Shown here: positions 1 through 64,000 of the stretch, piece by piece
Layout: every line of letters starts with the position of its first letter
Position numbering within the stretch: position 1 is the stretch's first letter
Source of the DNA: Malacoraja senta
Lineage: Eukaryota
Reading direction: 5' to 3'
DNA: 64,000 nucleotides
Assembly (NCBI GenBank): GCA_038087875.1
Contig: CM075988.1
Location: 1,302,001-1,366,000 of the forward strand
The notes under the pieces: generated by a model
Databases searched by the model: none
Told to the model about the DNA's origin: nothing
The model's input: the letters and a program-made list of their open reading frames with translations, nothing else
Position numbers and translations under genes: made by a program

Positions 1-778
1 AGATAAACATAAGAGTGATATTAATACATAGGGATCAGGATTACATTAACAACAAATGTAACCTAAATATAAATCCAGTGTCAAAATACATATTGGGTAC
101 AGACCTCCCAGTCTCTATGTCAATATAGATAAACGGTTAAAAGAGATCTTGTATATATTTAAAAAAAGATAAAAAGACAAAAAAAGAGAAAAACAAAACC
201 CTCTAAACTAAAGTAAGCAAACTAAAACAAAACAGAATCTGAAATCAGTTCCACCGTATAAAGGTACAAAATTATTATAACGGCTGGAGAGGGAACAATT
301 TATATCATGTGAGAATATTGAATAAAGCTTCCCCAAGTCCTATCAAATTTAACCGAGAGTTCCACAATGTCACTCCTAAGTTTTTCTAAATTTAAACATG
401 ATATTGTTTCAGAGTGCCAATGGAGTGTGGTAGGAGGATTAGAGTCTCTCCATTTAAATAAAATAGACCTTCTGGCAATTAATGTAGTAAATGCAATCAA
501 CCGACAGGCTGAACGGGACAGATGAGTAGAATCTAACATTGGTAGCCTAAAAATTGTAGTAATAGGATGAGGTTGTAAATCAATACCTAAAACTACAGAA
601 ATAGTATCAAAAATGTATTTCCAATATTTTTCCAAAAGTGGGCAAGACCAAAACATATGAGTCAGCGAAGCCACTTCAGAATTACATCTGTCACAAGTAG
701 GATTTATATGACCATAAAAACGAGCTAACTTATCTTTTGACATATGTGCTCTGTAAACCACCTTGGTATCTGAGCGTC

Positions 779-1037
779 AGAACGGAGACGAGGACCCACT
801 TTTTCTCACAGAGAGTGGTGAATCTGTGGAGTTCTCTGCCTCAGAGGGTGGTAGAGGCAGGTTTTCTGGATGCTTTCAAGAGAGAGTTAGATAGGGCTCC
901 TAAAAATAGCGGAGTCAGGGGATATGGGGAGAAGGCAGGTACTGATTGGGGATGATCAGCCATGATCACATTGAATGGCGGTGCTAGCTTGAAGGGCCGA
1001 ATGGCCTACTCCTGCACCTATTGTCTATTGTCTATTG
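779..1037 (+). mobile_element. CR1 LINE 3' fragment inserted in L1 ORF2
   Basis: FFSQRVVNLWSSLP motif, CR1 3' UTR and a (CTATTGT)n tail. It interrupts L1 between SSMCA and KVVYRAH. Confidence 0.88.
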
Positions 1038-3540
1038 CACACATTGAAGAGGTATTGACTAATTGAAGAATCCTCTCCCATCTCTCTATAGGTAAAGAAA
1101 TTTGAAGTGCTCTTTCCCAATCATTCTTAATTTTATCAGATGAACCTACTTGTAATTTCATAATCAACTCATAAATAGCCGTCATTAAACCTTTCTGATA
1201 AGGGTTCAAATGTAATTTTTTTTCCGTGATTTCGGTTTGATGTGATAACGGAAAAGAGGGTAGAGTAGCCTTCAAAAAATGTCTAATTTGTAAATATCTA
1301 AAAAAATGTGAATTAGGTAGATTATATTTATTGGATAGTTGTTCAAAGGACATAAAACAACTGTCTAAAAACAAATCACGAAAAAATACTAATCCCTTCC
1401 TCTTCCATTGCAGAAAGGCTTGATCAGTACTAGAGGGTTGAAAGAAAAAATTAGATATGATAGGACTCAATAAGATAAAATCATTCAATCCAAAAAACAT
1501 ACGAAATTGAAACCATATTCGCAATGTGTGTCTTATTATTGGGTTAATCTTATATTTATTCAATCTTGCAATTGTAAATGGTAATGAGTCCCCTAGGATA
1601 GAAGCCAATGATAACCCTTGCATAGAATCACATTCACGATTTATCTATCCTGGACAATGGGTATCTTCTAAATCTTTTGTCCAAAACTATAATAACGAGC
1701 ATTAACTGCCCAATAATATAATCTAAGGTTTGCAATGCCAAACCACCATCTTTTTTAAAATTTCTGTAAGTATTTTTTACTTGGTCTGGGATTTTTATTC
1801 TGCCATATATATGAAGAAATTTTTGAATCCATAATAACAAAAAAAAGATTTAGAAATAAAAATAGGTATAATCTGAAATAAGTATAAAAATGTAGGTAGA
1901 ATAAACATTTTAATTGCACTGATTCGGCCGATTAGGGATAAGGACATTGGTGACCATTTAGTAAACTGTTGTCTGACATGGTCAATTAAGGGCTTAAAAT
2001 TGGCTTTAAATAGGTCCTTGTGTTTCTTGGTAATCTTAATACCTAAATAAGTAAAACAGTCAGTAGTCAATCTAAATGGAAACTGTCCATAATTCGAAAT
2101 GTGATTGTTTAGTGGAAAAAGCTCACTCTTACTACGATTTAATTTATAACCAGAAAAACTACTAAGTTGGTTAAGTAAAGCTATTATTGCAGGAATAGAT
2201 TTCTCTGGATTAGAAATATATAATAACAGATCACCTGCAAAGAGAGATAGCTTATATGTCTTATTCCCACGGACAATACCAAAAATATTGGGGGATTCCC
2301 TAAGAGTAGTGGCCAAAGGTTCCAAAGCAATATCAAACAATAAAGGGCTTAAAGGACAGCCCTGTCTAGTACCTCGAAAGAGCCTAAAGAAAGGGGATCT
2401 CTGATTATTGGTAAGTACAGAAGCGTGAGGTATATGATATATCAGCTTGATCCAAGAGATACATTTTGGGACAATCTTAAATTTTTCAAGTGTATTGATT
2501 AAGCATTCTACTCTGTCAAATGCCTTCTCAGCATCAAGTGAGATGACACATTCTGGAATTTTATTGGAGGCAGTATATACAATATTCATTAATCTCCTAA
2601 CGTTAAAGTATGAATAACGATTTTTAATAAAACCTGTCTGATCTTCAAAAATAATTTGCGGTAAAATGTTTTCCAATCTCATAGCTAATATATTTGAAAG
2701 AATTTTAGAATCTACATTTAACAATGATATAGGTCTATATGATGCCACTTCAGTAGGGTCTTTATATTTTTTAAGAATTAAAGAGATAGATGCTTCATAA
2801 AAGGATTGTGGTAATTTATTCATTAAAAGGACTTCTTTAAAAACTTTGCATAGCCAGGGGGACAGTAAACTTGAAAAATACTTAAAGAATTCCACTGTAT
2901 ACCCATCTAAGCCAGGAGCTTTACCAGAGTTCATCGAAAGGATTGCTTTCTGTATTTCTTCCTCCGTGATGGGTTCAACTAACAACAAAGACTCATTATG
3001 TGATAAATTTGGCTAATTCAATTTCTTTAAAAACTCATGTATTATATTGGAATCAGTAGGAAATTCTGATTGATATAGCAAGGTATAAAATTCTTGAAAG
3101 GATTTATTAATTTCATCATGATCTACTGTCAAAGTACCATCTCGTTTACTAACGTTAATAACCTGACATTTGGCTGAAACAGCTTTCAACTGATTGGCAA
3201 GTAATTTGCCAGATTTATCACCATGTATATAAAATTGACTTTTGGTTTTAAGTAGTTGATTCTCAATCAGTGATACTAATAACAAATCATGTCTCATTTG
3301 AAGTTCAACTCTATTCTTATAAAGCTCTGAACTAGGAGCTTTTGAATATTATTTATCAATTTCTTTAATCTCATCAGCCAATATACGTATTTCATTTTTT
3401 ATTTGTTTTTTTTAATCCCACAGAGTATGAAATAATTTGTCCACGAATATATGCCTTAAAAGCACCCTAGACTACCCCATTGGATATTTCTTCAGTAGAG
3501 TTTGTTGAAAAGAAAAAAGCAATCTGTTCTTTAATAAAAT

Positions 3541-3666
3541 TATCTTAAAAATCTTAAAAGTTTAAGTATGATACCATCATATTAATATTCCCCAAAATAA
3601 CAATATCTTAGAAAACTTAAAAGTTAAGGTATGATACCATCATGTTAATGTTCCAAAAAATAATAA
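3541..3666. repeat. Imperfect tandem duplication, about 63-bp unit x2, in the L1 inter-ORF spacer
   Basis: tatcttaaaaatcttaaaagtttaagtatgataccatcat... at 3541 recurs as tatcttagaaaacttaaaagttaaggtatgataccatcat... at 3604. Confidence 0.85.
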
Positions 3667-4253
3667 AAAATAACTCATCAGGTTAAATTTTTAATCATTT
3701 ACAAAATCAAACAATTAAAAAAAAAGGGGGAACTATAATAGTAAGAGAAAGAAGAAACTAAAATATAAAATCGTAATAAACATCCAAGAAAGAAAAAGCA
3801 TTATGTTGTCAAATTAGAAATAAGAGATCTCGGATTACAACTCAACCGGCTCTCAGCAGCTCCTCGTCGCAGCTCGGGGGGGAGGGGGGGACAGCGATGC
3901 TGGGAGCAATGTATAAACTAATCAATAAACTATAGGTTCAGGAGGTACCGGCAGAGAAAACAATATCAAGTTTATGCAGGATCTTGATAAACCTCCAGAA
4001 AGCAGGAAGCATCTTGCGGGTTGTTGAATGGTTCCATCAGGGAGTTGTATTCGCAATCTGGCTGGATAGATCAGTGCAGGGCGTAGATGCTTCTTAAATA
4101 ACTCAAACATTACCTTATAGAAAGGCAGTCTTAGTCTCATAAGTTCACGGCTGTAGTCAGGTAAAATACGAAACTTGCAGTCTTGGAATTCGATCATTCA
4201 ATCTTCTTGCTGATCGGAGGATATTTTCCTTCATCTGCAAAAAGTGGAACCGA

Positions 4254-7200
4254 ACAACTGCAGTAGAACCTCCCTGCTCTTATACTCAAATCGTTTTGCT
4301 ATGAATGCTAACATACCATTCGCTTTCTTCACTGCCTGCTGCACCTGCATTCCTACTTTCAATGACTGGTGTACCATGACACCCAGGTCTCGTTGCATCT
4401 CCCCTTTTCCCAATCGGCCACCATTCAGATAATAGTCTACTTTCCTGTTTTTGCCACCAAAGTGGATAACCTCACATTTATCTACATTATACTGCATCTG
4501 CCATGCCTTTGCCCACTCACCCAACCTATCCAAGTCACCCTGCAGCCTCCTAGCATCCTCCTCACAGCTAACACTGCCCCCCAGCTTCGTGTCATCCGCA
4601 AACTTGGAGATGTTGCATTCAATTCCCTCATCCAGATCATTAATTTATATTGTAAATAGCTGGGGTCCCAGCACTGAACCTTGCGGTACCCCACTAGTCA
4701 CTGCCTGCCATTCTGAAAAGGACCCGTTTACTCCTACTCTTTGCTTCCTGCCTGCCAGCCAGTTCTCAATCCACATCAATACTGAACCCCCAATACCATG
4801 TGCTTTAAGTTTGCATACTAATCTCTTATGTGGGACCTTGTCGAAAGCCTTCTGAAAGTCCAGATATAACACATCCATTGGTTCTCCCTTATCCACTCTA
4901 CTAGTTACATCCTCTGTTTGGGGTTTGGGTTTTTTTGACTTTTAATGTGGGGGGGTAAGGGGGAAACTACTTCTAGGTCCCTACCTGGTCGGTGAGGCAG
5001 CTTTTTCTCCAGGCTGCCTCGTCGACCCGTCCTCGTGGCCTACCAGCGGGCATGGAGCGCCGTTTCCTGACGGGGACCGCCCAGCACCTTCAGCTTCGGT
5101 GGCGGCACAGCGCTGGAGCGCTATCGTGGAGCGTAGCGGGCGATGCCTTGCCTGGGTCGCCGCGCTGGAACGACTCGTTGGAGCTCCGGTGAGCTGGACC
5201 GCCGACACCAACACCTCCGGGCTGCGGGACTGCGGAGCGACCAGCTGCGGGCGGAGGCGCCGACTCCAACATCGGGAGCCTCGTGGCTCCAAATCGGCGC
5301 GGCCCTGTCGACTTCAGGTGCCATCGACTCCGTCGGGAAACCGGCCGTTCCAGCCGCTCCGAGGACTCTCCCGACGGCCAGGAACATCGGGCCTCCGTAG
5401 AGGCAACTGTGGAGGCCTCATTGGGCCTGACTCTGGGGAGAACTAGGTTGGGGACTGGACATTGTGCCTTCCCCCACAGTGGTGGTCATTGTGGGGGGAT
5501 GATTTTGTGTGCTGTGCCTGTGCCTGTGCCTGTCAGTCCGTGTACAAGATGGCGCTCGGAGGGGAGAGTGGACGCTGGCGCGAATTGGTCGCCGCTGCTC
5601 TCTTCTCAAACTTGTGTTTCTTATTTTCTTTTGGTGCTTTTGAAATTGAATTCTGTCCTTGATTTGTGTACTGTGGTGTTTTTATATTTAATTTATTCCG
5701 ATTATGTGTTTTTGTTGTGATTCTATGCATTGTAAGGTGTCCTTGGGTTTTAGAAAGGCGCCAGTAAATAAAATGATTATTATTATTATTATTATCCTCG
5801 AAAAATTCTATAAAATTCGTCAGACATGATTTACCTTTCATAAATCCATGCTGACTTTGTCCAATGATTTCACCATTTTCCAAATGTGCTGCTATCCCAT
5901 CTTTAATAACTGACTAGCAGTTTCCCTACTACCGATGTTTGACTAACTGGTCTGTAATTCCCCGTTTTCTCTCTCCCTCCCTTTTTAAAAAGTGGGGTTA
6001 CATTAGCTACCCTCCAATCCTCAGGAATCACTCCAGAATCTAAAGAGTTTTGAACAATTATCACTAATGCATCCACTATTTCTGGGGCTACTTCCTTAAG
6101 TACTCTGGGATGCAGCCTATCTGGCCCTGGGGATTTATCGGCCTTTAATCCATTCAATTTACCTAACACCACTTCCCGGCTAACCTGGATTTCACTCAGT
6201 TCCTCCATCTCATTTGACCCCCGGTCCCCTGCTACTTCCGGCAGATTAATTAAGTCTTCCTTAGTGAAGACAGAAACAAAGTAGTTATTCAATTGGTCTG
6301 CCATGTCCTTGTTCCCCATGATCAATTCACCTGTTTCTGACCGCAAGGGACCTACATTTGTTTTAACTAATCTTTTTCTCTTCACATATCTATAAAAACG
6401 TTTGCAGTCAATTTTTATGTTCCCTGCCAGTTTTCTTTCATAATCTATTTTCCCTTTCCTAATTAAACCCTTTGTCCTCCTCTGCTGGACTCTGAATTTC
6501 TCCCAGTCCTCTGGTAGGCTGCTTTTTCTGGCTAATTTGTATGCTTCATCTTTTGTTTTGATACTATCCCTGATTTCCCTTGTTATCCACGGATGCATTA
6601 CCTTCCCTGATTTATTCTTTTGCCAAACTGGGATGAACACTTGTTGTAGTTCATCCATGCAGCCTTTAAATGCCTTCCATTGCATATCCACCGTCAACCC
6701 TTTAAGAATCAATTGTCAGTCTATCTTGGCCAATTCACGTCTCATACCCTCAAAGTTACCTTTCTTTAAGTTCTGAACCTTTGTTTCTGAATTAATTATG
6801 TCACTCTCCATCCTAATGAAGAACTCAACCATATTATGGTCACTCTTGCCCAAGGGGCCACGCACAACAAGACTGCTAATTAACCCTTCCTCATTACTCA
6901 ATACCCAGTCTAGAATAGCCTGCTCTCTCATTGGTTCCTCTACATGTTGATTTAGAAAACTATCCCGCATACATTCCAAGAAATCCTCTTCCTCAGCACC
7001 CCTGCCAATTTGATTCACCCAATCTATATGTAGATTGAAGTCACCCATTATAACTGTTTTACCTTTGTTGCACGCATTTCTAATTTCCTGTTTGATGCCC
7101 TCCCCAACTCCACTACTACTGTTAGGTGGCCTGTACACAACACCTGCTAGCGTTTTCTGCCCCTTAGTGTTTCGCAGCTCTACCCATATCGATTCCACAT

Positions 7201-7750
7201 CCTCCAAGCTAATGTCCTTCCTTTCTATTGCGTTAATCTCCTCTCTAACCAGCAACGCTACCCCACCTCCTTTTCCTTTCTGTCTATCCCACCTGAATAT
7301 TGAATATCCCTGGATGTTCAGCTCCCAGCGTTGGTCACCCTGGAGCCATGTCTCCGTGATCCCAACTATATCATAGTCATTAATAGCTATGTGCATATTC
7401 AAATCATCCCCCTTATTACGAATGCTCCTTGCATTGAGACACAAAGCCTTCAGGCTTGTTTTTACAACACTCTTACCCCTTATACAATTATGTTGAAAAA
7501 TGGCCCTTTTTGATTTTTGCCCTGGATTTGTCTGCCTACCACTTTTACTTTTCACCTTGCTACCTATTGCTTCTACCCTCATTTTACCCCCCTCTGTCTC
7601 TCTGCTCACACATTTAAGAACCCCACCACCTCTTATTCTGTTTATTATCTTTTTCTTCTTCCCACCCTACATGTTGGGTCTGAGTGCTTCCCTTCTCTGC
7701 CTCCTGCCTCACCCACTGTCTACTAGCTTTCTCTATTTGAGTCCCTCCCC
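4254..7750 (-). mobile_element. CR1 LINE, ORF2 (APE endonuclease and RT), interrupted and degenerate
   Basis: EN motifs LNARS, VGITETW, MGDFN and SDHN (6716-7609). RT motifs KSPGPD, YRPVS, QHGF, LDFQKAFDKVPH, GVPQGSVLGP and KFADD. Confidence 0.95.
4915..5793 (+). mobile_element. Non-autonomous GC-rich retroposon with L2-like 3' tail
   Basis: Flanked by the duplication ATCCTC (4909-4914 and 5794-5799) of the host CR1 RT sequence. Ends tgtaaggtgtccttgggttttagaaaggcgccagtaaataaaatg(att)n. Confidence 0.75.
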
Positions 7751-7863
7751 TAGAGTGCGTGAGGCTGCAGCCACTGTTTGAGTCCCTCCCCTAGAGTGCG
7801 TGAGGCTGCAGCCACTGTTTGAGTCCCTCCCCTAGAGTGCGTGAGGCTGCAGCCACTGTTTGA
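7739..7863. repeat. 41-bp tandem repeat x3 at the CR1/Tx1 junction
   Basis: gagtccctcccctagagtgcgtgaggctgcagccactgttt starts at 7739, 7780 and 7821. Confidence 0.97.
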
Positions 7864-8302
7864 ATACATAAAGGGGCTGCTCCTTGCCTTCTGGCTGCAT
7901 ATTTCACCCACCATCCTCATCTTTGGCAACCTGTGCGTAGGCTAGAGGAGAAGGCTGAAGATATCCTGGTTGGGTTGCTCCTGGGCTTGGCCAAGCTGGC
8001 CTTCCGCGAGTCAAGGCGCCAGGCGGTGGAGGGCTCTACCTGAGCCGGCTGCCTGCCCCTTTTCCGGGGTTACGTCCGTGCCCGGGTGGGGCTAGAAAGG
8101 GAATACGCCCTGTCCTCGGGAACCCTGAGGGAGTTCCGGGACCGCTGGGCTCCGCAGGGTGTTTAATATATCCTTGACAAGGAGTTGTATAGTAGTTTAT
8201 TAAGGATATTTGTTTGCATTGTATTATTGTGGTGGGTTCTGGTTTATTGTAGTGTAAATATTATTTTTAAATAATTGAATACATTTTTTAATTTAAAAAA
8301 AG
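7751..8302 (+). mobile_element. Tx1-clade LINE 3' end (copy 1)
   Basis: Translates as ECVRLQPLFEYIKGLLLAFWLHISPTILIFG...LLLGLAKLA...FRGYVRARVGLEREYA...FRDRWAPQG, followed by a T-rich 3' UTR and A tail. Confidence 0.8.
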
Positions 8303-8314
8303 AAGCTGGTTACG

Positions 8315-9084
8315 TGATTGTTCTGGACTCTTGGTGGGTCCTTGGCAGGTGGAATCCCTCCCGGAGGAGATGAGGCCTTTCACGTGGGGTACCACGTACC
8401 TCCTCTACTTGGGAGTCTACCTGAGTCCAGTTGCGGAGACCTGGCTGGCGAACTGGCAGGAGATGGAGATGAATGTCGTCACCCAGCTGGGGAGCTGGGC
8501 GGGTCTCCTCAGAGTGCTTTCCTACCGGGGCAGGGTGTTGGTCATTAACCAACTTGTGGCCTCCATGCTCTGGTACAGATTAGCCACATTTGTCCCATCA
8601 GCCACCTTTGCTGGGATCATCCAGAAGAAGTTGGTGGACTTCTTCTGGGGCAACGGAAAGCACTGGGTCTCTGCAGCGGTCCTGAGTCTCCCGATTGAGG
8701 AGGGCGGTCAGTCGCTGGTGTGCATTCACACCAAGTTGGCGGCTCTCCGCCTCAGGACCTTGCAGAGATACCTGTACTCATGGCATCCTCCCAGGTGGCA
8801 CGTGCTGGCGACGCACTTTTTCCAACGGGGCCACTGCCTTCAAGGAGGTACGCGGAACCCGATGGTGGGCGTCAGCCGTACGGTCCTGATGGGGATGCCC
8901 GGCTTCTACAGGGACTTGTTGAGAGTCTGGAACCTGGTTGCCGTCGACCGGGCCCCCCCTCCGCCGGCAGAGGGCGACGGCCCGGGCGTGTTTGTATTGT
9001 ATTATGGTGGTGGGTTCTGGTTTGTTTTATTGTATTATAAATATTATTTTTTAATAATTGAATACATTTTTTGATTTAAAAAAA
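8315..9084 (+). mobile_element. Tx1-clade LINE, 5'-truncated and internally deleted (copy 2)
   Basis: YLGVYL...LSYRGRVLVINQLVASMLWY...LPIEEGGQSL. The sequence then jumps to the same 3' UTR and A tail as copy 1. Flanked by aagctggttacg at 8303-8314 and 9085-9096. Confidence 0.85.
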
Positions 9085-9515
9085 AAGCTGGTTACGCGAG
9101 GAGGTGTGGTGATTAGGAGCTCCCATCCAGACACAAGAACTAGTGTGTTTTATCATCTTTATGGAACTCGGAGGAGATACAGCGTTACTTTAAACATCTG
9201 TGTGTATCGCTGCGATGCTGCAGAGACTTGTTTTAAAGTTTTCTGCTTGTTTTGGGACTGCGAGCAGTCTTATCAATTGAGGTCTAATGTGGCCATACAC
9301 ACAGGGAGCGCTGTTCACCCTCGGTGGTTTCAACAGTTTTTACTTGCACAACCTGACGCACAGTGTTATTGTGCAGTCATGTCACAGCCATTCTTCATGG
9401 GTGTGTCTGTAGGATAAACAGCAATGGTGACGCATTGGGGTTTCTCCCAAATGTCTTGCCAGGTGGTCTTGCCCCATAGAGGCTTCCCTGCAATGTTCCA
9501 GTCATTCTCCTTCCA

Positions 9516-10290
9516 TAGAGTCATAGAGTGATAGTGTGGAAACAGGCCCTTCGGGCCAACTTGCCCACACCGGCCAACAATGTCCCAGCTACATTGGTCC
9601 CACCTGCCCACATTTGGTCCATATCCCTCCAAACCTATCCTATCCATGTACCTGTCTGACTGTTTCTTAAATGTTGGGATAGTCCCTGCCCCAACTACTT
9701 CCTCTGGTAGCTTGTTCCACACATCCACCAACCTTTGTGCGAAAAACCTACCCCTCAGATTCCTATTAAATCTGCTCCCCTTCATTTTAAACCTATGTCC
9801 TCTGGTTCCTAATTCACCTACTCTGGGCAAGAGACTCTGTGCATCTACCCGATCTATTCCTCTCATGATCTTATACATCTCTATAAGATCACCCCTCATC
9901 CTCCTGCACCCCAAGGAATAGAGTCCCAGCCTACTCAACGTCTGTCTACAGCTTAGACCCTTTAGTCCTGGCAACATCTTCGTGAATCTTCTCTGTACAA
10001 TTTCCCGCTTGACAATATCTTTCCTCTAACATGGTGCCCAGAACTGAACACAATATTTTAAATATGGTCTCACCAACGTCTTATACAACTGCAACATGAC
10101 CTCCCAACTTCTATACAATATTCTGATGAAGACCAAAGTGCCAAAAGCCTTTTTGACCACCTGATCTACCTGCGACTCAACCTTCAAGGAACCATGCACC
10201 TGTACTCCTAGATCCCTCTGCTCTACAACACTACCCAGACTCCTACCATTCACTGTGTAGGTCCTGCCCATGATAAGACTTCCATTTCTG
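9516..10290 (-). mobile_element. CR1 LINE 3' fragment inserted in the ERV RNase H
   Basis: LYKTLVRPYLKYCVQFW, RRMRGDLIEMYKI and FFAQRLVDVWNKLP motifs, with a (ctatgact)-type tail. Confidence 0.9.
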
Positions 10291-10649
10291 ACCACAAATT
10301 TCCACTTCAGTAACCAAACAGCCATGTCATTGGCGACAGCCCATGAGTCAGTGTAGATGTGAGCTTCAAAGCCAGACACAAAATGCTGGAGTAACTCAGC
10401 TGGTCAGACAGCATCTCTGGAGATAAAAGGATGGGTGATGTTTTGGGTCGGAACCCTTCTTCAGATTGAAAGTAGTGAAGGGGGGAGGGAACTCAAGGTA
10501 GGAAATGCCAGAACAAATCCCGTGAGCTTCCTTGTCTTTGAAAGAATCTATGTGATGATAGCAAGGTCCAGTCACAGTGGGACCTCATCCCCTGCCAGTC
10601 CCTGTCTCCACCAGCGCCCAGTAGCAGCACCACAGCTGTTGGTCAGCAG

Positions 10650-11575
10650 CAATAGACAATAGACATTCGGCCCCTCAAGCCAGCACCGCCATTTAATGTG
10701 ATCATGGCTGATCATCCACAATCAGTACCCCATTCCTGCCTTCCAACCACATCCCCTAACTTCGCTATCTTTAAGAGCTCTATCTAACTCTCTCTTGAAA
10801 GCATCCAGAGAATTGGCCTCCACTGCCTTCTGAGGAAGAGAATTCCACAAATTCACAACTCTCTGGGTGAAAAAGTTTCCCCTCATCTAGGTTCTAAATG
10901 GCCTACCGCTTATTCTTAAACTGGGCCCTGGTTCTGGACTCCCCCAACATCGGGAACATGTTCCTGCCTCTAGGGTGTCCAAACCTTTAATAATTTTATA
11001 TGTTTCAATAAGATACCCTCTCATCCTTCTAAATTCCAGCATATACAAGCCCAGCCGCTCCATTCTACCAACATATGACAGTCCCGCCATCCCGGGAATT
11101 AACCTCGTGAACTTATGCTGCACTCCCTCAATAGCAAGAATGTCCTTTCTCAAATTTGGAGACCAAAACTGCACACAATACTCCAGGTGTGGTCTCACTA
11201 GGGCCCTGTACAACTGCAGAAGGACCTCTTTGCTCCCATACTCAAGGCCAACATGCCATTAGCTTTCTTCACTGCCTGCAGTAGTTGAATGCTTACTTTC
11301 AGTAACTGATGAACAAGGACCCCCCAGATCCCGCTGTACATCCCCTTTTCCCAACTTGATACCATTCACATAATAATTTGCCTTCTTGTTTTTGCCACCG
11401 AAGTGGATAACCTCACATTCATCCACATTAAACTGCATCTGCCACGCATCTGCCCACTCACCCAACCTGTCCAAGTCACCCTGCATCCTCCTCACAGTTC
11501 ACACTGCCACCCAGCTTTGTGTAATCTGTAAATTTGTGAATGTTACTTTTAATCCCTTCATCTAAATCATGAATG
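10650..11575 (-). mobile_element. CR1 LINE 3' fragment
   Basis: QGDLDRLGEWADAWQMQFN and [18 protein letters not shown] motifs, with a (ctattgt)n tail. Confidence 0.9.
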
Positions 11576-12947
11576 TAGTGCAGTGCAAGGAGTGGGTGCG
11601 CCAGGCACCTGGTGACCAGACGCCCAGGGCACTGTCCGCCAGTTTGTCACTGCCATGATGTCCATACAGCAGCGTTTAAGTTTACTGAGGCTTGTAATTC
11701 AGCAAGGAGCCTGGCACACATAGACAGAGTGGCTGGGCCTGCGACAGGCCTCCTCTGGCAGCATCCTGCTGTTTCTAGCCACACTCAAGTAACGGCATAC
11801 AGGGGTTGTAACAGGCTTGTTAAATGTTGTATGTGATGGATGCGGAACAGTAGCGGAACAGCCCAAGTAGTGGGAGTCTCCTGCTGACTCGTGGGTGTTG
11901 GCAATATCAAGGATGCTAACCTTGACCTGGCCTGATATTACGCAGGTACAAATAAATGCTGGAGAAACTCAGCGGGTGCAGCAGCATCTATGGAGCGAAG
12001 GAAATAGGGAACGTTTCGGGCTGAAACCCTTCTTCAGTCTTTTTTTTTTTTTAAAGACCCAAAGTGCTGGAGTAACTCAGTGGGCCGGGCGGCGTTTTGG
12101 GCTGGGACCCTTATCCAGTGTCACCCTTCCCAAGTAAAGGCAAACTGATCTTGAGATTGTTCAGCAATTGGAATAAGGAGAATGACATTGGATGGGGAAT
12201 CACAACATACCCTGAGTCAGGGCCAGATTAAAGGTACTCGAGTAAAGTAACACCACCAGGCACTGCAGCTGCTGAATGGGTGCGTGTGTATTTACCTGCC
12301 GATGGTCCCCAGTTCATCACCAGCTGTAACGGTCTCCTTGGCCAACCAGCCTGGGCTAGAAACAGCAGACTGATGACCTCTGCCTGTGGCAACCCATCCA
12401 TGGTTGCTCCATGCTCTCTGTCTCCAAGTCTAGTTCGTCCAGCTGTTTGTGTCTGCATGCATCTGAAGCCGGTATGTATGCATGGGGATCAGGACTTTAC
12501 CCACCGCCACGTCACTCTCCTATCACAAAATTAAATGATTCAATGACACTTCTTTGTCACATGTAGCTAGGTACAGTGAAATTCTATTTGATTTTATTTC
12601 AATCGGGTAGTCATACATCAAATCTCACCCAGTCAGCACACGAAGTGTCGCCACATTTCTGGCACCGACAAAGTTTGAACAGTCTTATCTTGACAGCGGC
12701 AAACCAAGCCTGTACTGCTCGCGGCCGGTGGTGGCTGCCCACTGGGTCCCTCTTAGTTCTTGGCGGCCTGTCCACCAAGTTGCTCTCTGCAACACCCACT
12801 GCTCATTCGGCTCCATGGCGTATCCCAGGAGTCTTCTGCCGCCGCTAATTTTCCTTTCTTTTCTTTTGGGAAATTAATTTTCTCAACGGTTTCTGCAGTT
12901 TATCCTCTTCTACATCTATACTCAGTGGGTTTTCATTTGCCTGTTAA

Positions 12948-13185
12948 AGTGGCGGCACAGCATTGGAGTTGCTGCGTTACAGCGCCGGAGACCTGGGTTT
13001 GATCCCGACTGCGAGTGCTGTCTGTTCGGAGTTTGCATGTTCTCCCTGTGACCTGCATGGGTTTTCTCCGGGTGCTCCGGCTTCCTCCCACATTCCAAAG
13101 ATGTACAGGTTTGTAGGTTAATTGGCTTGGTCCCTAGTGTGTATAGGTGATTGTTAGTGTGCGGGTATTGCTGGTCAGCATGGAT
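12948..13185 (+). mobile_element. tRNA-derived V-SINE (HE1-like)
   Basis: tRNA-like head (ggcggcacag...cctgggtttgatccc) followed by the V core ggagtttgcatgttctccctgtgacctgcatgggttttctccgggtgctccggcttcctcccaca. Related copies at ~15040-15250, 30325-30600, 44960-45290, 52250-52445, 52570-52865, 53890-54085 and 56830-57020. Confidence 0.85.
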
Positions 13186-14565
13186 TACATAGATACATAG
13201 ATACATAGAAAATAGGTGCAGGAGTAGGCCATTCGGCCCTTCGAGCCTGCACCGCCATTCAATATGATCATGGCTGATCATCCAACTCAGTATCCCGTAC
13301 CTGCCTTCTCTCCATACCCCCTGATCCCTTTAGCGACAAGGGCCACATCTAACTCCCTCTTAAATATAGCCAATGAACTGGCGTCAACTACCCTCTGTGG
13401 CAGAGAGTTCCAGAGATTCACCACTCTCTGTGTGAAAAAGTTTTTCCTCATCTCGGTCTTAAAGGATTTCCCCCTTATCCTTAAGCTGTGACCCCTTGTC
13501 CTGGACTTCCCCAACATAGAACCTCCCTGCTCTTATACTCAAATCGTTTTGCTATGAATGCTAACATACCATTCGCTTTCTTCACTGCCTGCTGCACCTG
13601 CATTCCTACTTTCAATGACTGGTGTACCATGACACCCAGGTCTCGCTGCACCTCCCCATTTCCTAATCGGCCACCATTTAGATAATAGTCTGCCTTCCCG
13701 TTTTTGCCACCAAAGTGGATAACCTCACATTTATCCACATTATACTGCATCTGCCAAACATTTGCCCACTCCCCCAGCCTATCCAAGTCACCTTGCAGTC
13801 TCCTAGCATCCTCCTCACAGCTAACACTGCCCCCCAGCTTAGTGTCATCCGCAAACTTGGAGATGTTGCTTTCAATTCCCTCGTCCAGATCATTAATATA
13901 AATTGTAAATAGCTGGGGTCCCAGCACTGAGCCTTGCGGTGCCCCACTAGTCACTGCCTGCCATTGTGAAAAGGACCCTTTTACCCCTACTCTTTGCTTC
14001 CTGTTTGCCAGCCAGTTCTCTATCCACATCAATACTGAACCCCCAATACCATGTGATTTAAGCTTGTATCCTAATCTCTTATGTGGTACCTTGTCGAAAG
14101 CCTTCTGAAAGTCCAGATACAACACATCCACTGGTTCTCCCCTATCCACTCTACTAGTTACATCCTCGAAAAATTCTATAAGATTCGTCAGACACGATTT
14201 ACCTTTCGTAAATCCATGCTGACTTTGTCCAATGATTTCACCACTTTCCAAATGTGCTGCTATCCCATCTTTCTCTCCATACTAACTGACTCTAGCAGTT
14301 TCCCCACTACCGATGTTAGACTAACTGGTCTGTAATTCCCCGTTTTCTCTCTCCCTCCCTTCTTAAAAAGTGGGGTTACGTTTGCTACCCTCCAATCCTC
14401 AGGAACTACTCCAGAATCTAAAGAATTTTGAAAAATTATCACTAATGCATCCACTATTTCTGGAGCTACTTCCTTAAGTACTCTGGGATGCAGCCTATCT
14501 GGCCCTGGTGATTTATCGGCCTTTAATCCATTCAATTTAGCCAACACCACTTCCCGACTAACCCG
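13186..14565 (-). mobile_element. CR1 LINE RT fragment with internal deletion
   Basis: ORFs 13481-14251 and 14260-14550 carry CR1 RT motifs including KFADD. There is a (ctatgtat)n tail and a deletion junction at ~13518. Confidence 0.93.
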
Positions 14566-15524
14566 ATTCAGTGGGCCGAAAGGCCTGCTTCTGCGCTGTA
14601 TCTCAAAACTAAACTAATTTCAGATTAAAACGGGGAGAGTCTGTGGTTCACCGCTTCCGATGATGGTCAATGGAACAACGGTCTGCGCACCTGTCTGCGC
14701 CTCCCTATCCATGTACCCACACTCACGTGCACCTATATCAGAGAAGCCTATCTGTCCATATCTACCAACAATATTTCCCTCGCTACTTTTCCGCCTCTCA
14801 GGTCTCCAGGTGATATTCCAAGGATGGGGAGACACAAGGAACAGTGGATGCTGGTTAGAAAAATAAGATACAAAGTGCTGGAATAACTCTAAGGATCAGG
14901 CAGTATCCCTGGAGAATGTGGATAGTTGACATTTTTGGTCGGGACCTTTCTTCCTCCTGAGATGCCGGACCCGCTGAGTCTCCAGACACGAGGGCTGCTG
15001 GCACTTGAGCTCTGGAACCCTTGCCCCTCCCCCAGTCAAAGGTTGCTGCCTCACAACTCCAGAGACACGGGTTCGATCCTGACTTCGGGCACTGTCTGTG
15101 CAGTCTTTGTACATTCTCCCCGTGACCTGCATGGGTTTTCTCCGGGTAGTTCCCGTTTCCTCCCACACTGTAGGACAGCACTGGTGTATGGGGATTAATG
15201 GTTGGCATTAACACGATGGGCCGAAGGGCCTGTTTCCCTGCTCTTTCTCTAAAGTCTTGTAACTCTGTGGCACTGTAACCCCTGACAGTAGTTAATGTGG
15301 TTTCAGTCTCTGGATCCCGCTGAGACAACTGATTATTATCTCTGTCTAACTCATCCGATTACCAAATATCCCAACCAGTGCTGTGGGTCCCAGTCACCTT
15401 GTGATAACATACTGCCTGCTTTTGTTCGATACATTGTCACTCCTCATTTAATTTCTCTCGCTGTTGAATGGTAGATAACGTACAGGCGGTATCGACTTGT
15501 TTCCACACCACCTTTCCTGCCCAT

Positions 15525-15900
15525 TGGAGACTGAAGGGAGACCTGATAGAAATATGGGTGGCATAGATAGGGTAGATAGAATCTTTTTCGCCAAGTGGGA
15601 ATGTCAAATATTAGAGGGTATACCTTTAACGTGAGGGGGGCACAATTTAAAGAAGATGTGCAAGGCAAGTTCTTTTACACAGAGGGTGGTGGGGGCCAGG
15701 CACGCACTGCCAGGGGTGGTGGTGGAGGCAGATACAATAGTGGTGTTTAAGAGACTTTTAGATAAGCACATAGAAATGCAGGGAATTGAGGAATATGGGT
15801 CATATGCTGATATATGAGATTAGTTGAACTTGGCATCATGTTCGGCAAGGACATTGTGGGCTGAAGGGCCTGTTCCTGTACTCTACTGCTCTGTTCTAAC
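15525..15900 (+). mobile_element. CR1 3' fragment, degraded
   Basis: Degenerate RLKGDLIE...FYTEGGG and a CR1-type 3' UTR. Confidence 0.75.
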
Positions 15901-16037
15901 ACTTCCTATTCTACCTATGTAGTCTACAACCTGATGGTATGAAAAATGAATTCCCAAATTACAAGATATCTGAAATTATGCCATCTGTTATCCTAGCAAT
16001 ATTTACAGCTATTTCTCGGTTATTAATTCTCCAGAGA

Positions 16038-17004
16038 GAGTTAGCTATTAAAATTTCAAAGGAAAGTTGGAATGAATACTTATTAAACGTGCATAAATGC
16101 TCGATTAATGTAAGACGCACTTTAATACAATTTAAAATTTTACATAGATTATATTATTCGAAAACTAAAATTCATAAAATTTTCCCAAACGTATCATCTA
16201 TTTGTGATAAATGTCAATCCCAAGAAGCTACTATAGCGCACTCATTCGTCTTCTGTACAAAAATTCAAAAATTTTGGAATGAAATTTTTGAAATCTTTAC
16301 AAAGTTATTTAAAACAAGACTGATACCCAAAGCAGAATGGATTATCTTCGGAATAACGGAAGATGATCCAGAACTAAATGTGTTTCAAAAGAAATTAATG
16401 GACTATGGGTTAATAACTGGGAAAAAAAGCTAATTCTAAAATTTTGGAAGAAGGCTCCAATACCAACTATAAATATGTGGATTTCAAATATGTTTGAAAC
16501 ATTACACCTAGAAGAGATAAGACTCCTCCTAGCAGGTAAACCAGATCACTTCCACCTGACGTGGTCTGCATTTATAGAATTATTACAAACATAGGGTGCA
16601 AAAGTACTTTAAAAAAAATAAAAAATTGAGGTCAGGTAAGGGGGGATGATAGTTGAAGAGTTGGTATGTCCTATTTACGTAATACTCAAAAAATATATAT
16701 ATATTTTTTTCTTTTTCCTCTCTTTCTCTTTTTTTTCCTAGGGCCTATCTCTTAACTCTTTTTTTTTTTAGTTTTTAATTTTGCTCTTATAGGGTCTTCG
16801 TCCTTTTTTGTTGTTACATTTTCTACACTTTTCTACACTTTCACTTTTTCCTTCACTTTCTTCTTTCTTTCAATCTTTTCCTTTTCTAGTGTAAAAAAAA
16901 ATAAAGGGAGTACATTAATTGTAAGAAGATACAAATGACGAGTATTAATGTATGTGGTTGTAATGTAATGTACTTCTAATAAATAAAAATTAAAAAAAAA
17001 AAAA
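16038..17004 (+). mobile_element. L1-clade LINE, 5'-truncated 3' end
   Basis: LIQFKILHRLYY...CDKC...HSFVFC zinc-binding motif, T-rich 3' UTR, AATAAA and poly(A). Imperfect TSD tattaattctccagaga (16021-16037) / taataatctccagaga (17005-17020). Confidence 0.88.
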
Positions 17005-17542
17005 TAATAATCTCCAGAGATCCCACACAAATCTTGGCTGTGTTCTTCCTGCTTTTATCTCCATAGAAACTCTTATTGGTTGAATTGATATTAACATGTT
17101 TTCTCTCAAATTCAATTTTTTTCCTCATATGCTTTTGTCTTTCTCTGCTGAACCCTAAAACATCCAGGTGTTGCAGTTGGGAAGAGAAGCTATTAGTCGA
17201 CATGCAAGTCATTGTGGAGGCACAGGGACTGGAGTTGGAAACCTCACGTCAAGAACAGATGCGGTGGAAAGGGAGAAATAGAGAAAGCGATGCAGAGACA
17301 CAGTGGGCTGAGGTGTAGTCTAGGTAGATGTGGGAGTCACTGGGTTTGGAGGAGATATCAGTGGAGAGGGTCTGGACCCAAAATATAAATTGTCCACTTC
17401 TCTCCACAGAAGCTGCCTGGCCAGCTGACTCCCTCCAACTGCTGCCCTTTCTTTGATATCAGTTTCTCCTCCATAATTGCTGCAGCAGAACAAGTCTTCA
17501 ATGAACAGTCAACAAAAAGAGTAGCTGTTTGTGGAAGTAGTG

Positions 17543-17548
17543 TTTATT
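17543..17548 (-). promoter_or_regulatory. APLP2: Candidate APLP2 polyadenylation signal (AATAAA)
   Basis: AATAAA on the minus strand ~620 nt after the stop, followed ~20 nt later by U/GU-rich ctttttgttgactgttc. Confidence 0.65.
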
Positions 17549-18169
17549 GATGAGTTTGCATTCAGTTACCTTGCAGATTAAAACTAACACAGTGATACAA
17601 CTGAAAAATGTGCATAGTCTGACAAGATAAAAGAGGAATGTGCAGGGGAAACGAACCACAGGTTACCAGAACCTCATTAAATGCCTAGACTGCCACACTA
17701 CTTTACTAACATAGACACACAATGAGAAATGGAATCCTCACCTCCCAGTTTCACCTGCCGATTACAGTGCTAACCATTTAAACGTAGTTTACAGCAGAAA
17801 GTCCTATTGGTTCCATGAGATAAATCAGTACGAAAATCCTCTTCATATACGGTACTCCATTAAGTAGAAATCTACAGCCTCTATTTATAGATCTTTGTGA
17901 CACACAAAATAAAACATTTAAAATAATTTTTAAAAGGAAACAACTATATCATTGTAATTCTCATCAGGTAATAGATTTTAAGATTATACATCATATATAT
18001 TGCGTAGTACATTTCAAACCCATTTAAAAGAATGGGAATCTTACAATCTACAGTAGGAAGAGTTTGACACTCAAAATCTTGTGTGTGAAATGCAGACCTC
18101 TAATGTTACGAATCAGTGGTTGGAAGATTGGCTGAGCTTGCTGCGTTTGGCTCACTTTAACACCCAGCA

Positions 18170-18271
18170 TCAGATCTGCATCTGCTCCAGGTACTTGTAG
18201 GTGGGGTTTTCATACCCATGGTTTTGCATCTTGTTCAGGTGGCGTTCCTCTGGGGTCAACATGGGGTCAAC
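18170..18271 (-). CDS. APLP2: APLP2 last coding exon (cytoplasmic tail with YENPTY)
   Basis: ttttacag acceptor. Encodes [37 protein letters not shown], the APLP2 C-terminus. Confidence 0.98.
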
Positions 18272-18744
18272 CTGTAAAAATCAAAGCACTTGGCTTTAGA
18301 AATTGTCCAAAGTCCCCTCACCCTTTCCCTCCACCTGTCTCCCCTCTCTTCAAAATCTCACTGCTGAATTCAGGAAAAAACAAAAGTTGACAATAATTAT
18401 TGGTGACCTGTGAAATGACTCAAATCCAGGCACCACCCATGTATCCATTTAGAATATTAATTGACCAAATCTTTTAGTTCAGTTCCAAAAAAAATTAGAA
18501 GTCTGAAATCTTATCAAGATCAGAGCATTTTTCATTTTGATTTAGCTCTGGAAAAAAAAGTTTAACACAAGGATGTGTTTAGGTTTAAAGGTCAGCCTTC
18601 TTTACTCCAGGGAAAAGAGTTCCAGTATCTCCTTACAGTTCAAGTCCTCCAGCCCCTCAACAATTTTGTGAATGTTTTTTACACCCTCTCCAGCTTAATC
18701 CCATCCATCCTATCATGCCACAACCAGAAATGTACAATATTATC

Positions 18745-19130
18745 CAGGTAGATACTAAATGCTGGAGTAACTCAGCAGGTCAGGCAGCATCTCTTGAGAA
18801 ATAGGACAGTGAGGCCACATGTAAATTGGAGGAACAGCACCCCATATTTTGTTTGGGCAGCTGACAACCCAGCAGTATGAACGTTGATTTTTCTAATTTC
18901 AAGTAACTCCTGCATTCTTCCCCCCTCTGCCCCTTCCCCACCCTAGTCATCCTTGAGTTTCACTGTTCACATTCGTGCATCCCTATCGTTCGCACATCTT
19001 CCCCAGTCAACAATGGGCCATTACGGACTCCACCCTTCCTGAGGTCATCTGTTACCGGCCCTGTTATGTTCTGGCCTTCTCCATCTTTCCATCCGAATAA
19101 GGGTTACGACCCGAAACATCGCCTATTCAT
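18745..19130. mobile_element. Penelope-derived fragments
   Basis: RKLEEQH.IF.LGS.QP..MN.DFSNFK-like C-terminal motif and the gctggagtaactcagc terminal repeat. Similar pieces at 48230-48680, 50820-51545 and 60880-61360. Confidence 0.65.
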
Positions 19131-19824
19131 AAGTTCATAAGTTCTAGGAGCAGAATTAGGCCATTCGGCCCATAAAGTCCACTCCGCCATTCAATCATGG
19201 GTGATCTTCTATCTTTCCCATATCAGCCCATTCTCCTGCCTTCACCCCATAACCCCTGAACTAATCAAGAATCTGTCAATCTTTAAAAATATCCATTGAC
19301 TTGGCCTCCACAGCTGTCAGTGGCAATGAATTCCACAGATTCACCACCCTCTGACTAAAGACTATTCCTTTTCTTCAGAGATGCTGCCGGGCCCACCGAG
19401 TTATTCCAGCGTTTTGTGTCGATCTTCGGCAGTTGATCCTTTGGCAGTTCCTTCCAACACAATATATTCCAGGTGCAGTTCCACAAGCTTCTTGCACAGG
19501 TCTTGTACTCAATGGCCTGCTCGATGAAGCAAGTGTCCTTCTTCACCGTCCTGTCTACCTGTGTTGCCACTTTGAGGGAACTGTGCATCTTCACCCATTG
19601 TCTTTGTCGTAAAACACTCACCATGACCCTGTCATTCACAGAGAAATCCTGCTCTGGTTTAAACGCATCACTTCACCCTTGTCTGAGTTAAATTCCATCT
19701 GTAATTCCATAACAAACTTTCCCAGTTGATCTAGATGGTGTTGTAATTTTAGACAATATTGGTATCATCTGCAAACTTACCATTCATGTCACATACATCA
19801 TCTAAAGCATTACTATCTATCTTT

Positions 19825-20655
19825 TATCTATCTATACATAACTAAAACTCTGATCTTGTTATTTTCCGGTTTGCACATTTTTTTCTATTTGCGCAAAAAC
19901 TGTACGCGATAGCGCTACGATTTTCCGCCAGCTCACTCACCATTTTACTGTGCTGCGAGTGCACCATTTCGTTCCGATCGGTGGCATAATGTAAAAGTTA
20001 GCGAGGTTTAGAAAGCTTAAAAACCGCGTGTGCGCAGATCGATCTCCTCCCCTGCCAGTCAGCGGAGCGTGGATTAGTCTCTTCTCCTGTCACTCCGCGG
20101 GACGGTCCGCCCCTTCCTGCGCCATCGCGTCTTTACTGGAGCCGAGGGACGCTCTAGATGGCAGGCAGCGGGACCAGAAGTGGCCCAGCCTGGCCCGGAG
20201 TCGGAGATGTCGCCGATATCACCAAATGGAAAGCGGAGGCTCTGAACCCGGCGGAGGAGAACGACCAGCGACCGCTGTGAGTCCCCATCGCACTGCCAGC
20301 TCCAGCCCCTTCCCCTCTGGTCCCCCTCACTGGCTCCTGCCCCCCTCCCCGTGATACCCCCTTCTCCCCCATGGCTCTTCCCCCGTCTTTTCTCCTAGCT
20401 TTCTCCCCCGCCCACACCCCCTCCCCCCACAGCCCTCCCGCCCACACCCATCCCCCCCACAACCCCCCCTGCCCACACACCCCCTTCCCCCTACAACGGC
20501 GCCCACCCCACCCTTTCCGCTCACACCCCCCTTCCCCCCCAACCCCCCCTGCCCATACACACCACCCGCCCACGCACACACCCCTCCCACACACAACCCC
20601 CCTCCCACACACCTCACAACCCCCCCACCCACATACCCCACACCCCTCCCACCCA
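19825..20655 (+). mobile_element. Helitron-like non-autonomous element with C-rich low-complexity tail
   Basis: Starts tctatctatacataactaaaactctgatcttg. The same terminal motif occurs inverted at 56073-56104. CpG-rich body; no 3' CTRR end seen. Confidence 0.5.
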
Positions 20656-21314
20656 CATGGCAGTTGTCAGTACTCGAATGAGGGAACACATCTTAAGGTG
20701 ATACACTATTACTGCTACATCTTCATTTTGCAATGACATGTTGAGAAGTGGTATGTGCCAGTGTGGAAGTTGATTTGAGAACATTGCCACGAATTTGATA
20801 ATATTTACACCTGGCTGTGCAGAGTTCAGTGAGTTCACTGACTATCTTCAGTGAGTGGACATCGGTTTGCAGGAACTGCTCCAGTACAGAGCGAGGGGGC
20901 CGACTGGACTTTGGAAATGGCACCAAAACATGGCAGCACCTGCACGTATAATATATGCAAAAATACTTTCACTGTGTATATGTGACAAAAAAGCACATTT
21001 GATTGAGCACTGCAGGGTAAAAGCCCTGCATTGGCTCATTCTGCTGGAAAGGAGCAATACATCTCTCCTTGGATAAAGTTGTAATATGAGCCGTAACTAA
21101 AACTGACATGTGCACACCATGCAAAATGAAACGCCTGTTACTGTATAGCTGCTCCGAAGCTTGTGTGGTGTCTGTGAAGAACAATATGAACTGTGTACAT
21201 GTTACACATCCCCACATTGGTGGTGGTAGAGCAACAAACTCAGAGTGGCAAAATAAATCCACTGCATTGTACCACCTGCAGTAAACACATTAAAGGCTCA
21301 TTTAATGCACTCAC

Positions 21315-21458
21315 CTCTACAATGCCATGGCTGATGGTACCATACTGCCTCTTGCGTAGCATCACTAAACTGATGACAATGATCATGGCCACGGCAACCG
21401 CGATGATCAGAGCACTGCCGCTTAAAGTGAAGTTGCTTGGCCGGGGGTCGTCAGTGTC
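21315..21458 (-). CDS. APLP2: APLP2 transmembrane exon
   Basis: tttttccag / gtgagt boundaries, 144 nt, phase 0/0. Encodes [48 protein letters not shown]. Confidence 0.96.
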
Positions 21459-21904
21459 CTGGAAAAAGACAAGCATTTGTAACCAGGCCATGGGCCCACG
21501 TTAAAGCAGCCACCGCCAAACTAGGTCATGGGTTTGCTAACAGAAATGCAGTGCTTTTAGCACAAGGGTAAAAGAGTAAACTTGAAAAATTAATTAAAGA
21601 TATTTGGAAGGATGCAATTCTGGGAAAATGGCAAACTAAATAAACCAAATGATTTGATTAAAATCTTATGGGTAAAATCCCTTTATTTTTACTTTAAGCC
21701 ACAAATGCCGCAGGCAGGAATGTATGATATTACGTTTTTAAAGCTGTTGCCATACTGAAATTATTGGTTTGTAAAGCTCAAGATAATCTGATCATATTAT
21801 AAAGCTTTGCGAGGAAGGTACAAATGCTGACTCTGAAGGTTAAATGGAGCATCCATTTCTGAGCGTCTCAGACCCAAGCTTGCACTGAGAGAAAGTGTCC
21901 CTAC

Positions 21905-21979
21905 CATGTTGTTCTCTTCTCCACTCACTCGTTCTGCATTGAAAATCATTTCTTTCACATCAAAGCTCTCGTCAATCAC
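21905..21979 (-). CDS. APLP2: APLP2 juxtamembrane exon
   Basis: catgcag / gtaggg boundaries, 75 nt. Encodes VIDESFDVKEMIFNAERVSGEENNM; the DVKEMIFNAERV motif is characteristic of APLP2. Confidence 0.95.
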
Positions 21980-23859
21980 CTGCATGGGGAACGAGTAGAA
22001 ATTAAAATCAGCTTTTGCACTTTCCATTTTATTATCCTTTCCTTTGAAGATAAAAAGGAATCGGTCACCCAGTCCATTACCCACCCACTGTCAACCTCAA
22101 TTTTACTTCGGAGTCACGTGAGTGACTACGTGAAGAAGACCCCGTCCAGCCGCACACGCGTCATATCGATCAGACGCATAGCGTTCATGACCGTGTGTGG
22201 AGGAGCAGGAGCTCCTCCGAGCGGTGAGTAAAGCAAAAGTCGGAAGGTAAGTCGGTTTACTTTCACTTACAGGAGCGTTTCCTTCCCGTTCAGACTTGTT
22301 GGTGGAGCTCCACACAAATTTATTATGGAGAAAGGGGAAGGAGAGGCGGCCAGGGACGCACCGCAGGTAAAACCCCAGATCCTAAGGGTAGCGGGCGTCA
22401 GTCAGAGGAGTCACTGGCAGCGAAGCCATTAACTCCCGTTGCGGTCGAGTGTGCCGTTAAACCGCCGGCGGCGGGGCGCAAGGCAGGACAAAAGTCGGCC
22501 CGACCTGTAGACTCGGATGAGTCAGACCCGGAGGTATACCCTCCTCAGGCAGGAAAGAATATTGCACTGCAAGGGTCGCAACTTTAGAACTCCTGATGGG
22601 GAAGATGATTTATAAAGAACCCCCACAGGAGGATTTAAGTCGGTGTTGGCCAATGGAGGATATAGCACAGGGGGTGCCTTGGATGGGACAGGCACAAGGG
22701 TGGCCTACAGGAGAGCCATCAGAAATGCCTGTGCAGAAACATTACAGTGGTTGGCCTACAGGAGAGCCAGTGCCCAAAATGCCAGAAAAAAGGCAATATA
22801 TGTGTTGGCCTATTGGAGAGCCAGTACTAGAAATGCCTGAACAAAGGCAGCACAAACGTGCAATGACAAATGTGCCAGCACCGACAATATAAAGAGAAAA
22901 AATAATGAGGCGTTGGCCTAGAATTGAGCCAGTGCCAGCAGCACCTGAAACAGGGCTGCCTATCCGTGGGCCTACAAGAGAGCCCGCGCAGGGGGAATCT
23001 GGCAGAGACTTACCTGAAACAGGGGAGCCAGAAATTACCCAACATAAAGATGAATATCTAGATTCAGATGATGATTTATATGAGGACCAGAGCCCATTAT
23101 CAGAGCTAAAATGTTCCAGGGCTGGCACAAAGTTTGCTGTTCCCAGAGTAACAGGGGAACCTTCGAGAGAGGAAATAGCTATGACTATAAATGATCTACT
23201 CTCCCATCAGCCCCAGGAATAAACTATGGATGAGACTATCAAAAAGTATGAGACCCCGGGAAATTGTGAATTGCTAGCAGTTCCAGCAGTGAATAACTTG
23301 ATATGGGTTATTTGAGCATTGGTTTACGCTCACAAGAATTGAAATTACAACGAGTGCTGAAATTGCTGGGGTCAGGCATTACGGCGTTTGCCAGTGGGAT
23401 TGGATGAAGATTTTATATTGGATTCACAACAAAATGCCTTAGCACTCATGTGTAGTGCGCACTTTGAAATAAATTGTATTCGTAAAAATGCAATAAGACC
23501 AAATATTCATCCTAAGTATGCAGGCTCTGCAAACCATCCAATATACAAATGCCTAAATCTGCTTTTTGGAGAAAATCTAGCAAAGAAACTAAAGGACTTA
23601 AATGAAGATTCAAAGACCATGAGTGGTATGATAATGAAGTCACCTATGCTGAGCAGAGCGGTGCGAAGGCAGTATCCCTACAGGCGAAATGCTGGTGCTG
23701 GTGCTGGAGAAGGAACAAGCCTATCATTCTCGTATACACGTTGACGTGCTGCACCGAGGATACGTGGAGGTTACAATGTGCCTACTAGAAGGGGACAACA
23801 ATTGCCGGTGGCAAACCCCGAGGTAGGGGGGCTTGGGTCTGGTAAGAAACACAACAAAT

Positions 23860-25380
23860 GTTTCACACTCAAAAATAGGGGGAAGGTTACGATTCTTCCT
23901 AAAAGAATGGCAATCAATAACAAATGATTCATTCATTCTACGTAGCATTGTAGGATTCAAAATTGAGTTCTCTCCACGTTTGGATCCTCCAATTCAGCAT
24001 AATTCAAACTGGTCACGGATTTTCTCAAAGGAAGAGAATGTTGATCAAGGGAGAATTGAACATTTTATGCGGAAAAGGGGTAATAGAAAAGTCAGTAGAA
24101 CAACACCATCAGTTTGTGTCAAATATTTTTCCTAGAACAAAAAAGGATGGTGGATGTAGAATCATTTCGGATCTGACAAATCTTAACCTTTATGTACAAT
24201 ATAAACATTTCAAAATGGGAACATTTACTAATGCCATTCAGCTGGTCACAAAGAATTGCTACATGGCAAGCATAGATCTGCAAAATGCATATTATTCTGT
24301 GGAAATGCATGGTAATGATCAAAGATATTTGAAATTTAGATGGATGAGTCAGTTATGGCAATTCAAAGCATTGCCCAATGGCCTGACTTCAGCACCAAGA
24401 TTATTCACTAAATTACTCAAACCAATTTTAGCTCTGCTAAGAGCCGAGGGCCATGTATTAATGGCTTATTTAGATGATATTCTGATTGTGGGGGACACTT
24501 TGGCTACTGCAAAATTGTCAGTATCTAGAGTCAAATACAATTTGAAAAAATGGGTTTCATTATTCACCTACAAAAATCAAAATTGTTACCAAGCAAGAAG
24601 ATTGATTACCTAGGGTTCACAATTAACTCTGAACACATGGTAATCACCTTGCCAAAAGAGAAAAGGCTGCAGGTAATTGAAGGTTGCACTAAACTCATAA
24701 ACGAGGACAAGCCTTCAATTAGAGAAGTGGCAAGCTTGCTGGGCAAATTAATTGCTGGGTTTCCAGCTGCCAGGTTTGGACCATTGCATTATCAATGTTT
24801 GCAGAGGGCTAAGGTACAAGCATTAAAAATGAATACAGGGCATTTTGACAGGCCCATGAAATTGACAATTGGATCCATTACAGAAATAGAATGGTGGATT
24901 AACAATGTCTCTAATGCTTCCAGAAAAGTTCTGGTAGAAACACCTTCCGTCATTCTACAGACTGATGTAAGTGGTCTTGGATGGGCGCAACAAACATGAT
25001 TTCCAGCTGTGGAGGTAGGTGGAATGTGGATGAAGTACCTTTGCTTGAAAATTAAGGAATACATTTCCTAGAGCTGTTAGGAGCATTTTATGGCCTTAAA
25101 GCGTATTGCACTAATATGGGAAATGTGCATGTTCAGGTACAGGTTGACAATACTACAGCTGTAGCATACATAAATCACATGGGTGGTATCAAATCAGAAT
25201 CATGTGATAGATTGGCAAATGAAATTTGGACCTGGTGTATTGTCAGGAAAATCTGGCTGTCAGCAATATATTTACCAGGAAAATTTAACACAATTGCAGA
25301 CAAAAGATCATGTAAATTTAATGATAATACAGAATGGATGTTACATCAGGAAATATTTAAGTAAATTGTAACACGATTTG
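23860..25380 (+). pseudogene. DIRS RT / RNase H, frameshifted
   Basis: ORF pieces 23833-24135, 23963-24613, 24550-24999 and 25116-25364 join across frameshifts and stops. Confidence 0.9.
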
Positions 25381-25382
25381 GA

Positions 25383-25781
25383 ATGCCAGAGATTGATTTG
25401 TTTGTATCAAGACTAAACCACCAATTGCCTAAGTATGTGTCATGGGAACCTGATCGTGGTGCAGTAGCGGTAGATGCTTTCTCGCTACATTGGGGTAATA
25501 TGTTTCTCTATGCATTCCCTCCATTTTGTTTAATCAATAGATGCATACAGAAAATTAAACAGGACTCAGCCTCGGGGATTTTGGTGGTACCAGATTGGCC
25601 TACACAGCTATGGTATCTACTGGTGTTAAACATAATCAAAGAACCCCTTATGGTTATTCCAAAGCAGGTGAAACTGCTTGTAAACCCTGTAACTAATGAA
25701 CCACATCCTTTACATGATCGTATTGGTTTGTTGATTTGCATCATGGAAGAGGATTATCAGACCGTACGGTGGATGTTATAG
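25383..25781 (+). pseudogene. DIRS DNA N6-adenine methyltransferase-like domain
   Basis: PEIDLFVSRLN...VDAFS..W...LYAFPPF...LVVPDWPTQLWY. Confidence 0.85.
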
Positions 25782-26690
25782 CAGCAGCCTGGAGGAATAG
25801 TACCCAGAAGCAGTACATTTCTTATATAAAGAAATGGGAGGTGTTTTGTTCAGGAAAGAATATTGCATATAACACAACAGAAATTTCAGATGTATTCGAG
25901 TTTCTTTCAACTCTTTACTACGAATTAAAATTAAGTTATAGTGCAAACAATACTGCACGAAGTGCACTCTCTGCATATTAAGCAGTGAATCAGAACAAAA
26001 TCCAATAGGATCACATCCTTGGGTCTGCAGATTTATGAAGGGAATTTTCAATTCCAATCCTCCTAGACCTAGGTATACAGAAATCTGGAATGTAAAAGAT
26101 GTACTGATGCTGCTGAGGGATTGGAATCCTATTGAAACTCTGTCATTAGCCGAAATCACCATGAAAGTGGTTATGCTGATGGCATTAGTTTCAGCTCAGA
26201 GAGTTCAAACATTACAGAAATTAAATTGACAGAATGAAATTAGGGGCAGATGCCGTTACATTCTATGTTTATGATTTACTGAAGCAAAGTAGACCTGGGT
26301 TCACGGGATGTAAGTTTAAGTTGGAATTTTCAGCATATCCTACGGATCCATGGCTAAGTGTAGTAACATATGTAAGATGTTACATGGAAACAAACAGAAT
26401 CTTAAGAGGCACAGAATTAGCATTTTTTATTAGTCATAAAAGTCCTCATAAGAAAGTGTCAACACAGACAATTTCAAGATTGAAACAGGTGTTGATTTAT
26501 TCAGGTATTGATACTGATAAATTAAAATCTCATTCCACCAGGGCGGCATCAACATCGGCCAGGGATTCAGACGTTCCAATAGACCTTATCCTCGCGGCCG
26601 CAGGATGGGCAAGTGAACAGATGTTACCATAAGGAGATTAAAGATCCCGGGGTGTTTGGTGATGCCGTGCTGGGTTCAGTATTAAATCCC
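25736..26690 (+). pseudogene. DIRS tyrosine recombinase, disrupted
   Basis: STQKQY...W, ARSALS, HPWVCRFMKG, PRY..IWNV, SAQRVQTL, HSTR and AAGW motifs. In-frame stops are present. Confidence 0.9.
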
Positions 26691-28853
26691 CCATTATGAT
26701 AAATGGGTTAATTTGTTAAAATAAATAAAACCATTAACTGATTACATTTAATGTTGTGGTTATGCATTGTTGATTGTGCTTTACTCAATAGTCAATCAGT
26801 GCAGTGAGCACCTGGATTTTAATCCACGGTGTGAAATCACAGAGCTTTGAAATCTTCACGTAGTCACTCACGTGAATCCGAAGTAAAATAGTAAGATTAA
26901 ACGAGAACTTACCAGTTCGAAGTTTGATCTTTATTTTATGAGGAGTAACGTTGAGGGATTACGTGCCCTCCGCTCCCACCCTCATAAAAGGATCGAGCTG
27001 GTAGTTCTAAGTCTTTATGCATCTTACTATCATACTTCAGTAATTATCGTCTGTGATTTTCACTCCGCTGCTTTGAAGATTGATGCGTGTGCGGCTGGAC
27101 GGGGTCTTCTTCACGTAATCCCTCAACGTTACTCCTCATAAAATAAAGATCAAACTTCAAACTGGTAAGTTCTCATTTAATCTTACTATTCTTGCAGTTC
27201 TCTGTGCATTTAGCCACCTCATTTTAAAGCCCCTAAGGATGCTTGCCAAAGTCACATACATTTGCAAATCACATCCACTTCTACAAAATGCTTTGTGGGG
27301 GATACACAGATCCGAGTTCCACTTATAAAAATCACAGAAGCTTCAGAGGTTTATGATGGCAGAATATTACTGAAGGCAAACAGCACAGTGCAAGGGAAAC
27401 GAGAGATGGACAAGAGACTGAGAGCCTCGAGGGGTGGGCCATCATCACCAAAGATCATAGAGCTGAGCAAGATAGTCCACTTGTCGAAAAAGCCGTAGTA
27501 GGTCATGGGCAATCTTCAGCGCCATTTCCGTAACCGGCTTCCGTCCGCTCCAATCTATGATCTTTGGTCATGGCCTCCGCTCTATGATCTTTAGAGTGGA
27601 CTATCTTGCTCCGCTCTATGATCTTTGGTTTAAACCGTAGACACAAAAAGCTGGAGTAACTCAGCGGTTCGGTCCAGGCAGCATCTCTGGAGAGAATGAA
27701 TGGGTGACGTTTTGGGTCGAGGCCCTTCTCACCCAGGTGTTAGATAAAGTTAATTATTTTTCTTTTGATTACCTATAATTGTGCTGTGCTCTAAAACGGC
27801 AGACTCTAGCTTCAGCTCCTAGCTCAATATGTATGAAATTGTTGCAATGCAGAACACAGTTCTGAATCGCTAAAGACCGATGCATTTCATTTGCACGTGC
27901 GTTCCGCACGTAGCACTGTCGCGGTTCCTAATGGATCGTATTGGGAGTCTAAAATCAAATTATAATCCTATGAAAACGCATGCATTTTCTTGATTGTGAA
28001 TTAGGAATTTATGCACTCAGGACATTTTTCCTTGATTTTTGTTTTGAGAAAATATAATTGGTTTCTATTTCAAATGGTTTACACCATTTATGATTCCCAC
28101 AATACCCATTAAAGAGGGTGCATTTATCTAACTAATTTCAACTGAAGTAAACACTTTTAAAAACAAGTTGTTCCTGCAATTTATCATTTACGCGTTTAAA
28201 AAAAAATATGTATGAATATCAATTAGTAGAATATAGGGCAACCAGCTATGACCATGTGTAACTATTTACTTTACAGCAAAGAAATATTTAGATTTTAAAA
28301 CGCAAGCATTTTAAGTGTCGGATTACAGTAACGGTGCCTCAACATTAAGTGTTCCATTTCTCTACAAATCTCCAAAATGCTACCCATAATAAAAAAAATA
28401 TTTCGAATTCCATGTAAACGTCTATCACTTTTATTTATTCGATCCAAAATGAAAAGGCGAAATGTTAATAAAATGCTAATCATTACAAGCTTTTTTGGTT
28501 GTTTGTGGCAAGAATCTTCATGTTGTATTGTCATTTGCTTTTACGCGCATTGAAACGAGTAAAGAAAATAACTCTACTGGGCTAAGTGCAGTGAGATTCA
28601 GAATCGCTGTATTTTTCACCCATTCAAACAGGCCCCAAAGCATTGTGTAGGGATGGTGGGTTCTCTCGTATACTGTAGTGGTGCAAAGCGTTAATTTCTG
28701 TCATTTATTGCGTCGATTTTAGAAACTGTCATACAAGTAATGAAAAGAGGGGAATGAAGCGTGCATTTACTGGTGATTAATACACCCTGGGATCGGTTTT
28801 GCCAGACTGATGTGTGTTGGAAGGAACTGCGATGCTGGTTTAAACCGAAGATG

Positions 28854-29023
28854 GACACAAAAAGCTGGAGTAACTCAGCGGGACATGCAGCATCTCTGGA
28901 GAGAATGAATGGGTGACCTTTCGGATCGAGACTGAAGAAGGGTCTCGACCCGAAACGTCACCCATTCCTTCTCTCCGGAGATGCTGCTTGTCCCGCTGTG
29001 CTGTTACTACAGCTTTTTGTGTC
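28854..29023. repeat. Penelope-derived foldback hairpin containing a hammerhead-like core
   Basis: gacacaaaaagctggagtaactcagcggga... with its reverse complement. Core ctgaagaagggtctcgacccgaaacgtc at 28932-28959. Confidence 0.8.
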
Positions 29024-29069
29024 TAAACATGGTTTTCTGAAAGCTTAGCACGCCCTCTAAAACTGACCG

Positions 29070-29455
29070 ACATGTATTAGACCATGCTAAATTATAAAAG
29101 GACTGGACAAGCTAGATGCAAGAAAAATGTTCCCAATGTTGGGCGAGTCCAGAACCAGGGGCCACAGTCTTAGAATAAAGGTTAGGTCATTTAAGACTGA
29201 GGTGAGAAAAAACGTTTTCACCCAGAGAGTTGTGAATTTATGGAATTCCCTGCCACAGAGGGCAGTGGAGGCCAAATCTGGATGGATTTAAGAGAGAGTT
29301 AGATAGAGCTCTTGGAGCTAGTGGAGTCAAGGGATATGGGGAGAAGGCAGGCATGGGTTATTGACAGGGGACGATCAGCCATGATCACAATGAATGGCGG
29401 TGCTGGCTCGAAGGGCCGAATGGCCTCCTCCTGCACCTATTTTTTATGTTTCTAA
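29070..29455 (+). mobile_element. CR1 3' fragment
   Basis: IIKGLDKLD...FPMLGESRTRGHSLRI...FTQRVVNLWNSLP and 3' UTR. Confidence 0.9.
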
Positions 29456-31985
29456 ATCATTTGGATTATGAAAGGATTTGAAAGTATACATTTTACAGTG
29501 ATGTGCGTGGTCTTTCAATGTGCTTTATCTTTGCTGATTACATTGCGAGAGGCATAACGGAAGTCGGGTCGGGTTTGCTAAAATGGCGGACGTCCCGCCC
29601 CGTTCCGTACTACACGTCAGTCCATTGGATTTTGCAGGAGTGGACCATCTTGCTCCGCTCTATGGTCTTTGATCATCACTGTCTCGCAGAATACAGCAAT
29701 GGAAATTACTTGGGTCAGAATTAGGCCAGCTGACCCCTCAAACCAGCTCAGCAAAGCATCTAGATGGTGGCTAATCTTTTATCCCAGCACCATTCCTATG
29801 CCCCTTAATGTCCAGAAATCAACTTAATTACTGAGCTTCCACAATCCTTCAAAGTTAGAAAATTCCAAACATTCACCACTCTCTGCATGAAGAAATGTCT
29901 TCTTATCTGCGTATAAATGGCCTACTCCTTAATTGTGATTCTGTGACCGCTGGCTCTGGACTCTTGTTTTGGGGAAAATTCTGCCTTGCATCCATTGTGT
30001 GAAAGATGGAAGTTTCAATGAGATTACCCCTCATGTTTCTAAACTCTAGAGACTACAGGCCCAACCTACTCAATCTCTCCTCAGCCCGTAAACTTGCCAT
30101 TCCTGTAAGCAGTCGGGAGAATCAACAGCACTTTCTCAGTGGCAAGTGGAAGATCACCAAAACTAAAACTATACTCCTCGTGTGACTTCAGCAAGGCCTT
30201 AAATAACTGAGGTCGGACTTCTTCATGGAAGCATCAAATCCTCTTGGAATAAAGGTTTACATAATTCATGATTACTTGCTGCAGCAACATATCCACTTTC
30301 TGTGGCCTTAATACAAGGAGCACAAAGGCACAGTTAGTAAAGTCATTGCCTCAGAGTGCCAGACATCCTGGTTCATCACAACCTTGGATTCTGCCTGTGT
30401 GGAGTAAGCATGTTCTCTCTGTTACTGGGTGGGTTTCCTCTGGGTTCACCATTTCACCAACGGCCCAAAGACGTGTATTGGTAGTTAAACTGGGCGGAAT
30501 CAATTGCTCCCTACATATATGAGTGGTGGAATCTGGTGAGAGTTGATGAGAAAGTGGGATGAATAAAATGGATTAATGTATAATGACTCAGTGGGCCGAA
30601 AGGATGGCTACCCTGCCAGCTACCTCCCTGACAACGAGGTCCCTTTGAACATCAACATACTCTTTTATGAAATATTAAACATTAATGTGCATCAAAGTGA
30701 ATAACCTCACATTGTATTCCAGTTTCCATATTCTCACCCACTCACTTGGCTGTCTCTGTCACTTTGAAGCTTCTTTACATCCTTATCTCTACTCATAATT
30801 CCACTTAGTTTTGCATCATCAGCAAACATCAATAAAGAACATTTGCTTCCCTCAGCCACCATCAATATAGATTGTGCCTAGTTAACGTTGGTTCTCTGAA
30901 AGAGCTTTCACACTGAATCGCACAGCCCTGCCTTTTTACCAAAGTGGCAAATTATCCAATTTTCAATTAATTATCCAATTTCATTTTGAAAGTTATTATT
31001 GAATCTGCTTCAAACCCACTTTCAGTCAGTGAATTTTAGATCTTATCACAATACATTAAACATTTTTGTGGCAGATTCAAGCATTCCAAAGGGTTTTTAA
31101 AAGCATCAGCACAACTCATCTTGCTACTCCGCAATTTGTTTAAATACACACACAGATTTATTCCTGCGCACCCTTTCAGATAGTGTCATATAGTTTATTT
31201 GCCTGCTGAATTGTGTCGTTCACACTTCACATTGTTGAACTTCACCTGCCAAGTGTCTAGTTATTTCAGCAGTCCAGCCATATTAGCATTTGTCCTAAAC
31301 CATAAAGTGCTGCAGTAACTCAGCGGGTCAGGCAATATTTCTGGAGGACATGGATAGGTGACGATTCGGGTTGGAACGTTTCTTCCAACTGATTGTAGTT
31401 GAGGGGAGGATGCTGGAAGAGAGGTGGAGCAGGCAAGGCCTGGCAAGTGATAGGACTCAGGTGGGAGAGGTTGTTGGCAGGTCTCACAGACTTTTATTTC
31501 CTTCTCATCCCTGGCCTTTGTCTAGAGATGAAAAGGAACAAAAAGGCTGTGAGATAAGGTGATCTGTGAAGTGAGGCCAGGGGAAGGGATATAGGTGGAA
31601 GGAGATGGGGTCAGTGGGGAAGGAGAAAGATGGCTACGCTAATGGGAGAAATGAGTGCATATCCAGGAACGGCACGGGGAAGAAAGGGTGGAAAAGGGGG
31701 AAGGGGAGATTGAAATTATGCTTTGCAAAATCTAGGTTGTTAATACATAACAAATTGTTGTTCTAAAATGAGCAGAACAGTGATTTCTCTGCAGTCTGCA
31801 AAATAAATATGTACTCCTGCTCACTGCCTTATGTCATACTGTTTTACAGGACAGTTCTTTAGCTGAACTCATCCATGCTGACCAAGTTGCCTAACCAATG
31901 TAGTCCTAATTTGCCTGCGTGTGACCCATATCTCTCCAAACCTTTCCTATCCATGCAACTATCCAAGTGTTATTTAAAAGTAATA

Positions 31986-33402
31986 CAGTGCTCTCCATAA
32001 TCTTTGGGGCAAAGACCCATCATTTATTTATTTGCCTCTGTACTCCACAATTTGGGATTTGTAATAGAAAAAAATCACATGTGGTTAAAGTGCACATTGT
32101 CAGATTTTAATAAAGGCCATTTTTATACATTTTGGTTTCACCATGTAGAAATTACAGCAGTGTTTATCCGAAGTCCCCCCCCATTTCAGGGCACCATAAT
32201 GTTTGGGACACAGCAATCTCATGGAAATGAAAGTAGTCATGTATAGTGTTTTGTTGCATATCCTTTGCATGCAATGACTGCTTGAAGTCTGCAATTCATG
32301 GACATCACCAGTTGCTAGGTGTCTTCTCTGGTGATGCTCTGCCAGGCCTGTATTGCAGCCATCTTTCACTTATTCTTGTTTTGGGGGCTAGTCCCCTTCG
32401 GTTTTCTCTTCAGCATATAAAAGGCATGCTCAATTGGGTGATTGACTTGGCCACTCAAGAATTGACCATTTTTTAGCTTTGAAAATCTCCTTTGTTGCTT
32501 TAGCAGTATGTTTGGGATCATTGGGCAGTTCCTTCTCTCCTCCATACTTTGCTCTTGCCATCACTCTGATATAAGTTAATCTTTGTCTCATCTGTCCACA
32601 AGACCTTTTTGCAGAACTGTGATTGCTCTTTTAAGTACTTCATGGCAAACTGAAACCGGGCCATCCTATTTTTGCGGCTAACCAGTCGTTTACATCTTGC
32701 AGTGTAGCCTCTGTATTTCTGTTCATGAAGTCTTCTGCGGACAGTGGTCATTGATAAATCCACACATGACTCCTGAAGAGTGTTTCTGATCCGTCGGACA
32801 GGTGTTTGGGATTTTTTCATTATTATAAAGAGAATTATTCTGTCATCAGCTGTGGAGGTCTTCCTTGGCCTGCTAGTCCCTTTACGATTAGTAAGCTCAC
32901 CAGTGCTCTCTTTCTTCTTAATGATGTTGCAAACAGTTCATTTTGGTAAGCCAAAGGTTTGGTTGATGTCTCTAACAGTTTTATTCTTGTTTCTCAGTCT
33001 CATAATGGCTTCTTTGACTTTCATTGGCACAACTTTGGTCCTCATGTTGATAAACAGCAATAAAAGTTTCCAAAGGTGATGGAAAGACTGGAGGAAAGAC
33101 TGGGTGCTGAGAGCTCTCTTATACCTGCATGAAGGAGGCAATTAAACACACCTGAGCAATTACAAACGCCTGTGAAGCCATGTGTCCCAAACATTATGGT
33201 GCCCTGAAATAGGGGGACTTTGTATAAACACAGCTGTAATTTCTACATGGTGAAACCAAAATGTATAAAAATGGCCTTTATAAAAATCTGACAATGTGCA
33301 CTTTAACATGTGATTTTTTCTTATTACTAATCTCAAATTGTGGAGTACAGAGGCAAATAATTAATTGACGGGTCTTTGTCCCAAACATTATGGAGGGCAC
33401 TG
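31986..33402 (-). mobile_element. Tc1/mariner transposon with ~220-bp TIRs, internally deleted transposase
   Basis: TA|CAGTG start and CACTG|TG end. TIRs at 31986-32212 and 33181-33402 with internal direct repeats. Transposase motifs [37 protein letters not shown] and WPSQSP. Confidence 0.93.
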
Positions 33403-33409
33403 TGACTAA

Positions 33410-34400
33410 ACTCTCCAGATTCCCACAGCTATATTGACGATACTTCCTTCCACCCTGCCCCCTCCAAGAGCACTATTCCACTCTACCACACCCTTGTACG
33501 GCGAGACCTTCCACACAGATGCCTAAGGTGTTTTCTTTTATCCTGCACTGTGGCTTCCCCTTTACTAGAGCTTACAGCATCCTTGACTGCATTTCAACTT
33601 TCTCTCGCACGTCTCCTCTCACTACCTCCGGGGCAGAGAAACCAATCCAGCCGCCTCAGCAAGCAATGGGCTATCTTTCATTTACTTCCACCTTCAGTGT
33701 GATTCCACCCATCCTCATCCTTTTCACCAGTTTGAAGCAACTTTTCCCTTGGTGACGAGCTGCTTCACTCTTTCATGCACAATAATCGCCACTTCTTACA
33801 GCACTTAGCTGTGTAACCATTGGAAATATAATATTTGTCCTTTTACTTCCACCATCCATGGACCCAAGCAGACCTTTTAACTGTAGTAGTGCAGTAGCAA
33901 TTCACCTCCACCCGTCAACGCTAGTGTATTGCACTCAGTGTTGATACCCCATACTCCTACATTGGAGAAACCAACCGCACATTGTTTTGAAGAGCACGTG
34001 CACTGAGTGGCAGGGTGACCGCGAGGTCCCCATTCTACTCCAATTTGATCTATCTGCCAGTGGCTTCCTGCACTGTGATAATGAGATCCAACATAACCCT
34101 GAGGAACTGTATCTCATCCTCAGATAGACACAAAATGCTGGAGTAACTCAGCGGGACAGGTAGCATCTCTGGATAGGAATGGGTGACATTTCAGGTCGAG
34201 ACCCTTCTTCAGTCTGAAGAAATGTCTCGACCTGAAACGTCACCCATTCCTATCTAGAGATGCTGCCTGTCCGGCTGAGTTACTCCAGCATTTTGTGTCT
34301 ATCGTTGATTTAAACCAGCATCTGCAGTTCCTTCCTACAACATTGTATTTCATCCTCTGTCGAGGCCGTTGCAGCCTTCCTGACTCAGCTTTGAATTTGC
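33410..34400 (+). mobile_element. Penelope-like element remnant (post-RT linker and GIY-YIG endonuclease)
   Basis: Degenerate DSHSYID.TS.HP and VYC..C...YIGETNR motifs. Confidence 0.7.
34123..34303. repeat. Near-perfect 181-bp foldback (Penelope terminal repeat, inverted pair)
   Basis: Arms of ~90 bp symmetric about 34213 (cttcttcag-t-ctgaagaa). Confidence 0.92.
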
Positions 34401-34856
34401 TGCATCAGAAGTGGCCATTGGTGCTAATAGTAAGCCAAGTGTAAATGCTGGCCTTTTCTGCAGGTCCATGTTCACAACATGAATTGCTGGCTATGTCCTA
34501 CAGCCCTACATCTTGCAATCTCTATTCCTCGCTATTCTCATTTCCCAAATGCCCTCATTTCATATTAACATTCCCAACAGAAATCCTGGAGATATGGTCA
34601 CTTTCTTCTATCTCCTGTGTCTTATCTTCTTTGTAACTTGATACAAAATTGTTTGCTCTCTTTCTAATTTCTGTCCAAAGGTCTTCAATGCAAAACATTG
34701 GCTCAGTTTCTCTTTCTACACGTGCTGTCCAACCGTTCAAACTCTTGCAGCATTTTCTCTTTTAATTTTCAGAATGTGTATTTCTTTCTATTTTCATACA
34801 GTTAACACCTCAAGCTCACAAGGACAGACGACACATTATAATGAGTTGCTCCATAC

Positions 34857-34939
34857 CACATTCTCATTAATGGCATTCTCATCACTGCCAGCTGCATTTT
34901 CATCAGGCACCAGCCCATCAGGGTCCATCATCCCAGAAC
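34857..34939 (-). CDS. APLP2: APLP2 exon beginning with GSG
   Basis: gaacag / gtatgg boundaries, 83 nt, phase 1/0. Encodes (G)SGMMDPDGLVPDENAAGSDENAINENV, in frame with the next exon. Confidence 0.88.
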
Positions 34940-36463
34940 CTGTTCAAATTACAAATAGCCTTGTTACATGTACACAAACCAACTCATTATGACAGAGAAC
35001 TAAATAGTATTTATCAGTTATGAAATGAATGTTTAACATATTGAAATATATTTATAAATTTTAATTCAGTGGTGCCTGGACAACATTCATCTCAGTCGCT
35101 GTCTGACAGCTTTGGAGACTCGCACTTAAACCTGTATAATAGCTACCATAACGATATTGGGAAATGCTACAAATTCCATTTTGAGTTAATTATATGTTTC
35201 TATTGTGAGGAGATGGCACTAAAAAAGAGCAGGAATATAAAATAAAAGCAAAAATGTTTGGCTACAGACAACAGACAAATCAAAACTTTGGAGGAACTCA
35301 GCAGGCCAGGCAGTATCTGTGGAGGGAAATGGACTGTCAGGGTTTCAGGATGGGGCTCTATTTTAAGACTGATGGGGTAGAGGGGAGAAAGGTGGAAAGA
35401 GATGTACGGACGACTTAGGTAGGAACCGGTCCTACAGAGTGAATATAGAGAATTAGAAAAAAGCAGGACCTTGGGGGTGGTAATCTCTGTATTACTCCCA
35501 GTGCCGTGGCTAGTGATGCCTGGAATGGAAGCAGAGGCCCGATGAAAGCATGGCTCAGGAGCTAGGGCAGATGTTCACATTGTTGGATCATTGGGACCTC
35601 TTCTAGGGCAGGTGTGACCTGCACAGGAGTGATGTGATGCAATGAACTAGAGGGGAATCAATATCCTCAGAGGGAATTGGGCTGGTTTTACTCAGAAGGT
35701 TGAAACTAGGTTGGCAGGAGGGGGGGTCCTGGGGCAGAAAGGAGGCAGATGAGAAGTTGGGGGCAAATACTGTAGCCAAAGAGAGCAGACAGGACAGATA
35801 AGTATACGGGGGAATCTCAGGGTGTGGAATTTCTGGTGGGACTGGGATATTATTGCCCTGACGGAAACATGGCTGAGAGAAGGGCAGGACTGGCAGCTCA
35901 ATGTTCCAGCTTATAGATGCTACAGGTTTAATAGGGATGCGGTAAGACAGGAGGGAGGGTTGCCAATTTGATTATGGAGGAGATAACAACAGTGCTCTGG
36001 GGGTATATTCTGGGGGGATCGCTCAGTGAGGTCCTATAGATAGAACTTAGGAATGATCACTTTGATGGAATTATATTTTAGGTCTCTCAATTGCCGATGG
36101 GAATAGGAAAATGCTTCATCACATTTAATTACTGGTGCACCAACTAAATAATTTTGTTAAAGATTCACAATTCTATTTTATTTTAATTTTCAAAATTATA
36201 ACTTTTCATAGATCCAAGAAATAGAAAAAAAAACAGCATTCCAAGTATGCACTTCATTCATAGCATCCTCAAAGCAGCATAAACTTGGATGCCATGCAAG
36301 TCAGTGATGTCTGGAAGTGAGGCTAAAATACTAAACTCGGCAAGCACGTACAAATGGTATGCAACTGGTAGGGTGGTAGAGCGGTGTTTAGATAGGACAG
36401 ATGGGAAGATGAGGAGGAGCAAGAATGGGTGGAAGAGGTAACGTTGGACAGAGTTAAACCAAC

Positions 36464-36499
36464 CTTTTTTAGTTGCTGGCAATGAGTCCGGCACTGTGC
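36464..36499 (-). CDS. APLP2: APLP2 36-nt cassette exon
   Basis: tttgctgccag / gttggt boundaries, phase 1/1. Encodes (G)TVPDSLPATKK, matching in size and position the mammalian 12-aa alternatively spliced insert ending in KK. Confidence 0.78.
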
Positions 36500-37299
36500 C
36501 TGGCAGCAAAATTAAAAGAAATCAAATAATGAAAAGAGCAAGAAATAAAAGTGGGATAAAATTGGTCTCTATATCTGTCATAGTATGCTGCTCCAAAACA
36601 TTAGATTAGGAAAAGATGTTAGTTCTATTATTAGAGTTGGTCAGCATTATACTTTTTTGACTAGTCTAAAGTCATATAGTGAGTTGTTGAGCCACAGTGA
36701 CAAATTGTGACTGGCTATAAATTCAAGATGGCCTTGTTCACAGCTGGCCTGTACTGAAGGAAAGCAATGGGATGGGGAAATGATTTGGGGTGCTTGCTAT
36801 TTGTTGTGGTTTCAAATAGTTTAAAAGCACAAATGTCACATTTCATCCTTATTCAAAGGTCTTTATGACTGGACAGTCAACACTCTATTTTTTTTTAAAT
36901 TCTGAGTTTGGGAACACTTACACTTGTTACAACAGCCGAAAGTTCAATTCACACCACCTGATTTGCTACTAAAAGCTTAATATGGGCCCGTGCCACAGTC
37001 CCAGTAACCTCTAATTATTAATGAGCAAACATCTGTAATTACATTTTACAAACATACAAATATATAATATTGAAGAAATAAATTTTGGGGGCAACAAGTG
37101 TGCATTCAGGCTCATGGTTTCTCGAGAATCAGTTGAAGTTGATTTGTGGTTCCAAATATTAAATCCCAAGAGGACTTTAATTGAAGACTAGGCATTTCAT
37201 GGGGAGAGCAGGACTCTTACATTTCTCCAGGTTTTATTGAATAACAAATTCAGTGATAAACCGTGCAGTGATGTTTTGACAGATATACAAACTGCTAAA

Positions 37300-37926
37300 A
37301 TATTTCATTTTGGACCTTATAGCCAAAAGGATTTTCATCTTATTAACAGACTATGTACAGGGCCCTGGTTAGACTGCACCTGGAGTATTGCGTGCAGTTT
37401 TGGTCTCCTAATTTGAGGAAGGTCATTATTGCTATTGAGGGAGTACAGTGTAGGTTCACCAGATTAATTCCCGGGATGGCGGGACTGACATGATGGAAGA
37501 ATGGGTCGACTGGGCTTGTATTCACTAGAATTTACATGGATGAGAGGGGATCTTATAGAAACATATAACATTTCTTAAAAGACTGGACAGGCTAGATGCC
37601 GGAAAAATGTTCCCGATGTTGGGGGATTCCAGAACCAGGGGTCACAGTTTAAGAATAAGGGGTAGGCCATTTAGGGCTAAGATGAGGAAAAAATTCTTCA
37701 CCCAGAGAGTTGTGAGTCTGTGGAATTCTCCGCCAAAGAAGTCAGTGGAAGCCAATTCACTGGATGTTTTCAAGAAAGAGTTAGATTTATCTCTTAGGGC
37801 TAAAGGAATCAAGGGATATGGGGAAAAATCTGTAATGGGGCACTGATTTTAGATAATCAGCCATGATAAGCCTGGCTCAGAGAGCAGAATGAACTACTCC
37901 TGCACCTATTTTTCTATGTTTCTATG
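37300..37926 (+). mobile_element. CR1 3' fragment
   Basis: [18 protein letters not shown]...FFTQRVVSLWNS and a (ctatgttt)n tail. Confidence 0.9.
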
Positions 37927-39308
37927 AAGTCAGAGTTTGAGGAGGTAACGGTCAGATGTCAAAATGTATCATAGAATACATCAGCTCCCTCGTATTCAAA
38001 ATGGGTTTATCTCCAGAGAGCAAGAAATCCTCAAGAAATGCAGAAGCCAATTTGGAAAGCTGACAAAGGAACAATAATAGGTAGGTGTAATGGATCATGC
38101 TCAACCTCAACTGCTTGTTTAGCTCCAGCTACTTTGTTAACATTGACACGTGAACTTAGTTAACCTTTATTGAATTAATATATGGCAACACATGGACACA
38201 CACACACACACTATAACAACTCTGTAACAACTGCAGTATGGAATAAATCTCCTGTATTTTACGTACATCCGCCATCATGACTAAAACAAATAAAAGAACG
38301 TGTGGTTGATGTTACCAGTGGGAGGAAAATGGGAAGGAAGACCCAAGATTAATAGATGCTTTAGGAAGACTGACAAGACTCCATATGAACTTTGTATTTT
38401 GAAAGGACTTGATTTGTTGTATTCCTTATCGTCATATAAGCAGTGCCTGAATCTGGGAAGGATTTGACCTGATCTACTTTATTTATTACACAAACTAAAT
38501 ATGGCAACTTAAAGGTTCGTGGCAATTTTTTTGGTATAAATATTTCAGACAACCATCCTGTTACAGGAGTGTGACGTGTTCTTAGGAAGCGGTTTATATT
38601 CTGATTTTCTGTACCCTACAACAATGTCATCTGCACGTATCAAGAAGTGCATTAAAGCCTTATTATAATGTTCTATAGTGTTCATTATTGCTGATTTCAA
38701 ATACAAAGTTCTTTTTAACAGCTAAAAAATTATTTTTGTTTCTGTTGTTATTAAAAAATGTATATTTAAGTAAAGGCTGCTTGTTATATTATTTAACACA
38801 GTTAAGTGTCGATCCAATTAATCGTTTGTCAATTTCAATGCCTTGTTAGTTTCAATAGCCTCCACAGTGCAACTAGTAGCCTGTGTTCTATAACCAAAAT
38901 CCATTATAAAGATGTCTGCAATAGCAAAGTTTACTGTATTTATATCCCCCCCCCCCCCCACCACACTCTATGGCAGTGAGATTTATTCTGCATCTCAAAT
39001 TTTTGCAGAGTAATTTGAGAATTCTGCAAAGGTGAATTTTCTACCCCGAAGGTCATAGCATAGGGGTTGTTGGTGCTTTGCATCAGATTTTGACAAAGCA
39101 GATTGTTTTCCCCAGTTACCCAACAATGTGGGAAACATCAACACCCGAGTGCTTATATCTTGAAAAATAACAATCCTGTAGATTAAAGAATATTGCCTCT
39201 TTGAAAGACTTCTCTAATTTCATTTATCTCACACAGTATGGTCTTTCAATCATCATTTCAATAAATACCCCAGCTACTCTGCAAACTGTGGTCCCAAACA
39301 TCACATAC

Positions 39309-39464
39309 CTTGTACATCAGTGATGGATGGCATAGTCTTAACTTGAAAAGGCCGAAAGGGTTTGCTGTCAACAAATGGTGTCTCAACTGATTCAAAAGCC
39401 GACTGGATTTCAGCGCTGGAAGCGAAATGATCCACACCAAAGTGTTGCTCCTGCAGAAGCTTAT
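39309..39464 (-). CDS. APLP2: APLP2 exon following the E2 domain
   Basis: cttcccag / gtatgt boundaries, 156 nt, phase 1/1. Encodes (D)KLLQEQHFGVDHFASSAEIQSAFESVETPFVDSKPFRPFQVKTMPSITDVQ. Confidence 0.9.
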
Positions 39465-39589
39465 CTGGGAAGAGCAAAGATCACATTTTGTTGGGATAAT
39501 TCCAGGAAACTCTCAATTTAAAGCCACAGAAGAAACAATTTCACCCATGTTGCAAACAGAGGAAGTAAGCAGATTGAATTTATTGAAGA

Positions 39590-40910
39590 GTTATGTAGTC
39601 ATAGTTGTATAGCACACGGAAGAGGTCCTTCAGCCCACCTTGTCCATACTGACCAGGTTGTCATTCTGGGCTAGTCCCATATCCATCTAAACCCTTCCTA
39701 TCAATCTATCCATCCAAATGTCCTTTTGATAGTCATAATTGTACCTGTTTCTATACCTTCCTCTGGCGGCTCATTCCATATGCAGACTACCTTCTGAGTG
39801 AAAATGTTGTCCCCGAAGTCACCTATAAAATCTCTCGCCTCTCTCCTTAAGCCTATTCCTTCTTGCTTTAGAATACTCTATCCTTGGAATACGACTAAGT
39901 GTTCAATTTATCTATGCTCCTCGTGATCTTGTACATCTCAATAAGGTCACCCTTCTGCCTCCCAGCCTATCCAACCTCTCCCTATAAGTCAAGCCCACAT
40001 CCTGGTGAATCTCTTCAGTACCCTATCCAACTTAATGGTATTCTTCCTATAACTGGATGGCAAGAACTGCACACACAGCACTCCAACTGTGGTTTCATCA
40101 GCGACTTCTACAGCTACATCATGGCCCCAACTTTTGCACTCTATACCCTTTCCATTGAAATCAAGCCTTCTTCACTACCCTGTCCATCAGAAGCACAATT
40201 TTCAAAGAACCATGGACCTGTACTCCTTGAGTTCTCTGCTCTACAACACTCTCCAGGGCTCCATTTACTGTGCCCTGGTTTGACATACCAATGTGTAACA
40301 CGTCACACTTGTAAAGACCAAATTCCATTTGCTATTTTTTGGTCCACCTTCCCAATTAGTCTAGATCCAATTATTAACTTAAATATCCTTCCTCACTATC
40401 TATGATCCCACCAATTTTGGTGTCCTCTGCAAATTTCTAACAATGTTCAATACATTGTCATCTAAATTGATCATGTAGATAACAAACAACAGTGGCTGCA
40501 CCCCTGGTCACAGGTCTCTGCTCAGAACAACCTTCCACAGCTACCATTCAACCCCTTCCTCCAAGCCAATTTGTGAATCCGATTGACTTGCTCACCTTGG
40601 ATTCCATGTGATCAAACCTTGCAGACTAGCCTACTATGCGGGACCTTGTCAAAGGCCTTGCTAAAGTCTATGTAGACAATGTTCACAGCCCTGCCCTCAT
40701 TGATTCTCTTGGTGACCTCTTCAAAAAAATTATCAGATTCATAAGACACAATTTCTTATACACAAAGTGGCTGCCTCTATATTCAGTCCCTGCCTATCAA
40801 AAGCTGGTAATCCTGTCTTTCAGAATCTCCTCCAACAACTTTCCCACCGCTGACTTCAGGTTCATCAGTCTGCAACTCTCCGATTTGTCTTTACACTCCA
40901 CATTGCTAAA
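39590..40910 (-). mobile_element. Old degraded CR1
   Basis: Degenerate DFSKAFDKVPH and KFAEDTK motifs plus a CR1 3' end. Confidence 0.75.
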
Positions 40911-41717
40911 TTGAGCACACGATTCCCTGTCAATACTATAACGTGAATCATAGATTTAATTCCTGGCATAAGATGCTCTTTCCATCCATATACTTTATTA
41001 TCTAAGCAGTCAGTAAAGATTTGCTGCACGCCTGCTGATTTCACATATGTCCCAAGTCCAATGACTGTGTGGTACCTGACTAAGTCTCTTTGTTCAGGGA
41101 AAGTAGTTGTAAAATCATCTAGGGGTTAAGAACACTACATAGGCAAAGTCCTCACATTGAAAAACAATAAATTGCTCTGTAGCATTTCACAATATTGTTG
41201 TGGGTTGAAGAAATTAGGTAGGATGCCACTCCAAACATTCCAGATATTATACAGAAGTTATGTTGGGAAAATAATAGACCATGGTAAATCTATGATGAAG
41301 GTTCTTCAATATATAACTGTTTCTCTTTCCAAAGAGGTTGCATGACCCAAATTTTTCTTGGATTTTGTGTTTTTATTTTAAATATATTTGGGAATTCAGT
41401 TACTTCAGTGAATGGCCAGGGATATTATCTGCAAAAAAACTAGCTAGTTTATGAAACCTGTAGCAATAGAAAGAATGTTTAGATCTGGAATATAACTGAT
41501 AGTGCCAATGTTCAAAAGAGGAATTGAGGTAAAATAAGAAACTGCAAATACTGAATTAGCCACACACTGCAGGACAAGTATTAGTACTACAAAGACCATC
41601 ATCCCCAATGTTAAGATTCAAATCACAGGCAGCTTCATAGGGAAGGCTACATCGCTCGTATGCCCATCATCAAACTCTGAAAACCAAGTAGGGTTTTGAC
41701 CCGAAACGTTGCCTATT

Positions 41718-44700
41718 AGAAACATAGAAACATAGAAAGTAGGTGCTGGAGTAGGCAATTCGGCCCTTCGAGCCTGCACCGCCATTAAATATGATCATGG
41801 CTGATCATCCAACTCAGTATCCTGTACCTACCTTCTCTCCATACCCCCTGATCCTTTTAGCCACAAGGGCCACATCTAACTCCCTCTTAAATATAGCCAA
41901 TGAACTGGCCTCAACTACCTTCTGTGGCAGAGAATTCCAGAGATTCACCACTCTGTGTGAAAAATGTTTTTCTCATCTCGGTCCTAAAAGACTTCCCCCT
42001 TATCCTTAAACTGTGACCCCTAGTTCTGGACTTCCCCAACATCGGGAACAATCTTCCTGCATCTAGCCTGTCCAACCCCTTAAGAATTTTGTAAGTTTCT
42101 ATAAGATCCCCCCTCAATCTTCTAAATTCTAGCGAGTACAATCCGAGTCTATCTGCTAGGATCAGGGGGACTTCATATGAAAGTCCTGACATCCCAGGAA
42201 TCAGTCTGGTGAACCTTCTCTGTACTCCCTCTATGGCAAGAATGTCTTTCCTCAGATTAGGAGACCAAAACTACGCAATACTCCAGGTGCGGTCTCACCA
42301 AGACCCTGTACAACTGCAGTAGAACCTCCCTGCTCCTATACTCAAATCCATTTGCTATGAATGCTAACATACCATTCGCTTTCTTCACTGCCTGCTGCAC
42401 CTGCATGCCTACTTTCAATGACTGGTGTACCATGACACCCAGGTCTCGTTGCATCTCCCCTTTTCCTAATCGGCCACCATTCAGATAATAGTCTACTTTC
42501 CTGTTTTTGCCACCAAAGTGGATAACCTCACATTTATCCACACTAGACTGCGTCTGCCATGCATTTTCCCACTCACCCAACCTATCCAAGTCACCTTGCA
42601 GCCTCCTAGCATCCTCCTCACAACTAATACTGCCCCCCAGCTTCGTATCATCCGCAAACTTGGAGATGTTACATTCAATTCCCTCGTCCAAATCATTAAT
42701 ATATATTGTAAATAGTTGGGGTCCCAGCACCGAGCCTTGCGGTACCCCACTAGTCACTTCTTGCCATTCTGAAAAGGACCCGTTTACTCCTACTCTTTGC
42801 TTCCTGTCTCTCTATCCAGTTCTCTATCCACATCAATACTGAACCCCCAATACCGTGTGCTTTAAGTTTTCATACTAATCTCTTATGTGGGACCTTGTCG
42901 AAAGCCTTCTGAAAGTCCAGATATAACACATCCACTGGTTCTCCCTTATCCACTCTACTAGTTACATCCTCGAAAATTTTTATAAGATTCGTCAGACATG
43001 ATTTACCTCTCATTAATCCATGCTGACTTTGTCCAATGATTTCACCACTTTCCAAATGTGCTGCTACCCGATCTTTAATAACTGACTCTAGCAGTTTCCC
43101 CACTACCGATGTTAGACTAACTGGTCTGTAATCCCTCCCTTTTTAAAAAGTGGGGTTACATTAGGTACCCTCCAATCTTCAGGAACTACTCTAGAATCTA
43201 AAGAGTTTTGAAAAATTATCACTAATGCATCCACTATTTCTGGGGCTACTTCCTTAAGTACTCTGGGAGGCAGCCTATCTGGCCCTGGGGATTTATCCAT
43301 TCAATTTACCTAACACCACTTCCCGGCTAACCTGGATTTCACTCAGTTCCTCCATATCATTTGACCCCCAGTCCCCTGCTATTTCCGGCAGATTATTTAT
43401 GTCTTCCTTAGTGAAGACAGAACCAAAGTAGTTATTCAATTGGTCTGCCATGTCTTTGTTCCCCATGATCAATTCACCTGTTTCTGACTGCAAGGGACCT
43501 ACATTTGTTTTAACTCATCTTTTTCTCTTCACATATCTATAAAACCTTTTGCAGTCAGTTTTTATGTTCCCTGCTAGTTTTCTTTCATAATCTATTTTCC
43601 ATTTCCTAATTAAGCCCTTTGTCCTCCACTGCTGGACTGAATTTCTCCCAGTCCTCTGGTAGGCTGCTTTTTCTGGCTAATTTGTATGCTTCATCTTTTG
43701 TTTTGATACTATCACTGATTTCCCTTGTTATACACAGATGCACTACCTTCTCTGATTTATTCTTTTGCCAAACTGGGATGAACAATTGTTGTAGTTCATC
43801 CATGCAGTCTTTAAATGCCTTCCATTGCCTATCCACCGTCAACCCTTTAAGAATCAATTGCCAGTCTATCTTGGCCAATTCACGTCTCATACCCTCAAAG
43901 TTACCTTTCTTTAAGTTCAGAACCCTTGTTTCTGAATTAATTATGTCAATCTCCATCCTAATGAAGAACTCAACCATATTATGGTCACTCTTGCCCAAGG
44001 GGCCACGCACAACAAGACTGCTAACTCAATACCCAGTCTAGAATAGCCTGCTCTCTTGTTGGTTCCTCTACATGTTGGTTTAGAAAACTATCCTGCATAC
44101 ATTCCAAGAAATCCTCTTCCTCAGCACCCCTGCCAATTTGATTCACCCAATCTATATGTAGATTGAAGTCACCCATTATAACTGTTTTACCTTTGTTGCA
44201 CGCATTTCTAATTTCCTGTTTGATGCCATCCCCAACTCCACTACTACTGTTAGGCGGCCTGTACACAATTCCCACTAGCGTTTTCTGCCCCTTAGTGTTT
44301 CGCAGCTCTACCCATATCGATTCCACATCCTCCAAGCTAATGTCCTTCCTTTCTATTGCGTTAATCTCCTCTCTAACCAGCAACGCTACCCCACCTCCTT
44401 TTCCTTTCTGTCTATCCCTCCCGAATATTGAATATCCCTGGATGTTCAGCTCCCAGCCTTGGTCACCCTGGAGCCATGTCTCCGTGATCCCAACTATATC
44501 ATATTCATTAATAACTATCTGCACATTCAACTCATCCACCTTATTACGAATGCTCTTTGCATTGAGACACAAAGCCTTCAGGCTTGTTTTTACAACACTC
44601 TTACCCCTTGTACAATTATGTTGAAAAGTGGCCCTTTTTGATGTTTGCCCTGGATTTGTTTGCCTGTCACTTTTACTTTTCACATTGCTACCTATTGCTT

Positions 44701-44876
44701 CTACCCTCATTTTACACCCCTCTGTCTCTCTGCTCACACATTTAAGAAACCCACCACCTCTTATTCTGTGTTTATTATCTTTTTCTTTTCTCCCCTACAT
44801 GTTGGGTCTGAGTGCTTCCCTTCTCTGCCTCCTGCCTCACACACTGTCTACTAGCTTTCTCTATTTGAGTCCCTCC
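41718..44876 (-). mobile_element. CR1 LINE, nearly complete ORF2, inserted in a Penelope terminal repeat
   Basis: EN (44021-44737) and RT ORF pieces with a (ctatgttt)n tail. The flanks cccgaaacgttgcctatt | tccttcgctccatagatgctgcc rejoin as the Penelope-derived repeat. Confidence 0.95.
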
Positions 44877-46507
44877 TTCGCTCCATAGATGCTGCCTCAC
44901 CCGCTGAGTTTCTGCAGCATTTTTGTCTACCATCCTGAAAACCATGTTGTGTTCTGAGCTTTAGTTTATTTTATTTTAGAGATACAGCATGGAAATAGGC
45001 CCGTCAGCCCACCTGGTCCCCGCCGGCCATTGATTACCTGTCATGCTAGTTCTATGTTATCCCACTTTCTCATCCACTCCCAACATGCTAGGTGAAATTT
45101 AAAGAGGGCAATTAATCTACAATCCAATATATCTTTGGGATTTTGAGGAAGCACAGCACCCGGAGTAATCCACGTAGGTCACAGGGAGAATGTGCAAACT
45201 GCATACAGACAACACCCAAGGTCAAGATCGAACCCAGGTCTCTGGCGCTATGAGGTAGCAGCTCTATTGGCGCTGTGCCACTGTTCCGCCCAATTCAGCT
45301 CTTTCATGACGAGATTACAGAGGAAACATTTCAAAGATGTTCGAAAGCCTTGTCGAAAAAATGTAACATTCCCAGTCAACGAGTTATACGGAACGGAAAC
45401 AGGCCCTTCGGCCCAACGCCCATACCAACCAAGATGTCTCATCTGCACGAAACCTACCTCCCCACGTTCGGCCCATATATCCCTCTAAAACCTTCCTTTC
45501 CACGTACCTGTCCAAATGTTTAAATGTTGTTATAGTAACTGGCAGCTCATTCCATATACCCACCATCTTGTCAATATAATTGACAAAAGAACAAGAGTGG
45601 AGATGTTTAACTAATTTTATACACATGCAATGCCTAAAGTGCACCAAAAGCAGATTCAATATGTAACCTTCACAAAGGAAATGTCTATATGCCACAAAAT
45701 TAGCAAAGTACAGGATATGGTAAGAACAACTGATGTGATCTTTTAGAGTACCAGCACATGGTACTTCCTCCCAAGTTAGATCATTCTAGGATTTGATTAC
45801 AGGCACAAGGCAGTCGGCTCACCTATTGTTGTAAAGCTGGAGAGATTTAGAGGTTCAGGCTCTCTGATCTATTTCCCTTTCAGTTCTTCAAATTCTATGA
45901 AATTCCATGTTAATGATTTTAACAGAACCTGTACTCAAAGCAGTCGCAGGATTTCAGACACAAATCACACAAAACTTTAGAGCCTAAACATCTTGTCATT
46001 TAAACAAGTATTTGGGTCTGGCATTTGCTTGTCAGAAAATTCCTGTAACAATTGTCTCTAAGAATGTAGAACTTTACTGGACAGTGAGCACTCAGGTTTG
46101 CATCTGACAGGTGTGGAAATTGAAGGGTGAATCAATTGGCATCTTTTCCCACGCTCACATTTTCTATGCCGCACAATCTAATGTGCGGCATAATTGAACA
46201 AAATGCTGGTGTTTTTTTAATGTCATGTTTCAGCTAAACTTCCAAATGTTCCTGTTTAATTAAGGAACTTTAACTCCCTTACTTCAAATTCACTGGCTGA
46301 TTCAGAAGCTGAACATCTCCTTCTTCAAACAGCACACAATACACACTGGCCACAGTCGCATGGGATATGTTGCCAATCTGAAAGCTGTGATTGTGGTTTA
46401 AATAATTGAATGCAGTAGTTCCAAACCACATACAATTCACCATGATGCAGACATATTCATTCTCAAGTAATCAAACCTAAGAGATTGCTATATGGACCTA
46501 TACAAAC

Positions 46508-46607
46508 CTATTTTATCTTGGATTTCCTCAGCAACATATGGCATCTTGTAAAGAAGAGAAAGGCTCTGGTTCATCCTCTCTTCAATAACGTGGAGATGAG
46601 TCACCAC
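46508..46607 (-). CDS. APLP2: APLP2 last E2-domain exon
   Basis: gtgtttag / gtttgt boundaries, 100 nt, phase 0/1. Encodes [33 protein letters not shown]. Confidence 0.96.
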
Positions 46608-46968
46608 CTAAACACAAGAGATAAACAAGTTAAAATATGTTCCTCATGAGATCTTCCCTCCACATCTCCAGCTTTATAGAGCATCCATTAACCATTCCTC
46701 AGCCCACTTGCTCAACTGATCAAGATCCTGGTGTAATTTTTGATAACCATTTTCACTATCCACGATACCACCTACTTTAGTGTCATCTGCAAATTTACTA
46801 ATCATAGCTTGTACATTCTCATCCAATTCATAGATATAAACTAAACAGTAATGGGCCCAGAACCAATCCCTGAGGCACACCACTAGCAGAGGGCTTCAGT
46901 CCAAAAAACAACCTTCCACCATCACCTGCTGCTTCTTCCATGAAGCCAATTTTCTATCATGTCATCTA

Positions 46969-47168
46969 NNNNNNNNNNNNNNNNNNNNNNNNNNNNNNNN
47001 NNNNNNNNNNNNNNNNNNNNNNNNNNNNNNNNNNNNNNNNNNNNNNNNNNNNNNNNNNNNNNNNNNNNNNNNNNNNNNNNNNNNNNNNNNNNNNNNNNNN
47101 NNNNNNNNNNNNNNNNNNNNNNNNNNNNNNNNNNNNNNNNNNNNNNNNNNNNNNNNNNNNNNNNNNNN
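46969..47168. other. Assembly gap (200 N)
   Basis: Run of N. Confidence 1.
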
Positions 47169-47329
47169 TGTGACCCAGCAGCGCGTCCACCTCGGACAGC
47201 ATGCGCTTCTGGATCATCGTGGTGATGATGGTGGGGAGCAGCACTGCCCTGCACGCCACCCCGGCCGCCTTCAGCACCCCTATAGCGCCGGCTCCGTCAG
47301 ACTGCCCGATTGCTTGCAGCAACACCGGC

Positions 47330-47600
47330 CTACCGGCAGCCCGACCGACCACTCTCAGCACCCACCGGCTGTCCCAGCACTCGCAGCACCCACCGGCAGC
47401 CCGGCCCGACCGACACTACTCTCAGCACCCACCGGCGGCCCGTCCCGTCAGCCCAACCGATCCTCCACAGCAACCATCGGCCTACTGACAGCCCGACCGA
47501 CAGACTGATCGACTGACTGACCACCGACTGACTGACTGACTGACCGACCAATTGACTGAATAGCCGACTGACCGACCGACTGACTGACTGACCGACCCTA
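47330..47600. repeat. Minisatellite (ctcagcacccaccggc) and (gact/gacc)n microsatellite
   Basis: Three cagcacccaccggc units followed by gactgactgaccgacc repeats. Confidence 0.85.
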
Positions 47601-48779
47601 TCCTAATCCTAACCGTGGCTCTACATTTGTTATTTATCAATAAAGATAAATCAATTGAAAAACAAAATTATCAGCAAGGTTAGCATTACCTTTATTCCTT
47701 GGAAACCTTGCTATTGTTTTGATGTAATTAGGAGGCAGCCATGATCCCAGGGTCCTCGCTGCCTAGCGACCATAAAACAAAGCGCGGGATTGATCATTTG
47801 CGTCCGACCTCAATGTCAAATGTGCATTGATTGGACAATTACTACTCGGAAAATTTGAGTTTTTCTCATATTGAAAAAAATGTGCAGGTTTTGGTCTTGA
47901 CGAGTTTCAGGTATGATTTATATATTTTTATACAATATGTTAAAAATTCAGGTAGTTCCGTGAGTTGGGTCACGAACTTGAACGAAAAAGCTCCTCGGCC
48001 CACAGCCTATGTGAGGCAGCAGTTCTATGAGCTGCATCACTGTGTTGTCCAACCATAGCTGTTGGATCAATCAGGGTACAATTTCAAAGCCCAGAGCTTT
48101 GGAGCAGGAAAGAGTGGCAGGTTAAATATATCACGATTACTTATTTACCAGTTTTGGATTTAACTTTCTCTGCACTGAACTTAAAAGGAGACAATACCCA
48201 AAGTAATCCAGGCATTTCCACATGTCAGACATGTCTATTACAAACCCACCAACTCCCAGTTATCTGGACTATACCTCCTCCCACCCTCTCCTGCAAACAC
48301 GTCATTCCCTACTCTCAATTCCTCCATCTCTGCCTCACCTGCTGCTAAGATGAGGCTCTGCTTTCTAACACATCCAAGGGACCCCTCACACATGTCTGTG
48401 CCCTTCAGTTCAGCTCTCTTGCTCCCCCTCAAGCCCATACAGAACAAAGATAGTTATCCTGGTCCTTACCTTTCACCCCGACCAGCCTCCTCATCCAACA
48501 CATCAGTCTCCGACATTTCTGTCGCCTTCCATGTGATCCCAACACCAGTCACATCTTCCCATCCCCACCGCTTTCCACTTTCTGTAGAGATCATCCCGTC
48601 CCTGATTCCTTGTTTCACTCAATCCTTACCACCCAAACCACCTCTCCTCGGGTACTTTTCCCAGCCAGCACAGAAGATGTAACAGTGCTGAGACGTTGGC
48701 TCGTGAAGCTTCAGCCAAGTGGCTGGGTGGAGGGGCATTGCAGGATAAGGTCAGTTTTCTTTTTGTGACTCTTCCTTGG

Positions 48780-50820
48780 TGCAGGTGCAGTAGAGATGCA
48801 GTTAGGGCACTGGTCTGCTCCTGCTTCAGGTTGTAGGCAGTTAGGGGGACTTCCATTGTCCCTGAAGACTACACTGTGGGAAGTGGGTCTGACTGACCGC
48901 TGGAGGGAACTGGAGCTGTGGCGGCTGAACAGTTCAGGATCGCCCTTAAGTGAGAGTAACGTAGATAGTGTTTCAGTGAGGTGGTCACACCTAGCATAGT
49001 AGCTGGGTGACCAACAATAAAGGCTGAGAGTGTAGCCCTGTAGCCATCCCCCTCAGAAAAGTGTGACCTTTTGGAAACTGACAGGGCGGGGGGGGGGGGG
49101 GGGGGGCAGGTAGAGAAGGGAAAGAGAGGGAATGAATGTACAGAGGAGAGCAGCATGGAAGGGCAAAGTCAGATAGGACCAGTGATATGAGACATATTAA
49201 TTAAGGGACATACAGGTGATCCTGAGACTCCAGGATGGTGTGTTGCCTCCTTGATGCCAGGGTCCAGGAGGCTGCATGACATTCTCAAGGAGGGAGGGGG
49301 GGGGAGCAGCCAAAGGTCGATGTTATTAACACTTGTGAAATTGGTAGGGAAAGAGATGAAGTCAAGCAGAGTGAATATAAGGAGTTAGACAAAAGATTAA
49401 AAGGCAGGACCTCAAGGATACTAATTTCAGATTACTCCTGGAGCCATATGCTAGTGAAAGTAGGAATAAACATTTTAGGATAAATGAATGCATGGCTGAG
49501 GGGTTGGTGCAGAGGGCAGGGATTTAGACTTTTGTACCTGAACTGGAGGGGGACCGATATAGGTTGGTGGGAGGCTGGTACCGAGGCCAATGACAGTGGA
49601 CAAGATAGGCAGGAGCACGGCAGACAGTGAGGAACGACGGTTGGATTAAATTGCATTTATTTGAAGGCTAGACGCCTGACAGTTACGGCGGATGAACTCA
49701 GGCCATGGACAGGTACATGTGACAGGGACATTATCACCATTATGGGAATCTGGCTATGGGAGAAACATACACGCAAGGAGACTGTAGGCAACGGCAAGAC
49801 TAATAGGGATTTTAACTTTCACAATATAGCTGGGACTGCTTTGGTCCCAAGGGCTTTGATGGGGAGGAATTTGTCAAATGTGTCCAGCAACGTTTCCTTT
49901 GGCAATATGCAGAGGGCAAAGGGCAAGGCTTGACCTACCCTTTGATAATTGGGAAGGGCAAGTGACTGAAGTCTTGGTGGGTAAGATTTTTGGGACCAAC
50001 GACCACAGTTCTATTAGCTTTAAAATAATAGTGGAAAAGGACAGTGCAGGCCCACAAGTTAAAGTTTTGAATTGGGGCAAGATCAACTTTGACCTTCTTG
50101 GGCTGCTGCGCTTTGTGTAGTGAGGAGGTCCCACTGGGCTCTCAGTTACAGGGCACCCAGGCAGTAACATCAATGGGGGACACCTTTACTCGGTTAATGC
50201 GGACATTCTGCAATAACAGACACCATTCCCCCTTCCCCCTATGGTCCACTATAATTAGCTTTAACTGTAATTCCAATTATGGAGTGCAGAGATTGTTGAT
50301 GCAGGTACTTGCCAGAGTTAGTGGTTGAGGCAGAAATTATAACTCCTATTAAAACAAAGGTTTAGACGAATACTGTCCCAACATAGGCAAATGGGACTAG
50401 TTTAGATGGGGATTCTTGGTTGGCATTGGTTGTACAAGGCCCTGTACCCATGATGCATGACTCTGTGACTAGAGTGAGGGGTAAGGCAAATAGGATAAGG
50501 AAGCCTGGATGACAAGAGATATTGAAGAAAAAGGGAGGTGGCTTGGGTCAGATAATTGGGACCAAACCCCTGGATCAGTATAGTGGACTGAAGTGCATAC
50601 TTAAGAAGGAAATCAGGAGGGCAAAAAGAGAGCATGAGATTGTTCTGGTAGAGAAGGTTAAGGAGAATCCTAAGAGAATTGTATATATTGTAGAAAATAG
50701 GGTAACTTGAGAGAGAATGGGGCCCTTCAGAAGTCAAAGTGGCCATCCATGTATGCAGCTGCAGGAGATGGGCAAACTCAATGAATATTTCTCCTGTTTT
50801 TATCATGGAGATTGACAAGA
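48780..50820 (+). mobile_element. Degraded CR1 5' part (ORF1 zinc-finger/SGNH esterase-like and EN remnants)
   Basis: Degenerate VCCL..ARV, RTS..LISGLL, MNAWLRGWCRGQGFR and RDFNF/NDH motifs. Confidence 0.65.
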
Positions 50821-53005
50821 CTCGGAAGATACAAGGAACTACAGATGTTGGAATCTTGAGCAAAACTCAAACTACTGGAGTAAATCAATGGGTCAGGTGG
50901 CACCTGGGGAAGTAATGGATTGATTACATTTTGAGTCGGGATCCATATTCGGACTGATAGTAGTGGGGTGAGGGGAGAAAGCTGGAAAGAGGTGGGGGCG
51001 GGGCAAAGCCTGGTAATTGAAAGGTGGATACAGCTGAAGGGGGTTTTGATTGGAAGATGGGAGGACAAAGGCTGGAAATTAAATGATACAAAAAGGTATG
51101 GGTTAAGAGATGAGTAAAGTGTACAGCCGGGAGAGATATAGATGGAGGACAGGATGATGGGGGGGGGGGCGGGGGGGGAAAGAGGGGCAGGATAGCGGGA
51201 GAAATAGGTGCACACCTCCTCCATTGTCATTGAGACCACACGCAAACTGGAGGAACAGCACCTTATATTCTGCTTGGGTAGCTTACAACACAACGGCATG
51301 GACACGGAATTCTCCAATTTTAAGTAAGCCTTTCTTCACCCTTCCACCCCTTCTCTCTGCTCACTGCCACCCCCCCTCCCAACCCTGGTGCGCACCCATT
51401 ACTCCCGCTATCCCAACCCCTCCATCTATATCTCTCCCTTTGGCTTTATATTTCACTCCTCTCCTTACCCAACACACTTTTGTCTCTTTTTTCATTTCTA
51501 GCCTTTGTCCACTCATCTCCCAATCGAAACCCCCCATCACCTGAGTTACAAGGAGACTGGAAGGGCAGGGACTGTTTTGAACAGGTACATGGATGGGAAA
51601 GGTTTAGAGGAATGTTCTGATAAAGCTTCAGATCTTGCACTGATATATGCAATTACTAGCATTGCTACATACTGAAGCTTGACTGCAAATTATGCAGTGT
51701 AGTTACAATGAGAAAGATTGGGAAAGGTGTTGGGGCCGCCCTATTTGATAATTAATATATTGTAGATCTATTAGCAGATTTCAAAAGTACATACTTGCAT
51801 GCCACAACAAAGTAAGCATAAGGTGGAGATTAATTTTGTCAGGCAGCAAATAGAGAGTTGTTGCACAGTTCCTCCCACCTGCCGCAGTCTGAGGCTTTAC
51901 TCACGTCAAAGCCAGCCTGTACCTGTTCTCTTGGGAAGATCAGGAACGTTTCCGTGGAAGAGTTCCTGGTGACTATGTCTAATCATGTTCAGCTGTAACT
52001 TCTGACTGACAGTAGAGAGCAGCAGGAGCAGTAGTTGGACTTGCCAAGGAATGTCCTCAATATCACTTGGTGACCAGTGCACAGATGTAGGCAATGGGTA
52101 ACTGGGATACCACTAGGAACAGCAGAAGGGATAGACATGGGGTGTGCAATTCCTCTGTGGCCATTCCCTTGGTAACAAGTAAAACCTTTTGGATACTGTT
52201 AAAGGGATGGCCTTACAGAGGAGAGCAGCAGCAGCAGCAGCATACAAACTCAAACCAACTAACCTACAAACCTCTACATCTTTGGAGTATGGGAGGAAAC
52301 CGATGATCTCTGAGAAAACCCACGCAGTCACAGGGAGAACGTACAAACTACGTACAGACAGCACCCATTGTCGGGAACCAACCTGGGTCTCTGGCGCTGC
52401 AAGCACTGTAAGGCAACAACTCTACCGCTGCGCCACCATGCCGCCCATTTGGTAAGACAAACCAGGGCAGAGTTTCACAGTATATGGTAGTGCTCTGGGG
52501 AGCATTGGAGAGCAGAGACACTTTGGGATGCAAGTACATAGCTCCATGAAAGTGGTGACACAAGTCTTTACTTTAGACTGAAACTGAAACTTTACAGGTG
52601 CAGCGCAGAAACTTGCCCTTCAGCCCACCGAGTCCACACCAACCAACGATCACCCCATACACTACCACTATAGGCACACTAGGTACTATTTATTTTTTTA
52701 ACCAAAGCCAATTAACCTACAAACCTGTATGTCTTTGGAGTGCAGGACGGAACCGGAAAAACCCCACGCTGTCATGAGGAGTACGTCCATACAGCCAGCA
52801 CCCGTAGTCAGGATCAAACCCGGGTCTCTGGCGCTGTATGCCAGCAAGTCCACCGCTGCACCATGAACCGTCAGGGTAGTGAAGAAGCCATTTGGCATGC
52901 TTGCCATCATTAGGCAGAGTACAAGAGTTGGAATGTCATGTTACGGCCACAGTTGGTATACTGTGTGCAGTTCTGGTCACCCTGCCATCCCCATTTTGTT
53001 CTTAC

Positions 53006-53118
53006 CGCTTTAGCAACCATCTGCCAGTACTGGTGACTCCGACACTCATCCATGCGTTCTTTGTGGAAGAAACGGCATTTTTCAGGAACGAGGAGCACGT
53101 CGCTCACAAACTCACCCA
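53006..53118 (-). CDS. APLP2: APLP2 copper-binding-domain (E1) exon
   Basis: ttcttgccag / gtaaga boundaries, 113 nt, phase 1/0. Encodes (V)[37 protein letters not shown]. Confidence 0.96.
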
Positions 53119-54121
53119 CTGGCAAGAAAAATAGATGAATTAGTATTTATATTCCCAGAAAGAACTATAGACAAGTTTTCAAACATCTAAAACAGGTCAC
53201 ACAAATGAATAGACTCATCACAGATTTTGAAAACCCATGGTAACATGGTACAGTAATTTCAAAATCTTTGGGGGACTAATTGAAAAGTTATTTCATAGAG
53301 GTGACAAAGGCATGGTGAATCCGCACAGCCTCCTTCTGTGCTTCACAATTCTATGAAATTCCAACGTTCCAAAAATAAGCTTTTGCAAAGTTGCCGAAAT
53401 CTAGGTTACACATTTTGCAGAATTGAGAGATTTTATTAAAATATGTCTATAGGCATTTTTATGCTCTTTAAAATCAATTGGCTCATATCTTTTGAAGACT
53501 CATAACTAGTTTCATCAAAAGGGTGAGAGGGGAGAGAGCATAAAATGCTTGGCTCTGGGACATTACACTCAACTTGTTGACGTTGACCAAAACAAAGGCG
53601 ATTTAAGTTACTCCAATTCCATTTCTATTAGGCTGTAACTATGAAGGTTGCTCTTCAAGTCTATTCCAGGTACTCAGTATGTATGCTTCCAACTGTATTC
53701 AGATACCCCCTCTTCTCCCAATACCCTTTCACTCCTTCTACCAACAAAACTATACCAACTTCTTTCCCAAGGTATTGAGCTTTGCACCAATAGAGATGTT
53801 TTTCTGAACCTTCTGAACCTTCTGAATTTTGTAGTCAGCAGGGCAGTACTCTGCATATCGCCAACTTGAACAATTTTTCTTTTTTTTTTATCAAGCCAAT
53901 TAAACTACAACCTGTACATCTTTGGAGTGTGGGAGGAAACTGAAGTTCTCGGAGAAAACCCACGCAGATCACGGGGAGAACGTATAAACTCCATACAGAC
54001 AGCACCTGTAGTCGGGATTGAACCCGGGTCTCTGGCGTTGCATTTTGCTGTAAGGCAGCAACTCTACCGCTATGCCACCGTGACTGTCGTTTCATGATAA
54101 TCTGGTTGTTAAGAGTATAAT

Positions 54122-54965
54122 CATAGAAACATAGAAAATTGAGCCAGCACCACCATTCAGTATGATCATGGCTGATTATCCAGAATCAGTACCTGGTTCC
54201 TGCTTTCTCCCCATATCCCTTGACTCCCTTAGCCCTATATCTAACTATATCTAACTCTCCCTTGGAAACATCCAGTAAATTAGTCTCCACTGCCCTCTGT
54301 GGCAGAGAATTCCACAGATCACAACACTGAGTGAAAATGTTTTCCTCGTCTCAGTCCTAAATGGCCTACCCCTTATTCTTAAACTGGGAATTTTTTTCCT
54401 GCATCTAGCCTGTCCAATTTGATGTTTCTGTAAGATCCCCTCTCATCCTTCTAAATTCCAGTGAATATAAGCCCAGTCAATCCATTCTTTCATCATATGT
54501 CAGTCCCGCCATCCCGGGAATTCTGGTGGACCTACGCTGTACTCCCTCAATAGCAAGAATGTCCTTCCTCAAATTAGGAGACCAAAACTGCACACAATAC
54601 TCTAGGTGCAGTCTCACCAGGGCCCTGTACAACTGCAGTAGGATCTCCTTGCTCCTATACTCAAATCCTCTCACTGTGAAGACCAAGATGCCATTAGCTT
54701 TCTTCACTGCTTGAATGCTTACTTTCAGTGACTGATGTACAAGGACACCTAGGTCTCGTTACACACTCCCCTTTTCCTAATCTGACACCATTCAGATAAT
54801 AATCTGCCCTCTTGTTCTTGCCACCAAAGTGGATAACCTCATTTATCCACGTTATACTGCATCTGCCATGCATCTGCCCACTCACCCAACCTGTCCAAGT
54901 CGCCCCTGCATCCTCATAGCATCCTCCTCACAGTTCACACTGCCACCTAGCTTTGTGTCATCCAT
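54122..54965 (-). mobile_element. CR1 3' fragment
   Basis: KKANG...[21 protein letters not shown] and a (ctatgttt) tail. Confidence 0.88.
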
Positions 54966-55414
54966 ATATGACAGATTTTTAGGTACGATTTCATGCATTC
55001 TTTGATCAGGGTCTTAATTATAAACAAGGCAACATGACATCAGTTGATTATGGGAGATTTGGAAACCATTGTACAGGGACAAAGCAGTTAGACTGGGTTT
55101 ATATTGCCTGTCCTTTCTATGACTATGCCAGAAGACTCATGACTAATGTTGGAGGATGCAAAAGAAAAAAGAAGTATCTGTTTCCATGCTGTATGACTCC
55201 AAGAATTTAATTTAGTCAAACTGAAAATTTCAAAATTCCACACTTTTGAGTGGGGTGAGGGGGGAGAAGACACTGACATTATAAGCCTTTTCTAGCTTAG
55301 TTTTAGTTTTTAGTTTTAGAGATAGAGATAGAGATAGGCCTTTCTGCCCATTGGGACCGCGCCGACCAGTGATACCCGCACATTAACACTATCCTACACC
55401 CACTAGGGACAATT

Positions 55415-56104
55415 CTATTCCCATTATTATAAGGGGAAAGAGGGGGGGGGGGAAAGTGGGGGAGGGAAGTGGGGGATAAGGGGGAAGAGGGGGGAGAGAA
55501 AGAGGGAGGGGAAAGAGGGGAAGCGGGGGAAAGAAGGGGGGGAAGAGGAGAAGGGGGAGAGGAGGAAAGGAGCGGGGAGCGGGGCGCACGTCAGCCAAAG
55601 GACTTCAGCGACTTCAATCCGGAGCCCGGGGGGGGGGGGGGAGTGGTCATCACAGAGGTGGGCCGATTCCCAAACGCTCCCGTTGGCGGCTCCCGCCTGC
55701 AGGATGCAGGCTTCAGGGGCCGAGTGTGGGGGGGGGGGGAGTGGTCTCGGGGGGGGGTGACATATCTCTCAGCGTGTGGTACACAGTGAAAAAACGGGGT
55801 GCGAGGTGGTAGTGGGGTCGGAGGGTGACGTCACTCGCAGCGCGTGGAATACGCCGCTGGCAGAGCCATTGTGACGTGCCCATCTCGTTTATTTTCAAAC
55901 ATTTGTGAACATTTTCATAAATAACTCAAGAAATAATGCTCAAAATTTTCAGGTAAGCCGTTTTTTGACTTCACCGGATAAATCTCTACAGGAATATGTA
56001 AAAATCTTACCATCAGGGCGTCGTTTTTTCGAGGAGTATGATTATACACACACACACACACACCCACACATCCAAGATCAGAGTTTTATAAGTATAAAAA
56101 TAGA
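55415..56104 (-). mobile_element. Helitron-like non-autonomous element
   Basis: Right end caagatcagagttttataagtataaaaataga is the reverse complement of the terminus at 19831-19858. Contains (CA)n and a purine-rich G tract. Confidence 0.5.
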
Positions 56105-57399
56105 GCCATTATCTTGTCAGAATTATGTTGTACAGAAAAGATCTTCGGGCCAATTTCTGCATTCTGGCCAAAGTGTCTACCAGAGCTAGTCACATTTAAA
56201 CAAGTGTATTCTACTTCGACCACTTCCTCTGGCAGCCCGTTCCATACACTCACCATCCTCTGTGTGAAACAGCTGACTCAAATCTTTTCCCTCTCATCAT
56301 AAAGTTGTGCCCTCTAGTTTAGACTCCCCTACCCTGGGAAATTGACTGAGACCATTCATCTCACCTTTGCTTCTCATAACTTTCTCAAAGCAAATGTTGA
56401 GTTGACTTTTCTCAACTGTTGTGACTGATGCCCCATTGCCAGATACAGATTGCTCACCTGACGTTTAACAGACAAGATCAGAAAGTGCTTTCAAACATAC
56501 CCTTTTCTTTATTTCTGTCTGGAAGATGAATTTAAATATAAATGAATAATAATCATAAAAAGCTTACATTTTCATTTTCTTCCACTATCATTACTGTGTG
56601 GTGAGTGGGTAGATATCGCTATAGAAATGATTAATCAATCACTCCTGGTCTTCATCAAGGTGAAAGCCCTTGCTCTTTCATATTCTTTTTCCTACCTCCA
56701 TTACATTCCTAATTACTGCAGTACAGTGACTTTATAGGTTCCTTCCTTACGAGTTGTAGTTTAATTATTTGCATCCCAATAAATCAATTACAGTCCCAAT
56801 ACAGAGACTTAAACAGATATTTAAAGTACTGGGGGACACAGCGACAAAGCAAATAGAGGCGCCGTCTCACAGCACCAGAGATCCAGGTCAGGTGCTGGCT
56901 GTGTGAATTTTACACATTCTTCATATAATGCCTGGTTTTATACCAGGTGCTCTGGTTTTCTCCCACATCCCAAAGATGTATAGGTTAGTAGGTTAACTGC
57001 CCTCTGTGAATTGTCCTTGGTGGTAGTGCCATTTATGTTTTTAGAGATACACATGGATATGCAAGGAATGGAGGGTTGTGGATCATGTGCAGGCATGAGA
57101 TATTTAGCTTGACATGGTCAGAACAGACATCGTGACTTGTTTCTGTGCTGTACTTTGAGCAAGCGCGTGGGAATCTGGTGGGAATTTATGAGAACGCGTG
57201 GAAAATAAAAAATGCTAGTAAAATAGGAATAGTGTGAAAATAAGTGGTGGGTGTGAACTCGTATGGCTGAACCAAACGTTTCTGTGCTGTATCTCTCTAC
57301 GGATCAAAGATGAGATTGACAAAACGGTGCAGCACAAAAGTCATCCTGACCTGTCCTTTCAGGTAAACAAAAACGTTCTATGACAATTTAAAAAGCAAT

Positions 57400-58180
57400 A
57401 GAATAGCATGAATAGGCCCTTCAGCCCATGATGTCTGCACCAACCATAATGCCAACAACTCTTATCTACTGGCACATTATGCATATCCCACCACTTCCTG
57501 CATATCCATGTGCCTATCCAAACGTTTCTTACATGTCACCAACATATCTGCCCCCAACATCACCCCTAGCAGAATAATCCAGGCAACCACCACACTCTGT
57601 GTAATAACCTTGTGCCACAGCTTTTTTAAACATTGCCCTCTGGTCCTTGACATTTCCACCCAAGGAAAAAGATTCAAGAATCCCCTAAACTTCCAGTATT
57701 CCAGAGAAAACAATCCAGGTCTTTCCAACTATCCTTGTAGCTAATACCTTCTAATCCAGGCATCATTCTGGTAAACATCTTCTGCAACCTGTCTGCACCC
57801 TTTCAAAATGATCCATATTCTTCCTGCAAGCGGTGATCAGAACTGCATGTAGTACTCCCAATGCAATCTAACCAAAGTCCTATAAAGCTGCATCATGACT
57901 TCCTGATTCGTACGCACAATATCCTGGCCAATGAAAGCAAGCATACCACATGGCTTCTTCATCACTCTATCTACTTGTGTTGACATTTTCAGGGAGTTAT
58001 GGACTTGGACTTCAAGATCCCTCCGTACACCAATGCTGTTAAGGGTCTTGCCATTAATTGTATATTTTCCCCTTGCATTTGACCTCACATTGGTGCAGAT
58101 TAAACTCCATTTGCTATTTCTCTGCTCATTTCTGTACCTGATCTATATCCCACTGTATACTTTGATGGCCTTCCACAAAG
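57400..58180 (-). mobile_element. Degraded CR1 3' fragment
   Basis: RDLEVQVH...GMLAFI...LYRTLVRLHWEY. Confidence 0.8.
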
Positions 58181-61100
58181 TTTATGATTGACAAAAATGG
58201 TAGGATCACATATGTTGAGGTTAAAAAAAAAGGAAATTATACTATTGCATCTGCTGCCACCAGCATTACTCAGCATGCATTTCATGATGCTCATCAATCA
58301 GTTTGAGAGATCCTTTCTAGAAATTAAGGCCAGTGAATAAAGAGGAGCATCAGGAGATAAGACACGTGGGCTGAGTATAAGAACACAAATAGAAAGGTTA
58401 TAATTTAACTATCTAGCCTACTCCACAAGAGAAAGATCCATTGGCTGATTTGATCTTGAGATTCACCTTGTCCAATCCCCATAACCTTGCATTTTTCATT
58501 GCTCAACAATTTAGTATTGAATATACTTATGAATTAGTGCTCTGGGATAGAGGATTCTAAACATTCAAATCCCAGGAACTCCTCTCATATCTGTCTTATG
58601 TGGTTACCCCTTCCCTTAATTCTGAACTCTCACGGAGAAATATCCTCAGCATCTACCTTGTCAAATCCCACAGAATTCTTAAGTTAACCTCCTATGTTTC
58701 TAAACTTAAAAGACCGCAGTCCCATCTTATCAATCCTTTTGCTATATATTACCCCCACCTCATCCAAAGAATATGTTCAGTGAATCTTTGTTGCTGTTCC
58801 ACCAAACAATAACATCTGTTCCGAAGATAGACACAAAAAGCTGGAGTAACTCAGCGGGACAGGCAGCATCTCTGGAGAAAAGGAAAGATTGAAGTTTCGG
58901 GTTGAGACCCTTCTTCAGACGGCAGTCTGAAGGGAGTCGACCGGAAACGTCACCCAAAACAAACAGCATCTGCAGTTCCTTCTCACAAATAACATCTGTC
59001 CCTACTCTTGTGGTTAAAGTTATACAAAACCAGGCTTTTTGACCCACCATTTCCTTACCAACCATGAATCTATACTAATCCCATTTATCAGCACAACCTC
59101 GATGCCGTGGCAATTTAGTTGATCTAGGTTTTCCTTTAATGTTATAAGAGTACCTCCCTCCACGATCTACTCGGGGAACATGACCCAGACAATCACAATC
59201 TGGGTGAATAAGACCTTCCTCCAATCTCTTCTAAACCTTTTATCCCTTATTCAAAACCTACTGCCTTATATGTTGGATGCTTTTGCTCATGAAAAGTTTC
59301 CAAAAGACTACACCTTTCATCAGTTTCTAAAGGTCAAACAATCCCCCCCTTCGTTCAAAAGAAGACATATCCAGCCGTTCAAGTGTCTCATAACTGAAGC
59401 GCTCAATTCCAGGCAACATCCTGGTGAACCTCCTCCGCAACCACTCCAAATGTCCTTCTTGAATAAAGGTTTCACATTTGTTGAACTCCACTCATCTGCC
59501 ACCAGACTCCATCCATCATTCTTGCATTGGAAGCCAACTTTCTGTTTGTCTTTCTAATTACTTTCTCATAGGGCTATACAACATGGAAACAGGTCTCTCA
59601 CTGTTCACTCCACAACCCACCTCACCGCCCACCCCAGATTAATGCCCAATTAACATACCAATCTGCATGCCTTCAGTGTGTGGGAAGAAATGAACAGTCA
59701 GAGGAAATCTAGGCAGTCATCGGAAAAACCTGCATATTCCACACAAATAGCACCAGACTGAGCCTAGTCTTAGAATATAGAACAGTAGAGCACAAGAACA
59801 GGCCTTTGGACACAATGTCTGTGCCGAGACTAACTTCCATCTGCCTGCCTGCCTGCCTGCACATGATTCATATCCCTCCATTCCCTCTATATCTATGTGC
59901 CTATTCTGAAGAAGTCTGAAGAAAGGTCTTGACCAAAACATCACCCATTCCTTCTCTCCAGAGATGCTGCCTGTCCCGCTGAGTTACTCCAGCATTTTGT
60001 ACCTATTTAAAAGCCTAATTGCCGCGATTGTATCTGCCTCCATAACCCTCTCTGGCAGCATGTTCGTCACCCACTGCCCTCTGTGCAAAAAGCTTGCTGT
60101 GCCATTTCTTTTAAACTTTGCTCCTTTCACCTTAAAGCTATTCCTCTTAGTAATTCAAACAGATACTCTATATTTCTTGTGCAAAGATGCTCAGAATTCT
60201 CTGATCAAGAATATTTAATTGGGTCACAGCATTTAAATAAATATTCTGAAATAAAAAGTAAGTGCTGAATAAGTTTGGAAGATCAGGTAGCATCCGAATA
60301 AATTAAATGCAAGAGCATATCAGAATGAGAAAGGATAAAATGAATGCTCAGTCTTTTTCCCAGGGTAGAGGATTCTAAAACGGGAGGCTTAAGGTGAGAG
60401 GGAGGGGATTTAAGAGGAACATTAGGGGCAAGTTTTTCACTGAGGATAGTCCGTATCCGGAATGAGCTGCCAGAGGATGCTATAGAAGAGAATACAATTG
60501 TGACTTTCATAAGACAATTGGACAAATAAAAACAGGAAAGGTTAAGTGGGCTAGGGCCAAATGCAGGCAAATGCCAATATGATCGTCATGGACAATGTGG
60601 GCCAAAGGGCCTGTTTCCATGCTGTATAGCTTTATGACTGGAAGGAGTATTAGTCCATTTGATTACTCATTCTTGCTTTGCCATTAATAAGATCATGGCT
60701 GCTCTTTTAACTCAGCACTCACTAATTCTAATCTAAGAGAGGCAGGCGATTTGGCCATTTGAGCATGCTGTACCTGTCTTAGAGATCGTGGCTGATCTTC
60801 TACCTCAATGCCATTTCCCTGCACTACCCTATCTTGATTACCTAAATATTCAAAAAAAACGCTGAACTGTTTCAAACACTGACTTTTCTGTCCTGGGCCT
60901 CCTCCATTGTCAGAGTGAGGCTAAATGCACATTGGAGGAACAGCACCTCATATTTCGCTTGGGCAGCTTAAAACTCAGCAGTATGAATATTGATTTCTCT
61001 AACTTCAAGTAACCCTTTCATCCCCTCTCTCTCCATCTCCCCTCTAGTCCTCGTACTAGTTTCACTGTCGTCCTGATAAGTTCCATTGTCTGGAACTCTT

Positions 61101-62184
61101 TTTCACCTAGCCCACATCTAACAATGGGGCTGTTTCGTGCATCACTTTTTGCATATCTTTCATTCATTTGTTCTATATCTCTCCATATCACCGTCTATAT
61201 CTCTCTTTCCCATTCCCCGACTCTCAGTCTGAAGAAGGGTCTCGACCGAAATGCCAGCTATTCATTTTCTCCAGAGATGCTGTCTGACCCACTGAGTTAC
61301 TCCAGCTTTTTGTGTCTATCCTTGGTTTAAACCAGCATCTGCAGTTCCTTCCTACACGCCATTATTTTTCTGTTTTCTTTCGCTTTGGTGCCTTCAAGGT
61401 AAAACTTTTATTACATACCATACATTAATTCTTAAAATATTTGCTATTGCTTAGTTATTGTCAGACCTTTTAATACAATTTACCAACCTAGCAGAACCAA
61501 CTCACACCACATGCCTTCTTAGTTTACTTTTTATCTTTTTACAAATTTATATTCTGTTATGGACACTCTTCCCCAAAGGCCTCTTAACAACCAATTACTT
61601 ATTCAGCTTTCTCAATGCTGATCTCAAATAGAGATAATGAGTCAATATGGGAGCAGGCTATTTAGAAAATGGCTTCCATTAATTCATATCCACATTATCA
61701 ATGCTAATTTGATCTACCCAGTTTATATGTAGATTAAAGTCCATGATAGTTATTTTATCTGCCTCTCCTAGATTAGGGTTAGTGCATGCTGAGTTACATC
61801 TACATTTCATGATTTTATTTTGTGTTCTATACAACTGCTGCTGTTTGGAGACATACAGACAGCTTCCAAAAATGTTTTCTGGTCTTGGCTCTTTCTTCGA
61901 TTCAGCCAAAGAGATTCTGCTCCTTGATTTTCCAAGATAAGCACCTTTCTCTTGGTGTATTAACCCAATACTGTCAGGGCTGCCCTATTCTTTTCTCTTT
62001 TTGAAGTTAAGTACCTTGGAATATTTAGATCGTAACCTCGGTCACTATGTAAGCAATTGTCTGAAAAGGGACAATTTCCAACACCCAAGAAAGGGAGTTT
62101 GTGGAGTGCCTCCGAGATGGATTTTTAGAGCAGCTTGTACTGGAGCCTACCAGGGAAAGGCAATTCTGGATTTAATGTTGTGTA

Positions 62185-64000
62185 ATAGAAACATAGAAAA
62201 TAGGTACAGGAGGAGGCCATTCGGCCCTTCGAGCTAGCACCGCCATTCATTGTGATCATGGCTGATCGTCCCCATTCAATAACCCATGCCTGCCTTCTCC
62301 CCATTTCCCTTGATTCCACTAGCCCCCAGAGCTCTATCTAACTCTCTCTTAAATCCATCCAGTGATTTGGCCTCCACTGCCCTCTGTGTCAGGGAATTCC
62401 ACAAATTCACAACTCTGAGTGAAAACGTTTTTTCTCACCTCAGTCTCCCCTCTATTCTAAGACTGCAGTAAAGACGTTCTTCTGCAGTTGTATAGGGCTC
62501 TGGTGAGACCGCATCTGGAGTATTGTGTACAGTTTCAGTCTCCTAATTTGAGGAAGGACATCCTTGTGATTGAGGCAGTGCAGCGTAGGTTCACGAGATT
62601 GATCCCTGGGATAGCGGGACGAGCCCTATACAGCTGCAGAAGAACCTCTCTACTCCTGTACTGAAATCCTCTTGTTATCAAGGCCAACATTCCATTAGCT
62701 TTCTTCACTGCCTGCTGTACCTGCACGCCAACTTTCAGTGACCGGTGTATATGGATACCCAGGTCTCGCTGCACCTCCCCCTTACCTAACCTAACCCCAT
62801 TGAGATAATAATCTGCCCCCTTGTTTTTGCCACCAAAGTGGATAACCTCACATTTGTCTATATTATACTGCATCTGCCACGCATCTGCCCACTCACTCAA
62901 CCTGTCCAGGTCATCCTGCAACCTCCTAACATCTTCTTCACAGTTCACACTGCCACCCAGCTTTGTGTCATCCACAAACTTGCTAGTGTTGCTCCTAATT
63001 CCCTCTTCCAAATCATTAATATATATGGTAAACAGTTGCAGCCCCAACACCGAACCTTGCGACCCTCCACTCGCCACTGCCTGCCATTCTGAAAAGGACC
63101 CGTTCACTCCTACTCTTTGCTTCCTGTCTGCCAACCAATTTTCTATCCACGTCAACACCCTACCCCCAATACCATGTGCTCTAATTTTAGTCACCAGTCT
63201 CCCGTGCGGGACCTTATCAAAGGCTTTCTGAAAGTCTAGATACACTACATCCACTGGCACCCCTTCATCCATTTTACTTGTCACATCCAAAAAAAATTCC
63301 AGAAGATTAGTCAAGCATGATTTTCCTTTCATAAATCCATGCTGACTTGGACTAATCCTTTTACTGCTATCCAAATGCCCCATTATTACCTCTTTAATAA
63401 TTGACTCCAGCATCTTTCCCACCACTGAAGTCAGGCTGACTGGTCTGTAAATTCCCTGTTTTCTCTCTCGCTCCTTTCATGAAAAGTGGGATAACATTAG
63501 CCATGCTCCAGTCCACAGGAACTGATCCGGAATCTATTGAACATTGGAAAATGATCACCAATGCGTCCACTATTTCTAGAGCCACCTCCCTGAGGACCCT
63601 GGGATGCAGACCATCAGGTCCAGGGGATTTATCATCCTTCGGTCCCATTAGCCTACCCAATACTATTTCTCATCTAATTAAAATTTCTTTCAGTTCCTCT
63701 ACCCCCTCAGATCCTCTGTCCTCCAGTACTTCTGGGAGATTGTTTGTGTTTTCCTTAGACAGATCCGAAGTACCTGTTCAACTCTTCTGCCATTTCCTTG
63801 CTCCCCATAATAATTTCACCCGTGTCTGCCTTCAAGGGACCCACATTTGACTTTGTTATTCTTTTTCCCTTACATGTCTAAAGAAGCTTTTACTGTCCTT
63901 CTTTACATTCCTGGCCAGCTTCCCTTCGTACTTCATCTTTTCAACCCGTATTGCCCGTTTTGTTTCCTTCTGTTGTCCTATGAAAGTTTCCCAATCCTCT
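62185..64000 (-). mobile_element. CR1 LINE RT region with an internal inverted segment; continues beyond the window
   Basis: ORF 62535-63425 carries RT motifs (QHGF, LDFQKAFDKVPH, KFVDD), with a (ctatgttt) tail. Segment 62465-62620 is in the opposite orientation. Confidence 0.93.

Follow-up and report, generated by a model that had tools for sequence, protein, structure and literature searches.

The 64,000-nucleotide stretch of Malacoraja senta DNA analysed here (contig CM075988.1 of assembly GCA_038087875.1, positions 1,302,001 to 1,366,000; hereafter, the window) carries short retrovirus-like remnants scattered among younger repeats, which raises the question of whether they are the debris of a single provirus and, if so, to which retroviral lineage it belonged. 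A sequence-only reading had proposed a class III, ERV-L/ERV-S-type provirus whose pieces lie in retroviral order on the minus strand. All 13 motifs searched for were found on that strand in gag-pro-pol order, from 15283 down to 9447, and the W-x-H of the integrase start is present and followed by a stop codon; two of the short motifs have extra occurrences, LLVD on the plus strand at 17190 and ASLI at 11916. An unrelated public Pol protein, P0001, gave seven minus-strand tblastn matches here, in query order from residue 153 to residue 662, with E-values that are singly weak (2e-5 to 3.1); its only other match in the window is a different RT at 24113. On the ERV-L-like profile the five post-protease pieces scored 5-33 bits, and the best of 20 shuffles per piece reached at most 0.1. 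At the protein level the gag and protease pieces are weak: 0/200 shuffles scored as high as gag remnant A (6.2 bits on the gag profile), 4/200 as high as gag remnant B and 20/200 as high as the protease piece, which is non-significant. As DNA, these pieces match sister copies with E-values of 2e-19 to 2e-7. Altogether, nine pieces between 15525 and 9278 have counterparts in sister copies at other genomic sites and map in order onto single ones, as expected of one collinear element and not of unrelated fragments (Table 1). Pfam returned no relevant match for 10 window pieces, which are too short.

Table 1. Viral remnants, younger insertions and the neighbouring host exon, in window coordinates and in the direction of the provirus
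Feature	Position	Strand	Evidence and remarks
Last coding exon of an APP-family gene (context only)	18170..18271	-	YENPTY exon; Pfam APP_amyloid and APP_Cu_bd below cut-off
Gag remnant A (W-D-P...W-D-I-W motif region, ERV-L-type Gag)	15345..15525	-	67% DNA identity to gag of the C5:50.45M copy, which carries the family LTR and PBS; 66% to C1:22.69M; beyond the limit given earlier
Gag remnant B (RGYSATELQD motif)	15252..15343	-	70-76% DNA identity to three sister copies
SINE-like repeat at gag gap of ~770 nt	15046..15250		39 matches among own-genome loci examined; gap spans 8409 to 9183 of reference C1:22.69M
Gag end/pre-protease remnant	14968..15048	-	79% over 71 nt to C2 copy, E 3e-11; missed earlier
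SINE-like repeat, no loss of viral sequence	14826..14967		Flanks map to overlapping C2-copy positions
Protease remnant, with stop	14617..14823	-	64% over 129 nt to C1:22.69M, E 2e-7; short C2 matches
Nested insertions	12531..14616	-	Short SINE piece, CR1-type LINE, SINE, unplaced repeat end; 57 nt of viral sequence missing against C1:22.69M
CR1-type LINE within nest, young	13186-14562	(nest: -)	CR1-type RT reading frame; 99% copy among own-genome loci examined
SINE within nest	12950-13185	(nest: -)	
Unplaced repeat end within nest	12531-12950	(nest: -)	
Protease end and RT fingers, up to QDQFAFTWEG	12119..12529	-	Frameshifts and stops; motif, tblastn, profile (ERV-L-like 22.9 bits, next best 11.7)
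Two SINE pieces at RT palm gap	11944..12118		~280 nt missing, including catalytic YxDD region; C2-copy positions 10537 to 10257 without counterpart
RT thumb and start of connection (tether) domain	11583..11943	-	tblastn, sister copies, profile
CR1-type LINE 3' fragment, near-clean insertion	10646..11582	-	Flanks ~12 nt apart in C2 copy
Connection remnant (CYWALVET)	10534..10645	-	78% over 112 nt to C1:273.28M; profile
SINE-like repeat at gap of ~360 nt (connection end, RNase H start)	10368..10533		Sister-copy comparison; C1:136.46M positions 7813 to 7455 without counterpart
RNase H remnant (IYTDSWAVAN)	10300..10367	-	84-96% DNA identity to four copies; 28 bits
CR1-type LINE 3' fragment, clean insertion	9516..10299	-	Flanks overlap by 5 nt in C2 copy
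RNase H end and integrase start (first His, then stop); end of element	9278..9515	-	79% over 240 nt to C2 copy, E 2e-52

The comparison with sister copies also shows what has been lost. The suspected deletion of the RT catalytic region was borne out, and contigs in runs X4 and X5 bridge the site. Beyond the sequence-only reading, we could add gag sequence up to 15525 and the pre-protease piece, and two further missing blocks, in gag and across the end of the connection domain and the start of RNase H. Nothing viral is left downstream of the integrase start, so that the window copy now lacks LTRs, the middle of capsid, the RT palm, the RNase H start and the integrase core. Neither an integrase core nor, as already noted from the letters, a family LTR was found in the window or the adjacent 10 kb; a single 50-nt LTR match lies within the unplaced repeat at 12539-12583. 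We take the LINE insertions to belong to the CR1 family.

Next, we considered the phylogenetic position of the element. With the window's own RT palm gone, the RT trees use the least broken sister, the C2 copy. In the careful tree (43 of 92 rows, hand-chosen, under a mixture model, from a set without sequences named SnRV, HERV-S or XtERV-S), the C2 copy fell in a starred clade of 19 rows (98/94) that includes mouse P0012 and is nested inside the class III clade (100/98), separate from foamy, class I and Gypsy RTs. Two of 94 rows with short RTs had been dropped from the first RT tree, and the RNase H tree was run without one of its 30 rows. The cluster P0012 has Mus members; it shows DYRKLN, YIDD and a post-integrase dUTPase, all tabled as ERV-L features (PMC8278194). 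The best three matches among 1.84 billion representatives were caecilian, stingray and bichir proteins of the same clade, and RT identity to these members is 51-57%, against 37% to an unnamed class III group. The ERV-L-type profile ranked top for all five post-protease window pieces; its 20 sequences had been chosen for their likeness to the sister copy, and the other multi-sequence profiles contain 3-8. The foamy, gamma, delta, Gypsy and loki-labelled profiles gave at most 2.5 bits and the epsilon profile at most 9.2, the labels 'loki' (P0241, P0245, P0246 and L058), 'epsilon' and 'delta' being inferred from motifs and Pfam and not database names. On RNase H, the unnamed class III group trailed the ERV-L-like profile narrowly (25.8 vs 28.0 and 29.0 vs 32.9 bits). 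The end branch of the C2 copy in the RT tree is long (0.85), the connection-RNase H tree placed this copy in no starred subset, and a DNA tree of nine copies gave no resolution. A single clade of the three chondrichthyan rows tested was rejected (AU p = 0.0004).

The pol of the element has the order PR-RT-tether-RNase H-IN, and the window's gag pieces match both the gag of sister copies, as DNA, and a profile of the Gags of the clade. The Gags of the stingray cluster are annotated as Fv1-like; an Atlas match at 0.90 is a lead only, and a PDB search with a stingray Gag gave nothing significant. A Ty3/Gypsy identity, with a single RNase H, no tether and an RT in the Gypsy clade, disagrees with domains, profiles and tree alike. 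A spumavirus-like identity is rejected by the position of the RT outside the foamy clade and by the low foamy profile scores, and the sister protease matches RVP weakly and not Spuma_A9PTase. Foamy RTs were the top PDB matches, where no ERV-L structure appeared. A search of the own genome with the foamy protease family gave no matches, but its control likewise gave none, and it therefore carries no weight. No viral contig was matched by P0012 or by alignment A2; a scan with A1 found 40 retrovirus loci, none recognised as SnRV.

Sister copies supply the features that the window copy has lost. The family LTRs are about 600 bp long with TGT…ACA ends, and an LTR search returned 351 candidates, 40 of which were scored and are 78-87% alike, excluding the query itself. 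It is a low-copy family with many solo LTRs. Of 16 LTRs with both ends, 11 have target sites of 5 bp with at most one mismatch (6 exact), and none has them at 4, 6 or 7 bp. Class I ERVs make a 4-bp target duplication; these 5-bp sites, the profiles and the RT tree all speak against a class I (gamma or epsilon) identity. A purine tract is present in other family copies, and the primer-binding site matches the 3' end of a host tRNA-Ser(AGA) gene. The primer site of ERV-L is tRNA-Leu. Three dUTPase queries found no match in 143 own-genome loci and the window, the protein control matching 3/11, and the C2 copy has only ~100 nt at the dUTPase position. With a Ser primer site and no dUTPase detected, the family is ERV-L/ERV-S-like and not ERV-L proper. 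The lineage proposed earlier is supported, with the qualification that these two hallmarks of ERV-L are wanting.

An env probe matched 4/15 stretches, none of them in the window's family; the same genome holds a related family with a class I-type TM env remnant in four copies. That the window's family lacks env is judged from two or three sister copies, the window copy having no 3' region: the stretch from the integrase end to the 3' LTR is short, common and collinear in C2:134.77M, C1:81.78M (~320 nt) and C1:136.46M. The env-bearing relatives have LTRs that are 70-80% similar over short parts, and they share the Ser primer site. In the quick tree the two families join at 81, a join that the careful tree did not resolve. 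LTR comparison yielded no age for the C2 copy: K2P is 0.088 for a 108-nt stub and 0.128 for an LTR ~18 kb upstream, but neither has a target site that cleanly matches that of the 3' LTR.

We also examined the locus in other organisms. In four other organism labels, contigs run across the same junctions and differ by 3-7%, and this indicates that the insertion is old and fixed. No RNA record was listed as carrying the locus, which has no bearing on its expression. The fossil follows an APP-family gene, taken here to be APLP2, on the same strand, starting ~2.7 kb past its last coding exon. All three frames are closed by stops in each remnant checked.

Taken together, the tree, the profiles, the sister copies and the LTR, primer-site and target-site features of the family uphold a class III ERV-L/ERV-S-type provirus split by younger insertions. 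The locus is very probably a dead, internally deleted member of this lineage, from a family likely to have spread intracellularly in the germ line after env loss. We propose that an env-bearing ancestor resembling XtERV-S, perhaps of the related family described above, infected the germ line, and that an env-less offshoot would then have been amplified by retrotransposition primed by tRNA-Ser. LTR-LTR recombination would have reduced most copies to solo LTRs. The window copy presumably lost both ends and three internal blocks, was probably fixed before the split of the organisms that share it, and should make no protein now.

A different account of the spread accepts the same identity and supposes that the env-less family was packaged and reinfected germ cells with envelope from its env-bearing relatives, or that env was lost copy by copy. 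The presence in this genome of relatives with partly similar LTRs and the same primer site is in its favour; however, the short region between integrase end and LTR is common to three copies and points to a single loss before amplification. We regard this account as unlikely, although it deserves more weight than the other alternatives, and helper-driven reinfection is conceivable. Long-branch attraction to ERV-L might also hide a class III lineage of its own that split off earlier, either SnRV-like or unnamed. This could be argued from the long end branches, from the near-equal RNase H scores of the unnamed sister group and from a comparison set that contained no SnRV reference. The starred grouping under the mixture model, the higher RT identity to the caecilian, stingray and bichir members than to the unnamed group, and the Fv1-like Gag annotation of the stingray relatives make it improbable.

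It is conceivable, too, that co-option has preserved the remnant, which might, for instance, serve the APP-family gene as a 3' regulatory element, given the presence of the remnant in five organism labels and its position close behind that gene on the same strand. Yet the LTRs, the usual regulatory part, are gone, no remnant checked has an open frame, and, as judged by eye, the viral parts and the neighbouring unplaced repeat show similar divergence across organisms; we therefore hold co-option to be very improbable. The notion of a Gypsy or class I element, or of unrelated fragments aligned by chance, draws on the shortness of single pieces and on the protease piece; it is practically untenable, since the pieces fall in order on single sister copies and the profiles and tree positions are far from either group.

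Among described elements, XtERV-S of Xenopus resembles the family in its ERV-L-type gag-pol, TGT…ACA ends, 5-bp duplication, tRNA-Ser(AGA/TGA) primer site, deleted copies and many solo LTRs (Yedavalli et al. 2021, PMC8278194). However, XtERV-S is recent and has a dUTPase after the integrase and an intact class I-type env, whereas the window's family is decayed and has yielded neither, an env remnant occurring only in the related family. MuERV-L and HERV-L share the RT clade, the env-less layout, the 5-bp target duplication and the Gag type, but the window's family differs in its Ser primer site and in having no detected dUTPase.

The earlier reading placed the element in a probable cartilaginous fish and took such lineages to be sparsely described there; the lineage has, however, already been recorded from these fish. 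In a 2016 review, HERV-S/L-like elements belong to tetrapods, and the entry for cartilaginous fish is confined to ERVs of SnRV-like and epsilon-like type (PMC4977317); in a later survey, clade III was the most frequent ERV RT class of these fish (PMC11089739). S2 Fig and supplementary file 7 of Xu et al. 2018 (PMC6001957) list a whale-shark consensus, Rh_ty_ERV3, beside HERV-L and MuERV-L. By label order, it heads clade Huo, adjoining No_fu_ERV1, HERVL, Murine_ERVL and HERVS, and by eye its Gag is alike at 8/11 residues of the RGYSATELQD region; the comparison with the window family covers this label order and the short Gag stretch. No PBS, LTR, target-site or env description of Rh_ty_ERV3 was found in these parts of PMC6001957. 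In the open literature, outside subscription journals, Repbase and Dfam, we found no paper devoted to ERV-L in cartilaginous fish.

The find is real and fairly ordinary, because a related fossil has already been reported from the whale shark; its novelty is further limited by ray and shark proteins of the lineage in GenBank. The locus itself is inert and leaves the general view unchanged. The family adds an anatomy that we did not find described for such a host, namely the Ser primer site, the 5-bp target site and the lack of a dUTPase, with env-less and env-bearing relatives side by side, and the orthologous locus with its host-gene anchor can give a minimum age and is likely to help in dating the group. 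It is possible, if somewhat doubtful, that the ERV-L-type elements of sharks and rays fall into several independent lineages, with one sister to a killifish element, and that this genome keeps both an env-bearing form and its env-less, dUTPase-less offshoot. If this is true, then the fixed copy beside the APP-family gene would date the minimum age of the ERV-L clade in marine hosts and would document in nature, outside tetrapods, how an infectious virus turned into a retrotransposon. The GenBank proteins of the same clade come from Hemitrygon akajei (P0015, P0178 and P0084), Narcine bancroftii (P0033 and P0198) and Carcharodon carcharias (P0075); the tested stingray and Narcine proteins likewise have no dUTPase, and the ray and shark proteins are much better preserved than the window copy, with clusters of 13-14 members at ≥90%.

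All 13 motifs searched from the sequence-only reading, which had proposed a class III (ERV-L-like) endogenous retrovirus split by younger insertions, were found on the minus strand from 15283 to 9447 in the order described (the window, G000:C12:1302001-1366000, belongs to a 1.94-Gb assembly). P0001, a public Pol that played no role in that reading, gave seven matches to this stretch, each weak singly, all on the minus strand and in query order. Scored each alone in three frames on an ERV-L-like profile, the five post-protease pieces reached 22.9, 14.6, 5.0, 28.0 and 32.9 bits, against a top score of at most 0.1 bits for shuffled controls (20 per piece). As protein, the gag and protease pieces were poor, with 0, 4 and 20 shuffles out of 200 scoring as high, but they do match sister copies in the same genome at the DNA level. 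The fossil is real and was read correctly; that its host is probably a cartilaginous fish is an inference of the sequence-only reading.

As a DNA query, the RT piece found five other places in its own genome. The RT of the best sister, used as a protein query, found eight other places at 47-63% among the 150 of 1529 candidates scored, and nearly all remaining scored candidates (31-40%) belonged to other families. The least broken sister, C2:134.77M, retains protease, RT with YVDD, tether, RNase H, integrase, purine tract and 3' LTR; it is also damaged by stops, frameshifts and the loss of most of gag. C5:50.45M carries the sister family's LTR, then the PBS, then gag, and because the window gag pieces match there, the window copy is tied to that LTR family. 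K2P distances from the window pieces to sister copies were 0.26-0.39 (10 of 11 copies aligned).

Compared with sister copies, the window copy is without the PBS and both LTRs (no LTRs had been seen originally), and the suspected deletion of the RT catalytic region was confirmed as a loss of ~280 nt of the palm. Also gone are ~770 nt of gag, ~360 nt from the end of the connection to the start of RNase H, and all that would follow the first integrase histidine. All three large internal losses fall on SINE sites, that is, on three of the four lone SINE sites; the CR1 sites are nearly clean, with 0, ~12 and 57 nt of viral sequence lost at three CR1-containing blocks. As a guess, recombination between two SINEs could account for the losses at SINE sites. 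Eight inserted repeats within the element were tested. For seven, the nearest relative among the same-genome loci compared stood at 77-99%, versus 70-78% for the viral pieces overall; no full-length match to the eighth was found among those loci. These closer relatives fit an arrival later than the provirus. The names CR1 and SINE are our assumption, from reading frames and copy number.

Features of the window and loci of the related family
Feature	Position	Strand	Remarks
SINE sites with large internal deletions	15046-15250, 11944-12118, 10368-10533
APP-family host gene	18170-53146	minus	copper-binding exon ~53000, transmembrane exon ~21300, last coding exon 18170-18271
RT remnant	24044-24550	plus	YLDD; type differs from the fossil's
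Tc1/mariner element	31985-33403		long inverted repeats and transposase remnant
L1-like LINE fragments	15900-17000 and 303-3348
Related ERV-L-type family	L045 (C1:321.52M), L055-L056 (C8:9.19M), L177 (C1:348.40M), L182 (C1:359.43M)		class I-type TM env remnant; partly similar LTRs

The family LTR search gave 351 candidates, 40 of which were scored (identity 78-87%, excluding the query itself). Both ends were present in 16 of 24 fetched LTRs (422-725 bp, mostly ~600, TGT…ACA). A 5-bp target duplication with at most one mismatch was found at 11 of these 16, six of them exact, and at none was there one of 4, 6 or 7 bp; since two LTR pairs are near-duplicates, the independent 5-bp cases number 9 of 14. 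The PBS pattern occurs 74 times in the genome and a control pattern not at all; one of the 30 fetched matches is a tRNA-Ser(AGA) gene, and most others stand after other LTR types. Several further LTR families of this genome (L142-L170) share the tRNA-Ser primer site. Three dUTPase queries had no match in 143 own-genome loci plus the window. A class I env from the same genome matched in four of 15 stretches, all of the related family, whose LTRs resemble those of the window family only in part and whose copies at C8:9.19M and C1:348.40M share its Ser PBS. The window family works like ERV-L. It is not ERV-L proper, given the Ser primer and that no dUTPase was found, nor is it established as ERV-S.

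All homologs of P0001 that bear a name come from vertebrates, namely from amphibians, lungfish, bichir, teleosts, turtles, birds, a mole and, among chondrichthyans, Hemitrygon, Narcine and Carcharodon. P0012, which heads a protein cluster with Mus members and shows ERV-L features tabled in PMC8278194, is by our own identification MuERV-L. The careful RT tree was built from 43 of 92 rows, with no named SnRV or HERV-S among them. It put the C2 copy and P0012 in a starred 19-row clade (support 98/94) inside a larger class III clade (100/98), which includes the ENS-3 group and one unnamed group as well; foamy, class I and Gypsy rows fell outside. A second tree, of connection and RNase H, used 29 of 30 rows. 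In it the C2 copy had no resolved position among the rows; there, a Carcharodon protein (P0075) grouped with a Nothobranchius killifish sequence (P0008) at 100/99, possibly through cross-class transfer. A single clade of the three chondrichthyan rows was rejected (AU p = 0.0004).

Other families were also observed. An unnamed class III-like group (P0003, P0217-P0222), apart from the ERV-L and ENS-3 groups, includes an intact-looking Pol in Peromyscus. A Hemitrygon akajei family (P0015, P0178-P0189; 13 members at at least 90%) has full-length Gag-Pol models, several named Fv1-like; this family suggests recent activity in that ray. An abundant family of this genome (L058 at C8:7.00M, and L057) shows long frames for gag, pol and an env-like gene, the last without a Pfam match. 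Its RT branches outside both class I and the ERV-L group, and the family may be SnRV-like or lokiretrovirus-like. L060 (C1:135.72M) and L059 represent an epsilon-like class I family; L060 carries long frames for each of gag, pol and env.

The RT piece was present, wholly or in part, in 22 listed runs: one had it in full, the other 21 at 7-15% of words. Four runs were compared over 11450-12960, a single one per organism label; these labels (B, C, E and G) are coded and perhaps not all separate species. The viral pieces lay in all four on flat, low-depth contigs with ~3-7% other letters. Contigs crossed the SINE/RT and protease/repeat junctions in four of four runs and, in three, the one between CR1 and thumb. 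In two runs they bridged the place of the RT deletion, where the SINE stretch took the form of a 102-letter variant. Given that sister copies are far more distant than ~3-7%, these contigs are orthologs, and the insertion and RT loss are therefore older than the split of those organisms. Between the LTR pieces of C1:81.78M the difference is 0.04-0.12; for 14 family LTRs its median is 0.216. At rates assumed in the literature, 0.5e-9 (PMC10699275) or 2.2e-10 (PMC4422223), an LTR difference of 0.09 would roughly correspond to ~90 or 200 million years, a figure for family LTRs and not for the window copy.

The demonstrated structure, family features, decay and orthology of the fossil can be arranged in a history in which an env-bearing class III virus would have infected the germ line and lost env once, the env-less form then multiplying inside cells with tRNA-Ser as primer. 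Helper-driven reinfection is a possible alternative to such spread. After multiplication inside cells, copies would have collapsed to solo LTRs, and the window copy would then have been truncated and interrupted.

In the accessible parts of the literature, PMC4977317 reports HERVS/L-like elements in tetrapods and SnRV-like and epsilon-like ERVs in elephant shark; PMC4422223 gives the same three lineages and demanded a downstream env, so that env-less elements were left out. PMC11089739 counts 2843 clade III RT loci across six chondrichthyan genomes. PMC6001957 places clade Huo, within which PMC8922424 counts ERV-L, in all major vertebrate lineages, and lists Rh_ty_ERV3, whose Gag is by eye similar to the window's Gag motif, together with No_fu_ERV1, HERVL, Murine_ERVL and HERVS. 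XtERV-S is described in PMC8278194; further literature includes PMC6114882, PMC8672886 and PMC9967133. The openly accessible texts searched yielded no paper dedicated to ERV-L-type families of sharks or rays; subscription journals, Repbase, Dfam, bioRxiv supplements or figures may hold one.

Elsewhere in the window, the APP-family gene provides a synteny anchor for the fossil. This gene is probably APLP2, and the RT remnant with YLDD is, by its motifs, presumably DIRS-like. The LINE fragment at 15900-17000 has a copy at 96% in L059.
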